64,000 nucleotides of DNA from Eledone cirrhosa (lineage: Eukaryota). The translations under genes and the position numbers were made by a program. How positions within the stretch are numbered: the first letter of the stretch is position 1; each line of letters opens with the position of its first letter. The notes below the pieces were generated by a model that saw only the letters and a list, made by a program, of their open reading frames with translations, was not told where the DNA came from and ran no database searches. The stretch spans positions 29,760,001 to 29,824,000 of the forward strand of contig OZ024742.1 in NCBI GenBank assembly GCA_964016885.1, written 5' to 3'. This document shows positions 1 through 64,000 of the stretch, piece after piece.

Positions 1-124
1 GATAACAATGTATTTCATGTCTGAAATTATTAACTCAACCGTAACGAGTTAACACTATGTAGATCTATTTTATTCCCTATTGTATAAATAATATTACAAA
101 TAAAAAAGAAAAAAAACTCAGAAG

Positions 125-601
125 CGGGTAGCACACACATCTAGGACCACATACAACACATAAGCAAGTAATACACGCATTTAGGATCACATACAACACA
201 TGGGCAGGTAATACACACATCTAGGACCACATTCAACACATAAGGAGGTAGCACACACATTTAGGACCACATACAACACACACGCAGGTAATACATACAT
301 TTAGGACCACATACAACACATAAGCAGGTAATACAAACATCTAGGACCACATACAACACATAATCAGGTAGTACGAACATCTAGGACCACATACAACACA
401 TAATCAGGTAATACATGCATCTAGGACCACATACAACACATAAGGAGGTAATACACACATCTAGGACCACATACAACACATAAGCAGGTAATACATACAG
501 CTGGGACCACATGCAATACATAAGAAGGTAATACATACATCTAGGACTACCTATAACACACAGGCAGGTAATACATACATCTAGGACCAAATACAACACA
601 C
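125..601. repeat. 40-bp minisatellite, ~12 copies (consensus CTAGGACCACATACAACACATAAGCAGGTAATACACACAT)
   Basis: Unit recurs at 141, 181, 221 ... 581 with exact 40-nt period and scattered substitutions; no unique spacers. Confidence 0.95.
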
Positions 602-1667
602 ATTGTATCATGTGCTACGGACGACGCAAGAGCAATGGTCGGCCAACATAAGGGTTTCGTCACTCTTCTGAAGAAAGAAAATCTATCTGTATTTGTTGTT
701 CATTGTGTCATTCATCGACAACACTTGGCTGCGAAGAAACTCAGCAAGCCTCTGAGCAAATCCTTGCAGGTGGCCCTTGATGTCATCAATTTTATCAAAC
801 AGTATTCCCTCAATGAACGAATTTTCTGGCAACTGTGCCAAGATAATGACGAAGAACTCGTCAAGTTTCTCCTTCATAATGGAGTGAGGTGGCTTTCAAA
901 GGGCAAGTGCCTTACTCACTTCTTTGAACTGTTCGACTCTATCATTGAGTTTCTACGAGGACGCAACACAGAACTGTACAAGAAAACCCTCCATGTGAGG
1001 CAAGACTGCGCCTACCTCACCAACATCGTCGACAAATGCAATAGCGTCATTTTGGCTTTGCAGGGGAAGAAGATCACCTTGCTTAAAGCAAGGAATGATG
1101 TGAAAACATTCCTGGCCAAATTGAATGTCATCGAAAGGAATCTTTGTTGACGGGAATTCTATAATTTTCCTAGTGTCGCCAATGTTCAAAACATTGTAAG
1201 CGATGACCAGCTCCAAATTTATACCGCTCACCTCTGTGCGCTACAAGACAACATGAGAGAACGGTTTGTCGACCTTTTGCCGATGGACATCACAATGTGG
1301 ATAGCAGATCCCTTCATAGCTAATGTCGATGATTTGGACGTTATATTTCAGGAAGAATTCATTGAACTTCAAGCAGATGACATGATCAAAATTAGATTTC
1401 CTAAAATAGGTGAACCCCTTTTTTTGGATGCAAGAGGAAATTCAATGTCGATTTCCACACCTACATGTAGAGGCTCAGAGATTTGCTCTGCCTTTTCCAA
1501 GCTCATACTTAGTCAAGAGGAGGTTTGGTGCTGTTTCCAGACTGCACAGTAAGGCTGGCAACTGCTACAATGTAATTACACGTGGAGATCTCCGGCTACA
1601 TCTTATGAAAATCCAGCCTGACGTCAAAGAGTTAGCTCGACTCCATAAAGTTCAAGAGTCCCATTGA
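602..1667 (+). pseudogene. Decayed hAT (Charlie/Buster-type) transposase, C-terminal portion
   Basis: IVSCATDDARAMVG (TDGA-like), HCVIH (CxxH), VRWLSKG, and a C-terminal dimerisation-like region LPFPSSYLV...GDLRL; stop at 1148-1150 and frameshift near 1410. Confidence 0.88.
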
Positions 1668-2319
1668 AATGAGGTCAAAGTTAAAGTAAGTTGATTTATC
1701 CGAAAACTTGGATATGCTATTGTTACAAAGCAAACTAACAATTTTTTTTATTTGAAGTTGCAGTCTGACTGGACTGGAAACCATCTACTACAATTCACTT
1801 ACTCATTTGTTGTATATATTTTACCATTTACTAATAAATATACCCTAACGCGTGGTCATGAAAACCCTCTTCCGTGGTCTCTAAGCTCACAAAGCAGAGG
1901 GGACATCAAGTTAGATATCAACATTTATTCTGTCCGTTTCATTAAAGGGAAAATTGGAAAGCTTTGAAATGATATAATTGCCACTTTCTTCCAGATAAGA
2001 GCACTCTTGGGATAGACAGAGTTGCTCTTGTATAATTGTTCAAAATAGCTGGTATCGCCTGGTGGGAATATAACACATTCAACTGGTCCTTATTCATAAA
2101 AAAGAACATTTATGTTCCTTTTTTTGAAATTTATATATTTCCTTTCAAGGAATGTATTTATACTCTCAGCTGCCTGCAATAGTATCTTTGGAATATTGTT
2201 AATCAATATTTTAGTAATCTACTGATATCAAAATCAGTAGTATATTGAAAAATGGAAAAATGGGGGGGGGGGGGGCGTTTCGTGATTTCGGGGGACAAAA
2301 CGGGGGTTTGGCCTAAATG

Positions 2320-2334
2320 GGTTGAGAACCTGTG
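2320..2334 (+). mobile_element. Probable 3' terminal inverted repeat of the hAT element
   Basis: GGTTGAGAACCTGTG; its reverse complement resembles the Charlie-type end CAGGGGTTCTCAACC; lies downstream of the transposase. Left TIR not seen. Confidence 0.5.
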
Positions 2335-2699
2335 CTGTAAACGATCATTTCCATTACATTCGCTTTCTTTGCATAACACTTCAAAAATATTAATCTTTAT
2401 ACTAGCCTCTCTTGCTACATGAATCATAAGGCCTATTGTTAGTCACATAAATTTTACAAACTATGTTTTGCTCTTTACATACACCCTACTCAATATTTTT
2501 CATCCTCCTTTCCCATACCGTTTCTCCCTAATTTCTTTTTTCCTACCACTCTCCATCTTTCACTCAGCACAACGTGACAGCCTTTTTTTCCAAATGAACC
2601 TAATTACGATAAATTAAATCACGTATGTTTGCCAGAAAAAAAAACCTTCTTTCAACCAATGGAAAGCTTTAAATTAAATGGTTAAAGCTAAATATGTTG

Positions 2700-2948
2700 T
2701 TGTGACAGCTCACACCTATGCAGGTTTAGCTGGCCTCCTCCAAGGTATATCTCGTTGGAGGTGTCTTGGGTGATTTAATGAGAGGGACCCCAGTCCTATT
2801 ATCTCATTTCTACAGCTGAGTAAACTGGAACAACGTGAAATAAAGTGTATTGCCCAAGGAAACAACACATCACCCGGTCCGAGAATTGAACTCACAACCT
2901 TTCAATTGCAAGCCCAAAGCTCTAACCACTAAGCCATGCACCTTCACA
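2700..2948 (-). mobile_element. tRNA-derived SINE (family 2) with target-site duplication
   Basis: Minus strand has A box TGGCTTAGTGG and B box GAGTTCAATTC; flanked by AAAGCTAAATATGTTG (2684-2699) and AAAGCTAAACATGTCG (2949-2964); related head at 51871. Confidence 0.8.
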
Positions 2949-3332
2949 AAAGCTAAACATGTCGAATGTTAAAAGTGATGACGCGTTTGTGAAGCTTCAG
3001 GTTCGAATAAATATTTAAGCCGCGGCTTCTAACATAATTACCATTTCTTCTAAGTTTTCTCAATCTCAACTAATGTAAATTTGTTGATGGTGGTTTACAG
3101 AACTTAAAACTAATAAGTTCTTTTCTGTGTATTTGTGCATCAAATTCACACATACTTCTATCTCTCTGCTCATTCTCTCCTAATCTCTCTCTCTCCTTCT
3201 CTTTCTCCCTTTTCTCTCTCTCTCTATCTCTATCTCACTCTTTTCTCTCTCTATCTCTCTCTCTCCTTCTCTCTCTCACTCTCTCTCTCCCTATTTCAGT
3301 GTGTGTTGGTGTATATATATATATATATATAA

Positions 3333-3396
<64 letters not shown>

Positions 3397-3399
<3 letters not shown>

Positions 3400-3707
3400 T
3401 TTTGCGAGGTTTTTGATATGAAATCGTGTGTCGAAACAAATATTGTTATACTTGGGGAGGGTCATATTTGTGTAATATTGCCAGAATTAATAACAGAACA
3501 CATTCACTGTTTGGTTGGTGTCTATATTGTATCTGTATTTTTGACCGTTGGTCAGTCAATGGCAACATTGAGGACCGAATAAATTAAATTACCGATATAA
3601 AGGACACAGAAGCGAAAAGCGAAAACCGAAAACCAACCAAACAGTGAGTGTGTTCTGTTATTAATTCTGGCAATATTACACAAATATGACCCTCCCCAAG
3701 TATAACA

Positions 3708-3711
<4 letters not shown>
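3397..3711 (-). mobile_element. PLE pseudo-LTR 3' end with inverted copy, embedded in (TA)n
   Basis: 80-bp inverted repeat 3440-3519/3632-3711 (1 mismatch); homologous to the 3' end of the GIY-YIG PLE at 63500-63575 (ATGACCCTCCC.AAGTATAACAATAT...); (TA)n on both sides. Confidence 0.65.
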
Positions 3712-3769
<58 letters not shown>

Positions 3770-3919
3770 ATCTGAGAAGACCTCAGGGGCTGAAACTGTG
3801 ATATCTCTATAAGCTAGTCATTAGTAAACAAATATATTTAACCGCGTTGCTTCAACTATTAATTATAATATTTCGGATTTTAAAATCCTCCTCATATAAA
3901 CAATCTCACAATAATACTG

Positions 3920-4495
3920 TGCTGTGTGTGAGTGTGAGTGTGTTGGTGTGTGTGTTTATGTGAGTGTTGGTGTGTGTGTTTGTGTGCGTTGGTGTGTGTG
4001 AGTGTGTTGGTGTGTGTTGGTGCGTGTGTTTATGTGAGTGTTGGTGTGTGTGTGTGTTGGTGTGTGTTTGTGTGTGTGTGTATGTGTGTGTTGGTGTGTG
4101 TTGGTGTGTTGGTGTGTGTGTGTTTATGTGTGTGTTGGTATGTGTTGGTGTGTTGGTGTGTGTGTTTATGTGTGTGTTGGTGTGTGTTGGTGTGTTGGTG
4201 TGTGTGTTTATGTGTGTGTTGGTGTGTGTTGATATGTGTGTGTGTGTTGGTGTGTGGGTGTGGGTGTTGGTGTGTGTGAGTGTTGGGGTGTTGATGTGTG
4301 TTCGTGTGTTGGTGTGTGTTGGTGTGTTGGTGTGTTGGTGTGTGTGTGTTTATGTGTGTGTTGGTGTCTGTTGGTGTCTGTTGGTGTGTGTTGGTGTCTG
4401 TTGGTGTGTGCTGGTGTGTGCTGGTGTGTGTGTTTATGTGTGTGTTGGTGTGTGTGTGAGTGTGTTGATGTGTGTTAGTGTGTGTTGATGTGTGT
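3920..4495. repeat. (TG)n/TGTTGG compound microsatellite
   Basis: Direct reading. Confidence 0.95.
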
Positions 4496-4502
4496 TCGGA
4501 TC

Positions 4503-4540
4503 TAGCTGTCGAAACGGCCGGAGCTCAGCCGTCGAGGTCC
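4503..4540 (+). ncRNA. 3' half of a hammerhead ribozyme (same family as 63619-63712), truncated
   Basis: TAGCTGTC-GAAA-CGGC-loop-GCCG-TC-GAGGTC, followed closely by (TA)n; 5' core absent. Confidence 0.55.
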
Positions 4541-4550
4541 TGACTCCTTC

Positions 4551-4597
<47 letters not shown>

Positions 4598-4694
4598 GTG
4601 GTAGAACACTGGAAGATAATATCCGTAGTGGTAGAGCACTCAGTCCATGGGACGCGTTAGGTAGAAGTGGTTACACAACAGTTAGTTCACCATA

Positions 4695-4734
4695 ACGAGA
4701 ACAATTGCTTCACCTTAGCGGATCTTCAGCTCGT
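4695..4734 (-). ncRNA. Decayed minimal type I hammerhead ribozyme
   Basis: ACGAG-CTGAAGA-T.CC-GCTAA-GG.T-GAAG-CAATTG-TT-CTCGT: 5-bp stem I, palindromic stem III, GAAA mutated to GAAG. Confidence 0.55.
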
Positions 4735-4859
4735 AATTACGAAACAATATATATTTATAATTATATCAAACATATATCCATAGAAATATTCCTTTTACTA
4801 ATTCTGCTCCTTCTAGTAGAGCTGACATATATAGAGTTACCAGTATGTTGATCAAAGAC

Positions 4860-5090
4860 TATCTTCCTTTGTCCCTAAAGAACATACCTATACGAAAAAC
4901 TACTGATTAATAGTGTCAACTCTTTTATTAAAAGAGTTAGATGGAAGGCTTTCCACTATCATAAGAACCGCGCTGTGAAAAAGCAAGATGCACCTTCGTT
5001 TGAAACATACGGCTTCAAAACATATAAAAGCCCTCCACTCAATATCTTACCTGACTCATTTGAAAACGACCTTGTGTCACTTACCAGTGC
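4860..5090 (+). pseudogene. N-terminal fragment of a PLE ORF
   Basis: SLKNIP / YEKLLINSVNSFIKRVRWKAFHY...ETYGFKTYKSPPL...FENDL, which resembles from memory the N-terminus of invertebrate PLE ORFs; frameshifted. Confidence 0.6.
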
Positions 5091-5452
5091 TGCCTGTAAT
5101 TGTATTCTTTCAAGCAGCACATCTGTTTAACTCCTGACTCTCCACATGATGCCTTTGACACTAATAACAATTATGTACCCTAAACGTTCTAAATGACTAG
5201 GATTTTAGTTACATGTTTCGACATTCCTTATGCTCCGATGATTCCAGACTTCCCTCTGGAAGAAACAATTGTCAGCTAATAAATGTTCTAAACTAAAATT
5301 TGATCGTTTCAACACTTTGTATCTTGGCTCTGTAAAACACTTGAAAATTTTGCATTGAGCCTTTTGTCATACTGGTAACCGGCTAGTACTTAGTACTACC
5401 CTACATATTTATAGTTATATCAAACATATATAATTATAAATATTCCTTTTAC

Positions 5453-5510
<58 letters not shown>

Positions 5511-5917
5511 GGGCGGTGGAACTGAGAGCCCCTCCCCCCTAATGATTATATTTTTCTCCCTAAAATACCAAAATACACAACTATTTGTATATGCGCTATA
5601 AGTTATGTACATGTTATGTAGAGATAAATGGGAGAGATAGATGTAGAGAGGGGGAGAGTTTTGTGGTAATTGATATAAATTTCTATTGATTTGCCACCAG
5701 GGCATCAAAGATTGGGACAAATACAAAGGGGGGAGTTTACATACATTTAAAAAGACGTGTAAAAACATATAACAAATTAAATTTAACAATCGAATTCCTC
5801 AATAGGGAGGGGCGTTGACATGGGTCGCACACACATCCGAAAAAATGTGCAACCCTCCTCTTCAGGAGCACAAAGAGCGGGTGCTTCCTTCCTCTTCTCA
5901 TTCTTCTCTTCTCTCAC

Positions 5918-8900
5918 CTACAGGCTGATATAGAGAGAAGGCCCATTCACTCGGGCCATTCTCGCTACTTTCACCCACCTTTCATAAAACTTGCTGGGGT
6001 AGAGCACCTCTCTCTCCATTCTGATCCTTCTTCTAAAGTGGTACTTGAAAAAAAAGACCAGTTGTTGGCCGGAGAGAAAGGTGTCTGACCTCAGCCCTTT
6101 CAACCTTGTCCACCATACAACTTCTTTCGCCATAGCTATCACACAGAGGAAAACCGCCTCTCCTTCGTTTTTGAAAGGGGGAGGCGGTTTGATCGTGACA
6201 ATGTTCTCGGTGGTCAACCGGATTGGTCCCACCCGCGACAATAGTCGTTCCACATAGCCCCACAGGTCAGCAACGCCCGGGCAGTGTACGAATGCGTGTG
6301 CGACGGTTTCCTCGTCACGCACGCATCTCAGACAGATCTTCTTCGAGGGGTCCCTACCCGGGCGCCCGTGTCTGTAGAGCTTATCCCGAACGGGTAGAGC
6401 TCCTCGGTAACATTGCCAAGCCAGGGACTTTTGGAAGTTGTCCATCGGTCCCGGGCCAAACGTCCTACCGAACAGACTGGCCAGCTCATCTTCCTCCATG
6501 CCCAGAGCCTCTCCGAGAGCGTCGTCGCACTTACTGCGCACCAACCCTCTATAGAATGTTGAGGTTGAGTCTCCACTGATTGCCGGATCCGCTTACCAGA
6601 GGGTTGTGAGCGCCTGGGCACATTCAATGTGCCAGTTGCCCACTTTTCTCGGTCTTTGCTTGACCCAGGATTGCAGCTTGGTGAGTGAGACGAGTCTCGG
6701 AAAGGCTCGCCTCACACTCAGGGCCCACACCGGCTGACCGGTGAGGAATACCTGGAGGTGCCGTAGCCTTAATGCGTGTCTACGCATCGTCAGCCACGGC
6801 ATCCCCAGCCCTCCGTTCGAAGGGTGTTGACAGCAGATGGATCTTCTCACCAAAGGAGCCCGCTTCTTCCAAAGAAATCGGAAGAGCGCGCGCTCCATTT
6901 TCTCGAGTGTTTTCTCTGGGCAAGACACGACGGTCAAGCGGTAGTAGATAACGGGCGCTATATAAGCGTTCGCCACCTCCGCTCGACCTTTCAGGGATAG
7001 TTTGCACTCGGCTCACTTCTGGGCGAGCGCAAACACCTTGCCCGTTACCTCGTCCCAGTGTTTCTCCATCTGGAGGTCCGGTCCGAACCAGACACTGAGC
7101 AGCTTCACCGGTCCCTCCATCCAGCGTCCGACGATGCCGTCAGAGGGCATCGTTTTGCCCCTCCACGTCCCGAGTTGCAAACCGACGGACTTGTCCCGGT
7201 TCAGCTTGGCTCCTGTGAACCTTTCATATTCCTCCAGTATGGTGCCGATCTTCCCGATTTCCGAGGCGCACGACACCATTACTGTCACGTCATCGGCGTA
7301 GGCCGACACCGCTTTCCGCAATCCCGGTTCCAAGGGGATGCCCTGCAACAGCTCCAGCTTCTGCAGTAGTGGCTCGAGAGCCAGCACATACAGGAGGGAG
7401 GAGAGAGGGCATCCCTGTCGGATGGATAGCGTGATTTGGAACGGCTCCGAAGGGTAGCCGTTCACCTTGACACTCGAGCAGCCCCTGAAAACGGGTCCGA
7501 AGCCTGCCGCCGCGAGCACTGCATCCAGATACCGATGGTCAACCCTATCGAACGCCTTAGATTGATCCAAGTTGATCAGGGCCCCACAAAAGCCGGGTTC
7601 GTTCCCTACCCTCTCTACGATGTATCGCATGAGGTGGAGGTTGTCGTGTATGGACCTGGGCGGGATTGCGCATGTTTGCAATTCTTCCACCAGGTTCCCG
7701 ACGACAAGCGCCACCCTCTTCGCTAACACCTTGGCCAAAATCTTTAACTCTGTGTTTAGCAGAGTTATGGGCCTGACGTTATCTATGTCATCCCCCTTGT
7801 TCTCGTCCTTCCTCACCGGCGTGACTACGCCCTTGGTCACAGAACTGGGAATTCTCTCGTTCTGTTGCCAGTTGCAGTAGACCGCCTCGAGGAGACCGGA
7901 GAACAAGCCCGGCATCGCTACATAAAGTTCGTATGGCAGACCATCGAGACCGGATATTTGCGTTTGCCGCATTGGCTCAGCGCTTCCCCTATTTCAGAGG
8001 CTGAAATCGGCCTTTCGCAGGACTTCGCCTCCCCGTCCGAGAGCCGCGCCAGACCGTCTTGGTATGGACCGAAATCCATTGCCCCACCCGGCCCGCCGTC
8101 CCTCCCGAACAGTCGAGCAAAGCGCCGTTGAAAGGCCGGGCTCATCCGCTCAGGTTCAAGGATCACGCGTCCATCCTGGTCCTTCAAAGACCGAATCGTG
8201 GACTTGTTTCCACTTTTTGCTTCTGTCACTCGGACCCAGCTAACAGCTTTGGCTCCCTCGTTACCCAGAGCACGTATTTTACTCCTGACAACGCAGCCCT
8301 CGTGCTTCGCATCAAAGAACTGGTCTAGGGCCGTTCTTGACGCCAGCACGCCGCCCACGTTGCCACTCCTAATCGCCTCTTCTACTCTATTTGTTAATTC
8401 CCTTTCATTTCTATTCCTATCTGATGCTAATTCCTGACTAAAACCTATCGATTCTATTCTAATTTCTCTCTTGAGAGAGCCCCACCACCTGCTGTTGACA
8501 ATTGCCCCCGTCAAACGCTGCTTAACTAGTGTGCTAATCCGCTTACTGTAAGCTTTGTTTGTCGGTAAAGACAAGTTTAGCTTCCAGTAACCGGGTCCCT
8601 GTCTATGAGTTCTATCAAGGTTGACCACTCCGGTCACCAACTTGTGATCCGAATAGTCAACCATGAACATTCGTGGACAGCTAAATATGTCCCTATCCTT
8701 ATTTCTAACTAGGAACCTATCTAGGTACGACCTAGATATTCCGCTGGGATTAGTCCACGTCCACAGTGGCACAGTCGGAAAATCTAGTCGATATCTATCG
8801 GCCAGATCAAATCGGCCGATTAATTGTTTGAGGCTGTTACACCCACTTCTATCGGGACATGCCCCTACATAGTCCCAACGTGCATCCAGGATACCATTCC

Positions 8901-9324
8901 AGTCCGCCACTAAAAGCAAGGAGCGAGACGTTCCCAGGAAATTCTCCAGGCGTCGGAAGAAGTCCGGTCGCGGTGTCCCAGATGGGGCATACGCTGCCAC
9001 CAGCCTGAAAGCTCTACATTCACCACTGCCGACGTCTAAAACCACCAGTCGACCCTCCGGGTCCAGGTGTACCTTCTGTGTGGCAAGACCCAGGTATTTT
9101 CGCAGCAGAACGACAACCCCACCCCCACCCCTCGGCTGACAGAGAGATGCGTAGATCTCAAAGTCGTCGAAGATGGGGGCCAGTTGGCGCTCGCTGCTGA
9201 TCCTGGACTCGCAAATAACCATTACATCCACTCTGTGCGACCTGAGGTCATTTAAGAGTTTGCCCTGTTTCCAGGACATCCCCAGGCCGCGTGCATTCAC
9301 ACATCCAACTCTTATATTGGCCAT
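5918..9324 (-). pseudogene. Tx1 A ORF2 (APE endonuclease, reverse transcriptase, C-terminal zinc finger), frameshifted
   Basis: NARG, ADWN, SYLDRF, SDH (APE); GLDG, RPITLLN, LDQSKAFDRV, RQGCPLS, AYADD (RT); CLRC...ETVAHAFVHC; breaks near 7960, 7013 and 6590. Confidence 0.93.
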
Positions 9325-9366
9325 GTTGGTGCTGAAGAGTTAAAAAGGAAGAGGAAAGGAAATTAC

Positions 9367-11232
9367 TTACCTCTTTGTCTCCTGGGGACCAGGCTGCACA
9401 ATTTCCATGGGGGTGTTGGAAGGGTTGTTTGGTGGGGTGGTGGTTTGTGGTGGGGTGAGGACATCGATGTGTGGTGGGATTAGGGTGTTTGGTGGGGTGT
9501 GAGTGTCTGGTGTGGTGGTGGGGAAACATCTCAATAGGACGTGGTTAAGTGGTTTGGTGCAGTTGGTCCCCACTTGCATTGGCTGGTTCTTTTTCAAAGT
9601 TACATAGGTTTCCGTTGGGACCCTAATCATCATTAGGTACGGTTTGTTCGCTGCGTAGGTGAAAGTGATCCCTTCGGTTTCCACCGAAGGGTCATTTTCT
9701 ACTGCTTTCATCAACGTTTTATTGTTCTTGTTAATGTATGTATAGAGTTTTTGTTGTGTTGTGTTTGTTTTTGTTTGTTTTTCTTGTGCGTGTTTGCATT
9801 TTGTAGTATGTGTTATGCTTTGGGGAGGGTGGGATTTTTTATTTGTGTTGTTTGTTCTGTTTGTGCTGGTGGTTGTGTGGTTGTGTGTTTGTGGAATTTT
9901 TGTTAATGTGGTGCCTTTTTTTCCGTTTCACCTGTTGAAAGGGTTCTCCCTCGTCGTCACTGGGTGACGTTGATACGGAGTCCTCTTCCGTGTTGTTGGG
10001 GAGGGGTATATTTGGGGGTTTTGTTGTGGTTGCTTTTGTATTTGTTTTAGGTGGGGAGGGGTTGGGTGGAACAGTGTTTTGTGTTGTTATTTTTCCGTGT
10101 TGTTGTGGTTGTTGTTGTTGTTGTTGTTGTGGTGGTGGTGGTGGTGGTGGTGGTGGTGGTGGTGGTGGTGGTGGTGGTGGTGGTGGTGGTGGTGGTTGTG
10201 TTGTTGTGTTCGGGGTTGGCAGAAGAGCCTTTTTTTTTACTCGTTAATTGAGGACAGGCAGCCCTCAGGTGACCCCTGCTTAAGCAGTGGTAACATGACG
10301 GCCGCCTTCCCTCCACTGAAATGTTTATATAAGTTAGCCCGTCCAGAGGCACGCGTTGTGGAATATTCGCTATTCGTTCTGGGTTCATTTGCACCAGAAC
10401 TTCTACGCTGATCCCACCAAATACACCTCCGGAGGACTTTCCTATTGAAATTGTCTTGTCTTCATCAAAATCAATGATTCCACATAGTATCCACCAAATA
10501 TTTACATTTGGTGTGATACTCATTATTTTTATTCTTTGTGTCCTTTTTCCCCTGTATGTGGGGAAAAAGGTGAAGCGGGGGGACACAATGGGTGATACCG
10601 AGTACTTTTGTGCTGTTGACTGGTTGTTCATTAGCACCGAAATGCTACCAAACAGTTTACCTTTTTGTATGAAGGTTATGTCCTTCATTGCATCTTTTAG
10701 AACCATCAATTTCATTTTGTGGTAATTGAGCTGGTTTTCTTGTTTGGTTAGATATTGTCCTGAAAACTGTGGTTTTCGGGGCAGCCTCTCTACGTAATTC
10801 CTGTGGAGAATTGATGCTAAAAGCACCGTTTTCGCCAAAAGTCACGAATTGTTTTGCGTCTTGTAATAGTTGTTTAGCATTTTTTATGTCTATTGGCGTG
10901 TATAGTTCGTTTTTTTTTTACAGTCTGTGCGAATGTTGTTTTGGTGTTGTTGTCTTTTTTGTTGCTGCTGTTGTTCTCACTGTTGGTAATATTGTTCATG
11001 TTTTCCTTGGTGTTGCTATTGTTGCAGTTTTGGTTGTGGTGTTATTGTCATTGTTCTTGTTGTTGGTGCTGGTATTATTTACCGGGTTTGGCTTCGTGGT
11101 TTCAATATTTTCAACGTTTTTCGATAATGCGAGGGGGGAAGGCTGCAAGCTTTGTACTCCTACCTTCCCTCCGCCACTTTTCTTAGTGGGCATGGCACTC
11201 ATGACAGTGTGCGAGGTGGAAATGGCATCCAT
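9367..11232 (-). pseudogene. Tx1 A ORF1 (gag-like, zinc knuckle), disrupted
   Basis: VEGRRPSCYHCLSRGHLRAAC (CX2CX4HX4C), homologous to ORF1 of element B; contains in-frame poly-Thr microsatellite at ~10100-10207. Confidence 0.8.
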
Positions 11233-11434
11233 TGCTGACTACCAAGTCTACACAGTTTTGAGATGAAAATGAAAATTTCGCCCCGGAAAGGGGCGAAAAT
11301 TAGTTGACTCAACGTCTGAAAGCCCAGACAAGGGGTTAAACTAAACAATGCTATTAAATTGAGCAATGAACTCACAGTTGTTTTTTACAATAATCCGTAA
11401 AAATCCGGAGCGAAGTAATTCACGTCTATATCAA

Positions 11435-11754
11435 GTGGTAATTGATATAGAGGAAGTTTGGGAGAGACTTCCGTGTAGTAGATATAGAGAGGGGAGAGTT
11501 TGGTGTTACTTGATATAGAGAGAGGGGTTGGAAGAGAGTTCCATGTAGTAGATATAGAGAGGGGGGGAGTTCGGTGTTAATTGATAGTCAGAGACAGAGG
11601 GGGATTTCGAGAGAATGCTGTATGGTAGGTATAGAGAGGGGGAGAGTTTGGTAGTGATAGATAGAGTGAAAGGGAACGAGAGAAAGTGTTGTGTGGTATA
11701 TATAGAGAGAGTTTGGTGGTAATTGATATAGTGAGGGGTGTTGGGAGAGAATTC
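11435..11754. repeat. Degenerate GA-rich minisatellite (GATATAGAGAGGGGGAGAGTTTGGTGGTAATT-like)
   Basis: Unit recurs here and at 5630-5677 on the other side of Tx1 A, so the LINE inserted into it. Confidence 0.7.
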
Positions 11755-12503
11755 CATGCTACCAATCGCCACTTTAGTATCATTTCTATAATTCTTCGAT
11801 GGATCATATTAAAACGCAGCTCTTAGCCAGTTTATTCTGCCTTAAAGAGTCGTTTGTGCTGGTAGAGTTTGCATCACAAATTTCATTGCCTCTTGATGAT
11901 GTTCATATTGAACCACTTTTTGTTGTCGTAGTCTTTCTTCTTGCCTTAATCTTTCTGTTTCCTGTCCCAGGTTCTGTACACTTTCAGAAGGTTTGCGATT
12001 GTCTTTCTTGTTGTCTTAACCATTCTGTTTCTCATCTCATATTCTGATGAATGTCACAATGTTGACTTGACCCTTTATTCCCAACTCTATATTGTTCGTG
12101 AATTTCTCTTTCACTTGAAGATTTCAACCGTTTGGCGGACATTGTAACTCCCCCGATAGATGAGCTGTGTTTTGGTGACATGATGAAATTAACTTTCTTG
12201 GAAAAATCGTAAAAAATTAAAAAATACAAAGAAATATTTAAAAAATAGAAATAAATGCAAGTAGCAGCCTTAGAGAATAGGTTGACACTCTGTCATCTGA
12301 ATTAGGTCAGCATGACACTATCCTCAAAAAGCTAAATTAATATACACCGTAGATTAATTTCAAAAAGTATCAATTTTTTTCTGTGTTCCGTAAAATCAAA
12401 GATTGGTATAAAGCGACTTTATAAAAGCTAACGCAATATTGTTAAAAATTCAACTAATACTTTGATCTATAGTTTAAGCCGATTCTAGACTGTTGTGGGA
12501 CGT

Positions 12504-12543
<40 letters not shown>

Positions 12544-12621
12544 AGATGTGTGTGTGTAGTTTTCGTTAAAATCAACCAACCAACCAACGAATAAATGTCT
12601 CTCTCTTATATTATATATAGT
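11755..12621 (-). mobile_element. 5' fragment of a Helitron (RepHel N-terminus, decayed)
   Basis: Minus strand reads WLRAAF*YDPSKNYRNDTKVAIGSM preceded by a charged MSPKHSSSIGG...KRLK region; putative 5' end CTATATATAATATAAG near 12620 followed by (GTTG)n. Confidence 0.6.
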
Positions 12622-12695
12622 TTAGCAAATAATCATTTTCTTCGAATGACTAAACTCGATTACAATATCAAATTATTTGTATAGCCAAACGTTGA

Positions 12696-12735
<40 letters not shown>

Positions 12736-12790
12736 ATAATAAATACGAAGACTAAAATCCTATGAGGGTTCGATAAGGATTACATATATA

Positions 12791-12824
<34 letters not shown>

Positions 12825-12972
12825 AGCAAAGAGATATTTAATTTGCTGGTAATTCAACAAATCTATTTATTATAACAGATTCGAAGCACTCTACAGTTTT
12901 CCTGGACTATAATATCAATGATATTAATAATCAATGATATTAATAAATGGAAACTATATTTATAAAACCAGA

Positions 12973-13040
12973 TTCATTTTATTATATATATTTCAAGGGT
13001 ACCAAAAAAACTTTGGTACGTTCTCATCAGATAAAATAAA
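12973..13040 (-). ncRNA. Type I hammerhead ribozyme, palindromic stem III
   Basis: TTTATTTTAT-CTGATGA-GAAC-GTACCAAA/TTTGGTAC-CCTT-GAAA-TATATA-TA-ATAAAATGAA: 10-bp stem I (one GU), AUA cleavage triplet. Confidence 0.75.
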
Positions 13041-13052
13041 AAAACCAAACCT

Positions 13053-13105
13053 TATCGGTTCAGGTTCTATTTGGATAGTCTATCCAAATAGAACCTGAAC
13101 CGATA
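13053..13105. repeat. Perfect 26-bp-arm palindrome, 1-nt spacer
   Basis: TATCGGTTCAGGTTCTATTTGGATAG-T-CTATCCAAATAGAACCTGAACCGATA. Confidence 0.95.
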
Positions 13106-13115
13106 TTAATATCAT

Positions 13116-13159
<44 letters not shown>

Positions 13160-13180
13160 GTATTAATATTAATATCATTG

Positions 13181-13213
<33 letters not shown>

Positions 13214-13228
13214 TATGTATTATTATTA

Positions 13229-13322
13229 ATTGTTTCTACTTTTGGCACAATACCAGCAATTATCCCAGTACATTACTGGTACTTTATTTTATCGACCCCG
13301 TAAGGATGAAAGGCAAAGTTAA
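13229..13322 (-). mobile_element. SINE family 1, 3' fragment
   Basis: Reverse complement of ACTTTGCCTTTCATCCTTACGGGGTCGATAAAATAAAGTACCAG...GTAGAAACAATT. Confidence 0.85.
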
Positions 13323-13344
13323 TGTATTATTATTAATATCATTG

Positions 13345-13376
<32 letters not shown>

Positions 13377-13409
13377 TATATATATATATGTATATTATAT
13401 ATATATATG

Positions 13410-13655
<246 letters not shown>

Positions 13656-13671
13656 AACAATACAATATAAT

Positions 13672-13735
13672 TACCTCATTACCAGAGGTTTCCCGAATAA
13701 GACGAATACAAGAAACGTCCCCATTCGTTCGTCAG
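13672..13735 (-). ncRNA. Hammerhead ribozyme core (left inverted arm)
   Basis: CTGACGA-stem II-GAAA-CCTC-TGGTAAT-GAGG-TA; stem I weak. Confidence 0.65.
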
Positions 13736-14548
13736 ACAAGGCAGTTTAAAACATAGTGAAATATTTGAAAAATCTCCTCAAGAAAGGCAAAAGTTTAACG
13801 GGCAAAAAAAATATATAAATAAAAGTAATGCAAGAGATATATAAAAATAAAATAAGGAAATATAGTTAGCGTGTGTATAAATGTGTGTATATGCACCTAC
13901 AAATGTACATATGTGTGTATGTACAAATGCATGTGAATAGTGAAAAGATGTGTGCGTAAGTAAATACATGAGGGCAAGCATATCAGTGTATGTGTGACCA
14001 CAAATACGTATATAATATATGTTGAAAAAAGAAATTGTAAGATAATAGAGTTAACGTACATACTGACTCTGGGACTAAGGATTGAAATATATACACATAC
14101 AAGTACGAAAGCACGCGTATAAAGACACACACACGCGCAACCACATACATGTATGTGATATATACAGGGATGGGAGTGTATCAGTCAAAGCAGTGTCAGG
14201 CTGAAGGTCGATACATATCAAAATATAAAATATGAAAATGAAAAAATTAAAAAATATATGAGAATAAAAAAATTAAATCTAAGAGAAAGTAAGGGGGAGG
14301 GGTTATCAATTATAAAGTAACACTAGAAAAATTGAAAACATACAGAGGTTCGTACACACACATATATATATATAAAAATATATATATAAATACGTACAGA
14401 CAAAAGCACATACATGCGTACATACATACAAAAGCGCGCATACATACACACGAAGAACATATATATACATACATTTACATCTAATCACACGCACGCACGC
14501 GACCATATATATACATATATATATACACATATATATATATATATATAA

Positions 14549-14579
<31 letters not shown>

Positions 14580-14918
14580 TATATATAAGTATCTAAAAAA
14601 CATAGATATAAAAACACACATACACACACACATATACACATACACGCGCACATACGAATGCATTCGTATACATATACAAACACGTATACACACATATGCA
14701 CATTTACACGCATACATGCAATATAAAAACCAGCCGTATGAATAAATGAGTACAAATTATACGCAAGTAAACATACATAAAATCGGCTGAGGGACAACAG
14801 AATATATATTTTTATATATCTCTTGCATTACTTTTATTTATATATTTTTTTTGCCCGTTAAACTTTTGCCTTTCTTGAGGAGATTTTTCAAATATTTCAC
14901 TGTTTTAAACTGCCTTGT

Positions 14919-14982
14919 CTGACGAACGAATGGGGACGTTTCTTGTATTCGTCTTATTCGGGAAACCTCTGGTAATGAGGTA
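14919..14982 (+). ncRNA. Hammerhead ribozyme core (right inverted arm)
   Basis: CTGACGA-A.CGAATGGGGACG/CGTCTTATTCG.G-GAAA-CCTC-TGGTAAT-GAGG-TA (GUA triplet); stem I only ~2 bp. Confidence 0.65.
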
Positions 14983-15091
14983 ATTATATTGTATTGTTTA
15001 TTATACATTAAATTTAGCTCTGTAACTTACATAGAGCACTCTTCACTCCTATGACTTTTTCAATTTTCAACGGACACTTCAATACTTATAT

Positions 15092-15134
<43 letters not shown>

Positions 15135-15498
15135 ATGTGTGTGTATGTGTGTGTGTGTGCGTGTGTGTGTGTGTGTGGAAAAGAAGTTGAAAATACAATT
15201 GTCGTCTTAATCTTCTTAAAGACTCCAATTGCATTTTCAATTTCTTGTTCCTATATTATTACCCATATGGGATATAAAAAGCTTACACCCTTATATTTAA
15301 TTTATTCATGTTTGCATATAGTTAGATAGTTACATTTATATGTACACACACATATATATATATTATATACTTAAATTTATACATATATGCATGTATATAT
15401 ATAAGTACATATATATATATATGTATATGTATATATATGTATATATATATGTATGTATATATATATGCGTGTGTGTATATATATATATGTATATATAT

Positions 15499-15530
<32 letters not shown>

Positions 15531-15620
15531 GTATATGTGTGTGTAAGTGTTTATGTATACATATGTGTATTTATATATGCACACATATGTGTATAAATAT
15601 ATATATATATACATACATAC

Positions 15621-15698
<78 letters not shown>

Positions 15699-15700
15699 TG

Positions 15701-15791
15701 AAGGTCGAGTCAGTGGCCTGTCGAGAGCTGCCTGATGACCTTGTAATCATAAAGGAGAAACTCCAGAGTAACCGGCCACTGACTCGACCTT
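15701..15791 (+). ncRNA. Hammerhead-like motif in a ~160-bp island within (TA)n
   Basis: CTGATGA-CCTT...AAGG-A-GAAA-CTC-CA-GAG-TA enclosed by a perfect 18-bp inverted repeat 15701-15718/15774-15791; proximal stem I unpaired. Confidence 0.6.
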
Positions 15792-15874
15792 ACAAAAGCT
15801 ACTAATCTCTACTAGAGTATTAAGTTCTCATTCCCGTGACCGTCGATATTAAGCCGATATATATATACATAAAT

Positions 15875-15907
<33 letters not shown>

Positions 15908-15942
15908 AATATATATATATATTAGAATTGGTGCTCTGAAAA

Positions 15943-16032
<90 letters not shown>

Positions 16033-16119
16033 GTGAGGTATTTTTTACAAAATGAAAAATAACCGAGGTGTCCTACACGAGTGAAAGTATAAAAACCACA
16101 GACCCTCCATCTCAACTCA

Positions 16120-16160
16120 CCTTTTGAAAAGCAGAAGAACTGCGAAACCACCGGTAAAGG
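16120..16160 (+). ncRNA. Compact type I hammerhead ribozyme, U3:A8 core variant
   Basis: CCTT-TTGAAAA-GCAG-AAGAA-CTGC-GAAA-CC-ACC-GG-TA-AAGG: all three stems pair; sits in a ~200-bp island between (TA)n arrays. Confidence 0.75.
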
Positions 16161-16229
16161 AACCAAATAAATATATATATTTAAAAAAAAAATAAGACTT
16201 CGGTTGCATTTTCGATTTCATCTCTTTTT

Positions 16230-16349
<120 letters not shown>

Positions 16350-16382
16350 TTATATATCTATATATTTATATTTATATATATA

Positions 16383-16512
<130 letters not shown>

Positions 16513-16895
16513 TATATAGAGAGAGAAAATTTAGGGGGGATAGATAGATTTATTGATAAATAGTTAGATAGATAGATGTAAATATATATATATAGAGGGG
16601 GAGCGAGGGGAAGAGAAGGGAATGCAGACTGACAGGCAGACACACACCAGCACATACAGATACATACACATATACGCACATAATATCTTAACGGAAATAA
16701 AGAAACATTGTTTTTCTCTCTCCGTTGCAAAAGAGCGACTGACTTATTCCAAGTATATTCCCAAAAGTCTGTCTGCTTTTCCAATAGAAAACATACTAGA
16801 ATACTGCTTTCGTTATGGGTCAGGTTTTATTATAGATTAGCAATTCCACAATTCATTCGCCACATTTGGCCTGATTCCGTAGAAACAGTGAATAG

Positions 16896-17650
16896 AAGAG
16901 AGAGGGAGAGAGAGAGATAGAAGAGAGATGTAAGAGAGGTGGAGGAGAGACAGAGAGATGGAGGAGAGATGGAAGAGAGACAGAGAGATGGGGGAGAGAT
17001 GGAAGAGAGATGGAGAGAAAGAGAGAGGGAAGAGAAACAGAGAGATGGAAGAGAGAAGGAGGAGAGATGGAGGAGAGAGAGAGGGGGGATAGAGGGAAGA
17101 GAAACAGAGAGATTGAAGAGAGACAGAGAGATGGAAGAGAGATGGAGGAGAGATGAAAGAGAGACAGAGAGATGGAGGAGAATTGGAAGAGAGACGGTGA
17201 GATGGAGGAGAGATGGAAGAGAGATGGGGGAGAGACAGAGAGATGGGGGAGGAGAGATGGAGGATAGAGGAAAGAGAGACAGAGAGGTGGAAGAGAGATG
17301 GAAGAGAGACAGAGAGATGGAAGAGAGACAGAGAGAGGGAAGAGAGACAGAGAGATGGAAGAGAGATGGAGGAGAGATGGAAGAGAGACAGAGAGATGGA
17401 AGAGAGATGGAGGAGAGATGGAAGAGAGACACAGAGATGGAGGAGAGGTAGAAGAGAGATAGAGAAATGGGGAGAGATGGGAAGACATGGGGAGAGATGG
17501 AAGACAGATGGGAAGAGATGGGGAGAGATGGAAGAGAGACAGAGAGATGGAGGAGAGGTGGAAGAGAGATGGAGGAGAGATGGAGGAGAGATGGAAGAGA
17601 GGTGGAAGAGAGGTGGAGGAGAGATAGAGAGATGGGGAGAGATGGAGAGA
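16896..17650. repeat. Purine-rich compound satellite (AGAGAGATGGA(A/G)G / GAGACAG)
   Basis: Direct reading. Confidence 0.9.
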
Positions 17651-17683
17651 ATAACGTGATGGCATATGAATCATTTGTTAAAT

Positions 17684-17788
17684 AATTGTTTCTACTTTTG
17701 GCACAAGGCCGGCAATTACCCAGTACATTACTGGTACTTTATTTTATCGACCCCGTAAGGATGAAAGGCAAAGTTAACCTCAGCGGGT
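17684..17788 (-). mobile_element. SINE family 1, 3' fragment
   Basis: Matches the reverse complement of the 3' half of the copies at 38071 and 40084. Confidence 0.85.
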
Positions 17789-17794
17789 TAAATA

Positions 17795-20700
17795 ATACAC
17801 ACATAACACACACATCACACACAACATAACCCACACACACTCATCACACGCAACACACACAACACACACAACACACACTCATCAAATACAACACACACAA
17901 CACACACTCATCACACACAACACAAACAACACACACTCATCACACACAACACACACATCACACTCATAACACACATAACACACACAACACACACAACACA
18001 CACAACACACACAACACACACATCACACTCAACACACACACATCACGACACAACATAACCCACACACAATCATCACACACAATACACTCAACACACACAA
18101 CACACTCAACACACACAACACAACACACACTCCACACACAACACACACAACACACACAACACACACAACACACAATACACACAACACACACAACACACAA
18201 CACACAACACACACAACACACACAACACAAGACACACAACACACACCACACAACACCACACAACACCACACAACACCAAACAACACACACAACACACACA
18301 ATACACACACCACACACACCACACAACACCACACAACACAACACACACAACACACACAACACACACAACACACTCAACACACACCACACAACACACACTC
18401 CACACACAACACACACAACACACACAACGCACACAACACACACAACACACACAACGCACAACACACACAACACACACAACACACAACACACACAACACAC
18501 ACAACACAACACACACAACACACACCACACAACACCACACAACACCAAACAACACACACAACACACACAACACACACAACACACACACCACACAACACCA
18601 CACAACACCACACAACACCACACAACACAAAACACACAACACACACAACACACACACAACACACAACACACACAACACACACACCACACAACACACACAA
18701 CACACACAACACACACACAACACACACACCACACAATACCACACAACACCACACAACACAACACACACAACACACACAACACACATTCATCAAATACAAC
18801 ACACACAACACACACTCATCACACACAACACAAACAACACACACAACACACACTCATCAAATACAATACACACAACACACACAACACACAACACACACAA
18901 CACACACAACACAAGACACACAACACACCACACAACACCACACAACACCAAACAACACACACAACACACACAACACACACAACACACACACCACACAACA
19001 CCACACAACACCACACAACACCACACAACACAAAACACACAACACACACAACACACACACAACACACAACACACAACACACACAACACACACACCACACA
19101 ACACACACAACACACACAACACACACAACACACACAACACACACAACACACACACCTCGCAACACCACACAACACCACACAATACAACACACACAACACA
19201 CACAACACACACAACACACACAACACACACACCTCGCAACACCACACAACACCACACAATACAACACACACAACACACACAACACACACTCATCAAATAC
19301 AACACACACAACACACACTCATCACACACAACACAAACAACACACACAACACACACTCATCAAATACAACACACACAACACACACTCATCACACACAACA
19401 CACACATCACACTCATAACACAGATAACACACACACCACACAACACCACACAACACCACACAACACCACACAACAAAACACACACAACACACACTCATCA
19501 AATACAACACACACAACACACACTCATCACACACAACACAAACAACACACACAACACACACTCATCAAATACAACACACACAACACACACAACACACACT
19601 CATCACACACAACACACACATCACACTCATAACACACATAACACACACAATACACACAACACACACAACACACACAACACACACATCACACTCAACACAC
19701 ACACATCACAACACAACATAACCCACACACAATCATCACACACAACACACTCAACACACACAACACACTCAACACACACAACACACTCAACACACACAAC
19801 ACACTCAACACACACAACACAACACACACTCCACACACAACACACACAACGCACACAACACACACACAACACACACAACACACACAACACACACTCCACA
19901 CACAACACACACAACACACACAACGCACACAACACACACAACACACACAACGCACAACACACACAACACACACAACACACAACACACAACACACACAACA
20001 CAAGACACACAACACACACCACACAACACCACACAACACCACACAACACCAAACAACACACACAACACACACATAACACACAACACAAACACCACACAAC
20101 ACCACACAACACAACACACACAACACACACAACACACTCAACACACACAACACAACACACACTCCACACACAACACACACAACGCACACAACACACACAC
20201 AACACACACAACACACACAACACACACAACACACACAACACACAACACACGCAACACACACAACACAAGACACACAACACACACCACACAACACCACACA
20301 ACACCAAACAACACACACAACACACACACAACACACAGCACCACACAACACACACAACACACACAACACACACAACACACACAACACACACACCACACAA
20401 CACCACACAACACCACACAACACAACACACACAACACACACAACACAACACACACAACACACACAACACACACAACACCACACAACACAACACACACAAC
20501 ACACACAACACAACACACACAACACACAACACCACACAACACACACCACACACACCACACACACCACACAACAGACACCACACACCACACACCACACACA
20601 CCACACAACACCACACAACACCACACAACACACACCACACACACCACACAACAGACACCACACACCACACACCACACACACCACACAACACCACACAACA

Positions 20701-20935
20701 CACACCACACACACCACACACACCACACAACAGACACCACACACCACACACCACAGAACACCACACAACACCACACAACACACAACACACACAACACACA
20801 ACACACACCACACACCACACACCACAGAACACCACACACACCACACACACCACACACCACACACCACACACCACACACCACAGAACACCACACAACACCA
20901 CACAACACACAACACACACAACACACAACACACAC
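17795..20935. repeat. (CAACACACA)n/(CACCACA)n compound satellite
   Basis: 3.1 kb of A/C repeats with internal higher-order duplications. Confidence 0.95.
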
Positions 20936-21159
20936 AGTGAATTTGTGTTCACTGACATTGAGAAATATTTCCTAGTAAGTTTGTCTTGTAAATATATGTC
21001 AGCCATTGACTCCGACCGGAGCCCAGTGAAGCAACGAGAATCTTCCATCTTAACTTGAATTAATCCGACTAATTGAATAAGACCAATTAACATAGGCGAA
21101 TCGGCTAGGCAATTACTCCCGTACACACACATACACACACATACATACACACATATACA

Positions 21160-21193
<34 letters not shown>

Positions 21194-21309
21194 TACTCAC
21201 ACACACATACACATACACACGTGCGCGCACATACACATGCACACGCACGCGACATACACATACGACATACTCACATACATACACATGTAAATATGTAAAT
21301 ATATTCATA

Positions 21310-21375
<66 letters not shown>

Positions 21376-21564
21376 CGTATACACATAAACACATCAGTTA
21401 TATATATATATATATATAAATATGTATATATATATAATATGTATATATATATATATATACGATAATATCGCCAATGCCCACGTGCATCCAAATACTTGTC
21501 GAGTGCTTTATATCAGTTATAAAAATATTTACTTGTTGTATCCCAACAATTTAAATAGAACTTT

Positions 21565-21625
<61 letters not shown>

Positions 21626-21744
21626 GTATGGAATAGAATGAAACGAAATTTCATTTCTCACTCTTAGTACGGCACATATGTATATATATATATATATGTA
21701 CATACATACGTGTAAGTATATATATACATTCTTATATATATATA

Positions 21745-21796
<52 letters not shown>

Positions 21797-21831
21797 ATTT
21801 TTCTTCCTCATAATCGTCTCTTTCTCCCTGT

Positions 21832-21886
<55 letters not shown>

Positions 21887-21988
21887 CATAGAATTATATA
21901 TAAAGCGTTCGTGTTTGCATGTATGTTTGTATTTGTGTAAGTGTATGCATGCATGCACGTGAGCATTGGCGCATGTACGCATGTATGC

Positions 21989-22109
<121 letters not shown>

Positions 22110-22123
22110 CATATATATATTTA

Positions 22124-22154
<31 letters not shown>

Positions 22155-22168
22155 GTAAATATATATAC

Positions 22169-22202
<34 letters not shown>

Positions 22203-22237
22203 GTGTGTGTTTATATATATATATATATATATATATA

Positions 22238-22321
<84 letters not shown>

Positions 22322-22717
22322 TGTATATACGCAGTCTTTTCTAGTTCTGCTTTCGTCACAAACGGTTTAGATATCCAATCATATGCGAGTGACATGTCAA
22401 AATGAATTAATGCAGTGACTACATCTAGAGATGTTTGCTGTGCAACACAGCTCAGCTGCTATGCAACATCGGTGGTGCATTAGAGTGCAGCTAGGTGAAG
22501 CAGATGGAAATACAGTACTGAAGGCTTTTTAACCAATATTACAGCTACACTAATGCTGTGTCCTATTGCTTCTCTTTGCAGCATAGTCTAACTAGATTGA
22601 ATAATTATGTGCAGCAGCTGTTGTTATTGCTTTGTTGTTGTTTAACCCTGAGTCAACCTAGCTCCAGTATATATATCTATGATCAAAATGTGTTCTTGTC
22701 GTAACTATCATGTAGGT

Positions 22718-22840
22718 TAGCTTTTGCTATCATCCTTTCGGGGGTCGATAAAATAAGTACCAGTAATGCACTGGGGTTTTAATCGACTTACCCCCTTCCC
22801 TTCAATTTGTTGGCCTTGTACCTAAATCAGAAACCATTAT
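22718..22840 (+). mobile_element. SINE family 1, older partial copy
   Basis: CATCCTTTCGGGGGTCGATAAAATAAGTACCAG...GGCCTTGTACCTAAATCAGAAACCATTAT. Confidence 0.75.
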
Positions 22841-23024
22841 CTATATTATCTAATATATAGAAAGATTGTTATTGAGGGAGTTTAACTGATATTTCTAGCA
22901 AATCTAGCCACCATATTAGAACTTTCTGCTTGGTTTATCTGCTGTAGTTGTTTAGTCTAATTATACACTGGCTATCTCTGACATTGTCGTCAGCTTTGAC
23001 TGGTTTGTAATAACTAGAATAGAC

Positions 23025-23815
23025 ACGTCTAATTAGACAAGTTAATTATATCTGGTATAGTTACAGTTAATTAGAGTAGCTAGCAATAACTATAATAGTT
23101 ACAGCTAATTAGAGTAGTTAGCAATAACTGTAATAGTTACTGCTAATTAGAGTAACAGCTAATTAGAGCAACTAGCAATAATTGTAATAGTTACAGCTAA
23201 TTAAAGTAGTTAGCAATAACTATAATAGTTACTGCTAATTAAAGTAACAGCTAATTAGAGCAACTAGCAATAACTGTAATAGTTACTATAATTAAATTGC
23301 TCAGTAATAATTGGAATAATTGTTAACTATAATTAGACAGGTACGCAATAATTAGAATAACTGTTAGTTTTAATTAGACAGGTATTCAATAACTGTAAGT
23401 GCTAATAATTTTAATTAGACAGGTACGAAATAATTAGAATAGCTGTTAGCTTTAGTTAGACAGGTATTCAATAACTGTAAGAGCTAATAATTTTAATTAG
23501 ACAGGTATGCAATAGCTGTGATAGTTACATCTAATTAAACCGGTCAGGGATAATTGAGATAGTCGTTAACTTTAAGTAGAGAACTTAACAATACTTGGGA
23601 TAATTACGTTTAATTAGGTTAGCAATAACTTGAATATTTTCCTCTAATTAGACAGATTAACCATATCAGGGGTAGTCATTAGCTTTAATTAGTCAGGTCA
23701 GAAATAAGTAGAAGAATCGCTAGTTATAATTAGACAGGTTATCTACACCTGGAATAATTACGTCTGATTAGAAAGGTTATATATACTTCGACTTGTTACG
23801 TCTAATTAGACACTC
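23025..23815. repeat. Degenerate tandem repeat built on CTAATTAG(A/C)...GCAATAACT..AATAGTTAC
   Basis: TAATTAG core recurs about every 30-40 nt. Confidence 0.75.
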
Positions 23816-23959
23816 TTTAACCTACATGAGTTACGTCCACTGGGCTGTGTCAAGTTATTTCCAGTTGTGTAGATCAACACGTTTGAACAGAGTGGTGTGC
23901 TCATGCGCGGAGATGCTATGAAATAGGATGAAAACTATTAGAGATTGAAAAATAAGTTG

Positions 23960-24450
23960 TTTTCTCACCATAGGCAACGCAATAAAACCACTAAAATGCA
24001 AGAGGTTACTGAGAAGGGTGAAGGACAAGACAGAGAGAACATAATTCAAGGAGACACACGATAGCGATTGTGTTGCTTTTGAAATTTTATAAATTGTAGT
24101 AGCCAGGAATGCCAGACGTCGGGAAAGAATTCCATAGGTGAGATGTGCAAGGGAAGAAACTATCAGAATAGAATTTATGATTACATTTAGGAACTTCAAC
24201 TGGAAATGGATGAGACGTAGCTGACAATCTGGTACTACTGAAGGTAGGGCAACAAAGAAGAAAGCTCATCAGAACAATTCCCATTAAAATATTTATTTAA
24301 AAAAATGAAAAGTCAAAGAGAAGCAACATTACGACGGTGTGAGAGTGATTGAAGCTGGCATGTTAAGTCAGGAACAATAATGTTGATGGTTCTTCTTTGG
24401 ATCTCATCAAGATTCTCAAGGTACATGACAGAAGCACCAGACCAGTATCC
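23960..24450 (-). mobile_element. 3' end fragment of a CR1/L2/Jockey-group LINE
   Basis: Minus strand reads LDEIQRRTINII...LQSLSHRRNVASL...SHPFPVEVPKC...SFFPCTSHLWNSFP...YNL, frameshifted. Confidence 0.65.
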
Positions 24451-25094
24451 AATTTAATGAAGAATGGTAAATTTATAAAGATATGATATTTCCGGGTGTT
24501 ATATTACTTAGATAGGGCTTAGATTGTATCACAGGAAATAATATATTTCTTGTGTATTACTTCAATTTAAATCCAGTGTGATTTCAGAATTTCTCTGTCA
24601 CTCATGGTCATCTTGCTCCAATACAATAATTGTCAATAATGACAGATTATCAAAACAGATTAATTGGCAAAAAAATATTCGGTGCCGATTAATCGGCAAA
24701 ATGGCATATATGGCCGATACCGCTTACCTACCGATTAATCAATAGAACACAATCCAACACATCAATACGTTGAAGATGTTGGAGATATTGACTGCCTGCA
24801 GCCATAGAAATACATTCCTCTGTAAAATCTGGGGAAAAAACAGTCATATTGTTTGGCGTTAAGCGGTTATATACTGCAGAAGCATCATCATCATCAGCAG
24901 CAACAACAGTAACAGCAGCAACAGCAGCAGCAGCAGCAACATCACCACCAGCAACAGCAGCAGTAGTAGCATCGCCATAACATTTCCCACGTGATGATTC
25001 GAAGTGAAAATAATTTATGATTTCATGAGGTAAAATTCAAAAAATGTTTACCAATTCTAAAAAAAAAAAAAAAATGACTCCTTCTCACCCACTC

Positions 25095-25420
25095 CTCCCA
25101 TCATTCCTCCTCCTCCTCCTCCTCATCCTCCTCCTCCTCCTCCTCCTTCACATCATCAATATCATCATCATAATCATTGTTATCACCACCACCACCATCA
25201 TCATCATCATAATCATCAGCAGCGTCATCAGCGTCATCACCACCATTATCACCACCATCACCATCCTCCTCATCATCAACATCATCATCATCATCACCAT
25301 CATCATCATCATAATCATCATCATCATCATCAGCGTCATCATCACCATCATCATCATCATCATCATCACCATCATCACCATCATCACCACCATCATCATC
25401 ATCATCATCATCATCAGCAA
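25095..25420. repeat. (CCT)n then (CAT)n microsatellite
   Basis: Direct reading. Confidence 0.9.
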
Positions 25421-25721
25421 TGTATTACAGCCTCGCCAGGATAACAAAATACATTATCCAGTGTTCACGTGACCGATCTCTCGGCCTTCTACAAAACGCT
25501 GAGAAGATAAAGTTAATAGAAAGACTGATGAGGAATATACGAGGGTCAGCTGAAAAGTTCATAGTTTGACCAAGATACTCTCATGGAATGACTAAATGAG
25601 GTTTATTTTCCAACATAGTCCCTTGAAAGAAACAATGCAGTTATCAATAAGAGTTGAGAAGGTCCGGGGGGCACTGGGGTTAGGTGGGGTGGGGGCGATA
25701 GAGATGATGTAATATTATATT

Positions 25722-25897
25722 AGGCAGAATTGGTAGAGGGTTGGACATGCTTTCCAGCATAGTTACGTCCCTTTACGATCTGAGTTCAAATCCCGCCAAG
25801 GTTGACTTTGCCTTTCATCCTTACGGGGTCGATAAAATAAAGTACCAGTAATGTACTGAGATAATTGCTGGCCTTGTGCCTAAAGTAGAAACAATTA
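25722..25897 (+). mobile_element. SINE family 1
   Basis: GGCAGAATTGGTAGAG head, B box GAGTTCAAATCC, conserved body and tail. Confidence 0.85.
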
Positions 25898-26593
25898 TTT
25901 ATCATATATAAATTAACGCTTTTATTTACAATTTACGTGTAGGCAGGTCTCTCTGGAAATGGGGTTGCGAGCGAAGTGGTCGACGGTATTACGTGGCCAT
26001 GAGGGAGGGCGGTGGCCCAAAACGTTTGAGAACCTCTGCCCTATATTATAAACTATTTCATAGCATCTCCGCGCATGAGCAACCCATTCTTTATATTAAT
26101 ATTATATAGTGTTATAAAGATCATAAGAGTTGTATCAACTTCGGGCAACAATAATTATGATTGGTAGCCATCAAGTTGAAAGCGACATACTTCAGCTCAG
26201 ATTAAATTTCATTAATCGAAATAATAATTATTCGAATCTATATATGTTTGCCAATAATAAACAAATCTATTTCGGTAGTATATAATACTGGAATCCTGGG
26301 ATCAATGAAACCTTTGAAGGTGTTTCAAGCTGCCTGATTGTTTAAAACCTTCGTTTACAAGAAGTTATCAAGATACATAAAATGTTATAATCGATATGGG
26401 CAGTTTGAAAAGTACATTGATTTAGTTATGGTTTCGTAACACAGCTCTTAGTTTCTGCAGATGCCAACAACCTTAGTTGACTTCTATTAGAGTTTGGTAT
26501 CAGAGCAGAGTTCTAGTTGACAAACGACACGGTAGAAAAAAAGAATATGGCAGGGGCAAGTAAAAGAGGATAAGTTTTAACACTTTCAATAAG

Positions 26594-26785
26594 TTTTAAC
26601 TGTTTCGTTACCAGATTTAACTATTTCGTTACCAGATTAAACTGTTTCGTTACCATATTTAACTGTTAAAAGATTTTAACTGTTTCGTTACCAGATTTTA
26701 ACTGTTTCGTTACCAGATTCAAATGTTTCGTTACCAGATTTTAACTGTTTCGTTACCAGATTTAAATGTTTCGTTACCAGATTTT
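26594..26785. repeat. 20-22-bp minisatellite (TTTAACTGTTTCGTTACCAGA), ~8-9 copies
   Basis: Direct reading. Confidence 0.9.
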
Positions 26786-26964
26786 TTAATAAAATACTCA
26801 GTCAGTCAATGTTTCAATTGATGTTGAATCGAATAAATTTGGGAGACATTAGTAAAATAAAAACTTTATCATTAATAAAGCAGATTGGCACTAGAATCGG
26901 TAGAGTGTCGGACAACATGCTATGCATGTGCTTCGGCGGGATTTGAACTCAGAACGGAGAGAGC

Positions 26965-42361: not shown

Positions 42362-42954
42362 AGGCTACTGCAAAGAGACTCACAGCAGCAACACCACCAA
42401 CATCATCACCACCCACATTAGCACCACCATCAGCACCGGCGACAACCTCATCGCCAACAACAACATCTTCAACACCACCACCACAAGCACCAACATCGCA
42501 AACACAACAACAAAACACACACACCCAGCAACAACGACAAGAAAATAGCAAAACCACAGCCCACCCCCAGAAAAACAAATGCACGGCAATAAATACACAC
42601 AACAAGAAACTAATGACTTACATAATTGAACACACAGACATTTCACAGCACGACTACATAATACCAGCACCAATCAAAACACCAACGAACATAAGACTGG
42701 TAAGAATAGCACAGAAAAAATACACAAACATTAAAACGAAATTCCCAACGCAGTTGGTGATTTCAGAGCCCTATGAGGGACTCTCAACCGGAAAGTATAT
42801 TCGGACATACTCATAGAAGAGCCGACGACCAGCCGAAGGGACGATTCAACGGTCCCTTCACCAGACGATCAAGTGAAAAGGGATGGAGAAACCATCCTTC
42901 CTCTACGAAAAGTACGGTAAGTGGTCTTTCCCATCTTTTCCACTCCATTTCAAC

Positions 42955-45900
42955 ATGACCTCACTCAGAATAGGCAGCATAAATGCGCGTGGCTTGGGGT
43001 CGTCATGGAAGCAGGGCCACCTGCTCAACGACCTCAGGTCACTAAACATAGATGTAGTGGCCATCAGCGAGACCAGATTCTCAAAAGCACGGGCCTTCGC
43101 ACCGATCTTCGGCGGCTACGATGTGTACGCATCTCCCAGCCGTCCTGGATCGGGGGGAGGAGTTGCTGTGCTTTTTCGGAGAGGTTTGGATCTCGCCATA
43201 CGGGCCATCTTCCTGGACCCAGAGGGTAAGTTGGTGGTGCTGGACGTGACCAGCAGAGACGGGCAAGCTTTCAGGCTAGTGGCCGTCTATGCCCCGACAG
43301 GAGCAGGGCGGCCTGATTTCTTCCGGCGTCTGGAGACCTTTCTTGGAACGTCCCGCTCTTTAGTGTTAGTGGGCGACTGGAACGGGATCTTAGATGCACG
43401 CTGGGACTGTGTGGGATTAGCGGATAGGGGTGGAGGGTGCAAGAGCCTCACCAACCTGCTCAGGCGTTTTGAACTGTCTGACAGGTACCGATTAGATTTC
43501 CCGAATGTGCCAATGTGGACTTGGACAAATCGTATAGGGTCATCCAGATCATATCTAGATTGAGTATTTTGTAGGGAAATAGATAGGTCTAGCATAGGCT
43601 GTCCACAATTCAAGATAGTCAGCTACACGGACCACAAATTCGTGATCTATGTGCATGACTTAGATAGGCTTCATAGACGAGGACCCAGCTACTGGAAGCT
43701 AAACGCGTCCTTACCAGCGCGCAATGCCTACAGAGACCGGATTAGCGTATTAATTAAGCGGGCGTTGACGGGGGCGGGCGTCAACAACAGGTGGTGGTTC
43801 GCCCTGAAAAGGGCAATTAAAGTAGAGTCGATTAGGTTTAGCAAAGGAGTAGTGATAGAGGAAAATAGAGTAGAGGGAGAGCTAGTCAGAAAGCTAGAAG
43901 AGGCGTTTCGGACAGGCATCGCAACCGAGGTGCTTGCGGTGAGATTGGCACTCGACCAATTCTTCAACGCAAAACACGAAGGCTGCGTTGTCAGAGCTAG
44001 AGCGCGTGCTCTGAAACACGAGGGGACAAAAGCCGTCCAATGGGCCCGGGTGGCAGAGGCGCGACGTGGCAATAAAGCCACAATTCGGTCTTTGTCTGAC
44101 CAAAACGGGTGCGTGATGCTCGAACCCGAGCGGATGTGTGAAGCTTTTCAGCAACACTTTGCTGAACTGTTCGGGAGCGGCGGCGGCCCGGTTCGGGGCA
44201 TAGACTTCAGTGCATACCTCGACGGACTGCCTCGGCTCTCGACGACCGCAGCACAGTGTTGCGAAAAGCCAATAACAGCCGGTGAAATACGGGAAGCGAT
44301 GGCTAACTGCACAAGAGCTAAATCGCCAGGTTTAGATGGTCTGCCCTACGAGCTTTATGCATTTATGCCAGACTTGTTCGGTGACCTCTTGGCAGACGTC
44401 TACTGCAACTGGCAGCAGAACGGGAGCATTCCCAGTTTTGTGAGCCGGGGAGCAGTGGCGCTGCTGAGAAAAGACCCGAAGAAGGGGGATGTTATTGATA
44501 ATTTAAAGCCCATAACCCTGCTAAACGCAGAGTTCAAGATTTTCGCCAAGGTGTTAGCAACGAGGTTGGCGCTTGTCGTCAAGGGTCTGGTGGGAGAGGT
44601 GCAGACATGCGCCATCCCGGACAGATCCATACACGACAACCTCCACCTCATGCGATACATCATAGAGAGGGTGGTTAAAGAACCTGGCAGGGGTGGGGCT
44701 CTGATCAACTTGGATCAATCCAAAGCATTCGATAGGGTCGACCATCGGTACCTGGCGGCGGTCCTCGGGGAAGCCGGTTTCGGGTCCGTTTTCAGGCGTT
44801 GGATCGCAGCAATGTACAGCGACATCTGATCAGTTGTGAGGGTGAACGGTCAGCTGTCGCAGCCGTTCAGCATCATGCGCTCAGTCCGCCAGGGTTGTCC
44901 CCTCTCGTCCCCCTTGTACGTATTGGCTCTCGAGCCATTACTGCACAAACTGGGGGCGATGAGGGGCGTCCCACGCGAACTAGGATGCGGGAAATCCGAG
45001 TCGGCTTACGCTGACGACGTCGCCGTGGTGGTGTCGAGCACCAGACACGTCCAGATGCTCGGCACCGCGCACAAGGAATACGAAACGGTGACAGGAGCAA
45101 AGATAAACCAGGAAAAGTCGGTGGGCTTGCAGCTAGGCACCTGGAGAGGCAAGTCCATGCCGTCCGACAGCGTCGTGGGGCGTTGGACGGACGGACCGGT
45201 TAAATTGCTCGGGGTCTGGTTCGGACCGGACCTACAGATGGAGAAAAACTGGAACGAGGTGACGAGCAGGGTGGCCTGCCTCACCCAGAAATGGGCTGAG
45301 AGGAAGCTGTCCCTGAAAGGCCGGGCGGAAGTGGCAAATGCGTACATCGCATCCGTCATCTTCTACCGCCTCACCGTCGTCCCTTGCTCCAGCCCAACTC
45401 TCACCAAAATGGAGCGCCTCCTCTTCCGCTTTTTGTGGAAGGGACGCGCTCCCATGGTCAGACGATCCATCTGCTGTCAACACCCGTTGGGTGGAGGACT
45501 GGGCATGCCATGGCTGATGATGCGCAAACATGTGCTGAGGCTGCGACATCTCTGGTACTTCCTTGATGGTGAACGGGTGCGGTCGCCGTACGTCAGGCAC
45601 ATTTTCCCACAGCTCGTCTCCTTGACGGAGCTGCAGTCCTGGGTCAGAAAAAGACCGAGGGATAGCGCTTGGAAACTGGAATGTCTCCAGGCGCTTACTG
45701 CCCTCTCCCAGTTGGGCATCAGTATCGGTGGAACATCCACCTCGGCGTTCTATAGAGGACTAGTGGAGGGGAAGAGCGAGGACGTTCTCGGAGAGATCCT
45801 GGGCGTCGAAGAAGATCAGCTGCTTGCTCTCTTCCGGAGAACTTTCAGCCCGGGGCCTATGGATAACTTCCAAAAATCTCTGGCCTGGCAGTGCTGCCGG

Positions 45901-46373
45901 GGAGCGCTGCCGGTTCGAGATAAGCTCTACAGGCACGGAAGTGCCGTAGCCGAGCCTGTCCGAGATGCGCGCATAGCGACGAAACCGTTGTGCACGCACT
46001 CGTTCAGTGCCCGAGCATTGCTGATTTGTGGAGCCATGTCGAACAGTTGCTGTCACGTGTAGGACTGATCCGGTTGTCGACTGAGTCCATTGTGCAGATG
46101 GTCTCGCCGTCTTCCTTTGAGGAGGAAGGGCAGGCGGTTTTCATCTGCCTGGTGGCCATGGCGAAAGAGATTGTGTGGTGGACAAGGTTAAAAGGATTAA
46201 AGACAAACACTTTCCTCTTCGGCGAATCCCTGATTAACTTTTTCAAGTTTAACTTGAAGACGAAAATCAGGGTGGAGAGGCAAGTGCTGCTTTCTAGCAA
46301 GTTTGTTGAAAGGTGGGTGAATGTAGAGAGAATGGTCCGAGTGAACGGGACCACTCTGAATATACGTCTGTAG
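42955..46373 (+). pseudogene. Tx1 B ORF2 (APE-RT-zinc finger) with two stops and one frameshift
   Basis: NARG, GDWN, SYLD, SPGLDG, LDQSKAFDRV, RQGCPLS, AYADD; stops at 43561 and 44827; frameshift ~45950. Confidence 0.93.
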
Positions 46374-46691
46374 TTTGAGAGATGGAAAAATTGAGAGAGG
46401 GCGCTTGCCCTGGTAATCAGGGTGGCCGTGGTCTTTTGTGTGGTTTTCGCCACGAGTAACCCTCGGAGGTTTCCCCGCTATTTGGGGAATTTTTTATTGT
46501 TTCAATTTTCATTTTATTGTTTATATATATATATATGTTTTGTCTTTTTTCTTTTCTTATATAAATAATAAAAATATTTACATGCACAAAACCCACATCG
46601 TACCGTCCTGTTCCGTCTGTGATGTTTTTCTTGATGTCAGCCCTTGTGACCAATAAAGAAATCATTATTATTATTATTATTGTTATTGTTA

Positions 46692-47387
46692 TTCCTTGAA
46701 TCTCAGTCATTGATGTTGGTTAACTGGAAAGTCCGTTGGATTGAATATCAAGCCACTACCTGCAGCCTCAGATATTCAGGACGTATCGGAGGGTTCTTGC
46801 CGTTCCAAGCAAGCATGCCTTTTGAAGCGTTCCAAAAAGCGTGAAGGGGCCGATTTTCTTTAACCATCCCTGGAAACCTTTGGAGATAGTCCCCAGTGCG
46901 CCTATGACAATCGGGATCACTTTGACTTCATGGCAGTTCCAAATCCTTTTCACCTCCCACTTTAGGTCCTGGTATCGGTTAATTTTCTCCCTCTCCTTCT
47001 CTTGCACTCTCGTGTCGAACGGGCAGGCCACATCCACAATCAGGCACGATCTTTTTTCTTTGTCCACAACCACCAGGTCAGGTCTATTGTGTTCCAGTTT
47101 TTTGTCCGTCTGTATCCTAAAATCCCACAGCACCTTCACCTGACTGTTCTCCATCACCGCCTCTGGCCTATGCTCATACCATTTCTCAGAATGTGGTAGA
47201 TTGTTTACTTTGCACAGGTGCCAGTGGATCACCCTGCCCATCACATCGTGTCTCCAGCCCTTATAGTGGGTCTGGGCTAGGTGTTTACACTCGGACACAA
47301 TGTGATCCACAGTCTCCTCTCTCTCTCCACAGATCCTGCACAGTGGGCTAGCCTCCTCCTTGTAGATATGGTGCTTCAACCACTTCG

Positions 47388-47388
<1 letters not shown>
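46692..47388 (-). mobile_element. 5'-truncated Dong/R4-like element (CCHC finger plus RLE)
   Basis: CRICGEREETVDHIVSEC...RHD...WDFRIQTD...NRPDLVV...DVACP...EKINRYQDL...IPIVIGALG; (TAA)n at both ends. Confidence 0.88.
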
Positions 47389-47452
<64 letters not shown>

Positions 47453-47559
47453 TATTATTTCTACTTTTGGCACAAGGCCAGCAATTATCCCAGTGCATTA
47501 CAGTGCAGTACTTTATTTTAAATAAACGAAAGATATATTTACTTTATATCATCTCTATT

Positions 47560-47636
47560 TATTTCATTATATATATTTCGAAGATGCAAAGTTTTATGTA
47601 TAACCTAAACTAGAACATGTCTCTTCAGACAAAATA
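47560..47636 (-). ncRNA. Type I hammerhead ribozyme, palindromic stem III
   Basis: TATTTTGT-CTGAAGA-GACATG...CATCTTC-GAAA-TATATA-TA-ATGAAATA (8-bp stem I with two GU). Confidence 0.7.
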
Positions 47637-47705
47637 CATATCAGATGTATAATTTTTCATGATATACTGGTAGCCAAACGAGCTGGACATATCGGTGACC
47701 ACCAA

Positions 47706-47800
<95 letters not shown>

Positions 47801-48145
47801 TATTGAAATTTCCGTAGAAATGTATCTAATACCCTGTTTTTAGTTTACCTGCCAGACAGAGAATCACATCATGTCTGTGTAGTTTACAGATACACAGATA
47901 CACTAGCCCTAACACATATATTTACGCAACACTTTTTCACTATACGTACACATTTGTACATACACACGTATGTACATCTGTGAGCGTATATACATACATA
48001 TACACACACCTAACTATATTTCTTGAAAGTTTTTTATATATTTCATATGGCTATTGTAATTCCTTTGTTTATATTTATATATAATTTTTTTTGCTTTTCT
48101 TGATGAGACTTTCCAAGTATTTAGCCATGTTTTATATTGCCTCGT

Positions 48146-48211
48146 CTGACGAACGAATGAAGACGTTTCTTTCGTATTCGCCTCATTCGGGAAACCTCTG
48201 GTAATGAGGTA
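48146..48211 (+). ncRNA. Hammerhead core (family of 14919-14982) at the end of a related unit 47800-48238
   Basis: CTGACGA-ACGAATGAAGACG...CGCCTCATTCGG-GAAA-CCTC-TGGTAAT-GAGG-TA; followed by (TA)n. Confidence 0.65.
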
Positions 48212-48272
48212 ATTATATTGTATTGATTTTTATACATTATATATATATATATATATATATTTAATATAGAAA

Positions 48273-48323
48273 GGCTTCTACAGGAATAGAACTGTTTCAT
48301 TCGGGAGAAATCATCAGGAAGCC
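48273..48323 (-). ncRNA. Type I hammerhead ribozyme forming almost the whole ~70-bp island in (TA)n
   Basis: GGCTTC-CTGATGA-T.TTC-TCCC-GAA.T-GAAA-CAG-TTCTATTC-CTG-TA-GAAGCC. Confidence 0.8.
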
Positions 48324-48326
48324 GCC

Positions 48327-48378
<52 letters not shown>

Positions 48379-48420
48379 GTAATCTGAGTAGTAGAGCGAT
48401 ATCTTTTGGGCAGTTATTAT

Positions 48421-48580
48421 ATTGGCAGTATTGGTAGAGGGTCGGACGCCATGCTTTGACGCATAGAGTTACGGCCCTTGCCATTCTGAATTCAAATCCC
48501 GCCGAGGTTAACTTTGCCTTTCATCCTTACGGGGTCGATAAAATAAAGTACTAGTAATCTACTGTGCCAAATGTAGAAAC

Positions 48581-48585
<5 letters not shown>
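48421..48585 (+). mobile_element. SINE family 1
   Basis: Head, B box and body, with a deleted tail segment. Confidence 0.85.
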
Positions 48586-48647
<62 letters not shown>

Positions 48648-50192
48648 CCAACTATGGTTTAAATAGCCCCACCAACCTGCAATTGGCTAAGTGTGGTGAG
48701 TATTAAGCTACATCTCTGAAGACATGACTATGACCAAACAGAAAGCGGCAGAAGTCAACCAAGGTGGGGTTTTCTCCAACAGGAATGAGAAGGCCCTGAA
48801 TTCTATTAGAAATATAGTTGGTTAGATTCAACACTACTATTCAATACTACATATCACCTTCTCCAATTCCTGACCTTTCGTTGCTAAAAGTTAGAAAGCA
48901 ATTTGTAAGTTGGTTCTACCATATTTGTTGATCTCTCCCGAGTTAAGTGGGTGTGAGTTTATTACGTAAATTCCTCCATAAATTTTAGATTATAACTTTG
49001 ATTCCTAACAATAATACGATAATCCTCTATAAAATACGTCTAGATCGATATTTTTACTACAATTGTCTCTTCCAATATTCATATCATTTCCATTTTCAAA
49101 TATTTTTAGTTTGTTTTCTTATTTCTTTCGTATTTTTTTTTTTTGTTTTTTTTTGTATTTTTATTTTTTTTGTATTTTATATATTTTTATTTTTCATTTT
49201 CATTTTTTATCTTTTATTTTTTTATATATATTTTTATTTTATTTTATATATTTTTTTATATATATTTTATTTTTTGTTATATTTTATATTATATTTGTTT
49301 GTGCTGTTTTATCTCTCTTATATTTTATTCCTCTTTCCTACTTTGTCGGTCTCCTACCCACTGATCTTTTTAGAGTTCTTGTAAACAACTATACAGTCAA
49401 ATAATGTTTTCTCACGTAGTTAACACCGGTATTAGCATTCTACAAGACTTGCACTTCTGTTGCGCGTGATTTTTAATCCAGTTACAGTCGTTGGTCTTAA
49501 CCACCTCCTCTTATTTTGCCTTCATTTTCCTCTTTATTTTTTTTTAGGTTTAGGTTTAGGTTGTTGTTTTTCTCTCTCTTTTGTGGTCTTTGTTGTTGTT
49601 TTTATTATTGTTATTTTTGTAGTTGTTTTTGTAGATGTTGTAGTTTTTGTAGTTTTTGTTGTGGTTGTTGTTGTTGTGGTGGTGGTTGTAGTTTTTGTTG
49701 AGCTTTTTGTTGTTGTTCTTCCTTTTCGTCTTCTTCTTCATTGGGCTTCCGTTCCTTTCCAATCCATTGCCCTATAAAACCCTACTTTACTCATAAAGGG
49801 AGAGAGGGAGAGAGAGGGAGAAAAGAGAGAGACAGAGAAGAGAGGTGGAGAGAGAGAGAGAGAGAGAGAGATTAAGACAAGGTAAGAAATAAAGTTGCGG
49901 ACAAAAAATAGAGTTAGAGAAAGAATGTGAGAAATGACGAGAGTAAGACGAAGGTGGGTAGAGTGAGAGAGAGAGGGAAGAGAAAGTACATCTGTTAGAG
50001 AGGGGTTGGGACAGAGAGAAAGGAAGACAGACTAATGGAGGTAGAGTGAGAGAGAGTACATATGTAAGAGAAGTGGGACAGAGAGAGGGAGAGAGACAGA
50101 TAGACAGACAGACAGACGAGTGAAAGATATAAAAAATAGAGACAAGGAGACAGATATATAGAGAGAGGGAAAGTATGAGAGTGAGAGGATAG

Positions 50193-50229
<37 letters not shown>

Positions 50230-51124
50230 AAGCTGGAGAAAGTTTGAGAGAGAGAGAATAAAAGCGAGCATAAGAGAGATACATACTCATGAACACACAC
50301 ATACACATACATACATACTCATACGCACGCTCATACACACATATATACACATATAGTCACAAATACGATACGTCTGTAAACACACACACATACATACCTA
50401 CACACACATATTCACTCACATACACAAACAAACACATACATCCACACTTACATAAACACACTCATACATATAGAGCTCCGTCCACAAACACACATACACA
50501 TGTACACACTCACATACATACACATATATACACCACCCACATTTAACTATGCACAGACACACACATAGACACATAGCCCCACCCCCTCCCACACACACAG
50601 ACATACACACATATACCCCCCCCCCAAAACACATATATATATAGACTCCCACACACTCACCCACCTACACACAGACACACACAGATAGAGCCCAGTCACA
50701 CAACCCCTCACACACAGACACACAGACACACACAGAGACTGACATACAGACACACAAACCCACAGAGACACACCGACACACACACACACACACATACCAC
50801 ACACACAAAGACACACCGAGACCTACGAACACACACATACACCGACACACACACACACAGACACCGACACACATACAGACGTACAAACACACAGAGACAC
50901 ACATTCACACATATATATACATAAATTTATTTTTCACGTTTCATTCTTTACTTTAGGCTAATTAGTGCGACCTCATTAAATGCCGTGTCGTTTATCTCTG
51001 ACAGTCAATGGTGGCTTTTTACTGTTAATCTTACAACGACGTCGTAAATACGTCATACATCATAGCTACATTACGTGTTGTGATTTAGATGTTGCGATTA
51101 GATGTAGTCAACAGGTCAGTGGAC

Positions 51125-52230
51125 AGGCAATGGCCAAATGGATAAGAGGTTTGCTCCGCAATCATTAGATTCTCAGTTTTGTTTCGATCCAACTCTCGTG
51201 TCATCGTGGACAAACAAATATTATATGCTACATACAGCCTCGGCTAGATCTAAGCCTTGTTCCTCGAGTCATTTTGGGCAAATATGATTTATACAGCCTC
51301 AGCTATCCCCAATCCTTGTTCTTCGTGTCATTTGGCGTAAATATGGAGAACATGTCATTTATTGATTTCTGATTTAGGCACAAAAGTAGGAGGGGAAAAG
51401 TCGATCAAATCGACCCCAGGAAAATACTGGTACTTCGTTTTATCGTCCTCATACGGATGAAAGCCAAAGCTAACCTCGGCAAGATTTGATCTAAGATCGC
51501 AAAGGGGCATAGCTCTATACCATAAAGCATGTTGTAGGACACTCTACCGATACTGCCAATATTACAACTTCATCTAAACCCAAGCCTTGCCCCCTCCTGC
51601 CATTTTGGGCAAATATTATTTACTCCAGCTACTTCTAGACCCAAACTTTGTTCGCGTTATTTTGGGCAAATATTATTTACCCCAACCTCTGCTAGACCTG
51701 GGGCTTGACCCTCATGTCATTTTGGGCAGATATTATTTACTAAAGCTTCGGTTAGATCCAGGCCTTGTCCCTCATATTGTTTGGGGTCAAATATTATTTA
51801 CTCCAGCTTCTGCTTGACCCAAGCCATATCCTTCGAGTTATTATGGGAAAATATCATTCACTAAAACCCCGGTGAAGGTACATGGCTTAGTGGTTAGAGA
51901 ATCGGATTCACAATCGTGAGATTGTGAGTTCGATTCCCGAGTCGAGTGATGCCTTGTGTCCTTGAGTAAAACACTCTATTTCATGTTGCCAAGTATTACG
52001 ACTGGCAGATAGTACCAGCAATTGGAAAGACCAATGGAAACATTATTTCTTTGGTCCGGCAAGCGAATGAGGACTGGGGTTCCGTCGTTCGTTCTTGTAA
52101 CTGGAACTGGAAAGCCTCAAACTTTGTTCCTCGTGTGATTCTTGATAAATATTATTTACACTACAGCCTCAGCTAGATCCATGCTTTGTGAATAACATTG
52201 CGTCGACTGAAACTGTGTAGATGCCCGTTG
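51125..52230 (+). repeat. SINE (family 3) whose internal ~59-bp segment is tandemly amplified, with nested SINE1 (51362-51561, -) and SINE2 head (51871-51990, +)
   Basis: Unit TCATTTTGGGCAAATATTATTTACTCCAGC...CTAGACCCAAGCCTTGTTCCTCGTG recurs at ~51200, 51269, 51328, 51600, 51658, 51717, 51777, 51837, 52135, between a tRNA-like head and the tail GAAACTGTGTAGATGCCC. Confidence 0.7.
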
Positions 52231-52321
52231 GATTGAATGAACTTGTAACTGAAAGGGCTAGTCACACAGTGAGAATTACTACGCGAGACTGGGGACTACA
52301 GTAACATATCAAATCCCCTAA

Positions 52322-52680
52322 ACATGGCCGAATGGTTAACAAGTTTGCTTCGGAATCATTAGGGATCGGGTTCAATCCCACAGCGTGGCATCTTAGGTAA
52401 GTGTCATTTACCATAGCTTCGGCTCAACCAACATGGAATTTGGTAAACGGAAACTGTTTGGAAGCCCATTGGATGGACTTGCATCTGAAACCCAAGGGGG
52501 CAGCCATGTCCCACACTGTATCACGCTGAATCTCCCTGAGAATTACCTCTAAGGGTACACGTGCAGTGTGATGCTCATCCACTTACCCACGTCAATTTCA
52601 TGAGCAGGCTGTTCCGTTGGTCGAAAAACTGGGACGCTCATCGCCGAAATCAACGGGGGTCCATTGTGTTCAAACGTGAA
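52322..52680 (+). mobile_element. tRNA-derived SINE (family 3), unexpanded copy
   Basis: A box TGGCCGAATGG, B box GGTTCAATCCC, body CGTGGCATCTTAGGTAAGTGTC, tail GGAAACTGTTTGGAAGCCC. Confidence 0.75.
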
Positions 52681-52797
52681 TTTGTGTGAGATTATATTTT
52701 CAGGGAGATGCAGTTTATTCACAGCTGAATTGTAATTCACATGCATACATGTATTTGTGCCTATGTATGTGTGCGTATATATATATATATATATATA

Positions 52798-53692
52798 CGA
52801 GGTGTGTCAGAAAAGTTCCAGGACTGATGTCACAAAAGATTTATTTCAATCCCAAACTTCACACTAAGAGTTTTCTCCTTCAAAGTAATCCCCCTGGAGT
52901 CTAATGCACTTTTCCATCCTTTTCTGCCAAGCTTGCATGAACTCCTGGAAGGATTCTTCCGGGATCCTCCGCAGTTACGTCGTCACGGCCTTTTTGATGT
53001 CGTCCACGTCTTCAAAACGGGTCCCCTCCGAGTCGTACTCGAAGATCCATGACTGATCACCGGTGATGACTGTCCCTAGCAAGTCTGGTTCGGTTTCAAG
53101 ACGCTCGAGGATGTCCTGGCACACTTGCATGCGTCGACCCTTCTGGTCATCGTTCAGCAGGTTTGGCACCATCTTCGCGCAGACTTTCCGCATGTCCAAA
53201 TCTTCAGTGAGAATCTTCCAGACGCTGCCCCGATTCATGCTCAGCTCATTTGCCATCAGTCGAACAGTCAGCCGACGATCGCTACGCACCATCTGTCTGA
53301 CGCGCTCAACGTTGACCTCAGTCTTGGTTGTTGAGGGTCTTCCTCTCCTGGGGTCATCTTCCACGTCCTCGCGTCCTTCTTTAAACCTCTTGCACACTCA
53401 AAAAAACGTGAGCGTGACATCGTCTTATCTCCATACATTGCTTGCAGTAATCCCAGTGCTTCTGACGGAGTTTTCAAGTTTGTTCGTTGCTCTGTGCTCA
53501 TTGCTTGACGACCTGAAACAGAGGACATGTATATAAAATTATGAAGAAAAAAGTTTGATCGCTGCAGAGAGCTAAGATTACAGTTACATACTCCAGGGGG
53601 ATTACTTTGAAGGAGAAAACTCTTAGTGTGAAGTTTTCGTTTGAAATAAATCTTTTGTGGCATCAGTCCTGGAACTTTTCTGACACACCTCG
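52798..53692 (-). mobile_element. Internally deleted mariner transposon with ~100-bp TIRs and TA TSD
   Basis: TIRs 52798-52900/53590-53692; KRFKEGREDVEDDPRRGRP...VCAKMVP...ITGDQSWIFEYD fused directly to GTRFEDVDDIK. Confidence 0.93.
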
Positions 53693-53958
53693 TATATACA
53701 AATATATATATTCGCATAAATATATGTGCACGTACGTGTGTGTAAGTCTGTGTACATGTGTGTGTCTATATGTGTATGTATGTGTGTGTATATATATATG
53801 TACGTATATGTGTGTATATGTGTGTATGTTGAGATCTGTTACCAGCGAAATCCTTCCTTCACAATTGAAGCTTATATATATATATAATATAACAAAGGAA
53901 ATGTGGTAAGGAACCAGATGGACCATATTTAGGGTAGTAGAGTGGGAAATAGGAAAAA

Positions 53959-54063
53959 TATGACCCCGACGGCAGAGCTCAAGCCGTTTCGACGGCTATT
54001 TCTGGACTAATTTAGTCCAGAAATAGCCGTCGAAACGGCTTGAACTCTGCCGTCGGGGTCATA
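53959..54063. repeat. 52-bp-arm palindrome made of the 3' half of the U3:A8 hammerhead family
   Basis: Arms 53959-54010/54012-54063 with one mismatch; sequence matches 63614-63665; (TA)n on both sides. Confidence 0.92.
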
Positions 54064-54069
54064 CTTTTT

Positions 54070-54158
<89 letters not shown>

Positions 54159-54187
54159 TTATGTAATAAACAACATAAGATAATTAT

Positions 54188-54245
54188 TTCATTTACCAGT
54201 GGTTTCTTGAAAGCAGATGTATCTGTTTTCAGTCGTCAGAATGAA
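54188..54245 (-). ncRNA. Type I hammerhead ribozyme
   Basis: TTCATT-CTGACGA-C.TGAAAACAGA-TACA-TCTGCTTTCA.A-GAAA-CC-ACT-GG-TA-AATGAA; about 30 nt from (TA)n. Confidence 0.8.
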
Positions 54246-54580
54246 TAAAACATGGTGTTTTTTTTTTTTATTAAATATGTATTTGAAAAAAACAATATAA
54301 GAAATATGAAAGTGAGGCTGAGGAAACAACGGGCAAAGAAGAAGAAGGGAAAAAGAATACATATATATATATAAACAATAAATATATAAACATACACACA
54401 CTCAACCACGCGCATATACTTAAAAAGTACGTAGACGTATACTTTATCACATAAGCGTATATGTGTCTACAGTTCTTACCCATATATACTTTTTCTCCCT
54501 CATCTCCTTCTATATCTCTTTATATTTATTATTTTTTTCCTATTATTTATAAAATTTGTTTCAGTTGACTTATAATCCCA

Positions 54581-57168
54581 AAGTGTTATTCCATAGTGGA
54601 AGTATTACAAATTTTCTAATTTGCGGAATGATACGATCAATAATCTTTTTGCTGATATTGCCGATATCAGATTTTGATGGGCATATCAGTCTAATAGATG
54701 GGTTCGAGTTAAAGTCAGATGTATGGTCTTTCAGGTTGAAGTGCGGGCTTTTAGGCGTGAAAGGCTCAGTCCTATCTTCAATCTGGAGCTTTTTTACTAT
54801 ATCACGTGATATGTTGTTCAAGGATGTTAGTGCGGTGGTATTTGCTTTCTTATAGTTTTTTCTAAGTTCTTTTTATATGACCTGGTTATATTTATCGATA
54901 TCCATGTGGTACAAGTTACCAGTTTTGTCAGAATGGACATGGACCTTGTTTGAATTTTTCAGTTGTAGAAGGGTAGAGTCCAATCCCTTTTGGAATTCTG
55001 ATTTGTGTTTTCTGATAACACTTCCAACTAAGGGATAACACTTCCCAAGTTATTGAATGGTTCACTAGCATTGGGAATAAAAACTCAGCTTCATTCATTC
55101 AATTCGACATCGATTCTTACTATTCTTCGATTTCTCTAATTCTTTTAAACAAAGCACTGATCTTTGCCAGAAATAGATCGGATTTATCTACTGAGGAAAT
55201 CAACATCATAACTCACGTTAGAAAAACCTTACTAAACTTCCAAGAAGAATACTGGACAAGAAACACATATAACAAGCTATTCGATATTACGATCGGATCC
55301 ATGGACTCTGCTCAAGTTACAGACCTCGTTGGACTATTTCTCCTCTATAACATTCATGACTCTTTTCCCCACCTCAAAGGTGGTCTTTATCGGGATGATT
55401 GTCTATTGTTATCTAACAATCTTAGCAATTCCAATATAGAGGAAAACAAAAAACAAATTAGAAAATTCCTCAAAGACTATTACAGCCTTAGCATCACTTT
55501 TGAAAACACTTCAAAAGTAGCTAATTTCCTTGACGTTACCTTAGACCTCTCTACGAATACTTATCAACCTTACCACAAACCTAACCAGAATCTACATTAT
55601 GTACATTCACGATCTAACCACCCTGGCTCTATACTCAAGAACTTAGTATATAACATATCTCTTAGACTTTCTAAATTATCTTCCAATGAAATTATATTTT
55701 ATAATAATGCACCCTTCTACAACGAGGCCTTAACTAGAAGTGGATATAAAGAGAAAAATCTCATATATCCCCAAAACTACTATGGACCAAAACATAAAAC
55801 CTAGCAAAAACTACGAACACCAAAAAATACCATTGAAACAAATACCTAAAGTGGTTATTCCTATTACACCAAACAACCGAAAAACCACAACAACTATTAC
55901 TACACGATCTATGACCAATGTTATCAACCCACATATGAATACCAAGCACTCAAAATCTCATAGTCTACCCAAAAATAACACCAAATACAACCACGGTAGT
56001 TTACCAAATTCCACAAATACGGATACTAACCATAGGAATTCTTCTAGAACACAACACATTAATATAAGTGGTAATAAGAACTTAACTAAAAACCGCAAAA
56101 GAAACATAACATGGTTCAACGCACCCTTCAACCTGTAAACTATTGGACAAATCCCAAAAAAAATTTTTGAAATTCTACATAAACATTTTCCACCAAACCA
56201 CAGATACCACCAAATATTTAACAAATATACTGTTAAATTCTCATACTCTACATCAAGCAATCTCCAGCAAAAAATAAGCAACTACAACATTTATAAACTT
56301 TAAAATAATATGACCACACCACCACAACATAATTTAAATAGGACTGCAACCTTTTAAAAAGGCAAATAATACAATCCTTCAACCTAGAAAACACAACCAC
56401 CCAAATCACCAACACGAAAACAACAGAACACAAAATCACAATACAACCCTAGCACCAAACCACCCACAAAGCAACCTTCATTCTCCTGCTATCATTAATT
56501 ACAATAGGAATAGCTCAAGTATTGATGAGATTAGTATGGCTGTAATTGCAGAAATAGAAGCATTTGCCCCTTAAATGGCAACTGTTTGATTAATAATGTA
56601 ATATATAAATGCACTGTGTCTACTACAGACTCCAACAAAACATATATAGGATCTACATCAAACACATTTAGGAAGAGATTTTACGCAGACTCTAGTAGTT
56701 TCAACAATACTAAACTAGCTAACACCACATATTTAGCTGAAGCGGTAAATAATTATAAAAAGAAAAAAAATAGATTTCAAGTTATCGTGGAACACCATTC
56801 TACAAATAACTCCATATCTTGGGAACAGGAGGGAATGTAGATTATGTTCAGGGGAGATCTTGGAAATTACTAAATCTAAGGACGATTTATTAAATAAAGG
56901 ACATAGTTTGTAATCACAGTATACGAAGAACATTTAAATACTATAAACCTAATTAAATATTCTAAATAGCAACTCACTATAATTCTATATAGAGTGACAT
57001 TTATTACTACCCCTTTCCCCTAATTATATGCATTCATGGTTATTTTTTACCTTTTAATGTTTTAGCTTCCATAGGTTTATGCGTTAATGACTAAAGGCAA
57101 CAAGGTACACAACCACCCGTAATTGCATGAATAAATATATATCTATGTATGATATGGAAATATATTTA

Positions 57169-57199
<31 letters not shown>

Positions 57200-57257
57200 T
57201 TATGTATGTGCATATATGTATGTATGTATATATATATGTATATGTATGTGTGTGTGT

Positions 57258-57297
<40 letters not shown>

Positions 57298-57420
57298 TTG
57301 CGTGTGTGTATATGTGAGTATAGGTGTATGAGTGTTTATATATGAGTGTGTGTACATGTATGAGGAGTGTACATACACACACATATATATGTATGTGTGT
57401 GTGTATATATATATATATGA

Positions 57421-57460
<40 letters not shown>

Positions 57461-58562
57461 ATATGTATATATATATGTATGTATGTGTGTGTATATAAAT
57501 ATATATGTATATATGTGGGTATAGGTGTGTATGTGTGGATATAGATATGTATGGATATATATGTATATGATTATGTGCATATGTGTAAATGTGTATTTAG
57601 GTTTGCATCTATTTGTGCGTATGTATATTTTTGGTTTGATATCAATATAACTGCACCTCTCTCTATATGTGGTGTGAATATATGCACTTTGTAATCTATG
57701 AAATGTATGTGTTTTAACTATGCCAACATGTATTTATCTGAGTTTTATTATTTATGCATAAACATACTTGATAGTATTTTAGAGCGTATCATATGCTGTA
57801 TTATACTAAGTGCAATTTACCACACCGTACTATATTGTGTTGGTTAAGTTGTATATTATCGCATTACGTATTTAATTATCTTTTCATCTTTTAATATACT
57901 ATCTTTCCTAGCCATAACCTTAATTTATATTCACCTAAAAACTCAATACAACACTAATCACCATTTATTTTGACATTCTTTTTAACTTCACTATACCAGA
58001 TACATTCAACTATCAGTTTGACAATCCCTTTCCTCCTAATAGATTTTTATGCCAATTCTACTATTAACACCATTCAACCATTCCTTTCAAAGGGGGATGA
58101 TCTCAACTAAAGTGTATTACTTTTCATCTTAACACCATATGAAAAAAACAATTTGATTCGTTAGTTCTTTAAATACTTCCAAATAAGGACATGATACTAA
58201 CATACTAATAATTCTGAATAAAATTATTATTGAATAAAATTATTATTGCTTTTGGAAACAGCTGGTGATATGCATGTAAGTAAATATTCTCTTTATCTGA
58301 TATTTTGTAACTAACCTTATATAGATCAATAACGGAGTATAGCTACAATGTATTATCATCATCTAGAAACGATCGTAAAGCAGTGAAGTATATCTTTAAT
58401 GACATGAATTTTTGTTTCATTGTTTTAACTTATATCATGACTCTGTTTTCCTTTTAATGTTTTATTGTTTTCCGAGATTTATCTTAACCTACAACATTTT
58501 CAACATATGGATTACATCGAGTTCTTCATGCAGAATAGACCCCACAACTTACTGTGGATACC

Positions 58563-58568
<6 letters not shown>
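54581..58568 (+). mobile_element. Decayed Penelope-like element with inverted 5' segment (54581-55014, -), RT, GIY-YIG (to ~56960) and 3' UTR/pseudo-LTR
   Basis: SDKTGNLY, LKDH...RLICPSKSDIG (minus); FIQFDIDSYYSSI, GSMDSAQVTDLVG, GLYRDD, NFLDVTLDL, SNHP, RKRNITWFN, CNCRNRSICPLNGNC, NVIYKCTV...YIGST (plus); ends at (TA)n. Confidence 0.9.
58243..58386 (+). ncRNA. Decayed long-stem-II hammerhead in the PLE pseudo-LTR
   Basis: TTATTGCTT-TTGGAAA-[long hairpin]-GAAA-CGATCG-TA-AAGCAGTGA; core looks like U3:A8 with A6 mutated to G. Confidence 0.55.
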
Positions 58569-58601
<33 letters not shown>

Positions 58602-58686
58602 ACGTGTGTATGTGTGTGTATGTGTGTATATATATATGTATATATATATATGTATATATATATGTATGCGTGTGTATGTATTTGTA

Positions 58687-58799
<113 letters not shown>

Positions 58800-59296
58800 T
58801 TGTATGTATATATATTTATGTGTGTGAGTTTATTTATGTTTATATTATACTTATATATGGTTCTATGTGTGTTTACGTATATAGTTGTGTGTATACAGGT
58901 TGTATATATGCTTTTGTTTTTGTCTGTATAGTCTTACGTATGGTTTTGTATGCGTGTGTTGATTTCTTATTACGTACGAGTGCGCGCACGCATGTGTATA
59001 TGTTTGTACGTAGGTTTTATACCGATGCTCTTTTTTGTAGTGTTTATGCGTGTGTTAGTATATTTGGTGGTATGCATGTTTTTATATACGTGTGTATGCG
59101 TGTGTATGTGTATGCGTATATGTATTTTTGCACGCATGTGTATGTGAATTTGTACGTATGTTTATTTTATATTTCATATTTTTATATTTTTGTGTATATA
59201 TATATATATGTATATATAGATACATTTGTGTATGTGTTTTTATAAGTGTGTATGAGTATTTCTGCATGTTTGTGTGTGTGTGTGCGTGTGTATGTA

Positions 59297-59358
<62 letters not shown>

Positions 59359-59368
59359 AACAAGTAAG

Positions 59369-59428
59369 ACCCCGACGGCTGAGCTCAAGCCGTTTCTGGT
59401 ATTTAAATAGCCGAGCTTATCAAGGGGT
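59369..59428 (-). ncRNA. U3:A8 hammerhead ribozyme, stem II partly deleted
   Basis: ACCCC-TTGATAA-...-GAAA-CGGC-TTGAGCTCA-GCCG-TC-GGGGT; ends near (TA)n; upstream sequence homologous to 63715-63826. Confidence 0.7.
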
Positions 59429-59806
59429 AATTCCATATATAGTCAAAGAGATAATCACCAGGATTGGTCACATCACAAGTTAGTAGTAAATCTGTGATGG
59501 CAAATTGGTGAGGGAAGGGGTAGCTGAACCTGCCGATCGGAGAAAAAGGGAGAGGGAAAGGAGTAGACCCATTCATGCGGTGGTAGTGCCGGCTACAGCT
59601 GGGTGTGAGGTCAAAGAGGATACTGGGGAGGGGGAGGAAGTCGAAACGGTAAGTAGAACAACGGGGGGGTAAAACTATAAAAAGTACTGAGAGAGAAAAA
59701 AAAAAGCAAAGTCTGGTTACTAAGACTTAAGTCGCTAGGCTAAAGAAATACATTAATAAATAAATAAACAAATAAGTGAATAAAAGAATAGATAAATTAA
59801 TTTTTA

Positions 59807-59839
<33 letters not shown>

Positions 59840-60320
59840 GAAGAATAAAAAAATAAATAAAAATAAACTAGGTGGGACGGAATTAAAGGGACCCTTATAC
59901 GAGGTATAAGTGCGTGTATCGTACGGTGACGGGTCAACAAAGGGGGGGGGGGGGGGGGGGCCAAAATACTAAAGAGACTGCCACGAAATAATAAAGGTTT
60001 CTACCCCAATCACAGGGCCAGCAACCACCCAGAGCAAGAAAGTAAACTAGTACGAGAATATAATTCAGGGTCCCGCAAAAAAATACTCGTGCTAACTCTA
60101 AGGGTACCGCCACGAAACAAAATGTCTTATACAAGCTACATGAAAGATCGTACAAAGTAAAAGTAAAGAACGGAAAATTAATACAGAACCACCCCCCCCC
60201 GGGGGGGGGGGGGAGAAATACTGGATAAACGAGAAATTAAAGCAAAGATGCCACTAAGAAATATAGAAGGCACGGAAAAAAGGGACAGCGGTCGGAGAAG
60301 GGGGCAAGTATCCGAAGTCT

Positions 60321-60520
60321 NNNNNNNNNNNNNNNNNNNNNNNNNNNNNNNNNNNNNNNNNNNNNNNNNNNNNNNNNNNNNNNNNNNNNNNNNNNNNNNN
60401 NNNNNNNNNNNNNNNNNNNNNNNNNNNNNNNNNNNNNNNNNNNNNNNNNNNNNNNNNNNNNNNNNNNNNNNNNNNNNNNNNNNNNNNNNNNNNNNNNNNN
60501 NNNNNNNNNNNNNNNNNNNN
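60321..60520. other. Assembly gap (200 N)
   Basis: Run of N. Confidence 1.
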
Positions 60521-61915
60521 ACTATGGACCAAAATATAAAACCTAGTAAAATCTACAAACACCAAAAAATACCATTGAAACAAATACCTAAAGTGGTTAT
60601 TCCTATTACACCAAACAACCGAAACACCACAACAACTATTACTACACGATCTATGACCAATGTTATCAACCCACATATGAATACCAAGCACTCAAAATCT
60701 CATAGTCTACCCAAAAATAACACCAAATACAACCACGGTAGTTTACCAAATTCCACAAATAGGGATACTAACCATAGGAATTCTTCTAGAACACAGCACA
60801 TTAATATAAGTGGTAATAAGAACTTAACTAAAAACCGCAAAAGAAACATAACATGGTTCAACGCACCCTTCAACCTGTAAACTATTGGACAAATCCCAAA
60901 AAAATTTTTTGAAATTCTACATAAACATTTTCCACCAAACCACAGATACCACCAAATATTTAACAAATATACTGTTAAATTCTCATACTCTACATCAAAC
61001 AATCTCCAGCAAAAAATAAGCAACTACAACATTTATAAATTTTAAAATAATATGACCACACCACCACAACATAATTTAAATAGGACTGCACCTTTAAAAG
61101 AACAAATAATACAATTCTTCAACCTGGAAAACACAACCACCCAAATCACCAACACGAAAACAACATAATACAAAATCACAATACAACCCTAGCACTAAAC
61201 CACCCACAAACCAACCTTCATTCTCCCGCTAATATTAATTACAATAGGAATAGCTTAAGGATTAATGAGAAAGGATTAATGAGAAAGGTACCCCCAACAA
61301 CCATCTTACGTATGGTTGTAATTGCAGAAATAGAAGCATTTGCCCCTTAAATGGCAACTGTTTGATTAATAATGTAATATATAAATGCACTGTGTCTACT
61401 ACTGACTCCAACAAAACATATATAGCATATACATCGAACACATTTAAGAAAAGATTTTACGCACACTCTAGTCGTTTTAAGAATACTAAACTAGTTAACA
61501 CCACATCTTTAGCTGAAGCAGTAAATAACTATAAAAAGAAAAAATAGATTTCAAGCTATCATGGAATACCATTCTGCAAAGAACTCCATATCTTGGGAAC
61601 AGGAAAGAATGCAGGTTATGTTCAGGTGAGATCTTGGAAATTACTAAATCTAAGGACGATTTATTGAATAAAAGACAGGAACTGATTATAGTTTGTAATC
61701 ACCGTATACGAAAAAATTATAGCAACTCACTATAATTCTATGTAGCGTAACATTTGTTAGTACCCCTTTCCCCTAATTATACGCATTCATGCTTATTTCT
61801 TACCTTTTAATGTTTTAGCTTCCTTAGATTTATGAGTTAATGACTAGGGACAACAAGGTACACAACCACCCGTAATTGCATGAGTAAATATGTATCTATG
61901 TATGTATGATATGGG
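60521..61915 (+). mobile_element. Second copy of the PLE linker/GIY-YIG region (paralogous to ~55779-57160)
   Basis: Colinear near-identity with scattered substitutions and indels; shares the stop after WFNAPFNL. Confidence 0.9.
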
Positions 61916-62038
61916 AATATATATATATATATATGTATGTGTGTGTATGTGTGTATATGCGAGTATATGTGTATGAGTGTGTTTTTATGTGTGTGTGTAC
62001 ATGTATGTGTGTGTACATATATATATATATGTGTATAG

Positions 62039-62102
<64 letters not shown>

Positions 62103-62108
<6 letters not shown>

Positions 62109-62802
62109 AAGAATTCATATCTAGTAACATATATATACATACAGATGCATATCAAAGCTAGCAAATATATAGGTTTTGTCTTAATAACAGTGTGGTTCAA
62201 TGCATGGGGTTGCAGAACAATAATATAAGAGACGTAAATTATAAAATTAACTTACTTACTAAAATATCACTTCCAACTAATTAGTTTCTGGAATGGAGTA
62301 AATATATTTTCCGAAGAATAATATGGAGAAGCATTCCGTCGTCAGGAAAGTCTATTCTCATGTAAGTTTCCAGGCAAAGCGAGGACACTGGAAACTTATT
62401 AAAAAATAATTCAGTGGATAGGAAATAGCGAAGCGTGGACTGAATTCCAAGCCATTGAGAAAATCACTGCCTCTACGTCTGTGGCAAATTCAAAAAGAAT
62501 CGAACACGTGACATCGAGGTCAATCAGTGGAAAGTGGTTTGCTAATAAGACAGCGGCCTGCCTACAACCGTAGCAGCAGTCATGGCCAATATTGCTCGAC
62601 AAATAATTTGGAGATAATAATAAAGAATTCATATCTAGTAACATATATATACGTCTCTTATATTATTGTTCTGCAACCCCATGCATTGAACCACACTGTT
62701 ATTAAGACAAAACCTATATATTTGCTAGCATTGATATGCATCTGTATGTATATATATGTTACTAGATATGAATTCTTTATTATTATCTCCAAATTATTTG
62801 TC
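62103..62802 (-). mobile_element. HHR-bearing pseudo-LTR with nested inverted copies
   Basis: 62103-62235 and 62598-62650 are both reverse complements of parts of 62650-62802; abuts (TA)n. Confidence 0.75.
62269..62351 (-). ncRNA. Type I hammerhead ribozyme, palindromic stem III
   Basis: ACTTTC-CTGACGA-C.GGAAT...ATTCC.A-GAAA-CTAATTAG-TT-GGAAGT. Confidence 0.75.
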
Positions 62803-63574
62803 AGCATAATCTGTAAAGTAAGCCCCCATAATAACTGTAAAACTAGAAACATAGTATATAGCATAAGATGTACTGAGGGACAATGTAAAGATAAAAATAT
62901 AGTGTACCGAGGTGAGACAGCTCGTAGCATAGGTGAACGATTAAATGAACACTGGCGAGAACTCCAAGATAGAAAAGACTCATCAGTTCTCCACCAGCAT
63001 GCTAAAATAGAACATAAGGGCAAATTAGAGAACATAGGAATAAAAATAAAATATACACACAGAAAAGACGCAATGTTTAGACAAATCACAGAGGCAATAA
63101 ACATAAATGAACTCCAACCAAAATTAAATAGAAAACATGAATGGAATAGCAACATCACAACTTACAATTAAGAACAAAATGAAAACACACACACACATAG
63201 AACAAACAACCAACCAGTAACATGTAAATAAACAAATAAAAACACACAGACACCCGGATGTAACACTTGCGCAAACTAAGCACACAACACACACAAAAGT
63301 AAGATGGCGTAGGACAGAACAAAGGAGAGGCACAAAACAAAGAAAAGAATCCCCAGTCACTTATGAGGTCACAGAATGTGTGACGAAAGAACTTTGATAA
63401 TATATGAACAACCATCCGGTTGTGGAACCAACCAACCAACGGGAAATTTATAATAAATTGAATTGAAAGCAACTGGTGCGTGTGTTTCTTATTGGCAACA
63501 TGACCCTCCCAAAGTATAACAATATCGGTTTCAACACACGTTTTCAGATAAAGAATCTTGCTAAACAAATTCAG

Positions 63575-63577
<3 letters not shown>
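62803..63577 (+). mobile_element. 5'-truncated PLE (GIY-YIG; Naiad-like by recollection) with 3' UTR and decayed HHR
   Basis: CKTRNIVYSIRC...YRGETARSIGERLNEH...RQITEA...LNRKHEW (stop 63171); ends at (TA)n. Confidence 0.85.
63356..63398 (+). ncRNA. Minimal hammerhead, G5 mutated
   Basis: GTCA-CTTATGA-G-GTCACA-GAATG-TGTGAC-GAAA-G-AA-C-TT-TGAT. Confidence 0.55.
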
Positions 63578-63610
<33 letters not shown>

Positions 63611-63618
63611 AAGTATGA

Positions 63619-63712
63619 CCCCGACGGCAGAGCACAAGCCGTTTCGACGGCTATTTCTGGACTAAATTAGAATTTTTAGCCTGGTGAATAAATAGCCGAA
63701 CTTATCAAGGGG
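63619..63712 (-). ncRNA. Type I hammerhead ribozyme, U3:A8 core variant
   Basis: CCCC-TTGATAA-G..CGGCTATTT...AAATAGCCG.C-GAAA-CGGC-TTGTGCTCT-GCCG-TC-GGGG; GUC triplet; about 12 nt from (TA)n. Confidence 0.8.
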
Positions 63713-64000
63713 GTACTTCCTTATATGGGAAAATTGTAGTTGTCAAGAGGATTGGTTAAAATTTGTTGTAAACACAAATAAGTCTATCATGGCATTTGGT
63801 GGGAGGTAGGGGTGGCTGAACTTGCCTGTAGAACAATAGGGGAGTGAGTGGAGCGGTCAAGCGTTGAAAGAGATATGTATACAGCAGATTCTAAGGATAA
63901 GGTATGAAGTGGAGGAGGGAGGTTATAGAATAGGTAAATCGAATGAGAGTAGGAGACAATAAAAGATAATAGAAAGAAATAAAAAAAATATATAAAATTA

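What the first reader, a model, noticed from the sequence alone, without database searches (positions are those of the whole stretch)
48261..48330. A ~70-bp insertion in (TA)n that is essentially only a hammerhead ribozyme
Seen: a 51-nt HHR with perfect 6-bp stem I, looped stem III and GUA site, with about 10 nt of flank each side before TA repeats. Inference: either a minimal mobile ribozyme unit or an extreme PLE truncation. If the region is intronic, it could cleave host pre-mRNA.
Basis: partly seen in the sequence, partly recalled or inferred. Interest (0 to 1): 0.75.

Follow-up and report, generated by a model that had tools for sequence, protein, structure and literature searches.

The report
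Penelope stub starting at its hammerhead
This 70-base insert in a TA repeat is a stub of a Penelope-type jumping gene carrying a predicted self-cutting RNA motif; about seven in ten sampled relatives start right at that motif, likely because the copied RNA begins there, so it is a common leftover and probably not a mobile ribozyme of its own.

Summary
The hammerhead is real: type I, minus strand, 48323-48273. It is the leader (pLTR) of a Hydra-clade Penelope-like element (PLE). In longer copies the same sequence runs on into a PLE ORF about 130 nt downstream, and a young sister subfamily has an intact 713-aa RT/GIY-YIG ORF. There are 980 exact copies of the core. The 5' ends are not a smooth truncation series: 71 of 100 start within 3 nt of stem I. 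But short and long copies share variants, junctions differ per copy, and short copies lack the promoter. A TATA box lies exactly 30 nt upstream in both subfamilies, many stubs gain an extra G, and a neighbouring PLE without that TATA shows no pile-up (0 of 30). Likely mechanism: reverse transcription starts just past the ribozyme and runs off the capped RNA start. No ends lie at the cleavage site, so uncut RNA was copied. This copy has lost the loop III palindrome. No host gene was found and cleavage is untested. The scan has noted this pile-up in other genomes; the TATA, extra G and control family came from my own calls.

The parts
48273..48323 (-). Type I hammerhead motif, 51 nt (stem I 48323-48318 with 48278-48273; core CUGAUGA 48317-48311; stem II 48310-48299 with U10.1-U11.1; GAAA 48298-48295; stem III 48295-48280; GUA site, predicted cut between 48279 and 48278)
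   Evidence: Sequence; descriptor scan with shuffles; compensatory pairs in stem I
48286..48286 (-). G-to-U change in loop III that removes the family's CUAG palindrome
   Evidence: Alignment; predicted self-duplex -4.7 versus -12.8 kcal/mol
48324..48328 (-). 5' flank ACGGC; best read as the last bases of the pLTR upstream of stem I (family variant with one base lost), so this copy starts about 6 nt before the family's usual start; a short slippage duplication is not excluded
   Evidence: Match to L003/L018 from query base 3
48261..48272 (-). 3' flank ending at the family's short 3' end, an AT-rich stretch that merges with (TA)n; inferred start site of reverse transcription
   Evidence: 55 of 100 copies end 1-23 nt after stem I, 34 end at 76-87 nt
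48330..48375 (.). (TA)n target tract on the 5' side
48238..48260 (.). (TA)n tract on the 3' side, shared with the neighbouring PLE
47797..48237 (+). Neighbouring PLE-type insertion of another family, tail to tail with the focal stub; inverted tail piece at 47797-47819
   Evidence: 481 exact core matches
48136..48213 (+).

Best explanation
This is a 70-base stub of the leader of a Hydra-clade Penelope-like retrotransposon, likely made when the element's enzyme nicked a TA repeat and copied only the first 65-70 bases around the start of an uncut element RNA. Shown: the sequence continues in longer copies into a PLE ORF; copies sit in (TA)n; they have two preferred 3' ends; and their 5' ends pile up at the first base of the ribozyme. 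Inferred: a TATA promoter in the pLTR starts a capped RNA at the first base of stem I; reverse transcription primes internally about 12-20 or about 85 nt past the ribozyme and runs off the cap, often adding a G; two such run-off copies are usually joined head to head, or one is joined straight to the TA target. Such stubs lack the promoter and would be dead on arrival. This particular copy starts about 6 nt earlier than most, so its template was probably a read-through RNA. It is predicted to cut poorly or not at all.
For: 980 exact 34-mer copies. The tail runs on into an ORF starting MLTKLDLDISLKNIP about 130 nt after the ribozyme. 6 of 12 long loci have an intact 713-aa ORF, and L222 is a whole pLTR-ORF-pLTR unit. 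Hydra-clade motifs are present. 5' ends: 71 of 100 at 0..+3 against 3 at -1..-20, 23 at -21..-300 and 3 at -307; 17.8 versus 0.085 ends per base. Inverted partner arms, mostly not chosen by the pattern: 60 of 63 end at or inside stem I's start. Young sister: 33 of 81 at -1..+2. Tail-anchored sample: 31 of 70 at -2..+8 and none at the +45 cut site. TATAAATA at exactly -30 in both subfamilies despite different spacers; absent at -30 in the neighbour family, which has 0 of 30 ends at stem I. The base before stem I is G in 30 of 38 copies starting at 0, where the long copies have C.
Against: No RNA data, so the transcription start is inferred. The first pattern began at +3, which bounds that bin on one side (one search was run to remove this bias and overlaps the sample). 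Most extra Gs could also come from microhomology with the inverted arm; the cleaner count (9 of 11) was sorted by hand. There is only one control family. 7 of 16 young copies starting at +1 have T before them, not G. The focal copy itself starts at about -6 and has no inverted arm, so it is a minority type. Intact ORFs were seen only in the sister subfamily; the ORF copies of the focal subfamily that I translated are broken. All samples come from the first part of one contig.
Confidence: 0.7

Rival explanations
1. The stub is a PLE fragment, but ends pile up because the reverse transcriptase stalls or falls off at the folded or dimerised ribozyme, or because the new DNA snaps back on itself through stem I.
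For: The pile-up coincides with a structural boundary; the family loop III is self-complementary (-12.8 kcal/mol); L027 is joined exactly through stem I.
Against: The enzyme meets the 3' strand of stem I first, and no ends pile up there. 40 of 81 young copies read more than 100 nt past the motif. The neighbour family with a stronger 10-bp stem I shows 0 of 30. Stalling does not explain the TATA spacing or the extra G.
Confidence: 0.12
2. The short form is a self-propagating non-autonomous element (a minimal ribozyme retroposon) copied from its own short master by the PLE enzyme.
For: Short copies outnumber long ones in the older subfamily (71 of 100) and have sharp ends; they keep the tail that probably recruits the enzyme; related tandem retrozymes exist.
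Against: The same three diagnostic variants occur in short and long copies; junctions vary copy by copy; no promoter is carried; no tandem array of the short unit was seen in the 100 sampled copies beyond one local duplication (L096).
Confidence: 0.1
3. The pile-up marks a splice acceptor: the template is a spliced RNA whose intron ends at stem I, as reported for Drosophila virilis Penelope.
For: Cervera and de la Pena 2014 report the intron end at the 5' end of helix I. Both subfamilies have CAG near the boundary, and the young one has a T-rich tract before it.
Against: No constant upstream exon is joined to short copies. The AG would put the boundary at -2 in the old and +2 in the young subfamily, whereas ends sit at 0 and 0/+1.
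Confidence: 0.05
4. The stub has been kept because it cuts a host pre-mRNA.
For: The core bases are intact; with the neighbour's motif on the other strand, a transcript in either direction would carry one hammerhead.
Against: No host exon found among long ORFs; lost palindrome and a competing fold; no sign of conservation beyond one local duplicate.
Confidence: 0.03

Closest known systems
Hydra-clade Penelope-like elements (Craig et al. 2021, PMC8557442; passages, section 11 and supplement rows read)
   Same: C-terminal GIY-YIG, RWK-like and DKT motifs, CxCX5C linker, CxxC and CxH near the end, hammerhead in the pLTR, (TA)n targets. The listed Hydra-1_aJap and Hydra-1_cRog ribozymes also have U on both sides at the base of stem II.
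   Different: A different family from the published Hydra-1_Obim (compared by eye only); a 2-kb microsatellite 3' UTR makes the unit about 5 kb rather than under 3 kb; stem III has an 8-nt loop rather than 1-2 nt; the pile-up of 5' ends is not described in the parts I read.
[quoted passage not shown]
   Same: Type I motif in the pLTR; most copies are single and attributed to truncated PLEs; palindromic loop III suggests dimers; low activity.
   Different: A 4-bp stem III could form in a monomer; stem II is short with a U-U instead of a long stem with G10.1-C11.1.
Anolis Poseidon element PAc (Frangieh et al. 2024, PMC11167929; parts 1-2 of 4 read)
   Same: Two internal start sites of reverse transcription downstream of the ribozyme, AT-rich targets, both strands extended, uncut RNA used as template.
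   Different: Other clade; there the ORF starts inside the ribozyme, here about 130 nt after it; here the 3' ends merge with TA-like sequence, which hints at pairing with the target.
Animal non-LTR retrozymes (Li, Clavereau and Pollet 2026, 10.64898/2026.07.22.740005; part 1 of 5 read)
   Same: Non-coding, type I hammerhead, PLE-derived.
   Different: Retrozymes are tandem units cut by two ribozymes; this is a single promoterless stub.
Minus-strand strong-stop DNA of LTR elements (recalled) and the cap-derived extra G of full-length L1 insertions (PMC11702581, one passage)
   Same: A short copy that runs from a start site near the RNA 5' end to the cap; extra 5' G.
   Different: Primed by nicked target DNA, not tRNA, and inserted as such; no strand transfer was shown.

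Membership tests
Type I hammerhead ribozyme | Core CUGANGA, GAAA, UH in order with stem I closing the ends | tested here: met
Type I hammerhead ribozyme | Three helices with compensatory change | tested here: met
   Two compensatory pairs in stem I; stems II and III invariant in 7 copies
Type I hammerhead ribozyme | Paired 10.1-11.1 at the base of stem II | tested here: not met
   U-U mismatch; reported in natural hammerheads (Perreault 2011, passage) and seen in published Hydra motifs
Type I hammerhead ribozyme | Self-cleavage | not testable with these tools
   Hammerhead fold predicted at P about 0.04; no RNA holder listed
Penelope-like element, endonuclease-bearing | Single ORF with RT and GIY-YIG flanked by pLTRs | tested here: met
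   713-aa ORF with YRDD motif; GIY-YIG Pfam hit weak (E 0.005, below cut-off); L222 has both pLTRs. Intact only in the sister subfamily
Penelope-like element, endonuclease-bearing | Inverted 5' copy and optional tail | tested here: met
   Inverted arm in 63 of 100 (one false call); two 3' ends about 70 nt apart. The focal copy has neither arm nor long tail
Hydra clade of PLEs | RWK, DKT, CxCX5C linker, CxxC and CxH motifs, (TA)n targets | tested here: met
   RWR, DKT, CNCLNKEAC, CDLC, CMH against the description
Hydra clade of PLEs | Placement in the RT tree | not tested
   No tree built; likeness to supplement sequences judged by eye
Non-LTR retrozyme | Tandem units, each with a hammerhead | tested here: not met
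   Single copy here; the nearby duplicate is part of a duplicated block
Self-propagating non-autonomous element | Own fixed ends and own diagnostic variants | tested here: not met
   Variants shared with long copies; variable junctions

The most novel reading that the evidence does not exclude
These PLEs start their RNA exactly at the ribozyme and make a strong-stop-like first copy: reverse transcription primes just past the ribozyme and runs to the cap. The ribozyme's palindromic loop pairs two RNAs, so that both target strands are extended and joined head to head, and productive transposition needs this short copy to jump to the 3' pLTR. The thousands of ribozyme-sized stubs would be failed strand transfers, and the hammerhead an RNA-pairing leader more than a cutter.
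Probability: 0.25. Interest if true: 0.7.

Novelty: new member of a known kind. Interest (0 to 1): 0.36.

Why it matters
The single insertion matters little: it is one of about a thousand near-identical leftovers. The family pattern matters more. How PLEs make their head-to-head insertions and what their hammerhead is for are open questions (stated in PMC8557442 and PMC11167929). Here the ends of dead copies appear to map the RNA start to the ribozyme's first base, with a TATA box at the right distance and a cap-like G, and they show that uncut RNA is what gets inserted. A young subfamily with intact ORFs makes this directly testable. It also warns that ribozyme-only inserts in animal genomes can arise without being mobile units.

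Tried and rejected
Rfam at gathering scores: no match in the window. RNA runs: no RNA holder listed. Laying four contig sets on 47810-48580 was uninformative because 48226-48387 was skipped as repeat. An empty site was sought with the unique right flank: only the focal place and its duplicate 48.5 kb away, both filled. A GIY-YIG search of the genome gave many PLE endonucleases but did not lead to this family; the partner was found by following tails instead. I first read the 445-nt long form as a separate non-coding element; rejected, since in the sister subfamily the corresponding sequence is the unique part of the pLTR behind a microsatellite-rich 3' UTR. I first took the minimum-energy fold for the hammerhead fold; it is a slipped form. 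A template made by ribozyme cleavage was rejected: no ends at +45 in 70 tail-anchored copies (one at +41) or 63 inverted arms (two at +43). ORFs were listed for 1-16 kb and 36-64 kb only; Pfam named transposon domains in 3 of 7 tested and nothing in 4. Paper searches for a report of the pile-up with TATA or cap G found none; Arkhipova 2013 notes a putative TATA box in a rotifer pLTR (passages) and Schostak 2008 a TATA-less internal promoter in D. virilis (passages). Subscription papers and bioRxiv supplements were not searchable; Lunse et al. 2017 on dimeric PLE hammerheads is recalled only.

Full report
Observation. The minus strand of 48323-48273 is a 51-nt type I hammerhead motif with a perfect 6-bp stem I, intact core, 4-bp stem III with an 8-nt loop and a GUA site. 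It has 5-7 nt on its 5' side and 12 nt on its 3' side before TA runs. A descriptor finds 6 such motifs in the window and 2 in 20 shuffled windows. Across 7 hand-picked subfamily copies, stem I shows two compensatory pairs while the loop of stem II varies. Folding energy is no evidence on its own (z -1.04): the best fold pairs stem II's UUC with the catalytic GAA, and the hammerhead fold lies 1 kcal/mol higher with probability about 0.04. Stem II rests on a U-U mismatch, which occurs in natural hammerheads (PMC3088659, passage) and in published Hydra-clade motifs. Rfam has no hit.

Family. The 3.0-Gb genome holds 980 exact matches to a 34-base core. One is a duplicate of this very locus 48.5 kb away with the same flanks, so no empty site is at hand. 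Longer copies extend 307 nt upstream and about 85 nt downstream. In some, the tail continues into an ORF about 130 nt after the ribozyme. A young sister subfamily (3552 exact core matches) has an intact 713-aa ORF in 6 of 12 long loci fetched, followed by about 2 kb of microsatellite-rich 3' UTR and a second pLTR; L222 shows the whole unit. The protein has a YRDD RT motif, a weak GIY-YIG hit, many 39-53% identical unnamed relatives, and the marks that Craig et al. 2021 give for the Hydra clade: RWR for RWK, DKT, CxCX5C linker, CxxC and CxH near the end, and (TA)n targets. The ORF copies of the focal subfamily that I translated are broken. The host looks like an octopus from a flanking SINE; this is recalled, not tested.

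I took the first 100 matches on contig C1 in position order. 71 begin at 0 to +3 of stem I, 3 at -1 to -20, 23 at -21 to -300 and 3 at -307. The pattern itself began at +3, so I checked in three ways. Inverted partner arms (63 of 100, one false; a few are also counted copies) end at or inside the start of stem I in 60 of 63, 31 of them at +3 to +7. In the young subfamily 33 of 81 begin at -1 to +2 and 40 run more than 100 nt upstream; this set includes four members of one tandem array. In 70 copies anchored on the tail, partly the same loci, 31 begin at -2 to +8, 9 at +9 to +40, one at +41, two past +50, 27 upstream, and none at the cut site at +45. So the distribution is neither continuous nor fixed: a sharp wall on top of a thin spread. 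3' ends fall in two groups, 55 of 100 within 23 nt of stem I and 34 at 76-87 nt, like the two internal start sites shown for the Anolis element (PMC11167929).

Why the wall. TATAAATA begins exactly 30 nt before stem I in both subfamilies although the spacers differ. The base before stem I is G in 30 of 38 old copies that start at 0, whereas long copies have C. Many of these Gs could come from the inverted arm; among junctions where they cannot, I counted 9 G in 11 by hand (p 2e-5 against 0.2). An extra G from the cap is reported for full-length L1 insertions (PMC11702581, passage). The neighbouring PLE family, with a stronger stem I and no TATA at -30, has 0 of 30 ends at stem I. The simplest reading is that a capped RNA starts at the ribozyme's first base. 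Against it: no RNA data, a single control family, T rather than G before 7 of 16 young copies that start at +1, and samples from one contig only.

Not a unit of its own. The three variants just after stem I occur in both short and long copies, junctions differ from copy to copy, and short copies have lost the promoter. Stubs much like the focal one, with TA close on both sides and little else, were 4 of 100.

The focal copy. It ends at the short 3' end, has no inverted arm, and starts about 6 nt before the wall if ACGGC is read as the family variant less one base; a slippage duplication is the alternative. Its loop III has lost the CUAG palindrome, which lowers the predicted two-molecule pairing from -12.8 to -4.7 kcal/mol. 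A second PLE with its own hammerhead (48136-48213, plus strand) abuts it tail to tail across 23 nt of TA. No host exon was found among long ORFs in 1-16 kb and 36-64 kb; small exons would be missed, so intronic position is open.

Mechanism, shown and inferred. Shown: identity as a PLE leader, TA targets, two 3' ends, wall at stem I, head-to-head joins, whole ribozyme retained. Inferred: promoter use, capping, internal priming, run-off, joining of two copies, inactivity of this copy.

Novelty. PLE stubs with hammerheads, inverted copies and tails are known (PMC4209133, PMC8557442, PMC3846280). I found no paper describing the wall with a TATA box and extra G (searches; open papers only). Earlier AI notes of this scan report the same wall in shark, ray and fish genomes; I saw them after forming my reading, and they are not independent proof. 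The insertion is ordinary; the family pattern is a useful, testable clue to PLE replication. Interest 0.36.

Noticed in passing
window 47797-48237 (+), 14800-15080 (+), 13650-13870 (-): A second PLE-type family with a type I hammerhead (10-bp stem I, long stem II); the two copies near 14 kb form a head-to-head pair; at least 40 genomic copies are 100% identical over 116 nt, so it is young. Its ORF was not sought.
   Followed up: partly
window 62345 (-) and 54239 (-): Two further type I hammerhead motifs of other families; the first lies upstream of a GIY-YIG-like ORF fragment at 62512-63171 on the other strand.
   Followed up: no
L221:4260-6700, L222, L229: The young Hydra-clade element carries about 2 kb of TA/TG microsatellite as its own 3' UTR, so it spreads the kind of repeat it targets.
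   Followed up: partly
G000:C1:83679786-83691710: Twelve tandem copies of a unit of about 1.08 kb, each with the young hammerhead core; could be a retrozyme-like array or a local tandem duplication.
   Followed up: no
L150 and L117, just upstream of stem I: The start of the ribozyme is joined directly behind a piece of leader from just before the ATG, as if the copy jumped from the RNA start to another RNA; a possible route to partial tandems.
   Followed up: partly
window 48261-48330 and G000:C3:29856813: The locus lies in a block duplicated 48.5 kb downstream with few differences.
   Followed up: partly
many loci: More than a dozen other hammerhead families turn up by chance in the fetched flanks; several have a GGTATG (splice-donor-like) motif 5-40 nt upstream of stem I.
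   Followed up: no
window 55019-55804 (+) and 60182-60880 (+): Fragments of another Hydra-like PLE ORF.
   Followed up: no
L016, L031, L050, L052: Another short TA-inserting repeat recurs beside, and once joined directly to, this family.
   Followed up: no

What the first reader, a model, noticed from the sequence alone, without database searches (positions are those of the whole stretch)
59356..63826. Four-copy U3:A8 (UUGAUAA) ribozyme family with no coding partner in view
Copies at 63619, 59369, 53959 and 4503 keep GAAA-CGGC...GCCG-TC with a variable loop. The two that retain the 5' core both have U3:A8, so the swap is inherited. All end next to (TA)n, and ~900 nt upstream of 59428 is non-coding.
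Basis: partly seen in the sequence, partly recalled or inferred. Interest (0 to 1): 0.7.

Follow-up and report, generated by a model that had tools for sequence, protein, structure and literature searches.

The report
Penelope-tail hammerhead with drifting core
These copies are the cut-off tails of an abundant Penelope-like jumping gene, each ending in a predicted self-cutting hammerhead RNA; its unusual core pair is already known, but the pair differs between subfamilies, and short copies pile up at the predicted cut site, so the RNA likely does cut in the cell.

Summary
The hammerhead motif is real; 'no coding partner' is wrong. The motif is a type I hammerhead in the 3' pseudo-LTR of a 3.1-3.6 kb Hydra-clade Penelope-like element (PLE). 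It lies 0.6-1.2 kb downstream of a same-strand RT + GIY-YIG ORF. The window holds five 5'-truncated ends from three subfamilies. Only 63619 is intact; 59369 has lost half of stem II. Its '900 nt non-coding' stretch is the 3' UTR, cut by an N gap; a 97%-identical paralog runs on into the ORF.

U3:A8 is published for PLE hammerheads. Genome-wide counts: U3:A8 2503, C3·A8 379 (an ORF-linked subfamily), U3·G8 12, C3:G8 4; an older branch has G8. So the pair changed more than once rather than being simply inherited.

Of 83 short truncations, 19 start exactly at the GUC cut, against about 4 at each neighbouring position. Four mini-insertions have both arms ending there. This suggests cleavage in vivo, yet 21 of 30 near-full-length copies read through the site. 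The scan noted these scars before, on other DNA of this genome (e1-10310393); I re-tested them. Cleavage was not assayed.

The parts
63603..63725 (-). Intact type I hammerhead, subfamily A: core UUGAUAA 63708-63702, long stem II, GAAA 63645-63642, stem III, predicted cut between 63623 and 63622; the element ends at the end of stem I, then (TA)n
63726..64000 (-). 3' UTR / pseudo-LTR of subfamily A. The insertion runs about 160 nt beyond the window (about 557 nt in all), then an inverted tail of about 65 nt and (TA)n; this copy has no ORF
   Evidence: L031 603-1217 against L036
59356..59440 (-). Hammerhead of subfamily B with a 38-bp deletion of the stem II 3' strand; predicted dead
59441..60320 (-). 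3' UTR of subfamily B, cut by the N gap; paralog L135 continues into the GIY-YIG ORF
60321..60520 (.). Assembly gap (200 N)
53889..54074 (.). Two-armed inverted mini-insertion of subfamily A: - arm with the 3' half and tail, + arm with the 3' half ending in (TA)n; neither arm has the 5' core
4503..4552 (+). 3' half only, older subfamily C, ending in (TA)n
54570..57130 (+). Broken copy of another Hydra-type PLE family (42-51% aa identity to P0001) with a 5' inverted piece; not the partner of these hammerheads
60521..61890 (+). Duplicate 3' part of the same other Hydra-type PLE
62800..63171 (+). GIY-YIG-like frame of a further PLE-like family, judged by eye (no Pfam hit); unrelated to the hammerhead

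Best explanation
The copies are 5'-truncated ends of a Hydra-clade Penelope-like retrotransposon whose 3' pseudo-LTR holds a predicted type I hammerhead that likely cuts only part of the transcripts. Shown: layout of pLTR, tail, ORF (RT + GIY-YIG), 0.6-1.2 kb 3' UTR, hammerhead and (TA)n; two fixed 3' ends, one at the end of stem I and one at the end of a tail about 85 nt further on; inverted two-armed insertions. Inferred from the Poseidon in vitro work: the protein nicks (TA)n and starts reverse transcription at those two internal sites, both downstream of the cut. Inferred here: on uncut (or re-ligated) RNA the RT reads through the ribozyme and gives long copies. On RNA cut at GUC it runs off after about 20 or 105 nt, which leaves mini-insertions that start exactly at the cut. 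Cleavage therefore likely trims or processes tandem transcripts but is not required at every round. That would explain why the 3:8 pair can drift while the rest of the core is kept.
For: Layout and ORF: L036, L041, L034, L136-L153. A 710-aa open frame, P0001, carries the Hydra marks RW[KR], DKT, YRDD, CxCx5C, CxxC and CxH, each conserved in 57-61 of 61 aligned relatives. Its model (pLDDT 90) has telomerase RT as the two best PDB matches (E about 1e-8). Copy number: 2806 first-look candidates, the best 40 at 98-100% identity. Structure: stem II has 3 pairs changed on both sides between subfamilies, and 93% of cells are paired. Twelve of 12 core and core-flanking columns are identical across four subfamily groups, against 9 of 40 upstream columns. 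Ends: 313 of 316 3' halves continue past GUC; 156 then run into (TA)n and 146 into the tail. Scars: in the first 100 of 843 matches, 19 of 83 truncations start at the cut against a mean of 4.3 at the 15 upstream positions. With a conservative 15 loci, Poisson p is 4e-5. L312, L314, L328 and L330 have both arms ending at the cut.
Against: No cleavage assay and no RNA data. None of 30 near-full-length A copies starts at the cut; 21 read through the upstream hammerhead and 9 start 3-107 nt downstream. A sample of 325 ends biased to long copies showed no peak at the cut. The scar test has no control downstream of the cut, and position -15 is also raised (10 of 83). RT stalling at the three-way junction could mimic part of the peak. 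Subfamily D amplified with a mismatched C3·A8 core. Folding predicts competing off-states for some copies, D among them. Pfam finds no family in P0001. Hydra assignment rests on motifs, not on a tree with reference Hydra proteins. Covariation comes from essentially one branch of the tree.
Confidence: 0.85

Rival explanations
1. Same PLE, but the hammerhead is a catalytically silent scaffold kept for protein binding and RT initiation, and the peak at GUC is an RT stall or recombination site.
For: C3·A8 amplified to at least 379 copies. No full-length copy starts at the cut. In Poseidon, HHR mutants did not affect insertion in vitro and no RNA-seq reads ended at the cut (PMC11167929, passages). 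The element's 3' end coincides with the end of stem I.
Against: The peak is at one nucleotide (19, against 4, 5 and 5 at the next three positions), and four loci have both arms stopping there. The catalytic G5, A6, G12, A13, A14 and the cleavage triplet are kept across subfamilies. The two largest subfamilies have a Watson-Crick 3:8 pair.
Confidence: 0.17
2. Same PLE, but cleavage plus ligation makes a unit-length circular RNA that is the main template; this would explain read-through and tandem arrays.
For: Read-through of the site and tandem units of 3.06 and 3.6 kb (L153, L138) fit a re-ligated circle. The model was proposed in PMC4209133.
Against: Uncut linear tandem transcripts explain the same data. 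The scars need linear cut ends. A mismatched-core subfamily is harder to explain if both steps are obligatory.
Confidence: 0.25
3. One reading: a stand-alone, non-coding ribozyme family (retrozyme-like) with no coding partner.
For: None of the five window copies includes its own ORF. For subfamily C, most fetched 3-kb loci show no ORF.
Against: A same-strand ORF lies upstream in 53 ORF-to-hammerhead rows (50 after dropping three repeat fetches) across A, B, D and C/E. Paralog L135 continues into the ORF. Copies have variable 5' ends, not tandem 150-400 nt monomers.
Confidence: 0.03

Closest known systems
Hydra-clade PLEs (Craig et al. 2021, PMC8557442; passages, section 11 and supplement part 2 of 59 read)
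   Same: C-terminal GIY-YIG without CCHH; RWK-like, DKT, CxCx5C, CxxC and CxH motifs; (TA)n targets; sense-strand type I hammerhead near the 3' end; tail and inverted 5' pieces.
   Different: All Hydra hammerheads listed in their file S2 have C3:G8, a stem II of 3-7 bp with a short loop, and a tiny palindromic stem III. Here the core is mostly U3:A8, stem II spans about 55 nt, and stem III is 5 bp with a 9-nt loop. The element is longer (3.1-3.6 kb against under 3 kb).
U3-A8 minimal hammerheads of Schistosoma mansoni Cercyon PLEs (Cervera and de la Pena 2014, PMC4209133; parts 1-2 of 4 read)
   Same: U3-A8 covariant core in a pLTR, over a thousand mostly solo copies, palindrome in loop 3.
   Different: Different PLE family. 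Those lack helix III and are thought to act as dimers; this one can fold as a monomer. Mismatched amplified subfamilies and cut-site scars were not seen in the parts read.
Poseidon PAc of Anolis (Frangieh et al. 2024, PMC11167929; passages read)
   Same: Two internal RT start sites bounding the tail, AT-rich targets, hammerhead upstream of the start sites.
   Different: There the ORF overlaps the ribozyme, the core is C3:G8, and no in vivo ends were found at the cut.
Natural U3-A8 hammerheads (Perreault et al. 2011, PMC3088659; passages read)
   Same: The same covariation, described as active in vitro (citing Przybilski and Hammann 2007, which was not held).
   Different: Not tied to this element; the passages read do not cover C3·A8.
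Metazoan non-LTR retrozymes (bioRxiv 10.64898/2026.07.22.740005; part 1 of 5 and passages read)
   Same: Type I hammerhead, PLE origin.
   Different: They are non-coding tandem monomers; this family has its own ORF and dispersed truncated copies.

Membership tests
Type I hammerhead ribozyme | Three stems round the core, stem I open, stems II and III closed | tested here: met
   for 63619; not met for 59369 (deletion) or the half copies
Type I hammerhead ribozyme | Core U4 G5 A6 A9, G12 A13 A14, A15.1-U16.1, H17 | tested here: met
   12 of 12 columns identical across subfamily groups
Type I hammerhead ribozyme | Watson-Crick 3:8 pair | tested here: met
   U3:A8 in 63619 and 59369 and in 2503 of 2898 matches; not met in 379 C3·A8 matches
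Type I hammerhead ribozyme | Self-cleavage at the predicted site | not testable with these tools
   Indirect support only: excess of truncations at the cut
Type I hammerhead ribozyme | Match to an Rfam hammerhead model | tested here: not met
   0 matches at gathering score; the E-value mode was not run
Penelope-like element, EN+ | Single ORF with telomerase-like RT and GIY-YIG endonuclease | tested here: met
   P0001, motifs, best fold matches are TERT; Pfam silent on P0001, 2 of 61 relatives hit GIY-YIG
Penelope-like element, EN+ | Pseudo-LTRs from partial tandems, inverted 5' pieces, optional tail | tested here: met
   L036, L138, L153 and others
Hydra clade | RWK and DKT motifs, CxCx5C linker, CxxC and CxH, no CCHH | tested here: met
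   RWR 27, DKT 109, CNCPDRSIC 564, CNLC 662, CKH 690 in P0001; absence of CCHH judged by eye
Hydra clade | Insertion into (TA)n | tested here: met
Hydra clade | RT phylogeny with reference Hydra proteins | not tested
   Reference proteins were not available as stored sequences
Hydra clade | Length under 3 kb; compact canonical hammerhead | tested here: not met
   3.06-3.6 kb units; extended U3:A8 ribozyme against file S2
Non-LTR retrozyme | Non-coding, tandem short monomers each with a hammerhead | tested here: not met
   ORF-linked, variable 5' truncation

The most novel reading that the evidence does not exclude
This lineage is a fossil record of a working PLE ribozyme. It cut in vivo, leaving two-armed scars at GUC, and its core pair passed through all four states (C3:G8, U3·G8, C3·A8, U3:A8) in amplified subfamilies. 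Even the mismatched C3·A8 form cleaved, probably with help from the element's protein: 4 of 11 truncations with a D-type 3' end start at the cut, and that end goes with C3·A8 in 18 of 24 full copies of a state-selected sample.
Probability: 0.35. Interest if true: 0.68.

Novelty: new variant of a known kind. Interest (0 to 1): 0.45.

Why it matters
What PLE hammerheads do in vivo is open. One in vitro study found them dispensable for insertion and saw no RNA ends at the cut, and another suggested they may merely ride on PLEs. This family gives thousands of young copies, a monomer-folding ribozyme and four natural core states on nearly the same backbone. It also has a countable genomic signature of cleavage. 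That makes the question directly testable with short transcripts.

Tried and rejected
Rfam at gathering threshold: no match. Pfam and PDB sequence searches on P0001: no hit; the profile search of PDB gave one irrelevant hit at E 0.34.

Sequencing runs: no RNA holder listed, which is no evidence either way. No reads were laid, so expression, RNA ends and circles stay untested.

First pair count used a mis-set structure string and was replaced.

The idea that cleavage sets the 5' end of full-length copies was rejected (0 of 30). The + strand PLE fragments in the window were rejected as the partner: opposite strand and 41-52% aa identity. The four C3:G8 matches in the A/B/D context were rejected as a subfamily: three are D copies with one change.

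The short hammerhead-region tree put D basal to both A and B, while the ORF tree puts A basal, so the order of core changes is not settled.

Literature: six searches listed no paper on PLE truncation at the cut or on an amplified C3·A8 core. The library lacks most subscription papers. Przybilski and Hammann 2007 and Martick and Scott 2006 were not held, so the size of the G8A defect is recalled, not read. Supplements of PMC4209133 and of the bioRxiv preprint were not seen and may list related motifs.

Full report
Observation. The window comes from a 3.0-Gb genome rich in (TA)n. The 3' half GAAACGGC-loop-GCCGTC occurs five times: 63623-63645 (-), 59374-59396 (-), 53968-53990 (-), 54032-54054 (+) and 4511-4533 (+). 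UUGAUAA precedes two of them. The 63619 copy folds as a type I hammerhead with a four-pair stem I extended past an internal loop, a stem II of about 55 nt and a five-pair stem III (stem II and III probabilities 0.98 and 0.97). The 59369 copy lacks 38 bp that its subfamily has; this removes the 3' strand of stem II, and the fold is lost. The 53949-54074 stretch is a palindrome of two half copies.

The partner. A DNA search of the genome gave 2806 candidates, the best 40 at 98-100% identity. Twenty 10-kb stretches showed that longer copies extend upstream into an ORF on the same strand. L036 reads pLTR with hammerhead, tail, ATG, RT, GIY-YIG, about 780 nt of 3' UTR, hammerhead, (TA)n. The 63619 insertion is 557 nt of that UTR plus an inverted tail. 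The 59369 insertion matches the UTR of subfamily B at 87% over 1 kb up to the gap. A paralog at 97% identity over 4.9 kb (L135) continues, and its GIY-YIG frame stops about 280 nt beyond the gap edge. The 4503 copy belongs to an older group, C/E (261 matches), five members of which were found linked to a related ORF.

The protein. P0001 (710 aa, L149) has 403 relatives among 7996 scored candidates, the listed ones mostly at 35-42% identity. The Hydra-clade motifs of Craig et al. (section 11) are present and conserved in the 61-row alignment. The model has pLDDT 90 and its two best PDB matches are telomerase RT. Pfam does not recognise it. I file it as a Hydra-type PLE by motif; no tree with reference Hydra proteins was made. 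Every Hydra hammerhead in that paper's file S2 has C3:G8 and short stems, so the ribozyme here is a variant. U3-A8 itself is published for Schistosoma PLEs and other natural hammerheads.

Constraint. On 27 chosen copies, 93% of cells in the hammerhead structure are paired, and stem II has three pairs changed on both sides. These changes fall on the branch between A/B/D and C/E, so they are few independent events. Majority letters of A, B, D and C/E agree in 12 of 12 core columns, 8 of 8 stem III, 7 of 8 stem I, 13 of 33 distal stem II and 9 of 40 upstream columns.

The 3:8 pair drifts. Exact patterns in the A/B/D context give U3:A8 2503, C3·A8 379, U3·G8 12 and C3:G8 4. C3·A8 is a subfamily (D) with its own diagnostic changes and ORF. 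In the C context 15 of 261 matches have G8. A search not keyed on the core found an older branch, E, with both C3:G8 and U3·G8. On a tree of the last 620 nt of the ORF (53 rows; three repeat fetches dropped), D lies between A and B. A+B as one clade is rejected (p-AU 0.003); D as one clade is not (0.28). The short hammerhead-region tree orders them differently. So the state changed at least twice in this lineage, and whether 63619 and 59369 inherited one swap is open. From recalled biochemistry, an unpaired 3:8 strongly lowers cleavage; the paper on C3/G8 exchanges was not held. In Poseidon, single C3G or G8C changes abolished cleavage but not insertion.

Ends and scars. Of 316 3' halves, 313 continue past GUC; they end in (TA)n at the end of stem I (156) or run into the tail (146). 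This matches the two internal RT starts of Poseidon. None of 30 near-full-length copies starts at the cut, and 21 read through it. A pattern selecting copies truncated within 15 nt upstream of GUC gave 843 matches, and I examined the first 100. My filter called 73 truncations and 27 internal indels; ten of the 27 were mis-flagged truncations (nine at -15, one at -1) and were moved by hand. Of 83, 19 start at the cut against a mean of 4.3 elsewhere. Counting paired arms once and dropping two rows explainable by CpG decay leaves 15 loci (Poisson p 4e-5). In L312, L314, L328 and L330 the whole insertion is two inverted arms, one from each RT start, both ending at the cut, between (TA)n runs. Limits: no control downstream of the cut, a second bump at -15, only chromosomes C1-C2 sampled, and no peak in an earlier sample biased to long copies.

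Mechanism. Shown: anatomy, ORF linkage, two 3' ends, core states and excess of ends at the cut. Inferred: nicking of (TA)n and priming at both RNA sites; run-off on cut RNA; read-through on uncut or re-ligated RNA. Uncut linear and circular templates cannot be told apart here. Confidence is about 0.95 for the PLE pLTR identity, about 0.8 for some cleavage in vivo, and about 0.35 for cleavage by the C3·A8 form.

Verdict. Not a partner-less ribozyme family, but a new variant of a known kind. Interest 0.45 comes from the scars and the four core states, not from U3:A8.

Noticed in passing
window 14919 (+), 48146 (+), 13735 (-), 54239 (-), 62345 (-): Other hammerhead-like motifs with C3:G8 cores, three of them one family. 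A loose descriptor found 7 in the window against 0-2 in ten shuffles.
   Followed up: partly
window 52800-53690: Mariner-like element with terminal inverted repeats and a broken transposase (HTH_32, E 9e-8).
   Followed up: partly
window 55453-60320, 60521-62070 and L135; window 62121-64000 and L032: Segmental duplications at 97-99% identity 48 and 75 kb downstream, plus a local duplicate across the gap; the gap may mark a collapsed repeat.
   Followed up: partly
window 63606-63725 and all subfamilies: GCCGUC occurs twice, which allows an alternative hairpin over GAAA. The 5' core can also pair across the cut site. These off-folds are favoured in some D copies. Loop 3 keeps a GAGCUC palindrome that could allow dimers.
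   Followed up: partly
L151 452-2596 (-): Intact 714-aa frame of a different PLE-like element (RVT_1, E 3e-15).
   Followed up: no
L189 1413-1579 (-): Copy with a C-type 5' strand and an A-type 3' strand of stem II and a U3·G8 core; possible recombinant or intermediate.
   Followed up: no
window 4850-5090 (+) and 35529-35714 (+): Further short Hydra-type ORF fragments.
   Followed up: no
window 5500-7500 (-): GC-rich stretch that looks by eye like a LINE-type RT fragment.
   Followed up: no
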